Below, piece after piece: positions 1-64,000 of a stretch of DNA of 64,000 nt. Position numbers and translations under genes: made by a program. The DNA is from Chiloscyllium plagiosum (taxonomy: Eukaryota), in contig NC_057719.1 of assembly GCF_004010195.1 (NCBI RefSeq), positions 9,220,037 to 9,284,036 on the forward strand. Reading direction: 5' to 3'. The notes under the pieces were generated by a model, which saw only the letters and a program-made list of their open reading frames with translations, did not search any database and had not been told where the DNA came from. Every line of letters begins with the position of its first letter. The stretch's first letter is position 1.

Positions 1-487
1 CAATGATTGCCCTTCTCACAGGCACTTCTCTCTGGTGAGATCTCATTCCTCTCTGCTTTGAGAAAATTCCACGCTAATCATTCCTTGGAGTGCGACAACA
101 ATGTCTATAGATTGTGCTTCACTCACATACTCGTACTTAAGAGCTTTCCCTTCAGGCATCATTCCTCTCTTGAATTTCCAGGATATTGGATGTCTTCACT
201 TGCACTCTTAGAAAGAATACTTTCTTCCTGAGCGGGTACCGCTCCAAATCCCAAACGTATCTCTCAATTGCCCTTAACTTAGAGTCAGACTTTCTGCAAT
301 TCTGGTGCGGCTGCTCAGCAGTCAACACTGTTGCCAGACAGCCCCAGGGACTTGGGCTTGATCCCAGCCTCAGGTGACTGTCTGTGTGGAATTTGCACAT
401 TCTTCCTGTGCCTGGGTGCTCCTGTTTCCACCCACAGTCCAAAGATATGCAGGTCAGGTGGATTGGCCATGCTAAATTGTCAGCAGT

Positions 488-841
488 TCTCCAGCTTCCT
501 CATTTCCCCTCCCCCCACCTTATCTCAGTCCCAACCCCCGGATTCAGCACCGCCCTTTGACCTGCAATCTTCTTCCTGACCTCTCCGCCCCCACCCCCTC
601 TCCAGCCTATTACCCTCACCCTCACCTCCTTCCACCTATCATATTCCCAGCACCCCTCCCCCAAATTCCCACCCCCTATCCTTTATCTCAGCCCACTTGG
701 CACACCAGCCTCATTCCTGAAGAAGGGCTTATGCCCGAAACGTCGATTCTCTTGCACCTCGGATGCTGCCTGGCCTGCTGTGTTTTTCCAGCACCACATT
801 TTTCGACTCTGGTCTCCAGCATTTACAGTCCTCACTTTCTC
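488..841 (+). mobile_element. Penelope-like element 3' fragment (family A) with hammerhead
   Basis: C-rich 3' region then tail GGATGCTGCC...CTCACTTTCTC; flanked by 16-bp TSD CTAAATTGTC(A/G)GCAGT at 472-487 and 842-857; same family as 36316-36701. Confidence 0.85.
713..748 (+). ncRNA. Minimal hammerhead ribozyme motif (PLE family A)
   Basis: ATTC CTGAAGA A GGGC-TTAT-GCCC GAAACGTC GATT; intact core, predicted cleavage after 744. Confidence 0.75.
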
Positions 842-1182
842 CTAAATTGTCGGCAGTGTCCTGGGATGTGCAGGGTAGGTCGATTAGCTATTGGAAATGC
901 AGGCTTATGGGGATAGGGTAATGGGGATGATCTGGGTGGGATGTTCTTTAGAAGTTGTGTAAACCTGATAGGCCAAATGGCATACAAATCAGTAACGCTG
1001 TGCTTTTTTTTCTCTTAAGTCTCCATTACAAGTTTCTTTCTGCTCTGTGCTGTGCTGATGGTAGAATAGTTGTCACTTACATAATAATCACAACCACCTT
1101 CACATTCTATTTATACTATGGCATTCTCTCCAGCAGACACTGAAATGTCCTGAGGAATCATCTCCCTGCTCTCCAGTTTCCA

Positions 1183-1495
1183 GGGCGGCACAGTGGCTAG
1201 CACTGCTGCCTCACAGCGCCAGAAATCCAGGTTCAATTCCTTCCTCAGGCGACTGACTGTGTGGAGTTTGCACATTCTCCCCGTGTCTGCGTGGGTTTCC
1301 TCCGGGTGCTCCCGTTTCTTCCCACAGTCCAAAGATGTGCAGGTTAGGTAAATTGGCCATGCTAAATTGCCCATAGTGTTAGGTGAAGGGGTAAATGTGG
1401 GGGAATGGGTCTGGGTGGCATGCGCTTCGCTGGGTCGGTGTGGACTTGTTGGGCCGAAGGGCCTGTTTCCACACTGTAAGTAATCTAATCTAAAA
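1183..1495 (+). mobile_element. HE1-type V-SINE, near full length
   Basis: GGGCGGCACAGTGGCTAGCACTG head, B-box GGTTCAATTCC, V-domain, CR1-like tail GGGCCGAAGGGCCTGTTTCC and (TCTAA)n end. Confidence 0.92.
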
Positions 1496-2419
1496 CAGTA
1501 AACGCTAAGAGCAGTGAGGTTTAGTGGTGGGGGAATTAGCAGAGCAGCAATCAAAGAGGGAAGTTATTCACAGACACAGTAACAAAGAGATGTCAGCTGA
1601 TCTCAGTTCAATCTGATGGTAAGGAACCTTCATGGCTAAATAACCAGGTCTTGCGTCTGAACCTTCTGATATGAACCAGCCTGGAGGAGACGATTGGATT
1701 TATTTTCAAAGAGAAGAGGGAAAACATGTCAAAGATATTGATCTACGAAGACATGTTTCAGGCATAACAGCATTTTCAGATCCTAAATAATTCTTATGTT
1801 CTTATTCCTAATCCACTTCACTCAACAAGCCAATACCTGGTTAATAGTTGCAGCTGAGCATGATTAGAAACTACAAGAAGCTGACATAATGTTTTCTCAA
1901 AAGGGTCAATAGGATGTATTTCTTATCTATAAATAGCCAAATATTCTTGTTATAAATTGAACAGAAGCTGCACCTAGAAGAGATTGGATTTTACATTCTA
2001 TAATTCTCCACAAATTTAAGTTTTAACTTGTTCTGCCCAGTTGCACATTTAAGCAAAGCACAAACATTTGGCAAAGTGTAAAGTACAGCAGGATTACTCT
2101 TAGTTATGATGTTTCAGTCAACTGAAACAAAAATAAAAGCTGATGGTTCTGTTGGAATATGTGATTCTGTTTTCTGCCCAGTGTTATCGTTGAATGCCCA
2201 CTGTTTGCATTGGTATGGCCAGGGTTTACAGCTCTCTTGCTGCCAGCCCATGACATGAATCACAGTTTGGGAAAAACTCCCTTCTGCAGGAGATTTTCAA
2301 ACTCTTACTCATTTCCCCATTCACTATCTCAACAACCTCCACTGAATATTCCAAGACACCGGAATAGCAGATGGTAATGGTTGCTGCAATCTTATGTTAT
2401 TCTGCGGTTATGAGACCAT

Positions 2420-2762
2420 AAGTGTGCACTATCTACAAGATGCACGGCAGAAGTTCACTAAAGGTCCTCAGAAAACATCACCTTCCAAATCCATGTCCAT
2501 CTAGAAGGACAAGGGCAGCAGATACATGGGAACACCAGCACCTTCAAGTTCTTCTCCAAGCCACTCACCATCCTGACTTGGAAATATATCACTGTTCCTT
2601 CACTGTGACTGAGTCAAATTCCTGGAATTCCCTCCCTAATATCATTCAAGGTCAGCAGCAGTTCAAGAAAGCAGCTCATCACCACCTACTCAAAGGCAAC
2701 GAGAGATGTACAATAAATGCTGGCCCAGCTAGCGACACCCACATCCCACAAATGAATAAATA
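2420..2762 (+). mobile_element. 3' end of second LINE family (CR1/L2-like)
   Basis: Matches 7580-7740 and ends in the AATAAATGCTGGCC...CCCAC..ATGAATAAA tail. Confidence 0.75.
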
Positions 2763-3464
2763 GATGCATTTTTTTAAAAAGACCATAATATATAGGAGCA
2801 ATGTTCGGCTCATTATGTCTGCTGTGCCATTTGATCATGGCTAGTATGAGAAACATAGGGACATTAGTGAGAAATCAGCCATGATCATATTGAATAGTGG
2901 AGCAGGTTCAAAGGGCTGAATGGCCTTTGTCTGGTCCTAGTTCCTATGTTTTTATGGTGACGGGGTTTTTGTTTTGAGATGAAAACTCTGTCACGATATT
3001 ATTGTTGAGTTAAAAGAAAGCCTTCACACGCAAATTTAGAACAATTGGAATTTAATGCTGTTAAGATATTGCCCCAGTGTATGACAGTGTAATGTAAATA
3101 TATAGTGGCACAGTGGTGTTGTCCCTACCTCTAGCTATTTGGAATTTAGTAGTAAGCAAATAGTCCTGACTTTGCACAAACTATCCACTATCTTCAAGGT
3201 ACAATTCCAGGGTGTGATGGAATACTCTCCATTTGTATAAATGGGTGTAGCTCCAACATCCAAGCAGTTCAATGCTATCCAGGACAAAGCAGCCTACCTG
3301 ACCAATGCTCCATCAACATTCACTCCATTCATACAGCAGCGTGTACCATCTATAAGATGCACAGCAACAATTCACCAAGGTTTTGTAGATAGCACATTGC
3401 ACAACCACGATCTCTACCATCTTCAAGGCAGGGGCAGCTGATACAAAGGAACACCATCACCATT

Positions 3465-3811
3465 TTTTTATTCATTCATGGGATGTCACTAACTAGGGCA
3501 GCATTTATCACCCATTCCTAATTGTCTAGAGGATAGTTAAGAGTTAACCACATTGGGTCTGCAATCATTTGTAGGCAAGACCAGGTAAGGATGGCAGATT
3601 TCCTTCCTTAAAGGACATCAGTGAACCAGATTGGGTTTTCCTGACACTCAAGCCATGGTATTATGGTCATCAATAGACTCTTATTTCTAGATTATTACTG
3701 AAGTCAAACTCCACCATCTGCAATGGCAGGATTCAAACCCAGGTCCCCAGATCATTATTGGGGTCTTTGTATTAATATTCCAGTGATAATAACACTAGGC
3801 CATTGCCTACC
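3465..3811 (-). mobile_element. tRNA-derived SINE, second family (tail shared with the CR1/L2-like LINE)
   Basis: Reverse complement of core CTGGTTCACT..TGTCCTT..GGAAGGAAA.CTGCCATCCTTACCTGGTC and ATGAATGAATAAAAAA tail. Confidence 0.8.
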
Positions 3812-4789
3812 CTCTGCAATGCAGAGTCACTCACTGATTTGGAACTATACTGACACACTTTCAGCGTTGCTGGATCAAAATCCTGGCTCTCGCCTCTTAA
3901 CGGCAGTGTCGGTGTCCCCACATCACACGGACTGCAGCAGTTGAAGAAGGTGGTTCCCCACCACATTGTCCTTGGCAATGAGGGATGTGGCAATCAAATC
4001 TGGCCTCGCAAGTGACACCCTGATCCTGTGAAGGCGTTTTAGAGAAGAGCTGAAATACATACTTCCTTTTAAGGCATAAACTGTTTATTTCAAATGGGTT
4101 TGTGGCTTCACTAGGATTCAATGGGCTGAATGTGTTAACCAATCAGGTTGAAGTTATGTACAATTTCCATGACACCAGTGGCTGATAGGATTCAGACCTA
4201 CTGGATTCAGCTCAACATTGTCCAGGCTCATCAGTCACGTCGTATCCCATGGTGTTCTTTAATTCAGACTATTTCATAGAACCGACTAATGGATTGACTT
4301 TATGTCAATTAATCCTTATAATAAATGCCCTGTCTCCCCACTGCTTCCCACTCACATGAGAGCCTAATTCATTGTCTTGCTTCTTACCAATTAGTGGATG
4401 ATTGTTTTCTCAAGTAACAGGCAGAATCTGGGGCACCAAAAAAAAACAGCGTCACCCTGTGGGCTGAATTCACACTGCAACCCACAGAGAAAAGGCAAGG
4501 TGTTTATCCACTGAAACAAAGTAGGTGTTTATAAAGGACAGGGACACATCAGATGAGTTTCATGGTTTCCTATATGTTAGCTCACATAACATATCCTACA
4601 AAGAGCAGGAATTTGTATTGAGTCAGATATCTGGAAGTTTATTAGTAACTAGTTATCGTTACTAAAACCACATCTCAAACTTATGCCATGCTTACACAGA
4701 TTATTAATATAACTAAGAAAGTTGACTTGTTGACTAACAGACTGACTAGTTGATTGGCTGTCTGCTTTCTTAGCTACTAACTGAACATT

Positions 4790-4970
4790 GACTGGTACAC
4801 TTACAACATTTAAAAAGGCATCTGCATGGGTATATGAATAGGAAGGGTTTTGAGGGATATGGGCCAAATACTGGCAAATGGGACTAGATGAGGTTGGGAT
4901 ATCTAGTCAGTGAAGATAAGTTGGACCGAAAGGTCTATTTCCGTGCTGTACATCTCTAAGACTCTATGAC
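4790..4970 (+). mobile_element. CR1 (HER1-like) LINE 3' end
   Basis: ACAACATTTAAAA.GCATCT...GGACCGAAAGGTCT...CTCTATGAC tail. Confidence 0.8.
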
Positions 4971-5189
4971 TGAATGTGAGATGGAAATCTCTTGGAATAG
5001 AGATGTGTTGTGATGCCCTCTTACTGTCTTGAAGGAAATGGAGCCTTTCTGTGCGATAATACAACACAATAGTTTTAACATTGGCAACAATGAAGAGATT
5101 GGATTTGCTCTCTGGTAAGTGCTACATTGGAAGCAAAATCGTATAAGTGCATCAGTCTCTCCCCTCATCCACAACATCATGGGCTTCCT

Positions 5190-5530
5190 ATTTTTAATTC
5201 ACTCAAGGACATGGATGTCACTGGCTTAGCTAGCATTTTTCACTGATCCCTAATTGCTAAAGGCGGTTCAGAGTCAACCACATCATTGAGGGTCTATCGT
5301 CTCATGTAGTCCAGAGAGTTCAGTCAATGATGGCAGATTTTCTTCCCTAAAGGACAGTAGTGAACCAGGTGGGTTTTTGTAACAATCAGCAACAGATGCC
5401 ATTGGCCTAGCTTATTATTGAATTCAAATTTCACCATCTGCCACTGTGAGATTTGAACCCATGCCCCCTATAACATTAACTTAAGGGCCTCTGAATTGCT
5501 AGTCCAGTGACATCACTACTGCACCTCCAA
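5190..5530 (-). mobile_element. tRNA-derived SINE, second family
   Basis: Same core and tail as 3465-3811, diverged. Confidence 0.75.
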
Positions 5531-5694
5531 TCACCTGTGGTCTGACACACTTTGGCTGCCATTTGCAGCCCCACCAACGAATGGGCATCCTGGATGCAGG
5601 TTTCCATTTGCTTGTTGAGCAGTGAACTCCACGTCAACTCGAACCCTTGAACTTGCTGGGAGGCCCCTATATTTTACCAATGCAACTATCAAGG

Positions 5695-6003
5695 AGGGGA
5701 TGGCTGACTGAGATCATCGCTGGACTGGTAATCCAGGGGCCCAGATAATATCCCAGGAACCTGGTTTTAAATCCCTCCATGGCAGAGGCTGGCATTTGAA
5801 TCTGACTTCTGGAATTAAGGGTCTAATGATGATCATGAATCTGTTGCCGATAGATGGGGAAACACCCGTCCTGTCCTTTCGGGAAGTAGGCTGCCATCCT
5901 TTTCCTGGTCTGGCCCAAATGTAACTCCAGAGCACAGAGCAATGCAGTTGTCTCTTAACTGCCCTCTGGGTAATTAGGGATGAGCAGTAAATGAATAAAA
6001 AAA
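5695..6003 (+). mobile_element. tRNA-derived SINE, second family
   Basis: CGCTGGACT..TAATCCAG head, CTCTTAACTGCCCTCTGGG.AATTAGGGATG tail. Confidence 0.75.
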
Positions 6004-6672
6004 GACTTGCTGCACCTTAATCCCTTTCACTGGCGTTACTGCACTACCCTGTATTAGCTAAGTCACCTTACAAAGTAGCCTCCTTTTCTTTAATTATTGT
6101 GCCGCGATATACAAGTGCTGCCTCTATGATGAAAGAAGGTTATTGTTACTTCCAGCAATAAAGTCTGCTGAGAGGAGGGTTAGTACCATTGTAATATTAG
6201 TGTTGTCGATACAAGAATATTGAATCTGGAATGAGTTGGTTCGGGACCTTTTTGGCACTACCTTCTTAAATGCCTGAGTAAATATTTAACAGGGCAGGCA
6301 TTGCGCTTTCATTTGTTAGCTTCTCGTTGGTGAGGAAATGCAGTGATTGAGGAGTATTTCATTTATTATATGTACCACGTCTCAACTTAGTGCACACCAG
6401 CACAGTGTGAGACTAATGACGATCTTCAGTGGTCTTAATGCCTGCTTTATTGCCTCCTGAACAGGCAGCAGCTTCAGCAGCCCATTGCAGCCATACATGC
6501 TCAATGGAGCTGAGTAGCCCCGTCTCACGAGTTCCTAAAGAAAATCAGCTTGGCAGAGAAATTCTAATGGCCCATTTCCATGTTCTTCCATATCCTGTAA
6601 TTCTCAATTCTAGTTAATGACATTATTACTCCATCTCATTCGGCAACACGTCTGTGGAGATAGGATGGTCGA

Positions 6673-6756
6673 TTATTTTCCCTTTGCTTTTCCTTTCTCT
6701 CTCCCTTTATACTCTGCCAATTCAGCCTTGAGCTGTTGGCATTTAATTCTTTCCAA
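6673..6756 (-). CDS. Candidate terminal coding exon, LERIKCQQLKAELAEYKGREKGKAKGK*, unassigned
   Basis: Acceptor TTCTGTTGCAG, 27 open codons of coiled-coil-like composition ending in TAA, in non-repeat DNA; no upstream exon identified. Confidence 0.25.
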   Translation of the reverse strand: MERIKCQQLKAELAEYKGREKGKAKGK

Positions 6757-7124
6757 CTGCAACAGAATACATGCAATTTAACTTCCTGGCAGCCTGCCCT
6801 AGTGTTATGTGCGTACGAATACTCAGCATGCCTCAGTTTGAGTTTTAAGAGTACAGTAATTGTCATTTCTTGCGACAAGTTTCTATGGTAAAGTTGGCTT
6901 GAGTGTTGTATTTAATTACCTACCTGACAGCGTAGGCCTCAGGCATTACCCAGCATTTGATGAAGTCCAAATTCACACTGAAAAACGCGGGAGTGCCCAT
7001 TAAATTAAGTGGCAACAAAAACTTTAAACAGAAGACGATGGATCTTTAGGGTTTCTTCATGTTTCAAAAAGATCAAATTTAAATTAAAACAACAGGTTAT
7101 TTGCGTGTATTTTCCCCTCTCAAA

Positions 7125-7265
7125 GGTAAAAGATCCCACGGCAATATCTAGAAGAAGGAAAGTGGAATTACTCTTCTCTGTCCTCGGCCAATATTGAATT
7201 CACAACGAACAGATTACCTGGTCAGTATCGCTTTCTGTTTTGGAGCTCGTATTGAATAAATTGTC
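7125..7265 (+). mobile_element. Deu-domain SINE relic (SacSINE1/AmnSINE1-like), 5' part
   Basis: TAAAAGATCCCACGGCA.TAT..GAAGA...TGTCCTCGGCCAATATT...CAGATTACCTGGTCA; tail appears to resume near 8655-8730. Confidence 0.6.
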
Positions 7266-7740
7266 TTGCACATTGAGTGTCAACATCCTGGAGGTTACCA
7301 CAGACCAGAAACTGAACTAGGCCAGTCATATAGCTACAAGTACAGGTCAGAGGCTGGGAATTTTGCGGTGGGTAACTCACCTCCTGACTCCCCAAAGTCT
7401 GTCCACCATCTTCAAGGCACTAGTCAGGAGTGTGATGGAATACTTCCCACTTGTCTGGATGGATGCAGCCCCAACAATACTCAAGAAGCTTGACACTATC
7501 CAGGACAAAGCAGCTGACTTGATTGGCATCACATCCAGAAGCATCCATCCGTCCACCATCGATGCTCAGGAACAGCAGTGTGTACTATCCACAAGACGCA
7601 CTGCAGAAATTCATCAAAGATCCTTAGATAGCACCTTCCAAGCCCACTACTTCCACCTCGAAGGACAAGTGCAGCAGATACATGGGAACACCACCACCTG
7701 CAGATTTCCCTCCAAGCCATTCACTATCCTGACTTGGAAA

Positions 7741-8153
7741 CTACACGGCATCAACATCGACTTCACAAGTTTCCAAATCTCCCCTCCTGCCACCTCATCC
7801 CAGATCTAACCCTCCAACTTGACACCACCCTCTTGCCGTGTCCTACCTATCCATATGCATTCCCACCTACCCACTCCACCATCCCCACTGACCTATCACA
7901 ATTACCCCACAACTGCATCCACCTATTGCCTTCATACCAACCTTCCCTCCCCAGCCCTGACAGTTGCCTGAGGCGGGAATTGAACCCGGGTCTCTGACGC
8001 TGTGAGGCAGCAGTGCTAACCACTGTGCCACCGTGCTGCCCCTATCTCTCATCCCCCTTCACATTCCTGATGAAGGGTTCTGCCTGAAATGTCAATTCTC
8101 CTGCTTTCAGATGCTGCCTGACCTGCTGTGCTTTTCCAGCGGCACCCTTTTTG
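7741..8153 (+). mobile_element. Penelope-like element 3' fragment
   Basis: HGINIDFTSFQIS resembles the PLE endonuclease C-terminus, followed by C-rich region and decayed hammerhead tail at 8062-8097; GACTTGGA on both sides; HE1 head nested at 7958-8042. Confidence 0.75.
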
Positions 8154-8262
8154 ACTTGGATATGTGTCCTTCATTGGGTTAAAATCCTGAAACTGTTGGC
8201 ATTGGTCCATTTACACTAAATGGACTGCAATGGTTAAAGAAGGCAGCTCACCATCACCTCCT

Positions 8263-8582
8263 TAGTTAGATAAGATTACCTACAGTGTAGAAACAGGCCA
8301 TTCAGCCCAACTAGTCCATACCAACCCTCCAAAGAGTAACCCACCCAGACCCATTTCCCTCTGACTAATGCACCTAGCACTATGGGCAATTTCACACGAC
8401 CAATTCACCTGACCTGCACATCTTTGGACTGTGGGAGGAAACCAGAGCACCCGGAGGAAACCCACGCAGACACGGGGAGAATGTGCAAACTCCACACAGA
8501 CAGTCACCTAAGGCTGGAATCGAACCTGGGTCCCTGGTGCTGTGAGGCAGCAGTGCTAACCATTGAGCCACCGTACTGCCCC
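8263..8582 (-). mobile_element. HE1-type V-SINE
   Basis: Reverse complement of head, V-domain and tail. Confidence 0.92.
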
Positions 8583-8758
8583 TGAAGGGCTGCCAGGGCT
8601 GGGTAATAAACATTGGCCTCACCAGCGGCACCTACATTCCATGGAAGAATAAGAAAACAGTGACACAATACTTCAGAATGTGCTTAAATGCCCTGAGATC
8701 ATGGAAGGAAAGGTAGAAATTTATGTTTGTACTAAAATACCATAAAGTCCTTGTAAAT

Positions 8759-8979
8759 GAATTTTGAGAAGATTTGTAGCTCAGGTTCAGGTTCTGGATA
8801 TAGGTTTGCTGGCTGAGCTGGAAGGATCATGTTCAGGCGTTTTGTCACCATACCAGGTAACATCATCAGTGAGCCTCCGGACAAAGCTTCGCCTAGAGGC
8901 TCACTTATGATGTTACCTCGTATGGTGACAAAACATCTGAAAATGAACCTTCCAGCTCAGCGAACAAACCTACATCCAC
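8759..8979. mobile_element. Penelope-like tail fold-back insertion (family D)
   Basis: Inverted arms around 8880-8895, hammerhead-like motif in each arm, 10-bp TSD CCTTGTAAAT at 8749-8758 and 8980-8989. Confidence 0.7.
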
Positions 8980-9224
8980 CCTTGTAAATCTCTGAATATC
9001 TTTTGCTGCCAATTCAACAAAGGGATGTTGGTCTGAATTAAGGTACACCTCATTCTAACTACCTCACACCCTCATCCATCCCCAGTGATTGCTTCACATG
9101 TCCATTTTTGTACCGTCCTCCTTATCTACGTCCTTTGAGGAAGAAGTAGACAGTTCCCCACAGGGGTGATTCTTGACTTCCAGTTCAAATCAATTCTAAT
9201 TCACTTTTTGACATCCTAATAAAA

Positions 9225-9450
9225 TCAGACAGTGCTTGAGAAGCTCAGCAGGTCTGACATCATCTGCAGCTAGAGAAACAGAGCTAACATTTTGGTCTGA
9301 AACGACACTTCTTCAGAACTGCAGGTCATACCAAACTCAAGCCATTAGCTCTGTTACCCTCTCCACAGATGCTGCCAGACCTACAGTGCTTCCCTAGCAC
9401 CTTCAGTGCTTATTCTTGATGTCCAGCATCTGCAGTATTCTGCTTTTATT
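9225..9450. mobile_element. Penelope-like tail fold-back insertion (family E), diverged
   Basis: CTCAGCAGGTCTG.CATCATCTG followed by inverted CAGATGCTGCCAGACCT...CAGCATCTGCAGTATTCTGCTTTT. Confidence 0.6.
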
Positions 9451-9749
9451 CCAACATTTTAATGACTAGGAAACAAAAGCATGGTATTTTTGCCCTGATG
9501 TATTTATCAAGTATTGCTCAAAACAATGTCCTGGGGATAAATTTTAATTCCGAGGCATACCAGGTCAATTCTGAAGCATTGGCAATCCCCTGACAATAGG
9601 ATTATAAAAGTCTGTTAATTTGTACTGAAAGCACAGTGATTATAAATAAGCGCACTTCTTAAGCCAGAAGAAATGACAGCATTTTTTTCTGCTTTGCAAA
9701 ATTGCACCAGAAAATTATTTTTTTTCCCCTGACTGGATTGCTGATATTA

Positions 9750-10265
9750 AAACTTTAGTGGCATCACAATTGGAGTATTCTGGCTACCGCACTAGAGGAA
9801 GGATGTGGAGGCTGAGGAGAGGGTACAAAAGAGATTAACCAAGATTTTGCCTGGATTTCAGTGTACTGGTTTTAAGGAGAGCTTGGACAAACTTGGATTG
9901 TTTTCATTAGAAAGTCAGGGGCTGAGGGGTGGTCTGATAGAAGTACATAAGATCATGAGAGGCATAGATAGGGTGGATATTTGGATTCTTTTTTCCCCTG
10001 AGTGTAAGTGTCACATACTAGAGGCATAGGTTTAAGGTGAGGGCGGGGGAGTTTAAAAGAGATGTGAGTGGAAAGTATTTTACGCAGAGAGTGGTAGGAA
10101 CCTATTACAGTAGAAGCAGACATGATAGCAATGTTTAAGAGCCATTCAGACAGACACATGAACAGGCAGAGAATAGAGGGATACAGACCATATGCAGGCA
10201 GATGGGATTAGTTTAGAATGACATCACAGTCAGCACAGACATGGTGGGCCGAAGCTTCTATGTTC
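9750..10265 (+). mobile_element. CR1 LINE 3' fragment
   Basis: ERVQKRLTKILPG...LGLFSLE..LRGGLIEVHKIMRG motif. Confidence 0.85.
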
Positions 10266-11139
10266 CATTAAGCCCTGACACTGCTGGTTCAAGGCTTTAC
10301 AATCATTAATAGGCTGCAACAAAATGTAGGTCATTCCATGCACGGTCACATCTGAGGGACTTGGACAGTCGGAGCACAAACCTTTGATGTTTTTCAATGA
10401 TATCAAGTGTTCTCCGTCACATCTTTTTATTTGTAAACCTAATAACACACTTCACCTTGTTTCCTAATTCAGACTATTTCAGAACACTGAGTAATGCATT
10501 GACTTTGTGACAATTTATTTTTATAATAGATGTCCTGTCTCTCCTCTGCTTCCCACTCACATCAATGCCTAATGCCCTGTCTACCTTCCTGTTAATTAGT
10601 GGATGCTTCTTTTATCAAGACAGTAGAACTGCTTTGTAAGAAAGCACAGGAAGAATTTGGGGTGTCTTTGCTAGACCTTGATAAATAGGGAAAGGAACTA
10701 AGCAAGTTCTTAACAACCAAAATCAAAACAGCCATTACTGCAAAGTGTACTCAGTAAGGTAGGAGGATGTCACACAATAATCACCCCGCTCAATTCTCTC
10801 CCCTCTCTGTCGTTCTCCCCTCCCGGCTCTCCTCTCCCAGCCACTCTCCCTTCTCTGCTGCCCCATGCTCCGATTCCTTTCTCAAGTCGCTCCTGGTGAT
10901 CTCATTACAAGATCAGCCATCTGATGTGACCCAGAAAACTGTCTCAGTGTTGAAAGTGAACTCACGGCGAAGTCCAGTGAGCAGGTACCTTTACGACCAA
11001 CAGATGAGTATTGTGTACCTGCTGGGGCACTCTCCAGAGTTTTAATGAAGCTCACTCAGCTCCTGTTGGTTTGCCATCCCCCTTTAAATAGCAAGATTCA
11101 GAAAAGTGAGAAAGTCATACATGCACCATGAAAACATTT

Positions 11140-11481
11140 TTCTTAACTGCTCCATGGGATGAGGGCATCGCTTGGTCGGTAACACTTATTGCCCATCCCT
11201 AACTGCCCAGAGGGCAGTCTAGAACGAACCGCATTGCTGTGGGTTTGGAGTCACATGTCAGCCGGAGCAGGTTAAGGACAACAGTGTCCTTCCGTCGAGA
11301 CCATTAGTGAACCAGGTGGGTTTTTCCAACAATGTTTTCATGGTCATCACTAGATTCTTAATCTTTATTGAATTCAAATTCCACCATTTGCCATGGCAGG
11401 ATTTGAAGCTGGGTCCCCGGAACATTACTTGGGTCTTTAGGTTAACAGGCCAGCGATAACACCACTAGGGCATCACTCCCC
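11140..11481 (-). mobile_element. tRNA-derived SINE, second family
   Basis: Same core, head and tail as other copies. Confidence 0.8.
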
Positions 11482-11720
11482 ACTAACTGTTGAGACATTA
11501 TTCCAAATGAGAAATTATCATTTGGTCAGAGGAAACAACCACTTCTGGCTACAACAAGCCAAAAACACGCAATGTGATACAGAACTCAGTGGATTGGAGT
11601 CAACTACCTGACTGCTCGCCTTCAGTTTCCTCGACTTATCCCCAATCCCTTCCATGTCCAAATTCCAGATCAAAGCTTCTCCCTATCACAACCTGCACCT
11701 CACCTCCCCCCAACAGCGTG

Positions 11721-12052
11721 TCATAGAATTCCTACAGTGTGGAAAGAGGCTGTTGGGCTCACTGACCATCTGATGAGCATTCCACCCAGCCCTCTCTCCC
11801 CACCCCACCCCTGTAACCCTGCATTTTTCCCCATGGCTAACCCACCTAGCCTGCACATTATGGGCAACTGAGAGTAGCCAATCCATCCTCATCTGCACAC
11901 CCGTGGACTGTGGGAGGAAACTAGAGCACCCGGAGGGAACCCACACAGATACAGGGAGATTGTTCAAACTCCACACAGACAGTGACCCAAGGCTAGAATT
12001 GAACCTGGTGTCCCTAGCGCTGTGAGACAGCAGTGCTGACAACTGTGCCATC
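11721..12052 (-). mobile_element. HE1-type V-SINE
   Basis: V-domain and tRNA-like head on the reverse strand. Confidence 0.88.
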
Positions 12053-12769
12053 ACAAAGCAATTCAAAGGGCTTTGAACTTTAGCCAAATTAAGTGGAAAA
12101 TGATAAACTGCTTCAAATACAGTGTAGACCAAGTGAAACACTACTAGACTACAAACAAGGTGAAGGTTTGCTGTTGCAGATTCAACATTAACATACAGAG
12201 ATGCACAATGACAGCTTACTCGACACATGAGATGCAGTTTGTCCTGATAACATCAAAATCATTACAGGAGCTGCCCTGGTGATGATGTGAGACAACCACA
12301 CAGCTGATGCTGCCTGTATGGAAGAATAAAGTGACTTCTGTTACAAAACACGCTTGGCATTGATTGTCACATCCCAGACGGCAGCCTCCATGAAGTTCAG
12401 AGGGTTCCAGCACGTGGAACAGTTCACAATTTACTGACCTGTCAAGATGACAGATCTAAGAGAAAAATCATGTATATTCTCCTGCAAACATATTCCTCTT
12501 GTACTCATTTTCAATCAATTATCCTTAGAATTGGAACCTTGCGGGTACAACATTCCAGGAGTCGCATCAATGCAACATAGATTATTATTGAAACTGCCCT
12601 ACACATGAGGTAGTGGATCAACCTACTATCTCTCTCTGTGAACAGTCCAGATGACATTGAAGACCATGCAGCAGTCTTCAATGAGAAAGGGATTTTCCAA
12701 TTGTCTTGCCAGGTATTCCCTCAATTAGAACCACCATCTCTACGCTGATTAGTGAGTCATTCATTGTTT

Positions 12770-13165
12770 AAAAATTCATTCATAGGATGCACATGTCAGT
12801 CTATTTATTGCCCATCCATAATTGCCCAGAGGACAGGCAAGAATCTACCATATTGCTGTGTGCCTGGAGTCACATGTAGGTCAGACCAGGTAAGGAGTGC
12901 AGTTTCCTTCCCTGAAGGACAGAGGCAGATGTTTTTTTTTCCTGACAACTTGTTTAATGACATGATCATCACCAGACTCTTAATTCCAGATTTTCTTTTT
13001 AATTGAATTCAAATTCCACCATCTGCTGTGGCGGGATTTGAACACTGGATCTTGTTGGATGCTGCCTGAACTGCTGTGCTCTTCCAGCACCACTGATCCA
13101 GAACCCAGAGCATTACGCAGTCTTTGGAGTAATAGTCTAGAGGTAATACAGGTAGGTCATCGCTT
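12770..13165 (-). mobile_element. tRNA-derived SINE, second family, with a short PLE-tail insert (about 13055-13102)
   Basis: SINE core interrupted by GGATGCTGCCTGAACTGCTGTGCTCTTCCAGCACCACT. Confidence 0.75.
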
Positions 13166-14199
13166 ACAACTGCTTTTCATGGGATGGTACCCCACACGTA
13201 TTAGATGGTACATTAGTATAATTATTCCTGCACTGTGCAATGCCCTTGAATCTTTTTGCTGGTGTTTCAGCAAGGTGTGAGAAGGTGCAGGCCATACAAA
13301 TGCACTATCATGCTCACAGAATTAGCTGCTGTCTTTCTTAACTGTCATTATCCCAGGGTTCCTGGCTGTGCCATTTAGAACTTTTTGGAAGAGCCAGAAA
13401 GGTTCATTAAGCCTCCATCTTTAAAAGCTCACCAATTTTCCTTAACGTCCCCGGGGGGGGCGAGCCTTCCCTCTGGGCACCCTGGGAAAAGTCACACAAG
13501 ACAAATACTTTGCAGGCTTCTGGCACATATGGTGGTGGTGGGGGGAGGGGGAGGTGATCCGAGGAGGTTGGCAGGTGGGTTTGCTTCAGAACATGACAAT
13601 GAAACCACTACACCCAGTGTTCCACAATGGCCTCTCTTGGCATGGGATTGTGGAGCACTTGGAACCATATTGCCCCCAGCAGCACCCATAGTTATCTTCA
13701 GACAATGATAGCAAAAGTAACACGTTGGAAGGGAAATCTAAACATCGTTCATGGTGTTTGGCATTGAGCAGCTAAGGGCCGACAGGGAATTTGCTACATA
13801 TGTGAAGAGGGACCAATTTATTGGGCCATAATGAGGGAGCAGTCAAAGGGAGATTGATTAGTTATTTGTTCCAGAGCCTGCACCACAATGATGGACCAAG
13901 TGGTCTCATTTATGCTGTATGATTCAACGATTATAGAGTGAATGTTCAAAGCACTTTCTACATCAATAGTTATGCACTGTTTATTCTTTAATCTTCTTTG
14001 CATATTGGGCCGAGCCCAACATTAGGCAGATTTGTCATTAGCAGTTAGCTCTGAGTGGCAATTCTTTAATTTGCATTAGTGCGGTACTCAATCTGTAGTC
14101 ATGTTCTCAATGAAATCACTAAAAGCTAATTTTGAATTGTACAATTATCACTCAAAAAGGAGAGATGGTTTCCTACTGTGCTTATATGTCGAAAACATT

Positions 14200-14430
14200 T
14201 GAAAGAGTGGTAGAAGCCTGGATCACACAGCCAGAAGAGGTGGTGGAAGCAGGCACATTGGTGACATTGAAGAGGCATCTGGATGTTACATAATCAGACA
14301 GAACAGACGGATATGGACCGAGTAAGGGCAGAAGGTTTGTTCTTTAGTTTAGTTAGGGCATGATAATCCGCATAGGCTTGAAGGGCCAAACGGCCTGTTC
14401 CTGTGCTATACTTCCCTTTTGTTCTTTTGA
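14200..14430 (+). mobile_element. CR1 LINE 3' end, diverged
   Basis: GAGTGGTAG..GCCTGGA...GGTGGTGGAAGCAGG...GAAGGGCC...CCTGTTCCTGTGCT. Confidence 0.7.
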
Positions 14431-14559
14431 AAAGGTGTTTGTCTATTCTCTAGCTGGACTGGAGAGACAAGTTCTCGAACAAAGTATCTGCAAGGTGCAA
14501 TGGACAGCAGATAAATCCAAGTTACCCCAGTATCATTGTGGTAATGCCACACTAGACCT

Positions 14560-15205
14560 GTAACCTTACAGCACAGGCACAGGCCCTCCGGCCCTCCAAG
14601 TCTGCGCTGATGCAGATCCTCTATCTAAACCTGTCGCCTATTTTCTAAGGATCTGTATCCCTTTGCTCCCTGCCCATTCATGTATCTGTCTAGATACATC
14701 TTAATTGATGCTATCGTGCCCACCTTTACCACCTCCACTGGCAACACGTTTCAGGCACCCACCACCCTCTGCGTAAAGACCTTTCTGCGCATATCTCCCT
14801 TAAACTTTTCCCTTCTCACTTTGAACTCGTGATCCCTAGTAATTGAATCCCCCACTCTGGGAAAAAGCTACTTGCTATCTATACCTCTCATGATTTTGTA
14901 GACCTCAATCAGGTTCCCCCTCAACCTCTGTCCTCCGAATGAAAATAATCCTAATCTACTCAACCTCTCTTCATAGTTAGCGCCCTCCATACCAGGCAAC
15001 ATCCTGGTGAACCTCCTCTGCACCCTCTCCAAAGCATCCACATCCTTTTGGTAATGTGGTGACCAGAACTGTACCCAGTATTCCAAATGTGGCTGAACCA
15101 AAGTCCTATATAACTGTACATGACCTGCCAACTCTTATACTCAACACCCTGTTCAACGAAGGAAAGTATGCCATCTGCCTTCTTGACCACTCTATTGACC
15201 TGCAT
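14560..15205 (-). mobile_element. CR1 LINE 3' fragment
   Basis: LYRTLVQPHLEYWVQFWSPHYQKDVDALERVQRRFTRMLPG motif. Confidence 0.9.
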
Positions 15206-15588
15206 TGTAATATCTAGAATATAAAGCTAACGATGTTTACCATGGCAATTGTTATTGAGTGTAGAAACATGTCTTGTTCATCTGTGTCCTTGAGGGAAGA
15301 AAAACTGCCATCCTTACCTGGTCAAGCCTACATATTATACCAGCCCCGCTGAAAGGATCTCGTAAGCCACTCAGTCCAAGAGCAGCAAAGAGATGGGCAG
15401 CAAATACTGACCCTTGCCAGTGATGTCCACATCGTATGGCGTAATAAAAAATAATCTCCAATTGCTTACACGGACTTGTATTGAACTTCTGTGACTTTGT
15501 AAAATTGGCCCAGCTTTAAAGCAGGGAGTAGCCTGACAGTAACATTTGCTTTTAAGAAGAAGAGGCGAAAACTAAGAAGGCTAGCCAT

Positions 15589-15880
15589 GGGGTGGCACGG
15601 TGGTTCAGTGGTTAGCACTGCTCCCTCACAGTGCCAGGGACCCAGGTTCGATTCTAGCCTTGGGTGACTGTCATTGTGAAGCTTGCACATTCGCCCCTTG
15701 TCTATGTTGGCCCTTTCTGGTTTCCTCCCACAGTCCAAAGATGTGCAGGTTAGGGTGAATTGGCTGTGTTAAATTGCCCAGGGATGTGTAGGCATGGGGA
15801 ATTGGATGGGATACTCTTCAGAGGACTGGCATGGACTCAATGGATCGAATGGTCTGCTTCCACGCTGTAGGGATTCTATG
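15589..15880 (+). mobile_element. HE1-type V-SINE
   Basis: GGTGGCACGGTGGTTCAGTGGTTAGCACTG head, GGTTCGATTC B-box, V-domain. Confidence 0.88.
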
Positions 15881-16561
15881 AAATGAGCTTACAGGGACAG
15901 ACTAGGTCATATTGAATAGCAGAGCAGGTTGAAGGGTCTACTCTGGCTCCTATTTTCTATGTTTCGCTTATGCATGTGGACAACAATAACCTCTTGCATT
16001 TGTACAGCACCTTTAATCAGAAAACATCCCCAGACAGGATACATAATCAAACGGAAATTGACACTGGGCCTTTGTCAGAGGATATCCGGAGATGTGCCCA
16101 AAAGCTTTATCACTGCATTGGGTTTTTAGGGGGCATTTTAAGGGAGCACAGAGAGAGGGAGGGAGGGGGAAATTGATAGTTCCATTGAGAGAATTACAGA
16201 GATTTAGTCCAGGTAGATGGATGGACAGGTTTTGGGTTAGCAACCAAAAGAAAGGTGTGCATTTAGAAAGCACCCATTTGCAGCCTTAGGACAGCTGACA
16301 GTGCTTCCCAACTGATGAACCTTTGAAGTATTGCTGTTCCTACAAATGCAGGAAACAGAGCACAACATACCTTTCCTCATTGCGAGAGCTCCTCTGAAGA
16401 TTTTCTCGAGGGTTATATTTTCATTTTCAGGGGTTACTTTTTTTTGGTTTTCAGGGGATCCTTATCCATTCTCACTATCTCAGTTATTGGGCAATGCTGT
16501 GGAGGTGGCAGCACCTTCTGTATTTGTGTTGACCTACATAATATTTGACTCACATATATAG

Positions 16562-16890
16562 GGGGAGTGGTATTATCGCTGGACTGTTAAGCCAGAGACC
16601 CAGGTAATGTTCTGGGGAACCATATCCACTGCAGATGGTGGAATTAGAATTCAACAAAAAAAAACTAGAAATCGGAGTCTAATGTTGGCCATGAACCTAT
16701 TGTTGATTAGTGGAAAAACCCATCTGGTTCTCGAATGCCCTTTAGGGAAGGAAACTGCCATCCTTACCTGGTCTGACCTACATGTGACTCCAGACCCACA
16801 GCAATGTGGTTGACTCTTAACTACCCTCTGGGCAATTAGGGATGGGCAATAAATGCTGGCTGAGCCAGCGTTGCCCTCATCCTGTGAATG
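16562..16890 (+). mobile_element. tRNA-derived SINE, second family
   Basis: Well-preserved core and tail GGGCAATTAGGGATGGGCAATAAATGCTGGC. Confidence 0.85.
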
Positions 16891-17102
16891 ACTTTTTTTT
16901 TTAAAAAAAAGAAGCTCCCATAAATAGCAATGTGATAATGGCCAAATGATTCTCTTATTCAGGGATGTGAAATGAAGAATAAAAAATTGGCAAAACGTTT
17001 CAGGTAGAATTCTGCTGTTTTTTCTCCAAATCAAAGTGGGTGCGGCAGAATCAGATTGGCATGGCCCACACATGATTGAATTGGGTTGATGAACTGAACA
17101 TG

Positions 17103-17310
17103 GAGTCATAGAGATGTACCGCACGGAAACAGACCCTTTGGTCCAATATGTGCATGCCGACCAGATATCCCAACCCAATCTATTTTCACTTGCCAGCACC
17201 CAGCCCATATCCTTCTAAATCCTACCCATCCAGATGCCTTTTAAAATGCTGTAATTGTACCAGCCTCCACCACTTCCTCTGGCAGCTCATTCCATTCATG
17301 CACCACCTCT
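17103..17310 (-). mobile_element. CR1 (HER1-like) LINE 3' end
   Basis: GAGTCATAGAGATGTAC...GAAACAGACCCTTTGGTCC reverse tail. Confidence 0.82.
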
Positions 17311-18133
17311 GCGGTTCATTTTCCAAGCTTTCTGGTCCCGTTAACGAAGTAGAAAATTGATGTTCTGCGCTCTCTCTCTCTTTCTGGCATCATTCATCAA
17401 CAGGTGATCATTTGTGATCTTTAATTTCTGTCAAATTTTCTGTCATTTGTGACAAGAATTCACTGATCTTTTCCTCTCCTTAACCTGCTTGATCTCACAG
17501 AAAGGGGAAGAAAAGCTCCCTGGTGACTGAATGAATCCAACCAGGCTCTTGTTTTTTGCAATTTGCATGAAAAATCCATGTTAAACACCTCCCTGGTGTT
17601 TTATCCATCACTGATTGTCTCCAGGAATAATTCCTGCTCTCTACAGTCATCCTTACCTGGGGAATACTCCCTGTGGCATATCAAAAAGAGATTGTTGTCA
17701 TAACCTTGAATGTTCTCCCCTGTTCATACTCCATCGTTGTGTTAACTTTCACATAGAATATTGTGCATTTGATTCATTTAGTCATGTACAGACTTTATTG
17801 AATTTCTAATCCACCAAATGCAATCATAACATGAACTATTGCCCTCCTGAATTACTATAGATTAAATCTATCACAGCGATTGACTTAAGTTATTTACTTT
17901 TAGATATACCATGAAAGAAATGAAATATTGTTGCATGCATTTCTATGTATTTTAAAAATAGAATAATGTATTTTGTTTTTTAATGCATATCGTAGTTTAT
18001 AAATAAATGGGAAATGCATATTAAACAAAATACATACATAAAAGATCATGAGAGGCAGAAACAGAGTAGATTGTGTGAATTTTTTTCCCCATACCAGACG
18101 TGTTTAAAGGCAGAGGGTATAAGTTTAAATTGA

Positions 18134-18425
18134 GGATGTGGAGGTGCCGGTGTTGGACTGGGGTGGACAAGGTCAGAAGTCACACGACACCAGGTTATAG
18201 TCCAACAGGTTTATTTGAAATCACAAGCTTTCGGAGCGCTGCTCCTTTGTCAGGTGAAGTTTGGACACCTTCACTTCAGCTCTGATGAAGAGTCAGCTAT
18301 ACTCGAAACGTTCGCCAGCTTTCTCGCTACGGATGCTGCCTGACCCGCTGTGATCTCCAGCATTTTTTGTTTTCAGGAGTCAGGATTCTACCTGTCGAAG
18401 GAGCAGCGCTCCAAAAGCTTGTGAT
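18134..18425. mobile_element. Composite PLE-tail insertion: family B inverted pair with a family C tail in the centre
   Basis: Family B antisense 18134-18260, family C 18275-18376, family B sense remnant 18388-18425; three hammerhead-like motifs. Confidence 0.65.
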
Positions 18426-18489
18426 GCATATGTCAGCTTCATATGTCAGTCCTGCCATTCCAGGTCCTTTCACATTTGGCCGTAGTCCT

Positions 18490-18770
18490 TTAAAGATCCT
18501 ATAGCAGTATTTAGAAGAGGAGCAGACAATATGTCTCCCGTTGTCCTGGTCTAATACTTATCATTCCAAACAATATCAATGAAATCGACTATCCAGTCAT
18601 TTTCACATTGCTATGTGTGGGGTCATGCTGTGAACAATTTGACTTCCCTGTTCCTGACATCAAAACACTTACTGAGCTTCAAAGTTAATGTATTGGATGC
18701 AAAGTGCTTTGGGATACCTTGAGCTCATTGGAATGTCAATAACTTTGTTAAGATACAGAGGTAAATGCTA
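18490..18770 (+). mobile_element. Deu-domain SINE relic
   Basis: TAAAGATCCTATAGCA.TATTT.GAAGAGGAGCAG...TCACATTGCT.TGTGTGGG...CTTCAAAG...ATTGG.TG.AAAGTGCTTTGGGA. Confidence 0.6.
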
Positions 18771-18778
18771 TTATTTAT

Positions 18779-19096
18779 GGTGGCTCAGTGGACCCAGCAC
18801 AGGGGACCCAGCTTCGATTCCAACTTCAGGTGACTGTCTGTGTGGAGTTTGCATGTTCTCCCTGTGTCTACTTGGGTTTCCTCTGGGTGCTCTGGTTTCC
18901 TCTCACAGTGTTCAGTTTAGGTGGATTTAGGCCCTGCTAAATTGTCCATGTAGGCTAGGTGGGTTAGCCATGTGAAGTACAGGGGTACAGGGATAGGGTT
19001 GGGGGAATGGGGATGGGTCTGGGTGGGGTACTCTTCAGAGGGTCGGTGTGAGCTCAATGGCCCGAATGGCCTGCTTCCATGCTGTATGGCTCTATG
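18779..19096 (+). mobile_element. HE1-type V-SINE, diverged
   Basis: V-domain GACTGTCTGTGTGGAGTTTGCATGTTCTCCC. Confidence 0.85.
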
Positions 19097-19665
19097 GAGT
19101 ATTGACAGAATTTATGAAAAGAGACAGTCAGGCCACTGGCCTCAATACACTGGAAGCAGACATATATGATTCTACATTCTGTGAATAAGCCAATTATCAC
19201 GAAAAGTGTTAGTGTCTAGCTTTTTCCAGTATAATAATGATGGTCGCAATATTAAAGCAAGTATAGTACACCGTTTCTTCAGCACGAACAGTCAGACAAT
19301 TGGAAAATCTTCCTCCTGCCTTTGAGACTAAGTGTCACCATTCTCAGCACTGCCCCGAGTGGATGAAGTCACTTCAGTCGACGGAGTAATTGAGCTCTGA
19401 CATCATCAAACAACAAAATGGCAAACAGGAGGCAATTTCTCTTCCCACTGCGAACAAACCACACAATCCACCAGTTCCAAAGGTTCACCTGCTGCACCAT
19501 AATTCTGCGTACATAAAACCTGCACAGTTCCATCGGTGATAGCCACACAGTACACTGGCAGTTATCTGGTCACTGCACTAACCTGCAGAGGCAACCATTT
19601 ATGTTTCGTCATACCTACAAATGGAAAAAGAAACCATCATGGCTAATTTGGTGAATACACTGCCT

Positions 19666-19740
19666 ATCAAGAGTGTGGTGTTGGAAAAGCACAGCCGGTC
19701 AGGAGAATCGATGTTTTGGGCATAAGCCCTTCATCAGGAA
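19666..19740 (-). mobile_element. Short PLE family A tail insertion
   Basis: Reverse of ATTCCTGATGAAGGGCTTATGCCC...; TSD-like GAATA(C/T)ACTGCCT on both sides. Confidence 0.7.
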
Positions 19741-19990
19741 TATACTGCCTGGTTTGGTTCTGACTTGTAAGAACTAAGGTTCAACCTGATCAAGTCCTCA
19801 TATTGCCTCATTTCCAAGATTTTTTTATTTCAAGAATTCATTAAAAATATTTTTGTATATATACGCAGTCACAAACACAGTTCTGTTCTGTATGGTAGCC
19901 TATTAGGAAACAAACTAACATTAGAGTTTGACTCTACCCAGGCAAACAAGACCTTGCTTACATATACAAAACTGCATTTACATGGTTTTC

Positions 19991-20298
19991 TAGATTAGAT
20001 TCCCTACAGTATGGAAACAGGCCCTTTGGCCCAACAAGTCCACACTGACCCTCCAAAGAGTAACCCACCCAGACCCACTCCCCGTCCCAACATTTACCCC
20101 TGACTAACGAACCTAACATTATCGGCAATTTAGCATGGCCAATTTATCTGACCAGCACATCTTTGGATTATGAGAGGAAACCCACACAGACACAGGGAGA
20201 ATATGCAAGCTCTACACAGTCACCTAATGCGGGAATTGAACTTGGGTCCTAGGTGCTGTGAGGCAGCAGTGCTAACCACTGAGCCACCGTGCCACCCC
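19991..20298 (-). mobile_element. HE1-type V-SINE
   Basis: Reverse head, V-domain and (TTAGA)n tail. Confidence 0.88.
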
Positions 20299-21129
20299 AA
20301 ATTTGAGTCACTGGGAGTGTAGCTGAATGGACCTCCAAATAACTGCAGCACGAAGACATCAGGGGTCTTTCCCGACTGCACCTTGACAGATGCGCCCCAA
20401 GCATTAGTGCGTCCCTCAGCACGTGGTCCTGTGCCAGTCTGCAACACCCAGTCTAGGTCAAGTCCTTGTTCTAATAAGCCCCCTGTGATGCACAGCAAAG
20501 GGTTACACCTCAAGAACATCTATTGCATTGAGGTGCAGGCAGTGGAACATTGCAGAAAGTCAGTGCAGGTTCACCTGGAGTCTTCAAGAATTAAAAATGA
20601 ATCCCTGAGAAACACTTCTTTTTAGCATCTGAATTTATGGGGCATTAAAGTATTTCAGATGGGAGGGAAGCAGGGCTGTTTGGCTGAGCGGTGCATGTGG
20701 GAGTGGTGAAGGCGGAAGGTTAGAAATTATAAACAGTCTCTCATTATCACTTGCAGCAATACACTCTGCTCTGAAGCAGGGCTGCATGTCACAAGATAAA
20801 AACAACGCTGGATATGAGCAAACGAGAACAAGCTGACTCTGCATATACAGCCTGAAACCATTGCCTTGAGTGTCAGTCACCATTTGTTTTGACAAACTCC
20901 TGCTCGCTGTGGTTCACAAGCCAGACGGACCCAACGGGTCAGCTGAATACAAGCTGATTTTATTTCTTCTTGTCATAATTCATGAGGTGGGGGCACCTAG
21001 CATTTCTTGTCCATGCCTGCCTTCCCTTGAGAAGGTGGCACATCGCTGCTTTCTCGAACGGTTGCCGATTGCTGGTAAGCCCTGTTCGAGTGTTAGTCCC
21101 GCAGATTTTGACCCAGTGACAGTGGGTCA

Positions 21130-21779
21130 CAGAGTCATAAAGATATAAAGTATAGAAACAGATCCTTCGGTCCAACTCGTCTACGCCGACCAGAAATCCT
21201 AAATTACTCAAGTCCCATTTGTCAGCGTTTGGCCATATCCTTCTAAACCCTTCCTACTCATATACCCATCCAGATGCCTTTTAAATGTTGTAATTGCATC
21301 ACTCTCCATCACTTCATCTGGTAGCTCATTCCATAGATGTATCATCTCCTGCCTGAAAAAAATTCCCCTTAGGTCCTTTTATATCTTTCCCATCTCACCT
21401 TAAACCTGTGCCCTCCCCTACCTTAGGAAAAAAGACATTGTCCGTTTACTCTATCCATGCCCCTCATGATTTTATAAACTTCACCCCACAGCCTCTGACA
21501 CTCCAGGGAAAACAGGCCCGGCATGTTCAGCCTCTCCCTCCAGCTCAAACCCTCCTACCCCAGCAACATCCTTGTAAATCTTATATGGTTCCAAAGGCCA
21601 TATGATTCCAATATCCCTATCCATGCCCCTCATGATTTTATAAACTTCACCCCACAGCCTATGACACTCCTGGGAAAACAGGCCGGCCTGTTCAGCCTCT
21701 CCCTCCAGCTCAAACCCTCCTACCCCAGCAACATCCTTGTAAATCTTATATGGTTCCAAAGGCCATATGATTCCAATAT
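21130..21779 (-). mobile_element. CR1 LINE 3' fragment with a 166-bp tandem duplication (21451-21779)
   Basis: CR1 tail at 21130; unit CTATCCATGCCCC...GATTCCAATAT occurs twice. Confidence 0.85.
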
Positions 21780-22054
21780 GGTTCTTAGCCAGAATGGTTC
21801 ATGGCTTGGAGGAAAATGGGCAGCTAGTGGTGTTCCCACATTCCTGCTCCTTTCCTCTACCACAGAAACACAGCGCAGAAGGGGACATTTGTGTCTGCAT
21901 TCATTCTATTATCTAGTCTCAATCTCCTGTCATTTTCTTGTACCCTCATCCACCATCTCTATCCAAATAACCATCCACACCTTCCTGAATGCCTCCGTTG
22001 AACCTGTCTCCCCAACATTTTCAGATCGTGCTTTCCATTGCCTAATGACTCAAT

Positions 22055-22391
22055 GAGAATCATAGAATCCCAACAGAATGGATACAGGCCCTTCGGCCCA
22101 ACAGGTCCACACTGACGCTCCGAAGAGTAGCCCATCCAGACCCATTCTCCAACCCTGTTATCCTATACTTTCCCCTGACCTACACATCCCTGAACACTAT
22201 GGGCAATTTAGCATGCCAATTCTCCTGCACATCTTTGGATTGTGGGAGGAAACCGGAGCACCCAGAGGAAAGCCACTCAGACGTGGGGAGAACATGCAAA
22301 CCACACAAGCAGTCACCCGTGGCAGGAATCAAACCTGGGTCCCTAGTGCTGTGAGGCAGCCGAGCTAACCACTGAGCCACCATGACACCCC
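22055..22391 (-). mobile_element. HE1-type V-SINE
   Basis: Reverse V-domain and head. Confidence 0.88.
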
Positions 22392-24049
22392 AAGTAAAAA
22401 AGCCTCTTCTCAAATCACCCTTTTGTTTCATTCACATATCATTTTAAATCTATCCCCTCTTGCTCTTTTCCCTTTTAAATCCAGGTACAGCTTCTCCCTA
22501 TCTACCTTGACCAGCCTGCTCATAATTTGGAAAGCCTCTGTCAAATCTCCTCTCGGTTCTCCTGTCTCCGAGGAGAAGGTGGTTGAATGTAGAGGCCACA
22601 GATTTCGAAGCTGGAAGAAGCGTTGGTGGGTTGCATCAGTGCATCCAGATTGTGGTGCACACGGCTGCCAATCTGCATTGCTGCTGGAGTGAGTGAATGC
22701 TCAAGAGAGTTTACTGCTGTGACCATCTACTCCACACTGTAGCTATGGGACAAAGGTACCTGCTCATGTAAGGACAGAGCTCCTCCAGGAGAACATCTCA
22801 CCAGCCTTCTGATTACTTTACAAAACTGAATACACTCTGAAAGCACTTCCGTTGGTAATAAAATACTTGATGTCATTGCGACAGACAAAACAAACATCAA
22901 TTCTTGCTTTTACAATGCAAAGAATTCGGAGGAACTAAGAAAGTCACCAAGCCTGCCTTTCGCCCCACATTATGTATTTCTTTCTCTTTTCAGTAACCAC
23001 GGGGGTTGAGGGTCAGTGCTTGTCTGGGAGATCGTCAAATTCTGTGATGGAGTCATTTGGCAAAATGAGCAGATTTGCTACTCAAAGCAAAAACAATGGT
23101 TTCAGGCTCCATTTGTGCAGCCAGCTTGCTCTCCTTTGCTAACATGAGCAATCATTTTTATCTGGTGTCAAGCAAATCACAGCAAGCAATGATGTCAATT
23201 CTAGCGTTGTCAGATCTCCGGTATCACTCTGGAGTATGGAGGCATTGGAGATTAATCTCCAACATTTTGTAAAATCCACTAAAGAAATCATTCGGGATGA
23301 TCCTGTCTTCTCTCTTTTGCTTGGGGCATCCGTTCTTATCAGTGAATGTAAAAAATAGTCCAACAATCAAAAATTAGCCAAGATCGACTCTGTTTTCCCC
23401 CTGGGTGTTGGGAGGAATTGCACAAGGTGACTGGGAATGGGAGTATGGGGCAGGATAATTGGAGGCAGGATATCATGTGTTGAAACCTCCAGGAACACAG
23501 ACAACAACAGTTGGTCACCCATTTATTGGGAACCTGTGTTCTTATGCTATGTGCTTACTTCTCCAGATTCGCATGAAGAGACTGTTCATTATTTTTGGAC
23601 AGATTAAATGAAATAGATGCTCATTCTCTCTTCAGTCTCATTATAAAATCTCTTCCAATCACCCTGCTCAGCAATGGTATTACACACGCCTCTGGAACAG
23701 GTCGGACTTGAACCTGGGTCTCTTGGAGGAGGGGTAGGGACACAACTGTGCCACAAGAACCCTTAAAATAGGGAGGCGCTTCGTCCTGGGATGGTTTTGA
23801 ACCATCTCTGTCTCATTACAATGGCCACATTAACTGTCTTTTATTTCTTCCAAGGATGTGGGTGCTGCTGGTAAGGCCAGGATTTGCTGCCCATCAATAA
23901 TTGTCCTTGAGGTGAGTGGCTTGCCAGGCCACTTTCAGAGGGCAACTAAGAGTCAACCACATTGCAGTGGGCCTGGAGTCACCTGTAGGGCAGACCAGGT
24001 AAGATTAAAATACAATTCTTAGAGCTATTGTATGGTGACACATGGGAGA

Positions 24050-24350
24050 CAGGAAGAAACCTTTTCCACTTCACAGAGGGATCAGTGACCAGGAGGCACA
24101 GATTTAAAGTAAGGGGTAGGAGGTTTAAGAGGGGATGTGAGGAAAAGCCTTTGGACCCAGAGGTTGGTGGGAATCTGGAAGTAAATCTGTAAGGGTGGGA
24201 GAGACAGAAATCCTGAGAACAAAGAAGTATTGAAATATGCACTTGTGATACCAAGGCTACAAGGCTATGGGCCAAATGCTGGAAAATGGGATTTGAATTG
24301 CTGGTTTTGACCGGTGTGGGCACAATGAGTTGAAGGGCCATTTTCTATGA
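24050..24350 (+). mobile_element. CR1 LINE 3' fragment, diverged
   Basis: CACAGATTTAAAGTAAGGGG.AGGAGGTTTA...CCCAGAGG.TGGTGGG. Confidence 0.7.
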
Positions 24351-24829
24351 TCTCAATAACTCAGTATTTTCCTCAAACTGCGGAGAATATTGCTCTGAAT
24401 GTATATAGTCCTCTTAACATACTGACAGTGCTGCAGTAATTGTACTGAAGCTGTTGCTGTGACCCATTCGATTGATTTGGGTTCTACTCAGAGTGCATCA
24501 CAACTGGAGTGAAATTATTGTAACAAACCAAAAAAGGGACACAAAGTGGAAATCGATGTTATTGGTGTCTGGAGTGCAATTGCTTCAATATACCTGGTGT
24601 AACCTTTCGCTGAGAAATTAAAACGTGTTTGTCCTCATAGAAAGGAATTGAGCCTTTTCAATTGCACAATAAATAAAAGGTGAGAGCACGGTGTGAAACT
24701 GACTTTGAGATGAAACGAAAATCAACTAAAACTTACAAATAAACGAACCATGACTGACAGTAACCAGCATTGTGTATTGGGACAATAACCAACTGTGCAA
24801 GAGGGAGGTATCATATCTGACACATTATT

Positions 24830-25147
24830 TAGATTAGATTATTTACAGTGTGGAAACAGGCCCTTCGGCCCAACAAGTCCACACCGACCCGCCAAAGCAC
24901 AACCCACCCAGACCCATTCCCCTACATTTACCCCTGCCCCGAACACTACGGGCAATTTAGCGTGGCCAATTCACCTGGCCTGCACATCTTTGGACTGTGG
25001 GAGGAAACCGGAGCACCCGGAGGAAACCCACGCAGACACGGGGAGAATGTGCAAACTCCACACAGTCAGTCGCCTGAGGCGGGAATTGAACCCAGGTCTC
25101 TGGTGCTGTGAGGCAGCAGTGCTAACCACAGTGCCACCATGCCACCC
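24830..25147 (-). mobile_element. HE1-type V-SINE, near consensus
   Basis: Highly similar to 1183-1495 and 63180-63490. Confidence 0.93.
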
Positions 25148-25219
25148 ACAAATTTAGGTCAGATTTTGATTGGAAACTCTGTAATTCTGCATGGAGAGAA
25201 GGGACTGTTTCAGTGGGTA

Positions 25220-27440
25220 TCCGAGTCATACAGCATGGATGCAGACCATTTGTTCCAACTAGCCCAAGCCTACAATATTCCCAAACTAAACTATTCCCAC
25301 CTGTCTGCATTTGGCCCACATCCCTCCAAGCCTTTCCTTTCATGCACTTATCCAAATGTCTTTTAAATGTTGTAACTGTGTCCACCATTTCCTCTGAAGT
25401 TCATTCCACACACTAACCACTCTCTGTATAAAGAATTTGTTCATGTCCTTTTTAAATTTTTCTCCTCTCACCTTAAAGATGTGCCCCCTAGTTTTGAATT
25501 CCTACACCCTAGGGAAAGGACCCTTACTGTTTATCTTATTTGTGCCCCTCATGATTATTTAAACCCCAATTAGGTCATCTATTGGGACATAATTTTTAAC
25601 CGTTTCACCACATTCCACTGCTTGGAATTTTACACCACATCATCCCTCAACCTCCTACTCTCCAGTGAAAAAAGTCTGAGTCTATCCAACCCTATTTTTA
25701 AATCTCAAACCCATAATTCCTGGCAACATCCTGATAAATCTTTTTTTTCTTCTGAACCTTCTCCAGCTTAATAATCTCCTTCCTACAACAGGGTGACCAG
25801 AAATGGGCACAGTACTTCAGAAGAGGTCTCACCAATGTCCTGTACAACCTCAATATGATGTCCCAACTCCTATACTCAAAGGTCTGAGCAATGAAGGCAA
25901 GCATGCTAAACATCCCCTTAACCACCCTGTCTACCTCTGACACAAATTTCAAAGGGTGTGTACCAGAACTCCGAGGTCCCTCTACAACATTATCCAGGGC
26001 CCAACCACTAATTGCATAAGTCAAGCCTTTGTCTGTTTTGCCAAAGTGCAATTCTTTGTATTTATCCAAATTAAACTCCGTCTGCTGCTCCTCAGCCCAT
26101 TGACCCAGTTGATTAAGATTCCATTATGATCTTCATCAATGTCCACCAGGACACCAATTTTGGTGTCATCCATAAACTTATTGACCATGCCTTCTAAATT
26201 CTCATCCAAATCATTTATATAAATGACAAACAAAAGTGGACCCAATACCGATCTCTGTAGAACACTGCTGGTCACGGGCCTTCAGATCGAGAAATGGTCC
26301 TCCATCACTACCCTCTGTCTCTTACCATCAAGCCAATTTTGTATCCAAGACAAGCTCACCATGAATTCCATGTGATCTTACTTTACTAATTAGTCTACCA
26401 GGCAGAACCTTGTCAAAGGCTGAACCTTGTCAAAGGCTTTACGAAAGTCCAAGTAAACAACATCTAACACTTTACCCTTATCAATCTTTTTGGTTATTTC
26501 TTAAAAAAACTCAAATTTATGAGGCATGGTTTCCCTCACACAAAACCATGCTGACTATGCCTAACCACTGACCTGCTGTGCTTTTCCAACACCACTCTAA
26601 TCCAAACTTCCTATTCCTAATCATTCCCTGCTCTCTAAATACATGTAAGTCCTATCTTTCAGAATCACCTCCAATAACGTACCCAACACCGACGTCAGAG
26701 GCTTCTCCTCACAGCCTTTACAACCCTTCTTCTTCCAACACATCACCAATTATTACAAATGACACAAATATCTCTCCACACTTCAGGCTCACTGCCTTTA
26801 TTCCTGATGAAGGGCTTTTGCCCGAAACGTCGATTTCGAAGCTCCTTGGATGCTGCCTGAACTGCTGTGCTCTTCCAGCACCACTAATACAAATATTTCT
26901 GCCAGGGTCCCCACAATTTCTTCCCCAGCTTTCTACTATGTCCTGAGATACACCTGATCAGTTCCGGGCGATTTATCCACCTTTATATTTTCTAAGATCT
27001 CCAGCACTTCCTCTTCTGAAGTGTGAACTATTTTCAAAACATTAATATTACCACTAATACAAATATTTCTGCCAGGGTCCCCACAATTTCCTCCCCAGCT
27101 TTCTACTATGTCCTGAGATACACCTGATCAGGTCCGGGAGATTTATCCACTTTTATATTTTCTAAGATCTCCAGCACTTCCTCTTCTGAAGTGTGAACTA
27201 TTTTCAAAACATTAATATTTATTTCCCTCTGTTCTCTAGCCTCCATATCTTTCTCCACTGTAAAAGCTGGCATGAAATATTCCATTCAATATCTCTCCCA
27301 ACACCTGAGGTTCAACAGAAAGATGACCTATTTAATCTTTAAAGGATCCTACTCTCTCATTAGTTGCTCTTTTTCTCTCAATATACTTGTAAAATCTCTT
27401 TGGATTATCCATAACCTCATCCACCAAGGCGATTTCATAT
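25220..27440 (-). mobile_element. Long degenerate CR1 LINE (RT region) with PLE-tail inserts and a 170-bp tandem duplication
   Basis: SVLGPLLFVIYINDL...KFMDDTK RT motifs and LYRTLVRPLLKYC..FWSP; many frameshifts. Confidence 0.88.
26801..26835 (+). ncRNA. Minimal hammerhead ribozyme motif (PLE family A)
   Basis: TTC CTGATGA A GGGC-TTTT-GCCC GAAACGTC GA; intact core. Confidence 0.75.
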
Positions 27441-27469
27441 CCCCTTGGTTAGGATTGTAATTATTGAAA

Positions 27470-27850
27470 GTTAGAAGAATGAGGGAGGGGTTTCATACAA
27501 ACTTATAAAAATTCTGATAGGATTGACAGAGTAAACGCAGAAATGATATTCCTGAAGACTGGGGAGTTCAGAACCAGAGATCACAATCAAAGGATATGGG
27601 GTTGGCCATTCAGGACTGAGCTGAGGAGAAACTTCTTCACCCAGAGAGCAATGACCCAATGGAAACAGAACGTAGTTGACGTCAAAACATGGAATTTTTC
27701 AGAAATGATTCAGATATAGCTCTCAGGGATAAAGGGATGAAAGAGTATGAGGAGAAAGCTGGAACAGGGGTCTGAGTTGGATGATTAGCCAGGATCATTT
27801 GAATGGGAAAGCAGGTCAAAGGGTAGAATGGCTTCCATTTTCCAAATTTC
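27470..27850 (+). mobile_element. CR1 LINE 3' fragment, diverged subfamily
   Basis: GAAGAATGAGGG...TATAAAATTCTGA...GAAACTTCTTCACCCAGAGAG. Confidence 0.7.
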
Positions 27851-27932
27851 ATTCTCAGATATATTTCAGGATGAGACTCAAAACATCATAGAGAACAATC
27901 AAAGAGCAGAGCCTGGCTGTGGTTGACGGATC

Positions 27933-28682
27933 GAGTCATAAAGATGTACAGCATGGAAACAAACCCTTTGGTCCAACTTGTCCATGCCAGCCAGATATCT
28001 TAAATTAATCTAGTCCCATTTGCCAGCATTTAACCCTTATCCCTCTAAACCCTTCCTATTCATGTATCCACCCAGATGCCTTTTAAATGTTGTAATTGTA
28101 CCAGCCTCCACCACTTCCTCTGGCAGCTCATTCCATACACACACTACCCTCTGTGCGAAAAGGTTGCCCCTTAGGTCCCTTTTAAATCTTTTCCCTCTCA
28201 TCCTAAACCTAAGCCCTCTAGCTTTGGACTCCCCCATCCTGGGGAAAAGACCTTGCTATTCCTCATATCCATGCCCCTCATAATTTTATAAACCTCTATC
28301 AGGTCACCCCTCAGCCTCCGACGTTCCAGGGAAAACAGCCCCAGCCTGTTCAGCCTCTCGCTACAGCACAAACTCCCCAACCCTGGCAACATCCTTGCAA
28401 ATCTTTTCTGAACCCTTTCAAGTTTCACAACATCCTTCCGATAGCAGGGAGACCAGAACTGAATGCAATATTCCAGAAGTGGTAAAAACAATGGCTGCAG
28501 ATGCTGGAAACCAGATTCTGGATTAGTGGTGCTGGAAGAGCACAGCAGTTCAGGCAGCATCCAAGGAGCTTCGAAATCGACGTTTCGGGCAAAAGCCCTT
28601 CATCAGATATTCCAGAAGTGGCCTAACTAATGTCCTGTATAGCTGCAACATGACCTCCCAACTTTGAAACTCAATGCCCTGA
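27933..28682 (-). mobile_element. CR1 (HER1-like) LINE 3' fragment interrupted by a PLE tail
   Basis: EYCIQFWSPCYRKDVVKLERVQKRF...LRGDLIEVYKIMRG. Confidence 0.9.
28483..28606 (-). mobile_element. 124-bp PLE family A tail insertion with intact hammerhead core
   Basis: Starts CTGATGAAGGGCTTTTGCCCGAAACGTC on the minus strand; exact 15-bp TSD ATATTCCAGAAGTGG at 28468-28482 and 28607-28621. Confidence 0.88.
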
Positions 28683-29099
28683 TATAGTGAAGGAGATTTG
28701 GGTCCTTGCTAGTGGAATATAATGAGCTTTCAATCATGCGGAAAAACTGGGGTGACCTGGAGCAGAGTTGATGGTCAATAAAGAGACAAGAAATGTATCT
28801 GTCTAAACTATTCCTTGTAGTAGCAAGTTCCCTACTCTAACTGACTTTTCTTCTGAATTCCCCATTGGACTGGGTCATGGAAACCTTCTCTCCACAGCCC
28901 CTGATTTTGGTTTACTCCATGAGTGAAAATATTTTCCCTGCACATACTCTCTCCAACCCCATCTTGATGTTAACATCAGGTCAGCCTTCAGCCTTCTGTT
29001 TTCTAGAGAGAATTGAGAAAAAGCTCTAGACTATTCAACCTTTTCTGATCATTTCATCCATTCAGCGCTGACAGGGTCAAAGAAAATTGGAGCAGGAAT

Positions 29100-29392
29100 T
29101 ATTTTTTATTCATTCATGGGATGAGGGCATCGCTGGCTAGGCCAGCACTTATTGCCCATGCCTAATTGCCCAGAGGGCAGTTAAGAGTCAACCACATTAC
29201 TATGGGTCTGGAGTCACATGTAGGCCAGACTGGGTAAGGATGGCAGTTTCCTTCCCTGAAGGACATTAGTGAACCAGGTGGGTTTTTCCAACAATTGACA
29301 ATGGATTCATGATCATCGTTATATTCTTAATTCCAGATTTTTTTGCTGAATTAAAATTCCACCATCTGCCGTGATGGGATTCGAACTCAGGG
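29100..29392 (-). mobile_element. tRNA-derived SINE, second family
   Basis: Well-preserved reverse core and tail. Confidence 0.85.
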
Positions 29393-29777
29393 TTAGAGAA
29401 TTCCAAAGTTCCCCACACTCCAAGTGGAGAGATTCCTTCTCATCCCAGTCCTGAATGGCCTAAGCCTTATTTTAGAGTCCCCTGACTCTAAAAGCCCCAA
29501 TCCTCCACAACTGGGGGAGAAATATCCTTCCTGCAATCATTTGATCAAGCCCAATAAGAACTTCAACAAAATGACCTCCCATTCTTCTGAACTCTCGGGA
29601 GTACACGTTCAGTCTCCTCAATCTCTCTCCATCACAGGACAGTCCCATTTCCAGGGGTCAGTCTGGATAACACATGCTGCTCTTCCTCTACGACAAGTAC
29701 ATCCTTCATGAGCAAGCAGACCAGAACTGTACACAATACTCCAGGGATGGTCCCACCAAGGTACTATACAAATGCAG

Positions 29778-29994
29778 ACTTGATTAAGTGTGGCACTGAG
29801 AAAAAGCACAGCAGGTCAGGCAGCATCTGAGGAGCAGAAGAGTTGATGTTTTGGGCACAAGCCCTTCATCAGGCGGGTCCTGCCTGGTACATCAACTCTC
29901 TTGCTCCTCAGATGCTGCCTGACCCCCGTGCTTTTTCCAGCACTGTACTTTATCGACCTTTGACTCCAGCATCTGCAGTCCTCACTATCGCCTG
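29778..29994. mobile_element. PLE family A fold-back insertion inside an old CR1
   Basis: Inverted arms; exact 14-bp TSD CTATACAAATGCAG at 29764-29777 and 29995-30008. Confidence 0.8.
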
Positions 29995-30354
29995 CTATAC
30001 AAATGCAGCAAATCATACTGACAACGGTACTCCAATCCGCTTGCAGTAAAGGCCAAAATGCCATTAACATTCCATCTGCCTGGTGTATCTGACTGACTCA
30101 TGACCATGGATTATCAAGTCCCTACGCACAGCAATGTCTCTCTCACCATTTAAGAAATATTCTATTTCTGTTTTTCCAGCCAATGTGCATAACTTCACAT
30201 TTTTCCACATCATATGCCATATTCTTGCCCACTCACATAGCCTCTCGAAACCCCCTTGAAGTCAAACTCCTCACATCACATAATCCCATTCAGTTTTCTG
30301 TCATCAGCAAATTTGGAAACATCACATTTGGCCCATACATCCTGATATATTCCC

Positions 30355-31210
30355 TTACAACCTGCTCAGAGATGCTCTGGAACAGGTGGGACTTGAATCT
30401 GGACCTCCTGGCTCAGAGATAGGGACAATACCACCACACAACTGGACCTTCCAAGACCCCAAATCCATCTCATTTCTGAACTGCCTATCTTGGTTCTAGA
30501 CTTCCTAAACAGGGGAAACATCTTACTTGCATATCCCTTTCAATATTTTGTAGATATTTTAAAATCAGATGTTCAGATGTGTTTTGACACATTCCTGGAG
30601 CAGGGAGAATTTGAACCCAGGTCTTTCTGCTCAGAGATAGAGACACTAGAACAAGAACTCTTTTTAATGTATTTTGTGCCATGCAATTTGGGGAAATATG
30701 GAGGAATCACAGGTAGATAATTTCTAATCAACCTGTTCAGTGATATTGTTACACCCCTCTGGAACAGGTAGGACTTGAACTCAGAACCCCCTTGTTCAGA
30801 GATAGGGTCACTACCAACGTGCTACTAGATCTCTAGCCCCAGGGCCAGGATATTTCTGAATGAACCCGTTCAGAGGTGTTACAGCACACTCCTGGAGCAG
30901 GTAGGACTTGAACCCAGACCTTCTGGCTTAGAGACAGGAACCCTAGCCCCAGAGCTGGAATATTTCTGAATGAACTTGTTCAGAGATGTTACGGCATACT
31001 TCTGGAGTAGGTGGGACTTGAACCCAGACCTCCTTGCTCAGAGACAGGAGCACTACCACCATGTTACAAGAACACTAGCCCCGGAGCTGGAATATTCCTG
31101 AATGAACCTGTTTAGAGGTGTTACTGCACACCTCTGGACTAGGTGGGACTTGAACCCAGACCTCCTTGCTCAGAGATAGGGATATGACCAGTGTGCCACA
31201 AGGACACTCG
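30355..31210 (-). repeat. Array of six short tRNA-like SINE units (about 95-135 bp)
   Basis: Recurrent GGACTTGAACCCAGACC (reverse B-box GGTTCAAGTCC) and A-box-like TGTGGCACA.TGGT; the last three units are head-to-tail. Confidence 0.8.
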
Positions 31211-31249
31211 GCCTGTATCCAAATTGTTGTGATTAGCTGGGGTGCAATA

Positions 31250-32030
31250 ACCGGCCTTTGCTGATCGACCACTTAAAACAAAACTACAGAGCCTCACAAA
31301 ACCCAGTTAGCAAAGGGTATTACACTCTCTTCAGGCTGCACGCTTCATGCTGGGCTGCACAGAATGCTTGCAGCTCTTTGCTTATCCCTCTCCCCTCTCA
31401 CTCGCGTCCTGAGTTATCTGCCACTCTCTTGCTGGTGCAAAGGGGAAGATGCAATGCGGCGGCTGTTCTGCGGAGCCCTCTTCCAGTTGAGTGAGCTGAG
31501 AATTGGCCATTTACGCTTTCATCCAGCAACACCAGTTCTCCTCTCTCTCTCTCTCTCTCTCCTCTCACAGCTACCCTCAAGATATTCCCTGGAGCTTCCT
31601 TGCTGCACAATCAATTTCTCCGCTGATCTGTGACAGCGGTCCTTTTGATCATGATTGTTCCGAGCCATTCAGTTGAAAGCCGGCCGACACTTGCCTCTCA
31701 CAATGGCCATGTGCTAACGGGCGCAGGCAGGTTCTTATTAACCGCGGTGAGGAAACCATTTCCATGGCACGCAATTAACTGCTGACAGGGAGGCTGCTGC
31801 TTCTCTGTGCCGAACTGTTCGGGAGCGAGGATGGAAAGCAACATTGATGTTGTTATTTTAAAGGAATCAGCAGAAAACGCTTGTGCCTGCCTGCCTTTTG
31901 ATGGCATGGCATTGCATTCTCCAGGGCAGAGGGAATAGTGAGTCTTTGAAATACGCGGGAGATTCAGCGTTAGCGGAATCGCAGTCGGAATGCTTTCACA
32001 TCCCCACTCTGAAAATCGCTGCGACTTTTC
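31250..32030. promoter_or_regulatory. CpG-enriched non-repeat segment, candidate promoter or enhancer
   Basis: Visibly more CpG than the flanks (CTCGCGTC, GCGGCGG, GCCGGCCG, CCGCGG), (CT)n tract, no similarity to window repeats. Confidence 0.35.
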
Positions 32031-32059
32031 TTTTGTTGCATTTAGAAGGAGGAGGGTAT

Positions 32060-32370
32060 GTGCTCATTGTATTATCGCTGGACTATTAATCCAGGCAACC
32101 AGTTATTGTTCTGGGAATCTCGATTCAAATCCCATCCTGGCAGAATATTACAAAATAAAATTGCAATCAGGTGTCTAATGATGATTGTTGGAAGAACCCA
32201 TCTGGTTCAGTAATGTCCTTGAGGGATGGAAACTGCCATCCTTACCTGGCCTGGCTTACAGACCCAAAGCAATGTGGTTGACTCTCAACTGCTTTCTGGG
32301 CAATTAGGGATGGGTAATAAATGCTGCCTGGACAGCAACACCCACACTCCATGAATGAATAACAAAAAAC
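32060..32370 (+). mobile_element. tRNA-derived SINE, second family
   Basis: TATTATCGCTGGACTATTAATCCAG head; ATGAATGAATAA tail. Confidence 0.82.
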
Positions 32371-32934
32371 TAACCACCAGTCATAAAAATACTCGTAGCC
32401 TATTCAATATTTGTAAGCAAAGCCTATTAAGGGAAATGTGAGCCATCAAAAGTGAGTGGGAGGTATGGAGAGCAGGAAGGGACAAAATGTAAATGGAGTT
32501 GGAGGGAGAGATAAAGCATTGTATCCCCTGCGGTGCCCACCTCTCTTGATAAGGGTATCAAACGCACTAATGTACACCATGCACTCCCTCTCCAAAGTCT
32601 GCCAGGCTCACATGTAACCATGGAAGAGGGATGGTTGGCATTTATAACTAAATTCTGAGCTTTTGAGTGGTGCCTGTACCCAGGTGTTTGATGCAGCAGC
32701 ATGACAGTCCTTTATCAGTTACTGAAAGACAGATATTGGTCATGGAATACTTGGCACAGGAGGAGGCCATTCAGCCCCACATGGCTCTGACTGTAGCTTT
32801 GAAAGAGCTATCAAATTAGTTCCTCCCCCCACTGCCTCCTACCCAGCTCTTGCCCCACAGCCCTGCAATATTTTCCCTTTTCATGAATATATCCTTTTGC
32901 AAGTTACCACTGCCTCTGATTTCCTTGACCCTTT

Positions 32935-33640
32935 TAGAACATAGAACATAGAAGAATACAGCGCAGTACAGGCCCTTTGGCCCTCGATGTTGCGCCGATC
33001 CAAGCCCACCTAACCTATACTAACCCACTATCCTCCATATACCTATCCAATGCCCGCTTAAATGCCCATAAAGAGGGAGAGTCCACCACTGCTACTGGCA
33101 GGGCATTCCATGAACTTACGACTCGCTGAGTGAAGAACCTACCCCTAACTTCAGTCCTATATCTACCCCCCCTTAATTTAAAGCTATGCCCCCTTGTAAT
33201 ACCCGACTCCATACGCGGGAAAAGGTTCACACTGTCAACCCTATCTAACCCCCTAATCATCTTGTACACCTCAATCAAGTCACCCCTAAACCTTCTTTTC
33301 TCTAATGAAAACAGCCCCAAGTGTCTCAGTCTTTCCTCATACGATCTTCCTTCCATACCAGGCAACATCCTGGTAAACCTCCTCTGCACCCGTTCCAGTG
33401 CCTCCACGTCCTTCCTATAGTATGGCGACCAAAACTGCACACAATACTCCAGATGCGGCCGCACCAGAGTCTTATACAACTGCATCATGACCTCAGGACT
33501 CCGGAACTCAATTCCTCTACCAATAAAAGCCAGTACGCCATATGCCTTCCTCACCGCACTATTTACCTGGGTGGCAACTTTCAGAGATCTGTGTACATGG
33601 ACACCAAGATCCCTCTGATCATCCACACTACCAAGTATCC
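32935..33640 (-). mobile_element. Young 5'-truncated CR1 LINE with an uninterrupted 203-aa ORF2 C-terminus
   Basis: ORF 33015-33626 RDLGVHV...LYKTLVRPHLEYCVQFWSP...FFTQRVV; (TTCTATG)n tail; CpGs retained. Confidence 0.93.
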
Positions 33641-33659
33641 GACCTCAAGGACACTTTCC

Positions 33660-34548
33660 AGGACACTTTTTAACAATTCCATGCTTTTGGAGAGGCAAGG
33701 ATTAAGGATAGTCAGGATACGTTTTGTGCGAGGGAAATCATGTCTCACAAACGTGACTGAGTTTTTTGGGGAAGTAACCAAGAAGATTGATGAGGCCAGA
33801 GCGATAGACGTTGTTTACTTGGACTTGAGTAAAGGCTTTGACAAGGTTCCACATGTTAAGCCAATTAGCAAGATGGGATTCAGACAGAGCTTGCCAATTC
33901 GATACAAAAATGGCTTAATGGTAGAAAACAGAGGATGATGGTGGAGGGTTGTTTCTCAGTCTACAGGCCTGTTACAATGTGTTCCACAGGGATTGGTGCT
34001 GGGTCCACTTTTGTTTGTCATTTACATAAACAACTTAGATGAGAGTATAGGAGGCATGGTCAGTAAGTTTCTGGATGACACCAAAATTGGTGGTACATTG
34101 CACAGTGAAGAAGGTTATCTATGATTACAGAGAGATCTTGATCAATTGGGTCAATGGGCTAAGGAGTGGCAAATGGATAAATGTGAGATGTTGCATTTTG
34201 GTAAAACAAACAAGGGCAAAACTTGTACAATTAATGGTGGGGCGCTGGGTAGTGTTGTAGACCAGAGACCGAAGGATTCAGATGCATAATTCGTTGAAAT
34301 TTGTGACATATATCAACAGGATGGTTAAGAAGGCAATTAGCATGCTTGCCTTCTTTACTCAGACCTTGGAGTATAAAGTTGGGATGTCATTTTGAGGTTG
34401 CACAGAATGCTGTTAAGGCCTTTTCTGGAGTACTGTGTATCGTTCTGATTGGCCCGCGATAGGAAGGATGTTATTAAATTGGAGAAGGTTCAGGAAAGAT
34501 TTACCAGCATGTTGCCAGGAATTGACAGGGGTTTGAGTTATAAGGCAG
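33660..34548 (+). mobile_element. Degenerate CR1 LINE RT region
   Basis: GKSCLTN..EFF..VT...DVVYLDLSKGFDKVPH motif, frameshifted. Confidence 0.88.
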
Positions 34549-35384
34549 GCCACTGATCAACACATTCGGGGGAACAATGCATGCAACAGGGTCAATGGAT
34601 GGGAGGTAGTGGTGGAGTGGTAATGGCATTGACTTAGTAAGTAGGAGTCTAGGCCAATGCTCTGAGGGAATGGGTTCAAAATCCAGCATATAAGATGATG
34701 GAAGTTAAGACTCAACCAATGTATCTGGAACATCAGGGGTGCCCCTCTGATGCAGCGCAGGGTTCAAGTCCCACCTGCTCAAGACATGTGTTAATGACAT
34801 CTCTGAACAGGCTGATTAGGAAAATACATATTTCTGGAATATAAGGTTCATTTCAGTCTTAGCTATCATCAATTACCATTCTAAAGTCCACCTGGTTTGC
34901 TAGTATCAGTTTCTTCAGTATAGGAAATCTGCCATACTTATCTGGACTGGCCTTCAACTGAGCACAATGTGCTTAAATGGGAAAGCTACAGGGCCAATGA
35001 GAGATGGTAACAATTGTTGGCCATGCCACTGATGCTCACATCCCATGCAAAGAATCAAGAAAAATGACTACAAATCAGGCATGGAGGTTGTTATATGCAC
35101 TACAATCAGTGCTTTCTTGGTTTAGCATCCTCAAGGGCCTACATAGATTAGCATAGTCAGATTCTCATCTCCCTGAAGAATCACTTGTATTAAACAAGGT
35201 AAAGGTTACTACATCTCTGGAACTATTTGCAAGTTACAATTGGACTGTAGATCCTTACAGAGACTGTTAAGAGCACTTGGTTTTAGTTTGAGACTCTTTC
35301 GCGATCCTTAATTCTTCTCATCACCAGACCTTATGACATAATTTCAGTCAATGATACTTAAGGCATTGAATTACTCTTAACCCT

Positions 35385-35822
35385 TTCAAAGAAACAAAGA
35401 AAATTTACAGCCCAGGAACAGGCCCTACGGCCCTCCAAACCTGAGCCGATCCAAATCTACTGTCTAAATCTGTCGCCCAATTCCTAAGTACCTGTATCCC
35501 TCTGCTCCCCACCTACTCATGCATCTGTCCAGACGCATCTTAAATGAACCTATTGTGCCTGCCTCTACCACCTCTGCTGGCAACGTGTTCCAGACACCCA
35601 CCACCCTCTGTGTAAAGTACTTGCCATGTGTATGCCTCTTAAATTTTTCACCTCTCACCTTGAAAGGCCCACACTTAACATAGGTAAGGCCTCTTCTGGA
35701 GGACTGCATATAGTTCTGATGGTCCCACTATACGAAGGATGTTATTAAATTGGAGACGGTTCACAAAAGATTTACCATGATGTTGCCAGGAATGAACGTG
35801 GGTTTGAGTTATAAAGATAGGC
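35385..35822. mobile_element. Two abutting CR1 fragments (minus 35385-35665, plus 35680-35822)
   Basis: YFTQRVVGVWNTLP on minus strand; GGATGTTATTAAATTGGAG on plus strand. Confidence 0.8.
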
Positions 35823-36315
35823 CACTGATCAACACATTCAGGGGGATTACCTGGGGGTTGTCCTCGGCTTCATGTTGTAAGATGGGACCTCACCTTCGTC
35901 CTCTTACATTAGGTAAGATTTCTGATTCATTTGTGCTGGGTGAAAACTGTTAAAACTTTTTCGAAAGGGCATTAAAGCAGAAAAAGACTGCAACAGAAAG
36001 GAAATAATGTCACCTGGGAAAACAAGTAGAGGGAGGAGGCAGAAAATGGAGTTTGTCAACATGCGGTGATTGATGGCTACTCACAGAGAGGTGCCACAAC
36101 ATGAGGTGGATGTGAAATTGCCACAGAATATGCTTTCTCCTGGAGCACCAATGTGCAGGCTGCCTCGCAGGAAGTGACACTCTGGGGTTAATGCTGTTTA
36201 GAATCCCGTGGAACCTAGCGGCAGATGGAGGTGAATCCGGCATAGCTGAAAGAGGCTGCCAAAACAAGGCTGCAGAAAAAAGACCTGGCTCCTCACAAGC
36301 AGAGGCTGTCTCAAA

Positions 36316-36974
36316 GGAGAAAGTGAGGACTGCAGATGCTGGAGATCAGAGCTGAAAATGTGTTGCTGGAAAAGTGCAGCAGGTCAGGCAGCATCCAAGG
36401 AACAGGAGAATCGACATTTCAGACATGAGCCCTTCTTCAGGAATGAGGAAAGTGTGCCAAGCAGGCTAAGATAAAAGGTAGGGAGGAGGGACTTGGGGGA
36501 GGGACGTTGGAAATGCGATAGGTGGAAGGAGGTTAAGGTGAGGGTGATAAGGTGAGGGTGATAAGGTGAGGGTGATAGGCCGGAGTGAGGGTGTGGGTGG
36601 ATAGGTCAGGAAGAAGATTGCAGGTTAGGAAGGTGGTGCTGAGTTCGAGGGTTGGGACTGAGACAAGATGGAGGGAGGGGAAATGAGGAAACTGGAGAAA
36701 TNNNNNNNNNNNNNNNNNNNNNNNNNNNNNNNNNNNNNNNNNNNNNNNNNNNNNNNNNNNNNNNNNNNNNNNNNNNNNNNNNNNNNNNNNNNNNNNNNNN
36801 NNNNNNNNNNNNNNNNNNNNNNNNNNNNNNNNNNNNNNNNNNCGCAAGTTTTGCATTTCTTGCGGTTGCATGGGAAGGTGCCGGGAGTGGAGGTTGGGTT
36901 GGTGGGGGCTGTGGACCTGACGAGGGAGTCACGGAGGGAGTGGTCTTTTCGGAACGCTGATAGGGGAGGGGAGA
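36316..36974 (-). mobile_element. Penelope-like element 3' part with coding remnant, spanning an assembly gap
   Basis: Minus strand encodes SPPLSAFRKDHSLRDSLVRS...GTFPCNRKKCKTC, resembling the Cys linker before the GIY-YIG endonuclease, then the family A C-rich region and tail. Confidence 0.82.
36702..36842. other. Assembly gap (141 N)
   Basis: Run of N. Confidence 1.
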
Positions 36975-37584
36975 ACTGTTAGAGGTGTAGTCACTGGAAC
37001 AATGTAGGAAACTACAGGAACAGAGCCACATAGCAACTCGGTGGAACCATTGGTGACCTGGCAACCTCTTCTGTATTTACCACCAACCTATGTCAAGTTG
37101 TTACATGTCCACTGCTTACAATGCACATCCACTGACTTATGTTGAAACTGCACCTTGCAATGGCCCCCTTGTCCTCACATTTCTTTAACTTTCACACTGA
37201 GGGGATCACTAGCTATTTGTTCCCAGCCCTACTTTCCATGGTGAAAGTGCTACCTGATTGAACCCATGTAAATCCACTCTGACAGAGACACACCCAAATG
37301 GGTAGTTGACCCAGCGATACTGAAGGGACAGTGGTATCATTCTGAGTCAGGGTGGTGTGTGGCTTGGAAGAAAACTCGCCAGCCGCAATGCTCCCATGCC
37401 TCTGTCACCCTCGTCTGTTAAGTGCTGCAGGTCACAGGTTGGAAGTTACAGTTGTAAAAGGATTGGCAAATTGCTCGAGTGAATCACGTAGATGGCACAT
37501 ACCAAAGGTGGAGGAGAGCACGTGGGTGTCAGTGGTTAGGGTGACTATCAAGCGAGCTGCTTCATCCTGGGTGATGTTGAGCTT

Positions 37585-37876
37585 GATTACATTAGATTAG
37601 ATCCCCTACATTATGGAAACAGGCCCTTCAACCCAACAAGTCCATATCGACCCTCTGAAGAGTAACCCACCCGGACCCATTCTCCATATTCACCCCTGAC
37701 TATAGGCAATTTACCATGACCAATTCACCTAACATGCACATCTTCTGGGTTGTGGGAGGACACCAGAGTACCCGGAAGAAACCCACACAGACACGGGGAG
37801 AATATGCAAACTCCACACAGTCATCCGAGGCGGGTGTGGAGGCAGTAGTGCTAACCACTGAGCCACCGTGCTGCCC
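37585..37876 (-). mobile_element. HE1-type V-SINE
   Basis: Reverse V-domain and head. Confidence 0.85.
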
Positions 37877-37986
37877 AAAATCTTGATTGTTTGAGAAACT
37901 GCATGGATCTAGGCAAGTGAGAAATATTGCTGAAAAATGTGTTGCTGGAAAAGTGCAGCAGGTCAGGCAGCATCCAAGGAGCAGGG

Positions 37987-38024
37987 GAATCGACGTTTCG
38001 GGCATAAGCCCTTCTTCAGGAATG
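37987..38024 (-). ncRNA. Minimal hammerhead ribozyme motif within a PLE tail (about 37929-38028)
   Basis: Reverse complement CATTC CTGAAGA A GGGC-TTAT-GCCC GAAACGTC GATTC; intact core. Confidence 0.75.
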
Positions 38025-38827
38025 AGGATCCACAGTTTGCACAGATGCACACTAACCCAGAGTCCATGAACTAGGCTTTGATCCAGTATTTAAATAAAGT
38101 CATGGCCCCTTTTTTTACGACAAGACTAATTCTCGGCTGTTTGTGCTGGGGAGGTCAAGTTGCCCAGATCTGATTATATGGATTTGAGATTGATTTCCTG
38201 AGCTCATCCACCCCAGACCTTCCCTATTGCCTGTCCCACTTGTAAGCCACTAAACTTGGCAAATGGAAAATAGGCTCCTGTGTAAGAACAATGGAAGCCA
38301 ATTCATTAAAGCTGTCAAAAGGGAACTGGATACATACTTGAGAGGAGAAATTTGCAGGGCGACAGGGAGAAAGTGGAGGTAGTCAGGCTAATTGGACAGT
38401 ACTTGAACAGAGTTGACATAGCCATGATAGTTCAAACAGACTCCTTATGTGGTGTATTCGTCTGAGCCTTAACATAACATACTCTCATCTATCTCACATT
38501 AAACCATAATGGAGTTGCGATGGGAAAGCTGCCACTGGAGCACAGTAGCTACTGCCCAGAGTCCTAGATTAGTGCAGGTTATTCAGCGCTGACAATGAGG
38601 AACCCCTGGCTGAAACTGAAGTCCCAACAACCAACAGGAGTGCATTGCTCACCTAAAGAAGCACTCCAAGTGAGGATGCAAGACAGTGTGTTGCAATTGC
38701 TCCTGCTATTCTTATTTAAATAAAAGTTTACACCATTTCCAACTCAAATGCCTTTCTATCTCTTGCTTGCCTTGTATTGAACACCTCTGGGTTTCACTGC
38801 TAAAACATCTTTTGAGAGCTTCTAAAT

Positions 38828-39202
38828 TTTGTTTCATGGGGTGTGGCAAGTCTTATTGGACATCCCTAATTATTATTGATCTGTGTTGACAGGGCCTTTG
38901 CTGAGGGCAGTTAAGAGTCGAGCACATTGCTGTGGGTCTGGAGTCATGTGTAGGCCAGACTGGGTGACGATTGCAGATTTCTTTAAGGTCGTTAGTGAAC
39001 CAGATGGGCTTTTGTGACCTTTAAGAATGGCGCCATTACTCAATCATGCATTAAATTTCATACTTACTCTTAATTAATTGTATTTATTAATTAATTGAAT
39101 TTAAATGGCACGATCGAAGTGGTGGGATTTGAGCATGCATCCCGAGAGCACTAAGTCTGGGTTTCCAAATTACTAGCCCAGTGTTGCACCAAGATCTCCC
39201 CC
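38828..39202 (-). mobile_element. tRNA-derived SINE, second family, diverged
   Basis: GAGGGCAGTTAAGAGTC..CACATTGCTGTGGGTCTGGAGTCA. Confidence 0.72.
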
Positions 39203-39449
39203 ATGTGACATAAATTTGTTGCAAATTGAAGCCAAATTAGAACCTTTAAAAGTGGGATTGCCATGGGCCATTTTGCATTGCTAATTTGGTTCTAATAAGG
39301 AAGTGATAGATTGAAATGTCACTGAGCACTATCGGCTACACTGGGTCACAGCACTCACTGCTGGCTTTAAAGTGGAAAATGCCTGTCACTGATTCATTTA
39401 TTTCACACATATACTAATATATTTCTCATATCATCCTGTGCGTCATCAC

Positions 39450-39795
39450 TAATCAGAAACTGAACTGGACTAGCCATATAAATACTGCAACTGCAACAGC
39501 AAGTCAAGAGGCTGGGAATTCTGCAGCGAGTAACTCACCTCCTGACTCCCAAAAACCTGTCCCCACTATCTAAAAGGCACAAGCCAGAATTGTGATGGAA
39601 TACTCCCCACTTGCCTGGATGGGTGCAACTCTAACAACACTAAAGAAGCTTGACATCATTCAGGACAAAGCAGCCCACTTGATTGGCACCACGTCCCATT
39701 TTCAGCATTCACTTCCTTCATCGGCTGCCCACATTGGCAGCAGTGTGTACCATCTACAAGATGCACTGTAGCAACTTGGTAAGGCTCTCCAGACA
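39450..39795 (+). mobile_element. CR1/L2-like LINE fragment (second family)
   Basis: Similar to 7300-7630 (GTAACTCACCTCCTGACTCCC...GTGATGGAATACT...CAGGACAAAGCAGC). Confidence 0.8.
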
Positions 39796-39837
39796 GGGTC
39801 AGGACCAGAGATCATAGCCCAAGATCACCTCTGGATC

Positions 39838-40131
39838 TAGTCAGAAGTCACACAACGCTGGGTTATAAATCAACAAGTTTATTTGAAATCACAAGCTTTT
39901 GGAGAGCTGATGAACAAGCAGTGCTCCGGAAGCTTCTGATTTCAAATAAACCTGTTGGATTATAACCTGGTGAAAGTGAGGACTGCAGCTGCTGGAGATC
40001 AGAGTCGAGAGTGTGGTGCTGGAAAAGCACAGCAGGTTGGGAAGCATCTGAGGAGCAGGAGAGGACTATAACTGGTGTTATGTGACTTCTAACCTTCTCC
40101 ACCCCTATCCAACACTGGCACCTCCACATCA
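39838..40131. mobile_element. PLE family B fold-back insertion with a nested family A tail (about 39973-40062)
   Basis: Inverted GTCAGAAGTCACAC...TTTATTTGAAATCAC arms; nested insert flanked by GGA(T/C)TATAAC(C)TGGTG. Confidence 0.7.
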
Positions 40132-40149
40132 TACCGATGGATATACTGA

Positions 40150-40600
40150 ACGTGTATGTGTGGGTGTGTCTGTACATGTGTGTGTGCATCTGTGTGTCTG
40201 TGTATGTGCGCGTATCTGTGTACGTGTATGTGTCTCTGCGTGTGTGCGTGTATCTGTGCATGTGCATGTCTGTATGTGTGAGTCTTTGCATGTGCATGTC
40301 TGTGCGTTTGCGTATGTCTGTGCGTGTGTGTATGTGAGTGTGTGTGTCTGTGTGTGTATGCATGTCTGTGCGTATGGTTGTGTCTGTGTGTGCATGCGTG
40401 TGTGTCTGTGTGTGTGTATCTGTGCATGTGTGTGACTGTGCCGGTGCATATGAATGTGTGTGTGTGTGTATCTATGCATGTCTGTGTCTGTCTGTCTATG
40501 TGTGTCAATGCATGTGTGCGTGTGTCGGTGTGTGTGTGTGTGTGTTGGAGGGGGTCTATGCGTGTGTCAGTGTGTGTGTTATGTGTGTGCGTGTGTGTAT
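40150..40600. repeat. Degenerate (TG)n microsatellite-derived tract
   Basis: About 450 bp of alternating TG/TA/CG. Confidence 0.95.
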
Positions 40601-41582
40601 GGGATGTGGAGTCCTAGATGCTGTAAAATGCTGAAGTGGTAAATGAGATTTGACCCTTGAACTTGCATCCAGCTACATTGGAATACAGCAGCACACTCTT
40701 GACAGAAATGTCAACATGGGAGCAAGATGCTTGATTGAAAATGGCAAGCAACTGGTTTTGTTATTATCCTCAAGTTACTGTCATTGAAAAATCCTGGAAC
40801 TCCCTCCCTGACAGCACTGTAGATATCCCTCATCCCATGGACTGCAGTGATTCAAATGGTCAGCTCATTACCACCTTCTCATGGGTAACTTGGGATGTGC
40901 AATAAATGCTGACCCAGCCAATGGCACCCACGTCCCATGAATGAATGTAAAGAAATGGCTTGGCTAACACAGTAACTTCAGCAACCCCCCAACTCCCTGA
41001 CCTCGAAGCAATGACTCAAAATTAAATTCATTAACAAAACAAAATATAAAATGTCATGACTGTGGAATATTAAGGTTCATCTTGTGCTTTGTTTGAAAAA
41101 AGCTTCACAGTTAATTGTGGAACTGCACTTTAATTCAGAAAAAATAATATTGCAACAAATCCTGAAGGTCTTCCAATAAATCCCAGGAGTATTACTAATG
41201 TGTTGAGGCTGGCAAAGCTCCAAAGGTGATTGGAGCAAAGAATGCCATTGTTAAAAGGCACTTGTACAGGCAAAAGAGTTTTTTAAAAAATCACATTATC
41301 ATCAGCAGTTGAACTATTCAACAATTCACCAATTCCTAGAAGCAAATGATAATAGCCAGGCTGTGAAATCGATACTGAAGCTGAAGGGGTCCTATTCCAC
41401 TCTGCAATGTTACTGAATAAAGATTAATTACTCTTGAGGTTCCCTTAAAAGTAAAGAGGCACTGTCAGCGGGGTACCGTGGTTTCTGTCCGGTCTCTATG
41501 TACACAATGATGACAGTCATGTAACAAATTCAAGGTGAGCACATTTGGGCTTTCCTCAACCCCCTCCTCCTGGCTGTTTCAT

Positions 41583-42282
41583 GCTCCTTGAAAGTGGAGT
41601 CGCAGGTAGATAGGATAGTGAAGAAGGCATTTGGTATGCTTTCCTTTATTGGTCAGAATATTGAGTACAGGAGTTGGGAGGTCATGTTGTGGATGTACAG
41701 GACATTGGTTAGGCCACTGTTCGAATATTGCGTACAATTCTGGTCTCCTTTCTATCAGAAAGATGTAGTGAAACTTGAAAGGATGTTGTCAGGGTTGGAG
41801 GATTTGAGCTTAGGGAGCGGCTGAACAGGCTGGGGCTGTTTTCCCTGGAGCGTCGGGCGCTGAGGGGTGACCTCATAGAGGTTTACAGCGCAACATCGAG
41901 GGCCGAAGGACCTGTACTGCGCTGTATTCTTCTATGTTCTATGTTCTAAATAGACAAAGTCTTTTCCCGGGGTCAGGGAGTCCAGAACTAGAGGGCATAG
42001 GTTTAGGGTGAGAGGGGAAAGATATAAAAGAGACATAATGGGCAACTTTTTAATGCAGAGGGTGGTACGTGTATGGAATGAGCTGCCAGAGGAAGTGGTG
42101 GAGGCTGGTACAATTGCAATATTTAAAAGGCATTTGGATGGGGTATATGAATAGGAAGGGTTTGGATGGATACGGGCCAGGTGCTGGCAGGTTGGACTAG
42201 ATTGGGTTGGGATATCTAGTTGGCATGGACAGGTTGGACTGAAGGGTCTGTTTCCATGCTGTACATCTCTATGACTCTATGA
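41583..42282 (+). mobile_element. CR1 (HER1-like) LINE 3' fragment, interrupted by a short young CR1 tail (about 41887-41948)
   Basis: KVESQVDRIVKKAFGML...EYCVQFWSP; inserted GCGCAACATCGAGGGCC...TTCTATGTTCTATGTTCTA. Confidence 0.88.
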
Positions 42283-43807
42283 TTGCAGTCCTTAAAACCC
42301 TTCACTTCATGGAAGCCTATGGAGTGAATCTTAACAGGAGCCTCCTGATCCTAGCACTGGTTGAGGGACAATTCCAGATCAGGAACCCAGAAGTTGTTAT
42401 GTCCAAATGTTGAACTTGAATGGTTGTGGGGGGGGGGGGGTGGTGGCTAATCGGCAAACTGACACCAATTTAAGACTGAGACGAGAGGGAATTTCTTCTC
42501 TCAGAGGGTTGTGAGTCTTTGGAAGTCCTTGTGTATATTTAAGACTGGGATCGACAGATTCTTGGTTAGTCAACGAATCAAGGATCACGGGTAAAGGTCA
42601 GGAAAGTGGACGTAAGAAATGTTGGATCAGTCATGATCCTGCTGAATGGCAGAGCAGGCTGGAGGGGATGAACGGCCTACTTTACTGTCTTATTAATGAT
42701 GTAATATTTTAGCAAGAAGGTATTATCTGCTTCGATTGATCCATCTAACTCACCCAACTTTGCCCCGAAAGGGCCAAAGAAAAACTTGAATTCTGACAAG
42801 GCTGTCTCTAAACCCTTTATAGTCAATGTAATAACCATGAGGTGTATCCACTTCTGTAATGCTTACCTTGACCCTCCCTGCCTTCCATGAGCAGTAATTG
42901 GTGTCTCCACCACACTCAAGTGGATACAGAGGAAGGCAGTTTTCTGTTGATAATTTAATGGTGGACATTGGTGGGGCCGGGGCGGGGAATGTAGGATGGT
43001 GGCAGCATCAACCACAGACCCCAATCCCATTCTCCCTCCCTGCTATCAAAGGGGTACATGTCCTGATGGAGAAATTCAGCAGGTCTGGCAGCATCTGCAG
43101 AGGGCGGGGGGAGAGAGAGAGAGAGAGAGAGAAGTAGAGTTGATGTGTTGAGCACAAAATATGTTTTCTCTTTGGAACTACCTACAGTGATTTACACTGT
43201 GCCGCACCTACTTTACACTATTGGCAGAGGCAAAAGGGGCTAGATAAATGCAACATGTTGTTATTACTGAGCCACAATTCGGAGGGGAAGCTTGGTTGCT
43301 TTTCCCCACTCCCTAACCGACATTGATTGTACAAACCGCTTGCCTACTGTCTTTGCCAAATTTAACACAGAATTCCGCTTCTGCACCGATTGATCTATGT
43401 GCCTCTTTGCAGAGAGGAAGAAATAATGTCGCACACAGGTCCTGTTTGTCCACCTCTCCTGTGCTCAAATTGCATTGCATTAACCGCATCATTGTTCTTA
43501 TGCTGTCCCCACACAAGGTGACCCGCATAGCTAGCTCTGAGCCAAACAATTCCCTTTCCTCCCGAGAGATTTTAACGCTCCAAGTTCACCCAAGATGTGA
43601 ACTACCTCGCTTGCATTTCTCATTTATTCAAGGACATCATCTGTTCAGGGTTAATGGACATTGTCCTGGGTCAGTGATCTGATGGTCCCTGAGAAATGTC
43701 TGAGCTTGCTTGAGAGAACTGAGGTCATGTCTGCTCAGTTACGTGATGCTGTGGTGCCTCAAGAGGCACAACACACTGAGACTCAAGTGATAAGATCAAG
43801 AGAGATA

Positions 43808-44052
43808 AATAGAATCCCCACTGTGCTGAAGCAGGCCATTCGGCCCATTGAGTTCACAACGACCCTCTGAAGAACATCCCACCCAGACCCAGATTAGCAT
43901 GGCCAATCTGCATATCTTTGATCTGTGGGAAGGAACCCACATAGACATGGGGAGAATGTGCAAACTCCACACAGAGAGTCACCCAAGGGTGGATTCAAAG
44001 CCAGATCCCTGGTGCTGTGAGGCAACAGTGCTAACCACTGAGCCACCGTGCT
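43808..44052 (-). mobile_element. HE1-type V-SINE, internally deleted
   Basis: GGGAGAATGTGCAAACTCCACACAG...GTGCTAACCACTGAGCCACCGTG. Confidence 0.85.
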
Positions 44053-44149
44053 ATTCCAAAGTGTGATCAAGTGTATCCAGGCCTAGGAATCAAGATAGAG
44101 AGCTTTGATTTGACAGCAATGTTACTCAATTGTGTTCTGTCACACATGA

Positions 44150-44478
44150 GGGAGGTGATGGCCAAGTGGTATTTTAGCTGGACTGTTAATCCAGGGAGCC
44201 AGACAATGTCCTGGGGGATGTGGGTTCAGATGGCGGAATTTGAAGTTAATAAAAAAAAAATCTGGAATTAAGAGGTGAATGCTGACCCTCAAGCAAAAAA
44301 CCCATCTAATTCACTTATGGCCTTTAGGGAAGGAAACCATGGTGCTTACCTGGCCTACATGTGAGTTTAGACCCACAGTAATGTAGTCGACTCTTAATTG
44401 CTCTTTAGGCAATTAGGGATGGGTAATAAATGCTGGCTCAGTCAGTGATGCCCACATCTCATGAGTGAATAAAAAAAC
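44150..44478 (+). mobile_element. tRNA-derived SINE, second family
   Basis: GGGAGGTGATGGCCAAGTGGTA head and AATAAATGCTGGC tail. Confidence 0.8.
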
Positions 44479-44949
44479 ATCCTCCATCCAGGCCCAACAT
44501 CACAGAATTGCTGCGACACAGGAGGAAGCCATTCAGTCCAATGCACTCATGACATCACCTACTGAGTGTCTTACTTCGGCCATTCTCCTGTCTTCGCCCT
44601 GTACAGTCTTCCTTTTCAAACTTATAAAAATTTTTATTTGTTCCCAGGATGTGGCTATCGCTGGCCATGCCAGCATTGATTCCCTGTCCCTTATTGCCCA
44701 GAGGGTAGGTCAGTGGAGGTGTAGCCTTTTGGGGCCAATCAGGCAAAACCAGGTGAGGAAGGTGGTGAGGTGGGGGTGGTGGACAAAGGGAAGGGAATGT
44801 GTCCATCATGAGAACGAAGGTTGATGGTCGAAGCTGTCTTCCAGCAGAGACAGTCTTGTTGCTGGGTTGTGCCCCATCACCCTCAAACCTTGGGGTGAGG
44901 GTTGGGTGCAGAGACGTCAGTCTCTCCTGAGTCTCTCGTCTTTTTTTTA

Positions 44950-45163
44950 GGATTAGAGTGGTGCTGGAAAAGCACAGCAGGTCAGGCAGCATCTGAGGAG
45001 CAGGAAAATCGACGTTTTGGGCAAAAGTCCGTCATCGGGAGTCAGGCATTTGCCCGAAACGTCGATTTTCCTGCTCCTCGGATGCTGCCTGACCTGCTGT
45101 GCTTTTCCAGCACCACTCTCATCTAAGCTTTGGTTTCCAGCATCTGCAGTCCTCATCTTTGCC
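44950..45163. mobile_element. PLE family A fold-back insertion
   Basis: Inverted arms of about 75 bp meeting at hammerhead remnants 45005-45070. Confidence 0.8.
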
Positions 45164-45906
45164 TCTCTTGTCTTTCTGCCTGGCCTTTCTGCTGCAGTTA
45201 ATAATATCATGAAATGGTTGCTAAGAGCCTCAACTGGCCGAAGGAGAACTGCTCTGCCTACCCTGACCATGCGAAATGGCCAGTGGTTGCAAGAAGACAA
45301 GAAGCTCTGCAGAGAGTTCCATCATTGTCCTCAGTGAATACTTCACCCTCAAGCCTTGCTGTACAAAATAAAGACAGGAACTAGTCATTCAACATCTTGC
45401 TATCAGTTTGATTTTGTCATGTCCAAAATAACTGCTGTGCTCTCTGAGATAGCGAACATGACTGCATTTTAGACAGTGATTCAGTGAACATGTTGTGTTT
45501 TAGGACATTGCCAAAAAGATGTGACAAGGAGCTGTTTCAATGCTAATGCTTTCCTTGGTTAGTGACAAAAAAAACCTGCCGATGCTGGAATCCAAAACAG
45601 ACAGGCAGGAGGCTGGAAGAACACAGCAAGCCAGGCAGCATCAGGAGGTGGAGAAGTCAGTGTTTTGAGGGTACTCCTTCTTCAGGACGGCTTTCGAATG
45701 CTTTCCTTGAGCATTTTAAAGATTTGGACCATGCCCCCTACGTTCCTCGGCGGAGATTCTAAAAGGACATTGGCATACAACAACAACTTGCATTCATGCA
45801 GCTCCGCCAGTGTAAAGAAATTATAAAGCTTCACAGAAGCGTTATAAAGCAGACTTTGGCATCACTTCATGGGATATCACGACAGGCTGCCCAAGGCTTG
45901 GTCAAA

Positions 45907-46120
45907 AGAGAAAGTGATGTTAGAGATCAGTGTCAAAAAGTGTGGTGCTTGAAAAGCACAGCCAGTCAGGCAGCATCCGAGGAGCAGGAGAGTCGACGTT
46001 TCGGAAATAAGCCCTTCATCAGAACATGCTTGATGACGAGCTTATGCCTGAAACATCGACTCTCCTGCTTCTTGGATACTGCTTGACCTGCTGTTTTCTT
46101 TCCAGTGCCTCACTTTTTGA
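45907..46120. mobile_element. PLE family A fold-back insertion
   Basis: Inverted arms; 16-bp TSD CCAAGG(C/T)TTGGTCAAA at 45891-45906 and 46121-46136. Confidence 0.8.
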
Positions 46121-46349
46121 CCAAGGTTTGGTCAAAGCTGAGAAAATAAATGAGAACTCAGACCCCACGTAGCTGAGACAGTGAGTGACTAAAACTGGTG
46201 ATGTTGAAAGGGCCAGAACTGAAGGAGGGCAGAGATCGCCAAGGGTTATAGAGTTGGAGGCAATTTCAGAAAGAGAGAGGAGTGAGGATAAGCAGGGGTT
46301 TGGAAACAAGAAGGAGAATTTTATTTTAAAAATCAAAATGTTGGCCTTT

Positions 46350-46753
46350 CTTTATTCATTCATGAGATGTGGGCTAGGTCAGCATTTATTGCCCATCCCT
46401 AATTACCCAGAGGGCAGTTAAGGGTCAACCACATTGCTGTAGGTCTGGAGTCACATGTAGACCTAACCAGGTAAGGATGGCAGTTAAGGGTCAACCACAT
46501 TGCTGTAGGTCTGGAGTCACATGTAGACCAACCAGGTAAGGATGGCAGTTTCCTTCCCTAAAAGCATTTGTGAACCAGATGGGTTTTTCCACTAACAATC
46601 AACAACAGATTCATGGTAATTAATTCCAGATTTTTATATTGAATTCAAATTGTACCATCTGCCATGATGGGATTTGAACCTAGGTCTCCAGAACATTACC
46701 GGGGGCTCCAGGTTAAAAGTGCAGTGATAATACCATTAGGTCATTGTCTCCCC
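46350..46753 (-). mobile_element. tRNA-derived SINE, second family, with an internal tandem duplication of about 66 bp
   Basis: GGCAGTTAAGGGTCAACC...GTAAGGAT occurs twice (46413-46549). Confidence 0.85.
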
Positions 46754-47827
46754 TCGTCCATGAAACAATAGACCAGCAAAAAGCAGCATCTGTAGTAAAA
46801 ACAGGAGAGCCCTTTTCATTGCTTTGCCCATGGTAGTTCAGATGACATATGTAATGGACAAAGTTTTATGCTTGCTGTGGAATTGGGGTTTTGTACAAAG
46901 GCATCTCCATTCTGTTGCAACCTAATTGCTCATTTGAAAGAGTTTGCAGCCTTACCAGTACTGACCATTCCTCAGTTCGAGGTGAGAAAGTTCCAGCAAA
47001 AAATCCTTTCTCTTTGAAGTCTTCTGAAGTAATACAAGCTGATCTTGATGACAGACATTTATAGGAATAATTATAACCAGATGTAGATAGAGATCTAATG
47101 AGCAGGAGAGTTATCCCCAGGGATCTGAGCAATATGTCTCCTTCAATTGACATCCAATTATCTAGTTCTGACCACTTTGTGATTGTGGGAGTTTGCTGAG
47201 TAGAAACTGGCACATTACACCAGTGACCACACTCCCAAAGCATCTCATTGCTATTAATGCCTGGAGGCATCCTGAAGTTCAGAAAGCTGCTACAGAAATG
47301 CAAGTCTTTAACATCAATAGTTCATGAGGTAAGCTGATGGATCTGCACTCTGATCCACATTAAGATCTCACATGGCATCTCTCACAGTGAATATTTTTCT
47401 AGTTTCGGAGGAGATTACAGGTAATCATAAAATACCTGAATTAAGATGAGGAGCAAGACATTCAGGTTCCCTCTGAGAGGTGAAGTTCCTCCTCATTCCC
47501 ATCTTCAATGGTAGACCCCATACCTTGACAAAGAATCACCTTGTGTTTCCACAAGACAGGAAACATTCTCTCCATTCCCACCCTGTCAAGTCTCCTCAGG
47601 AGCTGATATGTCCAATAAGATGGTACAGGCCCAATCTGTTTCTCGTCAGACAACATCTTCATTCCTGGAAATTGCTGCAGAAACTCAGCAGCTCTGGTAG
47701 TATCTGTGGAGAAGCAGTGTCACTGGACCTGAAACATTAACTCTGCTTTCTCTCCACAAATGCTGCCAGACCTGCTGTGTTTCTCTATCTTCTTCTGTTT
47801 TTGTTTAAGATTTCCAACTTCTGCGGC

Positions 47828-48020
47828 TCAGGATGTTCTGCTATAACGCGCTTTTCGTTATTGCGATTTCACTCTAACTTGATTGACGAATTGGGCACTG
47901 TGTTTCTAAAGCACAAACTTTTAAAGCGTGTATTAGTTACAACCATTAGGTTAAATGGTGCAGCTATTACGCGATTTTCTTCTAAAACGGGATTTCATGA
48001 GAAGGGAACTGACTGTTCTT
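47828..48020. mobile_element. Possible DNA-transposon (Tc1/pogo-like MITE) relic
   Basis: Repeated CTAT(A/T)ACGCG..TTT motifs typical of subterminal repeats; termini not resolved. Confidence 0.3.
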
Positions 48021-48730
48021 TATTTTATCATCATTCCAGGAATCGGTCTAGTGAGCTTTCCTGGACTGTTTCCAACACACGTATCCCTCTTAAAATAAGA
48101 GGACCACACCCTGTTAAGCTTGGCACTTGGAGGAAGTTGAGATGGTTGAATGTTAATATCTGACTGATACACATAAGGATCACTCATCTTTCATAGTCCT
48201 ACTTAACAATGACATTTGTGGAAATCCCTTAGCTATGTGATGGGAAAGTAAAGAGATCATATAATATTTCAGCAAACTGAAAAAATGCAAAATTCCAACT
48301 TCTTTACTGGATTGTATATTAAATGACGTAACAGTGAATAATTTCACTAATTTCAACAACGAAAGAACGTATGAAAGGAGGCGTGCAAAGTCCATCATGC
48401 GCATACTTCACGTCATCCTTAATGACAGGCTTCCCACACAGTGTAAAGGCTTGATTTGTAGGTGGAAGTGGTTATGCTTAACTTTCTATTGCTGGAATTC
48501 ATCAGGCAACTGTTAACTTAGTGAGGGAGGGGTGCAGGGAAGGGGAATTTTACTCTAATGAGCAGCTCAGTCCAGTTGGATTCACTGAATTGCTCTCTTC
48601 CAACCTGGTGAGGACAGAGACTCTGGTGAGATGCAAGAAAAGCCACAATGATGCAGGAAGATTGCTAGTGTCCTGTGCCTAGTTACTGTCTTCGCATTTG
48701 TATTGTTCAACTGCTCTAGAATTTGACATT

Positions 48731-49175
48731 GGGGTGGCATGGTGGCTCAGTGGTTAGTACTACTGCCTCTCAGTGCCAGGGTCCTGGGTTCGATTCCACC
48801 CTTGAGTGACTGTTAGTGTAGAGTTTGCAAATTCTCTCCATGGGTTTCCTCCCACAATCCTAAAATGTGCAGGTTAGGTGGATTGGCCATGTTAAATTGC
48901 CGATACTGTCCTGGGATATGCAGACGAGGTGAGTTTGCCATGGGAAATGCAGGGAGACAGGGATAGGCTGAGATTGTCTTTGGAGGGTCTGTGTGACCTG
49001 CCACTGCACTGTAGGGAGTCTATGATTCTAAATCATCCCGTGGTGTCCAGGGATGTATAGGTTACATGGATTAGCTATGGTAAATATGGAGATGGGGTCT
49101 GGCTGGTTCTTGGTAGGATGCTCTTTGAAGGGCCAGATGGCCTCTTTCTGCACTGTAAGGATTCAATGTTTCTAT
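48731..49175 (+). mobile_element. HE1-type V-SINE with a duplicated tail region
   Basis: GGGTGGCATGGTGGCTCAGTGGTTAG head, GGTTCGATTCC B-box. Confidence 0.85.
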
Positions 49176-49849
49176 ACACCTACCTGAGGCATTAAAACAT
49201 TGTGACTAAACTCTCTGTTGAGAAGTTAAACTTGAAGGAAAAATGGAAGAGAGTAAGTGACAGCTGGAGAGCTTTAGAGAGGGAATTCTAGAGCTCAGAG
49301 TCTAGGTAATTGAAGGTATGGGGTGATGCTCAAGAGGCTAGATTCGGAGGAATTTTCAGATCCTCGAATATTCTAGTACAGGAGGAGCATACAGATATTG
49401 GGAGCAGGGAGGTCATGACAGGATTTGACAACAGGTAAAAGAACATTAAATTGAGGCTTCGTTAGTCTGGAAGCCAGTGGAGATCAGTAATGGGACTTGA
49501 TGTGAATTAGGATACAGGCAGCAACTCACGTTGATGAAGGTTGGAAAGTGAGAGGCTGACCATGACAGTGTTACAGTCACTGAGCTGAGAGCTATCAAAG
49601 AAACAAAGACTCTCAGAGGCAGATGAACTATGGATGGAAGTGTGATACCTTGACGTCACGTTTACGTACAGTAAATTCAGTCCAGCCTCAAACAATTGCA
49701 TAAGTGACTGGAATAACACTTCACAATCCCTCCCCTCCTCCAACCTCCATCTGCCCAATCCAATCTTTACTTCCCCCTGTCCAGGAACAACCTTTCTCTT
49801 CAGAGTCCATTTGAGAATAAGACACATTGTCTTATTTCCAGACACATTT

Positions 49850-51103
49850 CCAGTTACTAGTGGTGTGCTACAAGGATCTGTTTTAGGACCACTGCTGTTG
49901 TCATTTTGTCATTAGACGCAGGCATAGGTGGATGGATCAGTAAATTTGCAGATGACACTAAAGTCGGTGGAGTAGTGGACAGTTTGGAAGAATGTTACAG
50001 GTTGCAGGAGGACTTGGATAAACTGCAGAATTGGGCTGAGAGGTGGCAAATGGAGCTCAGTGCAGCTAAATGTGAGGTGATGCACTTTGGGAAGAATAAC
50101 AGGAAGGCAGAGTACTGGGTCAATGGACAGATTCTTGGTAGTGTGGATGTGCAGAGGGATCTTGGAGTTCATGTGCATAGATCTCTGAAAGTTGCCACCC
50201 AGGTGGATAGTGCTGTGAAGAAGGCATACAGTGTGTTAGGTTTCATTGGTAGAGGGATTGAGTTCCGGAACCGCAATATCATGCTGCAACTATACAAAAC
50301 GCTGGTGTGGCCACACTTGGAATATTGTGTACAGTTCTGGTCGCCCCATTACAGGAAGGATGTGGAAGGTGCAGAGGAGATTTACCAGGATGTTGCCTGG
50401 TCTGGACGGAAGGTCTTGTGAGGAAAGGCTGAGAGACTTGGGTCTGTTCTCATTGGAAAGAAGGCTAAGGGGGGATTTGATAGAGACATACAAGATGATC
50501 AGAGGATTAGATAGGATAGACAGTGAAATACTTTTTCCTAGGATGATCACGTCAGCGTGTACGAGGGGCATAACTACAAATTGAGGGGNNNNNNNNNNNN
50601 NNNNNNNNNNNNNNNNNNNNNNNNNNNNNNNNNNNNNNNNNNNNNNNNNNNNNNNNNNNNNNNNNNNNNNNNNNNNNNNNNNNNNNNNNNNNNNNNNNNN
50701 NNNNNNNNNNNNNNNNNNNNNNNNNNNNNNNNNNNNNNNNNNNNNNNNNNNNNNNNNNNNNNNNNNNNNNNNNNNNNNNNNNNNNNNNNNNNNNNTTTTC
50801 CTAGGATGATGATGTCAGCTTGTACGAGAGGGCATAACTACAAATTGAGGAGTGATAGATTTAAGACAGATGTCAGAGGCAGGTTCTTTACACAGAGAGT
50901 GGTAAGGGCATGGAATTCCCTACCTGCCAATGTAGTCAACTCAGCCACATTAGGGAGATTTAAACAATCCTTCGATAAGCACATGGATGATGATGGGATA
51001 GTGTAGGGGGACGAGCTGAGAATAGTTCACAGGTCGGCACAACATCGAGGGCCGAAGGGCCTGTTCTGCGCTGAATTGCTCCATGTTCTATGTTCTATGT
51101 TCT
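49850..51103 (+). mobile_element. Young CR1 LINE, RT domain to 3' tail, spanning an assembly gap
   Basis: ISKFADDTK, LQEDLDKLQNWAERWQM, LYKTLVWPHLEYCVQFWSP; (ATGTTCT)n tail. Confidence 0.93.
50589..50795. other. Assembly gap (207 N)
   Basis: Run of N. Confidence 1.
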
Positions 51104-52509
51104 GTGTCTTGTGAAGCCACAGTGGGATATCAAGGTCAGTGATGGAATGGAAATAGTGCCTGGTAAACACTTGGGAAAACCGCACTTCCTGTGTATGACT
51201 AGAGGTTGTTGGTGGCCAGATCCATGAGTTTAACCATTACAATGTAGCACATAAGTCACAACAGTGCAGTACTATGATGTGCATTGGTCTGATCAGATTT
51301 ACTGGAAATACATAAGAGGGACAACAGGCCCCATTTATAAACTCCCTTTGACGTAAAGGATGTCCCAAGGTGCTTTGCGCAGGAGTATCAAGTGGAATCC
51401 CAACAAAAAGCACAGATGGCTAACTCAGTTGGATTTATATCACAGAAGTGTGAAGCTCCTGGGACAGAAAGAGTTCTATAGTCAACCAGAGACATTTAGA
51501 ATTAGAACTGCCTGAGCTGGTAAACATGGATACGTTTTGTCTTCTCCTGCCGAGCACTGTCTGTTGGTTCATGTCTGCATGGGTATCTCATACAATGCAA
51601 TTTTCAATATATGATGAGAACGAGATTGCCTTTTCCCTCACACATCCCCAGAGTTGTTCGCTCCGCACTGAGTCTTTGTGTGGGATCTTTGGGTCACTAG
51701 TCCAGTATAATTACCTTATTCAGGACACTGTTCCAAAGGTAGCCACTCTCCTCAGATACAAGAAGGTAGCTGGTACAATAAGCGCAAGAAAATGAGCAGC
51801 AGATGTTGGCCATTCAGCCCATCAAGCTTGCTCCACCATTTGGTAAGATCATGGCCAATTGTGACCTCAACTGCATTTTCCTTCCTCTCCCTCCCTGCCC
51901 CTTTGTAGACAAAAGACTTTCTAACCTTGAACATATCCAATGAGTGAGCCTCCACTGCACTCTAGGGAAGAGAAGTCCAAAACCATGAAAGATCCTCCCA
52001 TGAGATGAAATTCCTCCCCATCGCGATCTTTAGTGGAAGGCGACTTATCCTGCAACGGTTCCTGAGTTTTAGACTCCCATGAGGGGAGACACGATTCATG
52101 TATCTATCTCATCAAGCATCTTCAGACTTGCCTACATTTCAATAAGATCACCTCACATTTTTGTAAATTCCAATTAATATATATCGAACTTGCCCTTGGA
52201 CCGAGACCACAAGGTAAAATGCCTGAGGGAACAGAGAGGGGGATGTTGGAAGAGATAAAATTTTACATGTTAAATCACACCATTAAGAGTGAATATACTT
52301 AAATGTTAAGGCACAATTCTGTTTCAGCGATCTCAGAAAAGCCATTTTGCCTTCAACAATTCGATATTTAACTGTGTGGGCCTGGTGACTGTTGCCTGTT
52401 TCCTGGGGCTGGTTTGTTAAACCTGTGGCTGTGGTTAAAGTGAAACTAAAACTACATGGCAGTAGACAGTGGAAAAGAACTAGAATAAAAATCCTGTTCA
52501 AACGCAGAA

Positions 52510-52566
52510 CGTGTGTGTGTGTGTGTGTGCATGTGTGCGTGTGTGTGTGTCTGTGTCTGTGTGTGT
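52510..52566. repeat. (TG)n microsatellite
   Basis: Direct reading. Confidence 0.95.
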
Positions 52567-53083
52567 CATCGCTGTATAACCCCAGCATATAAAAACACAA
52601 CCAACACAATCCCACTTTGGGGACCTCAGATACACAGCAACAAGATCTTTTAAAGTGGTTACTGCCACTGGGGACTAACCTTTAAAAGCTGAACAGTGAT
52701 AGCCAGTCTAATTTATGTGTCACTACTGCATGTTCGCTGTACAATGCAATTCACATTATGAATGCTCATTACTCATAATTGGCCTAATCTAAATAATATG
52801 TTGTTGCCCTTTTTGGTTACGTTATCTCTCTGCATGCCACAGTTACTATGACTTGCTTTTATCCTGCTCTCCACAGTCATTAATCATTACTCTAACAACT
52901 GTGTTTGTACTTTGCATGAGAACACATTTGAAAGACATCGTTTTAGTGTGGGTTGGTTACAATAGTAATCATGTCTTGAGTATTATTTTATTATTAAGCT
53001 GTATGATGAAGTGAGTTAAATGCATTCAGCTAGGTCACAATATCCGTCTGGGACCTGTGAGTAAACTGGATTCATCTTTGCAG

Positions 53084-53340
53084 ATCTTAACATATTTTCA
53101 GAGATCAAGTCTTCCCCTTGCTGCTACATGTTTGAATTTCTTTTTGTATTCCTCTCTGTGTTACCATTCATTATTCGATTGTGGCCCAGGTTTCAATGCT
53201 ATTCTTGAAGATCTTAACATATTTTCAGAGATCAAGTCTTCCCCTTGCTGCTACAACATGTTTGAATTTCTTTTTGTATTCCTCTCTGTGTTACCATTCA
53301 TTATTCGATTGTGGCCCAGGTTTCAATGCTATTCTTGAAG
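53084..53340. repeat. Near-perfect tandem duplication (127 + 130 bp) of non-repeat DNA
   Basis: ATCTTAACATATTTTCAG...TATTCTTGAAG twice, differing by a 3-nt indel. Confidence 0.95.
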
Positions 53341-53496
53341 TGAGTTAGGGTTGTTGTGGAGCAGTGGTAAAACGTAAGACCTAGGAGCAGGAGGAGGCAG
53401 TTCAGCCCCTTGAGCCTGCTCTGCTATTTAATACAATCATACCTGATCTCACCTCGGCCTCAACGCTACTTTCCTGCCCACTATCCAGAACCCTTC

Positions 53497-54122
53497 ATAG
53501 AATCATAGAGATGTACAGCACAGAAACAGACCCTTTGGTCCAACTTGTCCATGCCAACCAGATATCCTAAATTAATCTAGTCCCATTTGCCAGCACTTGG
53601 CCCATATCCCTCTAAACCCTTCCAATTCATTCACCCATCCTGATGCCTTTTAAATGTTGTAATTGTATCAATCTCCACCACTTCCTCTGGCAATTAATTC
53701 CATACACACACCACCCTTTGTGTGAAAAGGATGTCTCTCAGGTCCTTTTAAGTCTTTCCCCTCTCACCTCAAACCTATCACCTCTAGTTCTGGACTCCCC
53801 CACCCCAGGGAAAAGACCTTGTCTATTCACTCTATCCATTCCCTTCATGATTTTATAAACCTTTATCAGGTCACCCCTCAGACTCTGAGGCTACAGGGAA
53901 AATAGCCCCAGCCTATTCAGCTTCTCCCTATAGCTCAAACCCTCCAATCCTGGCAACATACTTGTAAATTTTTTCTGAACATTTTCAAGTTTCACAACGT
54001 CCTTCCTATTGCAGAGAGACCAGAAATGCACACAGTATTCCAAAGTGGCCGAACCAATGTCCTGTGCAGCCGCAACATGATCTCCCAACTCCTATACTCA
54101 ATGCACTGACCAGTAAAGGCAA
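53497..54122 (-). mobile_element. CR1 (HER1-like) LINE 3' fragment
   Basis: LEYCVHFWS..RKDVVKLE.VQKKFTSMLPG motif. Confidence 0.88.
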
Positions 54123-54228
54123 CCCATTTCTAAATAATAATCTATCTCTTCCTTGAGTAGTGTTTCTACCTCTGAGCCAGGAGGCTCAGGTTAAAGTCCC
54201 ACCTGCTCCAGAGGTGTGCCATACCATG

Positions 54229-54440
54229 GCAGAAGTGAGTACTGCAGATGCTGGAGGTTAGAGTCAAGATTAGAGTGGTGCTGGAAAAGTGCAGCAGGTC
54301 AGGCAGCACCCGAGGAGCAGGAGAATCGATGTTTCAAGCAAAAGCCCTTTCCTGATGATGGGCCTTTGCCCAAAACGTTGATTTTCCGCCTCCTCGGATG
54401 CTGCCTGATTTGCCATGCTTTTCCAGCACCACTCTACTCT
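54229..54440. mobile_element. PLE family A fold-back insertion inside a short tRNA-like SINE
   Basis: Exact 14-bp TSD TGTGCCATACCATG at 54215-54228 and 54441-54454; inverted arms. Confidence 0.82.
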
Positions 54441-55835
54441 TGTGCCATACCATGCCTGAACTGGTTAATTAGAAGCTGCTATTCTTGCAGTGAGATACAC
54501 TCATTGAAATCTGTTCCAGAGTTATTAAGATGCAGGTTTCATCCCTGCTGTGTGAAGATGCTTGCAGGACTGAATAGGTCAAACTATTCTCAACTCCATT
54601 TACAACAGACCCCAGATCGCTCAGCAATGGTGGCGATTAGTCCTCATTAACCGGCAGTGACACTAGGACAGCAGGACACTGTGTGGATGGCTGGTGGGGG
54701 AATTGCAATTCTCCAGCCTGTGGTGCTGGTGAGGACAGGCTGTAATGCAGAGCGTAATTTCTGCACAATTACCAGACATTGGTGAGATTGGTCATCTCAG
54801 CAGTTACAGGAGGAGGAAACGAGAAAATTGAAAGCCTCGAACTCCAAGACTTTCCACTTCAGGCACAATCAGCCAGAAGGATCAGATTGCACTGGTTTTC
54901 AGACATTGTTCTCTCCCCCCTCAATTTCTGTTCACACTCACCGCTATATCACTGAATGTAAACACTTTCATAAGTTACAGCAATCTAATTATTTTCATAA
55001 ACTTACATTTAAAAAGAAATCCTACTTGGGTGAAAGTGATGACTTTGAGCACTTTGCTTATTCCAGCTGAAAATAGGTTTATGGCTAAAATAATGAGCTC
55101 TTTTATTCACAGTGGGTCCTCCCCAACCTGCAGTCTTAAGCAGCTGAGAACGGTTCTAAAATTGTCGAGAACCATTTAATGGTGGAGAGTGAAGGCTAGT
55201 TCTTTTGCATATTAAAAATAAATTGAAGCTTCCCTGTGAGTGAATGTGCATTAACAAAACAGAGCTGAATTTTGCAAAATGTCTGAAAGCAAGAAACAGT
55301 GCTGCTCATGTGCAGGTGCACTGGGACACCAATAACACATTAACCATTGTGTTCACGTAACTAAGTTGGTGAGGATTCTTGCAGCTGAACCCAGTGTTTT
55401 CCATTCAGTGAGGTAACTAGAGAGGGCTTTGCTCTGAATTTACCCCCTTTAAGGGCTGGAGGCCCACAGTGAGGAAACCAATAATATCAGGATCATCTGC
55501 ACAATTTGCTTCCTGAGTTTGATACTCAAGTGAAAAATGATGGACAGTAAAACAAAATAGTGTCTACAAAGGTATGTGAACCATATTATTGTCACAGACC
55601 TTTTATGTGTTTGCATCAGATTCCCCTTTGTGCAATAATCCAGTTAGAATAAATCCATACTGTACGTACATACAGGGTATATTAAATATTGCAGGCTTAT
55701 ATCTACCTTTCTGTTTCCAAGGATATTAGATAGGTTTAAAAATGACTCTGGCAACCCCGAGAATTTTTTTGACTGCTACCCGTTCCACCCACGATCTTAG
55801 GTCTTGGTGAATTTTATCCTTATTCTGACTGGCAG

Positions 55836-55962
55836 ATGATTTTGGAACAAAAGAGAAAGCTTCAAAGCGGAAGAAGGGACAAACAAAGCTCCAGATGATA
55901 TACAAAATGAATGGGTCACGCGATAGGGAAATGCAAAGGAAGGAGTTTGTGAAAGAGAGCAA
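55836..55962 (+). CDS. Candidate internal exon, DFGTKEKASKRKKGQTKLQMIYKMNGSRDREMQRKEFVKES, unassigned
   Basis: TTTTATCCTTATTCTGACTGGCAG acceptor, open purine-rich frame, GTAAGG donor; no homology recognised. Confidence 0.2.
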
Positions 55963-56151
55963 GTAAGGTAGTGACTACTGAAAGATGGCAACTTCAGAGA
56001 TGAAAGTTGCAGAAATACATCTGAAGCTGCTGTCATGAAACAAGACTTTTCAGGAACATTGTAGTGTCACTTCCTGCAGAGGAAGCAGAAACGTACATGG
56101 TGACAAACAGTCCTGGCTCTGTCTTGTCTCAGAACTCTTTCATTGAGAAAA

Positions 56152-56465
56152 TGGGGTGGTACGGTGACTCAGTGGTCAGCACTGCAGCCTGACAGGGACC
56201 TCGGTTCGATTCCAGCCTTGGGTGACTGTCTGTGTGGAGTTTGCATATTTTCCCCATTTCTGTATGGGTTTCCCCTGGGTGCTCTGATTTCCTCCCACAG
56301 TCCAAAGATATGCAGGTCAGGTGGATTAGCCATGCTAAATTGTCCATAGGGTGAGGTGTATTAGTCAGAGGGAGGTTGGTCTGGGTGGGTTGCTGTTTGG
56401 AGGGTCAGTGTGGGTGTGTTGGGTCGAAGGGCCTGTTTCACACTGTAGGAAATCTTAAATCTAAA
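56152..56465 (+). mobile_element. HE1-type V-SINE
   Basis: Head, GGTTCGATTCC, V-domain and tail. Confidence 0.88.
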
Positions 56466-56639
56466 AAAAAACAAAACCCATAAGCTGGTTGCATAGATGC
56501 AGATCATGGAGGAGGGTGAGAGAGAAGGCAGGAGGATCTAAAAAGTGAGATCCTCAGTAATAGAACAGAAATGTCCCCTCTAAATATAAGAAAAGTACTG
56601 CCAAATCTACACCCCTATGGTTGTCTGGAAAAATATGGT

Positions 56640-56771
56640 TGAAACTTTATTGCTGGAACAGCACAGCAGGTCAGGCAGCATCCAGGGCCCTGGATGCTGC
56701 CTGACCTGCTGTGCTGTTCCAGCAATAAAGTTTCAACTTTGATCTCCAGCATCTGCAGACCTCACTTTCTC
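56640..56771. mobile_element. PLE family A insertion containing a perfect 100-bp palindrome
   Basis: Palindrome 56638-56737 centred on GGG|CCC; exact 15-bp TSD CTGGAAAAATATGGT at 56625-56639 and 56772-56786. Confidence 0.9.
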
Positions 56772-56837
56772 CTGGAAAAATATGGTGCAGGCAAGATTAA
56801 ACAGACAAAAAAAGCTTATGGTAGACTCAAAAAAACT

Positions 56838-57031
56838 CAGAAGTCACACAACACCAGGTTATAGTCTGACAGGTTTATTTAAAATCACAAGTTTTTGGAG
56901 CGTCTGTCATCAGGTGAAGGACTTCGTTTGAGAAAGGAGCAGTGCTCCAAAAGCTTGCAATTTCAAATAACCCGGTGTCGTATGACTTCTGACTTTGTCC
57001 ATCCCAGTCCAACACCGGCACCTCCGCATCA
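56838..57031. mobile_element. PLE family B fold-back insertion
   Basis: Inverted arms, end CCAGTCCAACACCGGCACCTCC; CAAAAAACTCA-like flanks. Confidence 0.7.
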
Positions 57032-58161
57032 CAAAAAACTCAATGTTACCAACAGCCTAGTACAACCATGGGGCCTCCATATCACAGAAAAACTCAATGC
57101 TACAGACGGCCCAGCAGAGAAAGTTAAAAATAAAGGAAATCAAAGAGAAGGATAAACAGGATAAAAGAAAATCCAAAGGTTTCTTAACAGGTTACAAAGA
57201 GCAAAAGGATAAGGAAAAAGTGAGACCGATCAGCTTATACTTTTGACTTGGTGGATAAAGCCTAGAACTTTGTAGACACTTTAAAATAGACCAATTGGTC
57301 TGAAGAATACACTTTATTTTCCTTCTTTCCCTGTGTTTTCCCTTTTCTTTCTCTTTCCCTAATAATTAAAACAAAACAAAAATCTTGGAATGTGCTGTTC
57401 CTGGTATATTTTTATCAGTGGAGTTTATTGTGGGAACTTTTGTGGGTGCCCTTTGTTGTTTTCTCTTTTTTTTTGTTCTTTTTCGCTTTTAATCACAAGT
57501 AGGGGTGACACGGAGCTGGAGATGGGTGGAGTGCTTATCCTGACTTTGTCTTCTTTTGTTGACTCAAGAATCATCTCCCTATTTATTTACTTTTTCTTGC
57601 CTAAGGCTGAGGCACAGTCTGGGTCTGGAAGAGCTGTGCAGGGGTGGGGGGAGGGGGGGTGGGGGGGTAGGGTGAGTGCCCCCTATGGGCAGGGGGGAGA
57701 GTCTCCCATTCAAGGTTTTCTTTGTAGTGTTTTGGTTGCAATAGTTGTTTGCAGTTATGATAGAATAGTTTTTGTACACAGAATTTTGTGACTCTATGAG
57801 TCTCCATTTACTTGTGCTTGATGCACTGCAAGCAGGGTTCTCCCTCCTGGGGGTTCAAGAGTCTCTGAAAGGGGATATGGCTAAATGTCTTTTTAAATGG
57901 TGCATCTGGAACATCAAGGGAAGTAATTCGCCTGTTAAGAGGAAAAAAAATGCTTTCTAGCCTTCAGAGGGAAAGGGTTGACATTGCCCTGTTTCAGGAA
58001 ACCAATCTTGACAATGGGGAACACCTGAGGTTACAACAGGGGCGTTATAATCAGATCATCTTTTCATTCTTTACCACTTATCCAGAAGTTAAGTAGCTGT
58101 ACTTATCCAGAAGAATCTTCTGTTCACATTATTAGAGGAGGTGAAAGATGAGCAAGGGTTC

Positions 58162-58197
58162 ATTCCTGAAGAAGGGCCTGTGCCCGAAACGTCGAAT
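58162..58197 (+). ncRNA. Minimal hammerhead ribozyme motif, best-formed copy
   Basis: ATTC CTGAAGA A GGGC-CTGT-GCCC GAAACGTC GAAT; stem I ATTC/GAAT fully paired; predicted cleavage 58193/58194. Confidence 0.8.
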
Positions 58198-59416
58198 CTC
58201 CTGTTCCCTGGATGCTGCCTGACCTGCTGTGCTGTTCCAGGATTAAGGTTCAGTTTGTGATACTGAAGGCCCTGATACATGGGGAGGAATGACAGCTTAA
58301 ATATCTACTGTCCTCCGGCGCACCCCATCAAATTTTTGATTAGTGCCTTTTCTAAGTTGAGTACTTTTGGAACATGGCACATTATTTGGAGGGGGAGAAT
58401 TTTAATTGCCTTTTAGATCCGACATTGGACAGTTTGCTAGTGAGCCCCCAGCTATTTCTTCAAAGGCCAAGCAGGTGACTGACTTATTCGAGGAGTTGGG
58501 GCTGGTGAACCCTTGGTGATGTCTTCACCCTACTGGTAGAGACTGCACATTTTTTTCAAACCTGCATAAATGTCACACGAGGATAGATCTTTTTCTAGCT
58601 CCCTCAATCCTTCTGGATTCAATTATAGGTTGTAAAATTGGGAACACAGTTATCTCTGATCACACGGCGAACTATATTTGTAAGTTAAGGCCAAAGGTGA
58701 GGGGCTAGATTTGCGGCACCGGCATCTGGATCCTTTTCTCCTTAAGAATTCCAAATTTGTGGAATACCTTTTTGAGGGAAGTTCAGGAGTTCTTGACTGA
58801 TGAAAGGCATTTGCCCGAAAGGTTTTCCTGCTTCTCGGATGCTGCCTGACTTTCTGTGCTCTTCCAGCACCACACTCTTGACCAACAACTCAGGCACGGC
58901 TAGTAGTCTGCCAATGCTATGAGAAACCACGAAGGCCTTTGCTAGAGGATTAGCTATTTCCTATTCAGCTAGCTGGAAACAACAGGAGGGGGAACAGGAG
59001 CGTTTATTTGAGAGGTGGCTGAAAGCCGCTGAGGCAGCAAGTTTTGCGGTGCCTTTGGTGACTAAGCTACAGCGGATCATGGCCCTTCAGACCGCAAAGG
59101 AAGAACTTGCTTTTGCTAGACAAAGGCTGTTCGAGTATGGGGATAGGCCAGAGAGATATTTAACGTGTCTGACGAGGAAAAAGCATGCTCCCCAATCCAT
59201 TACTGCAGTTAGAGACAGCACCGGGCTCCTTACATACAATGCCAAAAGGATTAATGAGGCTTTTCAGAGTTTTTACTCTGAATTGTATCGGTCTGAATGT
59301 TGCGAGGATGGAAGGGCCAAGATGGAAGGCTTTTTAAAAAGCCTGGACCTCCCAGGGGTAACCTTGGAACAGACCCCTCTCCTCAATGCCCCCGATGGTT
59401 CAGGAAATACAGGAGG

Positions 59417-59564
59417 TAAAATCAATGACTGCAGATGCTGGAAACCAGATTCTGGATTAGTGGTGCTGGAAGAGCACAGCAGTTCAGGCAGCATCCAAGG
59501 AGCAGCGATTTCGCTGCTCCTTGGATGCTGCCTGAACTGCTGTGCTCTTCCAGCACCACTAATC
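59417..59564. mobile_element. PLE family A fold-back insertion in L1
   Basis: 57-bp perfect arms with a 2-nt loop; exact 16-bp TSD CAGGAAATACAGGAGG at 59401-59416 and 59565-59580. Confidence 0.9.
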
Positions 59565-61888
59565 CAGGAAATACAGGAGGCAGCTAGGTAACTTCAAAGT
59601 GGGAAAGCTCCTGGCCCCGATGGTCTATAAGGAGTTTACAGGGATTCTGTCAGGGCCGATGTTGGAGATATACAATCACTCCTATATGCATGAATACTTA
59701 CCACCATCTTTGAGAGAAGCTAATATTTAATTAATTCTTAAGAAGGGGAAGGTTCCGAAGGATTGTGCCTCATACAGGCCCATCTCTGTATTAAATTTAG
59801 ATTTTAAGATTCTGTCTAAGATGTTGGTGCTGAGATTGGAGAAGGTGTTGCCCTACAGTATATTGTCAAAGAGGACCAGACATTTTTAAGGGGCCGTAGG
59901 TCCTCTACTAATATGATAAGGCTGCTGAATATTATCCAAGTTTGTCAGCAATGATTGGTTCAGGGGTTGGTGATTTCCTTAGATGCAGCGAAAGCATTTC
60001 ACCAGGTGGAATGGACATATCTCTTATGTCTTTGAGCGGCTTGGGCTGGGTGGGGCCTTTGCTAGGTGGGTGGAGGCTTTATATCGCCACCCTCTGGCCA
60101 GGGTCATCATCAACAGAGTGAAGTCTGAGAACTTTAGACTTGGTAGGAGTCGTCGTCAAGGCTGCCCTCTCTCACCATTGTTGTTTACGTTGGTGATAAA
60201 GATGCTGGCAGAGGCCATTCGTCAGAACGTCCGCTTAACCACTTCGGAAGTGGGATCGAGGGCACACAAGATTACACTATATGCGGATGATGTCCTTATG
60301 TTTTTATCGGACTGATGACCTCCGTACCCCATCTGTATTAATGTATTAATTTGGGGCTTTTTCAGGATATAAGACCAACTTTGCATTGTCAGAGGCAATG
60401 CCTTTGGGGGACCTGAAGGAAGTGCCAGAGGTTGAATGTGGTCCTAGGTTCTCCTTTAAGTGGTCATGGGTAGGTTTCTGATACCTAGGTATCTTTATTA
60501 CCCCCATGCTTGATCGGTTATTTCAGACCAACTTTGCTCACCTGATCGACAATATTTGGTAGGGTCTCCAGAGATGAGACGCTCTTCCAATTTTGTGGTT
60601 GGGCCAAATAGCCCTTAAGATGAATGTCCTTTATCCCATGCATATGCTCCCTGCAATGTTTCACAGGTCAACATTGCAAAAACTTATGGATTGGTTTAGT
60701 TCCTTCTTCTGGTGTCATGGGCAGCCCCTCAAACTTACTAAATTGCAGTTGCCTCAAAGATGGGGAGGAGTTGATTGTCCAGGCATCAGGAGGTATCAGT
60801 TGAGTTCCCTGTTGTCCTTTGTGTGCGATTGGGAGGTAATGATCCAAACTCAATATGCAGCACTTAATTCAGTGCAAAGCCCATCCCTCAGTGGTGAAAG
60901 GGGCCATACATTTGGAAGTCTATTATTCTTTTTATTGGCTGGCACATTTTTTACTGTAAAAAATACCATAATTATAAAGAAGTGGTGGAGAGGGGCATTT
61001 GCATCAGCAGCTATGGTGGGTTTCAAACCTCCACTCTCAGAACATTAACCTGGACCTCTGGAGTCAAGTAATGTCAACACCGTGCCCCCTTATGCAGATA
61101 GGGAGTAGGATCATCGATGATGTACCATCAATACATATATTCTTTCATATTGGATTTCAGCTTCCCTTGGGGACGGATGGGAGAAAAGTGGAAAGTGGGT
61201 CTACACGTTGTCTGGGAAGAAATGGGAGGAAGGGGAGAGATGAAGTTACTGCAGCTGTAACCAGGAACAAATAAAGGTGCTTTGTAAATGCAAGTTATTG
61301 CTGTAAATGGCATGCAAGTGTTAACATATTCCCAGATCTCAACTCCTCATTTCTGAGGCTCTGTTTTTTTGGGAGGGGTTAAGTTCACAGTTTGTTTATT
61401 TTTCGTCCCACGTGTCCCCTAGTATTGAAATCGGAGCTATTCCAAAGGTGTAAAACCTGGTATATAACGTAATGACGAATGTAGGTGGTTTATTTTGCAA
61501 ATGTGTCATCAAACAAACAGCAATGTCATTCCACCTACTGTTGTGGGAGTGCCTATTGTTTTAGATTATGTCGCAGTAGAGCAAAGGCCCATGAGCTGGA
61601 AAGGTCGTTTAGCTCAGTTAGCTGGACGGCTGGCTTGGGAGCCAGAGTAACACCAACAGCCTGGGCTAATTGTCAAATGAGTACAGTGTAAAGTTTACAA
61701 GTCGCCACTTATGGCCACTTAGGTGAAGATACATACATATTTGATATAAAATAGGAAAAAGGTTCAGTATTAGAATGAAAAGGAAAAATGAAGAAAAGAA
61801 AATGAAAGGATACAATTTATAGTCCTTCCACCCCAGTTCATGCCGGCCATCCAGACCACACCAGGCCAAGTGTCTAGATCATGATGGG

Positions 61889-62973
61889 CTTTGAAACCCA
61901 AGGTGTTGTCTCCAGAACAAACATGGTCACATTGAATGGCAAAGCAAGCATGATGGGCCAAATGGCCTACTTTTGCTCCTAATTCATGTGTTCACATCCA
62001 GGTCAATATTTCAGCTCTGCTACAAAGCTAGTAGAGTAGTGCTCATGTGATCTTGCATCATTCCCCATGATGTAAACTGTCTTATTTACATACTTGTGTT
62101 AACCCTTTAGATTACACTCACACCCTACTTCCAGGTCCATGGGAAATGATGAGAAAGTAACTGCCTTTTCATCAACTGATGAAAACCAGTGAAACTTTGG
62201 CTGTCAGCCTTATCCAGCCCCAACTTTTTTACGACTGACCAGCAGAATGTTTACAAAAAAAATGAAGGAAGTATTGCCAAAAAAAGACATTTTGTTGAAG
62301 CTTTTGGTCTTGCATTCAATCAGGACAATTTTCAAGAATTACAAACATAAAGAGAAAACAGTATTTTGCATTGTGTGAGAAAAGAGTGTTGATTGGTTTG
62401 AAATTGTTAGAGGTATTGCCAGGGAGAATGCGAGATGACAAACAGCATTCAAGTTTTAAAATTGCAACATTGTTTGAATTTGTTAAAATTTAAACAAAAT
62501 TTGTCATTTAACTGTCAGTAGTTATCTAACTGGTATATGCTCCATGGGAAAATGTCTCTAAATCAGCACCCACACAATCATATGAAGTCAGAGCAGGAGT
62601 AGACCATTCAGTCCCTCCTGCTTGCTCCACCATTCAAAAAGATCGTGGCTGGTCTGTTTTGCATTTTTAATGCCACATTCCCACTTACACATGACAACTG
62701 TAGTTCCCCTACCCAACAAGAATCTATACACCTCAATATTAAAACGTCCAATTCCCTGCCTTCCACCCCCATCCTAGTTAGAGGTCCAAAGTTGCACAAA
62801 CCTCTGAGTAAAAACATGAGCACTACTCTACTAGCTTTGTAGCAGAGTTGAAATATTGACCTGGATATGAGCACATGAATTAGGAGCAAGATTAGGCCAC
62901 TTGGCCCATCATGCTTGCTTTGTCATTCAATGTGACCATGTTTGTTCTGGAGACAAGACCCTGGGTTTCAAAG
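61889..62973. repeat. 160-bp inverted repeat pair (61889-62048 and 62814-62973)
   Basis: Arms are near-identical reverse complements separated by 765 bp. Confidence 0.9.
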
Positions 62974-63179
62974 TTCTGTCCACTTACAAGAGATCAGCAC
63001 GGTCTTCTCACACAGTGTAAAATGTTGTTTTTCCTTTACATTGCTATTTCTAGTAAATTGTCGTGATGAGTGCAATACAAGAGAGTCAACTAAACTTGTC
63101 TTCAGTAAGTTTGTAAAATCACAAAAAAAAACTGACGTTGTTGTAAAAAAAACGATCCAGTTCATTAGAGAAGGAAACG

Positions 63180-63490
63180 ATTACTTACTTACAGTGTGGA
63201 AACAGGCCCTTCAGCCCAACAAGTCCACACCGACCCTCCGAAGAACAACCCACCCAGACCCATTCCGCTGCATTTACCCCTTCACCTAACACTATGGGCA
63301 ATTTAGCGTGGTCAATTCACCTAACCTGCACATCTTTGGACTGTGGGAGGAAACCCAAGCACCTGGAGGAAACCCACGCAGACACAGGGAGAATGTGCAA
63401 ACTCCACACAGACAGTTGCCCGAGGTGGGAATTGAACCCGGGTCTGTGGCGCTGTGAGGCAGCAGTGCTAACCACTGCGCCACCGTGCCA
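63180..63490 (-). mobile_element. HE1-type V-SINE
   Basis: Near-consensus reverse copy. Confidence 0.92.
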
Positions 63491-63603
63491 TCTGTCATCT
63501 GATCTGACCAACTCCAGATCCACATCAATGAGCCTGACTCTTACCTGCTCTCTGAAATGGCCAGGAGATATTCAGCTCCAGGTATAGGGGATGAGTAGGG
63601 AAT

Positions 63604-63732
63604 GAGTTCTGAGGAAGGGTCACTGGACCTGAAACAGCAACTCTGATTTCTCTCCAAAGATGCTGCCTGACCTGCTGAGTTTTTCCGTGAATTTCCGTTT
63701 TTGTTTCTGATTTCCAGCATCCGCAGTTCTTT
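63604..63732 (+). mobile_element. PLE-like tail (family E) with hammerhead-like motif
   Basis: GAGTT CTGAGGA A GGGTC-ACTG-GACCT GAAAC AGC AACTC, then GATGCTGCCTGACCTGCTGAG. Confidence 0.65.
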
Positions 63733-64000
63733 AGGTTTTTGTGGGTAACAAATACTCGCCTTGCCTATGATGCCCAAATCCGGAACAGGAATGAAGGAAA
63801 ATGAAAACTATGTTCAATTAGCAGCTGGGACTTTTCCTGTTATGTTTTTGCTTGTAGCAGTGCCCTGGAAATTAATCTTCAATTCTTAGACTCAGGAGGA
63901 CACACACGGAGTGAGCCTTTCCGCACTGACACAGGTTGATCCTACACTAATGCTTCAACAGCTGGGTAAAATGTCAAAATCTCTTAAAAAGAAACACTGA

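Follow-up and report, generated by a model that had tools for sequence, protein, structure and literature searches.

Hammerhead motifs in a 64-kb stretch of the shark Chiloscyllium plagiosum: probably decaying 3' ends of a Penelope-like retrotransposon

According to Cervera and de la Pena (2014; PMC4209133), minimal hammerhead ribozymes (min-HHR) occur in the Xena, Poseidon and Neptune elements of fish, coelacanth (about 4,000) and Xenopus (about 9,000); as far as the available portions of that paper and of PMC6765202 go, the monomers did not cleave and the dimers were weak in vitro, with the pairing of two palindromes completing helix III. For the Poseidon element PAc of the anole, the accessible sections of Frangieh et al. 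(2024; PMC11167929) state that the hammerhead cleaves only in the presence of the element's protein, that it is dispensable for insertion in vitro, and that no reads end at the hammerhead site. Penelope-like elements with an endonuclease (EN+) are known, from the accessible accounts of Craig et al. (2021; PMC8557442) and Arkhipova et al. (2013; PMC3846280), for an insertion architecture of strong 5' truncation, an inverted 5'-truncated copy, a one-sided tail of 30–40 bp, target duplications and palindromic junctions, which architecture is explained by two internal starts of reverse transcription in the part of PMC11167929 at hand; a CX2-5CxxC linker between the reverse transcriptase (RT) and the endonuclease marks the Neptune and Nematis clades (PMC8557442, accessible text). 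Finally, animal non-LTR retrozymes, whose type I hammerhead is related to that of the Penelope pseudo-LTRs, were found in the one cartilaginous fish sampled, according to the available text of a preprint (bioRxiv 10.64898/2026.07.22.740005).

The window analysed here is a stretch of 64,000 nucleotides of contig NC_057719.1 of Chiloscyllium plagiosum (assembly GCF_004010195.1, positions 9,220,037 to 9,284,036, forward strand), and all coordinates below are counted from its first letter. We read its hammerhead motifs, with a probability of roughly 0.88, as parts of 3' ends, truncated at their 5' side, that a Penelope-like retrotransposon (likely of the Neptune type) left behind, the hammerhead decaying and probably inert in the scattered copies. 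Judged from its sequence, the motif belongs to the min-HHR class: as in the motifs described in the accessible text of PMC4209133, it is of type I without helix III or loop 3, with palindromic positions 15.2–16.2, an extra base lying between 9 and 10.1, a G10.1–C11.1 pair and a short helix I; and it shares with them a location in terminal repeats, the occurrence as thousands of solitary copies, and the pairs on opposite strands. Unlike in that report—where sharks are unnamed in the text and in the searchable part of the supplement—the abundance in the shark looks higher, and helix II has 4 bp in the family under study (family A), as opposed to the 7–8 bp given there for the Schistosoma motifs. 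Our literature search, which reached the supplements only in part, returned no paper on shark Penelope hammerheads. With PAc, as presented in the accessible sections of PMC11167929, the shark copies have in common a stem I, a stem II and a core within a pseudo-LTR, together with two starts of reverse transcription that give an optional tail; PAc, however, is an active and tested element of the Poseidon clade, whereas the shark copies are dead fragments with a cysteine linker of the Neptune/Nematis type. The EN+ architecture outlined above recurs here in all those respects, with the difference that in the shark the 5' ends are piled up at the edge of stem I, a feature that the accessible accounts do not describe (PMC8557442; PMC3846280). 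The retrozymes, in turn, are head-to-tail arrays with one ribozyme per unit in the available preprint text, whereas the window holds single and inverted units only. The features of the window are as follows.

58162–58197 (+): the best-preserved minimal type I hammerhead, with a 4-bp stem I, an exact core, an extra A after A9, a 4-bp stem II with a CTGT loop, the ACGU palindrome and the GUC site at 58193/58194.
About 58160–58245 (+): the tail-less insertion that carries this hammerhead and interrupts a dead L1-like ORF2; no target duplication was found for it.
488–841 (+): a Penelope-like 3' end with the last ORF codons, a pyrimidine-rich 3' region, the hammerhead (713–748, core intact, U.U in stem I) and a tail; 16-bp target duplication; sits in a SINE-like repeat.
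26776–26888 (+): a short tail-less insertion with the hammerhead at 26800–26835 (intact core, TTTT loop, U.U in stem I); 12-bp target duplication.
28483–28606 (−): a short insertion beginning at C3, with core and stem II intact and a tail; C3 lies directly behind the 15-bp target duplication, and the copy's own 5' strand of stem I is absent; 98.9% identical over 88 nt to the 26804 copy, which is 1.7 kb away on the opposite strand.
37930–38028 (−): a short tail-less insertion with the hammerhead at 37988–38023 (intact core, TTAT loop, U.U in stem I).
45907–46120 (both strands): a head-to-head pair with one 16-bp target duplication; on the minus arm the core is intact (C3 at 46022), stem II is weakened and a tail is present, and the plus arm is decayed.
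36329–36978 (−): the longest relic, with the RT–endonuclease linker C-X4-C-X2-C (36844–36972), an assembly gap, the ORF C-terminus, the 3' region, a CpG-decayed hammerhead (C3 at 36440) and a tail.
7720–8161 (+): an ORF C-terminal remnant (7720–7830) and a decayed hammerhead (C3 at 8066), interrupted by another repeat.
19666–19742 (−): a short insertion, decayed, with a target duplication of 13 bp and with its 5' junction overlapping the edge of stem I.
29778–29992 (both strands): a head-to-head pair with two decayed hammerheads and a tail on the plus arm only.
39967–40062 (−): an insertion without a hammerhead and with a tail, beginning about 4 nt behind the cleavage site.
44944–45163 (both strands): a head-to-head pair; minus arm with U4C and G12A, plus arm starting from stem II and tailed.
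54231–54440 (both strands): a head-to-head pair; plus arm with G12A and tail-less, minus arm starting from A9 and tailed.
56640–56771 (both strands): a head-to-head pair whose arms begin behind the hammerhead, forming a near-perfect hairpin, with the tail on the plus arm.
58797–58879 (+): a decayed insertion beginning at C3, with the cleavage triplet deleted.
59419–59564 (both strands): a head-to-head pair whose arms begin near the cleavage site, with the tail on the minus arm.
13055–13103 (+) and 26568–26598 (+): family A stubs without a hammerhead, from the profile search.
18275–18363 (+): a related family with other stems and an AACGUU palindrome; exact core, broken stem I.
63605–63727 (+): a decayed copy of a related family in which stem II has 5 bp and stem I differs.
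9232–9436, 43055–43097, 45576–45687 and 47672–47825: further decayed relatives, from the profile search.
About 57885–61050 (+): the dead L1-like ORF2, with endonuclease-like fragments, a linker and RT pieces; context, outside the Penelope-like element.
30376–31193: six copies of a repeat of 61 nt that resembles a tRNA B box, spaced at 110–218 nt.

The five copies that the initial annotation had described as CUGA(A/U)GA-A-GGGC-N4-GCCC-GAAACGUC are all present and displaced by at most 1 nt—stem I of the second begins at 26800, and the fourth spans 37988–38023—with TTAT, TTTT or CTGT as their loop, as had been described; the scissile bond of the 58162–58197 copy had likewise been placed correctly at 58193/58194, after GUC. 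A strict descriptor—consisting of an exact CUGANGA core, an optional extra base, a paired stem II, GAAA, a palindromic 15.2–16.2 and UH—gave seven matches in the 64-kb window, six of them in family A (C3 at 717+, 26804+, 58166+, 28606−, 38019− and 46022−) and one in another family (18282+). All seven carry the extra A between positions 9 and 10.1 and a CG at the palindromic 15.2–16.2, with no helix III loop, and the G10.1–C11.1 pair is G-C or G.U in each of 12 aligned arms. The annotation's identification of a minimal type I hammerhead with a loop-less palindromic stem III in Penelope-like tails is supported. A profile built from nine window copies found 32 arms in the window, all of them standing single or head-to-head and 24 belonging to family A, and none in the reversed window. 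The segment 1755–1779, where the core pattern occurs with one mismatch, lacks the family flanks and was left out. The window also contains no fewer than three other Penelope-like families that carry a hammerhead and differ in their stems; two of these appear to use the AACGUU palindrome together with a GUU site. Exact-pattern scans of metagenomic and of viral contigs gave no locus in either.

A chance match or an assembly artefact might be suspected from the Rfam search of the window, which returned no hammerhead family among 19 matches at E ≤ 1, and from the folding z-scores of the copies, which are only −0.8 to −2.7 (the minimum-energy fold of the 58162 copy has the stem I plus stem II shape, its stability not being above that of shuffles at z −0.8). 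The probability of such an origin is nevertheless close to nil: third-order Markov controls of the strict descriptor contained no match in 99 of 100 sequences and a single match in the remaining one, the reversed window was empty in the profile search, the stems covary between families, and the repeat is carried by tens of thousands of contigs from two species.

As to the parent element, three arms extend back into ORF remnants. The peptide encoded at 36844–36978 (−) shares 79% identity with a whale-shark protein of 469 aa that matches RVT_1 and GIY-YIG, a similarity indicative of a cartilaginous fish; a tblastn search with that protein matched 36972–36844 (E 7e-15), 7720–7830 (8e-6) and 487–555 (0.004), each match lying upstream of a hammerhead on the same strand. 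The coding remains in the window are linker and C-terminal remnants, with the RT and the GIY-YIG domain both in the whale-shark relative; the cysteines of the C-X4-C-X2-C linker are at 36844–36870. From these remnants the parent is likely a Penelope-like retrotransposon of the Neptune clade, which assignment depends on a linker motif common to Nematis because neither an intact element nor an RT domain of the element's own is present in the 64-kb window. The assembly has gaps at 36702–36842 and about 50600–50800 (348 N in total), the first of which hides the endonuclease part of the longest relic.

Seventeen family A arms reach the hammerhead, six with the whole core and 11 mutated or cut, and seven more begin at or behind the cleavage site, so that the earlier count of about eight decayed copies was too low. 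The same annotation had spoken of copies keeping a full hammerhead core, and those cores are indeed exact, but a full core is not a full ribozyme: stem II is perfect in five of the six arms with the whole core, and an unbroken 4-bp stem I is found only in the 58162 copy, those at 713, 26800 and 38023 having a stem I of 2 bp, a U.U and 1 bp. This U.U is a subfamily trait, since T occupies the position in 12 of the 17 arms.

We counted differences in 22 arms of this one window, after leaving out the near-identical partner arms 56630 and 59504 as well as eight arms of other families. Differences from the majority affected 4/152 cells of the non-CpG core versus 83/946 of the 3' flank (p 0.006), whereas, when only changes private to one arm were counted, the core had 4/152 and the flank 30/946 (p 1.0); at the six CpG positions of the hammerhead 20 of 99 cells were changed, every one of them by transition. 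The core is no better kept than the block at 761–780 behind the hammerhead (4/152 versus 24/403 differences, p 0.13), and thus conservation alone does not single out catalysis. The subfamilies vary in flank and loop around a constant core, in line with selection on master elements, and single copies decay at an equal rate everywhere, in agreement with neutrality; with the latter result covering 22 arms of one window, a few copies elsewhere in the genome may form a domesticated minority. The block at 761–793, with its equivalents in all families, is preserved like the core and is common to families with differing stems; able to pair with a second CAGCA copy in the tail, it may be a protein-binding or priming signal. 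With respect to covariation, in 12 hand-picked related arms of four families—four of these arms being from outside family A, and the structure having been derived from the same sequences—both partners change in five of the eight pairs, and pairing is present in 84% of the cells versus 7–53% with the partners slid; in stem I, three of the four pairs change on both sides between families.

For a minimal type I hammerhead of this form, cleavage after GUC is predicted only when it dimerises or when the element's protein is there. According to the literature, two motifs would complete a shared helix III through their palindromes—here ACGU:ACGU, of 4 bp—and a family A dimer would consequently rest on the four ACGU pairs plus two short stems I. 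Selection, we infer, acted on a few active master elements, in which two pseudo-LTR copies and the protein would be present on one RNA, the scattered copies being presumable by-products of a reverse transcription that, starting some 50 or 95 nt behind the cleavage site, would in most cases stop inside the hammerhead or just before it.

The insertions themselves were flanked by target duplications of 10–18 bp in 11 of 15 instances and of 7 bp in a twelfth. Six family A insertions are head-to-head pairs inside one duplication, with the tail on one arm in all six. When reads and contigs were aligned to 481–1170 at 80% likeness, two 3' ends, at 797/798 and 841–843, were among the top loose ends of the genome-wide reads and contigs. 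In the pairs 29778–29992, 44944–45163 and 54231–54440 the arm that reaches further 5' is clearly the tail-less one and the shorter arm is tailed, this relation being marginal at 45907–46120 and 59419–59564, and the pair 56640–56771 being symmetric. Two separate primings fit the head-to-head pairs better than the folding back of one cDNA; snap-back as the sole origin was rejected on account of the three pairs with a tail only on the shorter arm.

In the coordinates of the 488–841 copy, 10 of the 24 family A arms start within 705–718 (scan-corrected P 0.03, the ends having been assigned manually and the two arms of a pair being interdependent), and no more than three start at or just behind the cleavage site, which was therefore discarded as the main class of 5' ends. 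The base with which stem I begins, 713, is among the loose ends listed for each of the three runs that gave data—X1, X12 (from a second species) and X21 (poly(A) single-cell RNA), with 348, 396 and 225 records, respectively, of low agreement—and from the bin 688–710 to the bin 711–733 the depth rises 14-fold in X1 and about 10-fold in X12 and X21, part of which step is due to subfamilies that differ upstream of 713. Since the 5' ends gather around the border of stem I and seldom fall on the cleavage site, the copied RNA would seem to have been mostly uncleaved, and the pattern suggests that this border is where the RNA ends or is preferentially joined. In the accessible portions of the Penelope-like element literature searched we found no description of such a pile-up of 5' ends. 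Contig joints between 744–751 and 711–714 occur in two species; these joints may be head-to-tail hammerhead duplications of 35–44 nt, that is, natural dimers, or else inversion junctions.

If, alternatively, the short units constituted a separate non-autonomous family akin to retrozymes or SINEs, starting at the hammerhead and mobilised in trans, then the clustered starts within 705–718, the loose end at 713 and the rise in depth would be expected. We consider this proposal unlikely, however: the window has no head-to-tail array, the 5' ends differ from copy to copy, the same edge recurs in several subfamilies, three copies extend into the ORF, the 3' ends are the two standard tail positions, and the depth step has the partial explanation just given. 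Somewhat less unlikely, but still doubtful, would be that the motif owes its preservation in the masters to some other role—as a site of protein binding, or as a promoter or template-end signal—and never cuts. Such a role would agree with the scarcity of arms beginning at the cleavage site, with the U.U mismatch within the four positions of stem I in most subfamilies, and with the in vitro insertion of anole-element hammerhead mutants (PMC11167929, accessible sections); but the catalytic positions are all kept across four families while the stems covary, and relatives do cleave, either as dimers or with protein, in the available texts of PMC4209133 and PMC11167929. We return to the reading of truncated Penelope-like 3' ends with a decaying hammerhead, and consider its abundance.

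In run X1 the summed contig depth was about 7 x 10^6 over 711–756 versus 5–9 on the unique flank, which figure is not a copy number, and in X12 the depth was similar. Allowing for contig overlap, we take the copies to be of the order of 10^4 to 10^6. The very large genome-wide set that had been proposed for this motif finds support as a statement on the abundance of the repeat but not as one on working cleavage sites. Among 13 million records of X21, about 2% of that run, there were 3,412 family reads, in both directions, with no depth on the unique flank at 964–1170; nor was there any place where many molecules ended, the fragmented poly(A) reads making this a weak test for a pile-up of RNA ends. 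At the loose end behind 841 in X21, 185 RNA reads had one common flank holding AATAAA, and this flank would belong to a single well-expressed copy elsewhere in the genome, perhaps in a 3' UTR.

The initial annotation had further envisaged the copies as potential cleavage sites in introns that might supply one another's dimer partner. An intronic location was not borne out in the window: a Pfam scan of 298 stop-free frames—a scan that leaves room for small exons or for one large intron—gave no host exon but only RT pieces and two sub-threshold matches, and the 58162 copy is inside the dead L1-like ORF2. That ORF2 is host to the 58162, 58797 and 59419 insertions, i.e., to three Penelope-like insertions within 1.4 kb; its segment 58923–59588 matches human L1 ORF2p (E 3e-4), while its endonuclease part is presumed from motifs, a PDB search with that endonuclease-like frame (57869–58093) giving no match. 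As cleavage sites, the majority have been destroyed through truncation or the decay of CpGs, and core and flank mutate equally after insertion. As for partners, the distances between intact cores of one orientation are 26 and 31 kb on the plus strand and 8 and 9 kb on the minus strand, with one of the minus-strand cores lacking stem I and another having a weak stem II; moreover, antisense arms on the same transcript would form far stronger duplexes, of −69 to −177 kcal/mol versus about −21 for two sense motifs, and the six head-to-head pairs fold into long hairpins of −97 to −159 kcal/mol. The pairs at 56643–56732 and 59471–59549 are near-perfect hairpins just below the thresholds of microRNA families in Rfam and, if transcribed, possible sources of double-stranded RNA; we did not accept them as microRNAs, for these sub-threshold matches are the element's own inverted pairs.

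A dimer can be drawn for the 58162 copy, at −13.1 kcal/mol versus a cofold minimum of −18.3, and for the copies with U.U, at −9.3 versus minima of −21.9 or −24.6, in a model without the tertiary contacts of the core. This drawable fold, the six intact cores in 64 kb and the presence of the family in both directions in poly(A) RNA would be in keeping with a host-wide self-cleaving set, in which intact motifs among the dispersed copies pair through ACGU and cut host pre-mRNA. Nevertheless, the copies decay neutrally, 8–31 kb separate the intact cores of the same strand, and the dimer—held by 4 bp plus 2–4 bp and lying above the cofold minimum—is outcompeted by antisense arms; in addition, X21 displays no pile-up of RNA ends, for whatever that weak test is worth, dimers were of low activity in the accessible text of PMC4209133, and the anole-element reads had no ends at the site in that of PMC11167929. 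Altogether, cleavage on such a scale appears very improbable, and scattered copies that are 5'-truncated and probably inert continue to be our preferred explanation.

These motifs would gain in importance only with a demonstration that individual copies in the genome cleave RNA of the host. That an intact minority, with 58162–58197 as an example, should cleave transcripts of the host in vivo, with another copy or the element's protein completing it, we regard as improbable, with only a slightly better chance than cleavage across the whole set; were it true, a repeat numbering tens to hundreds of thousands would constitute a dispersed RNA-cleavage system of sharks, and the accumulation of insertion 5' ends next to stem I would represent a defined RNA end beside the ribozyme. 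For the family of elements, the window adds a shark-type genome, with a very high abundance of the motif, to a class described in 2014; and because the 5' ends cluster where stem I begins and seldom at the cleavage site, the numbers of insertions permit a statistical test of the role of the Penelope hammerhead.
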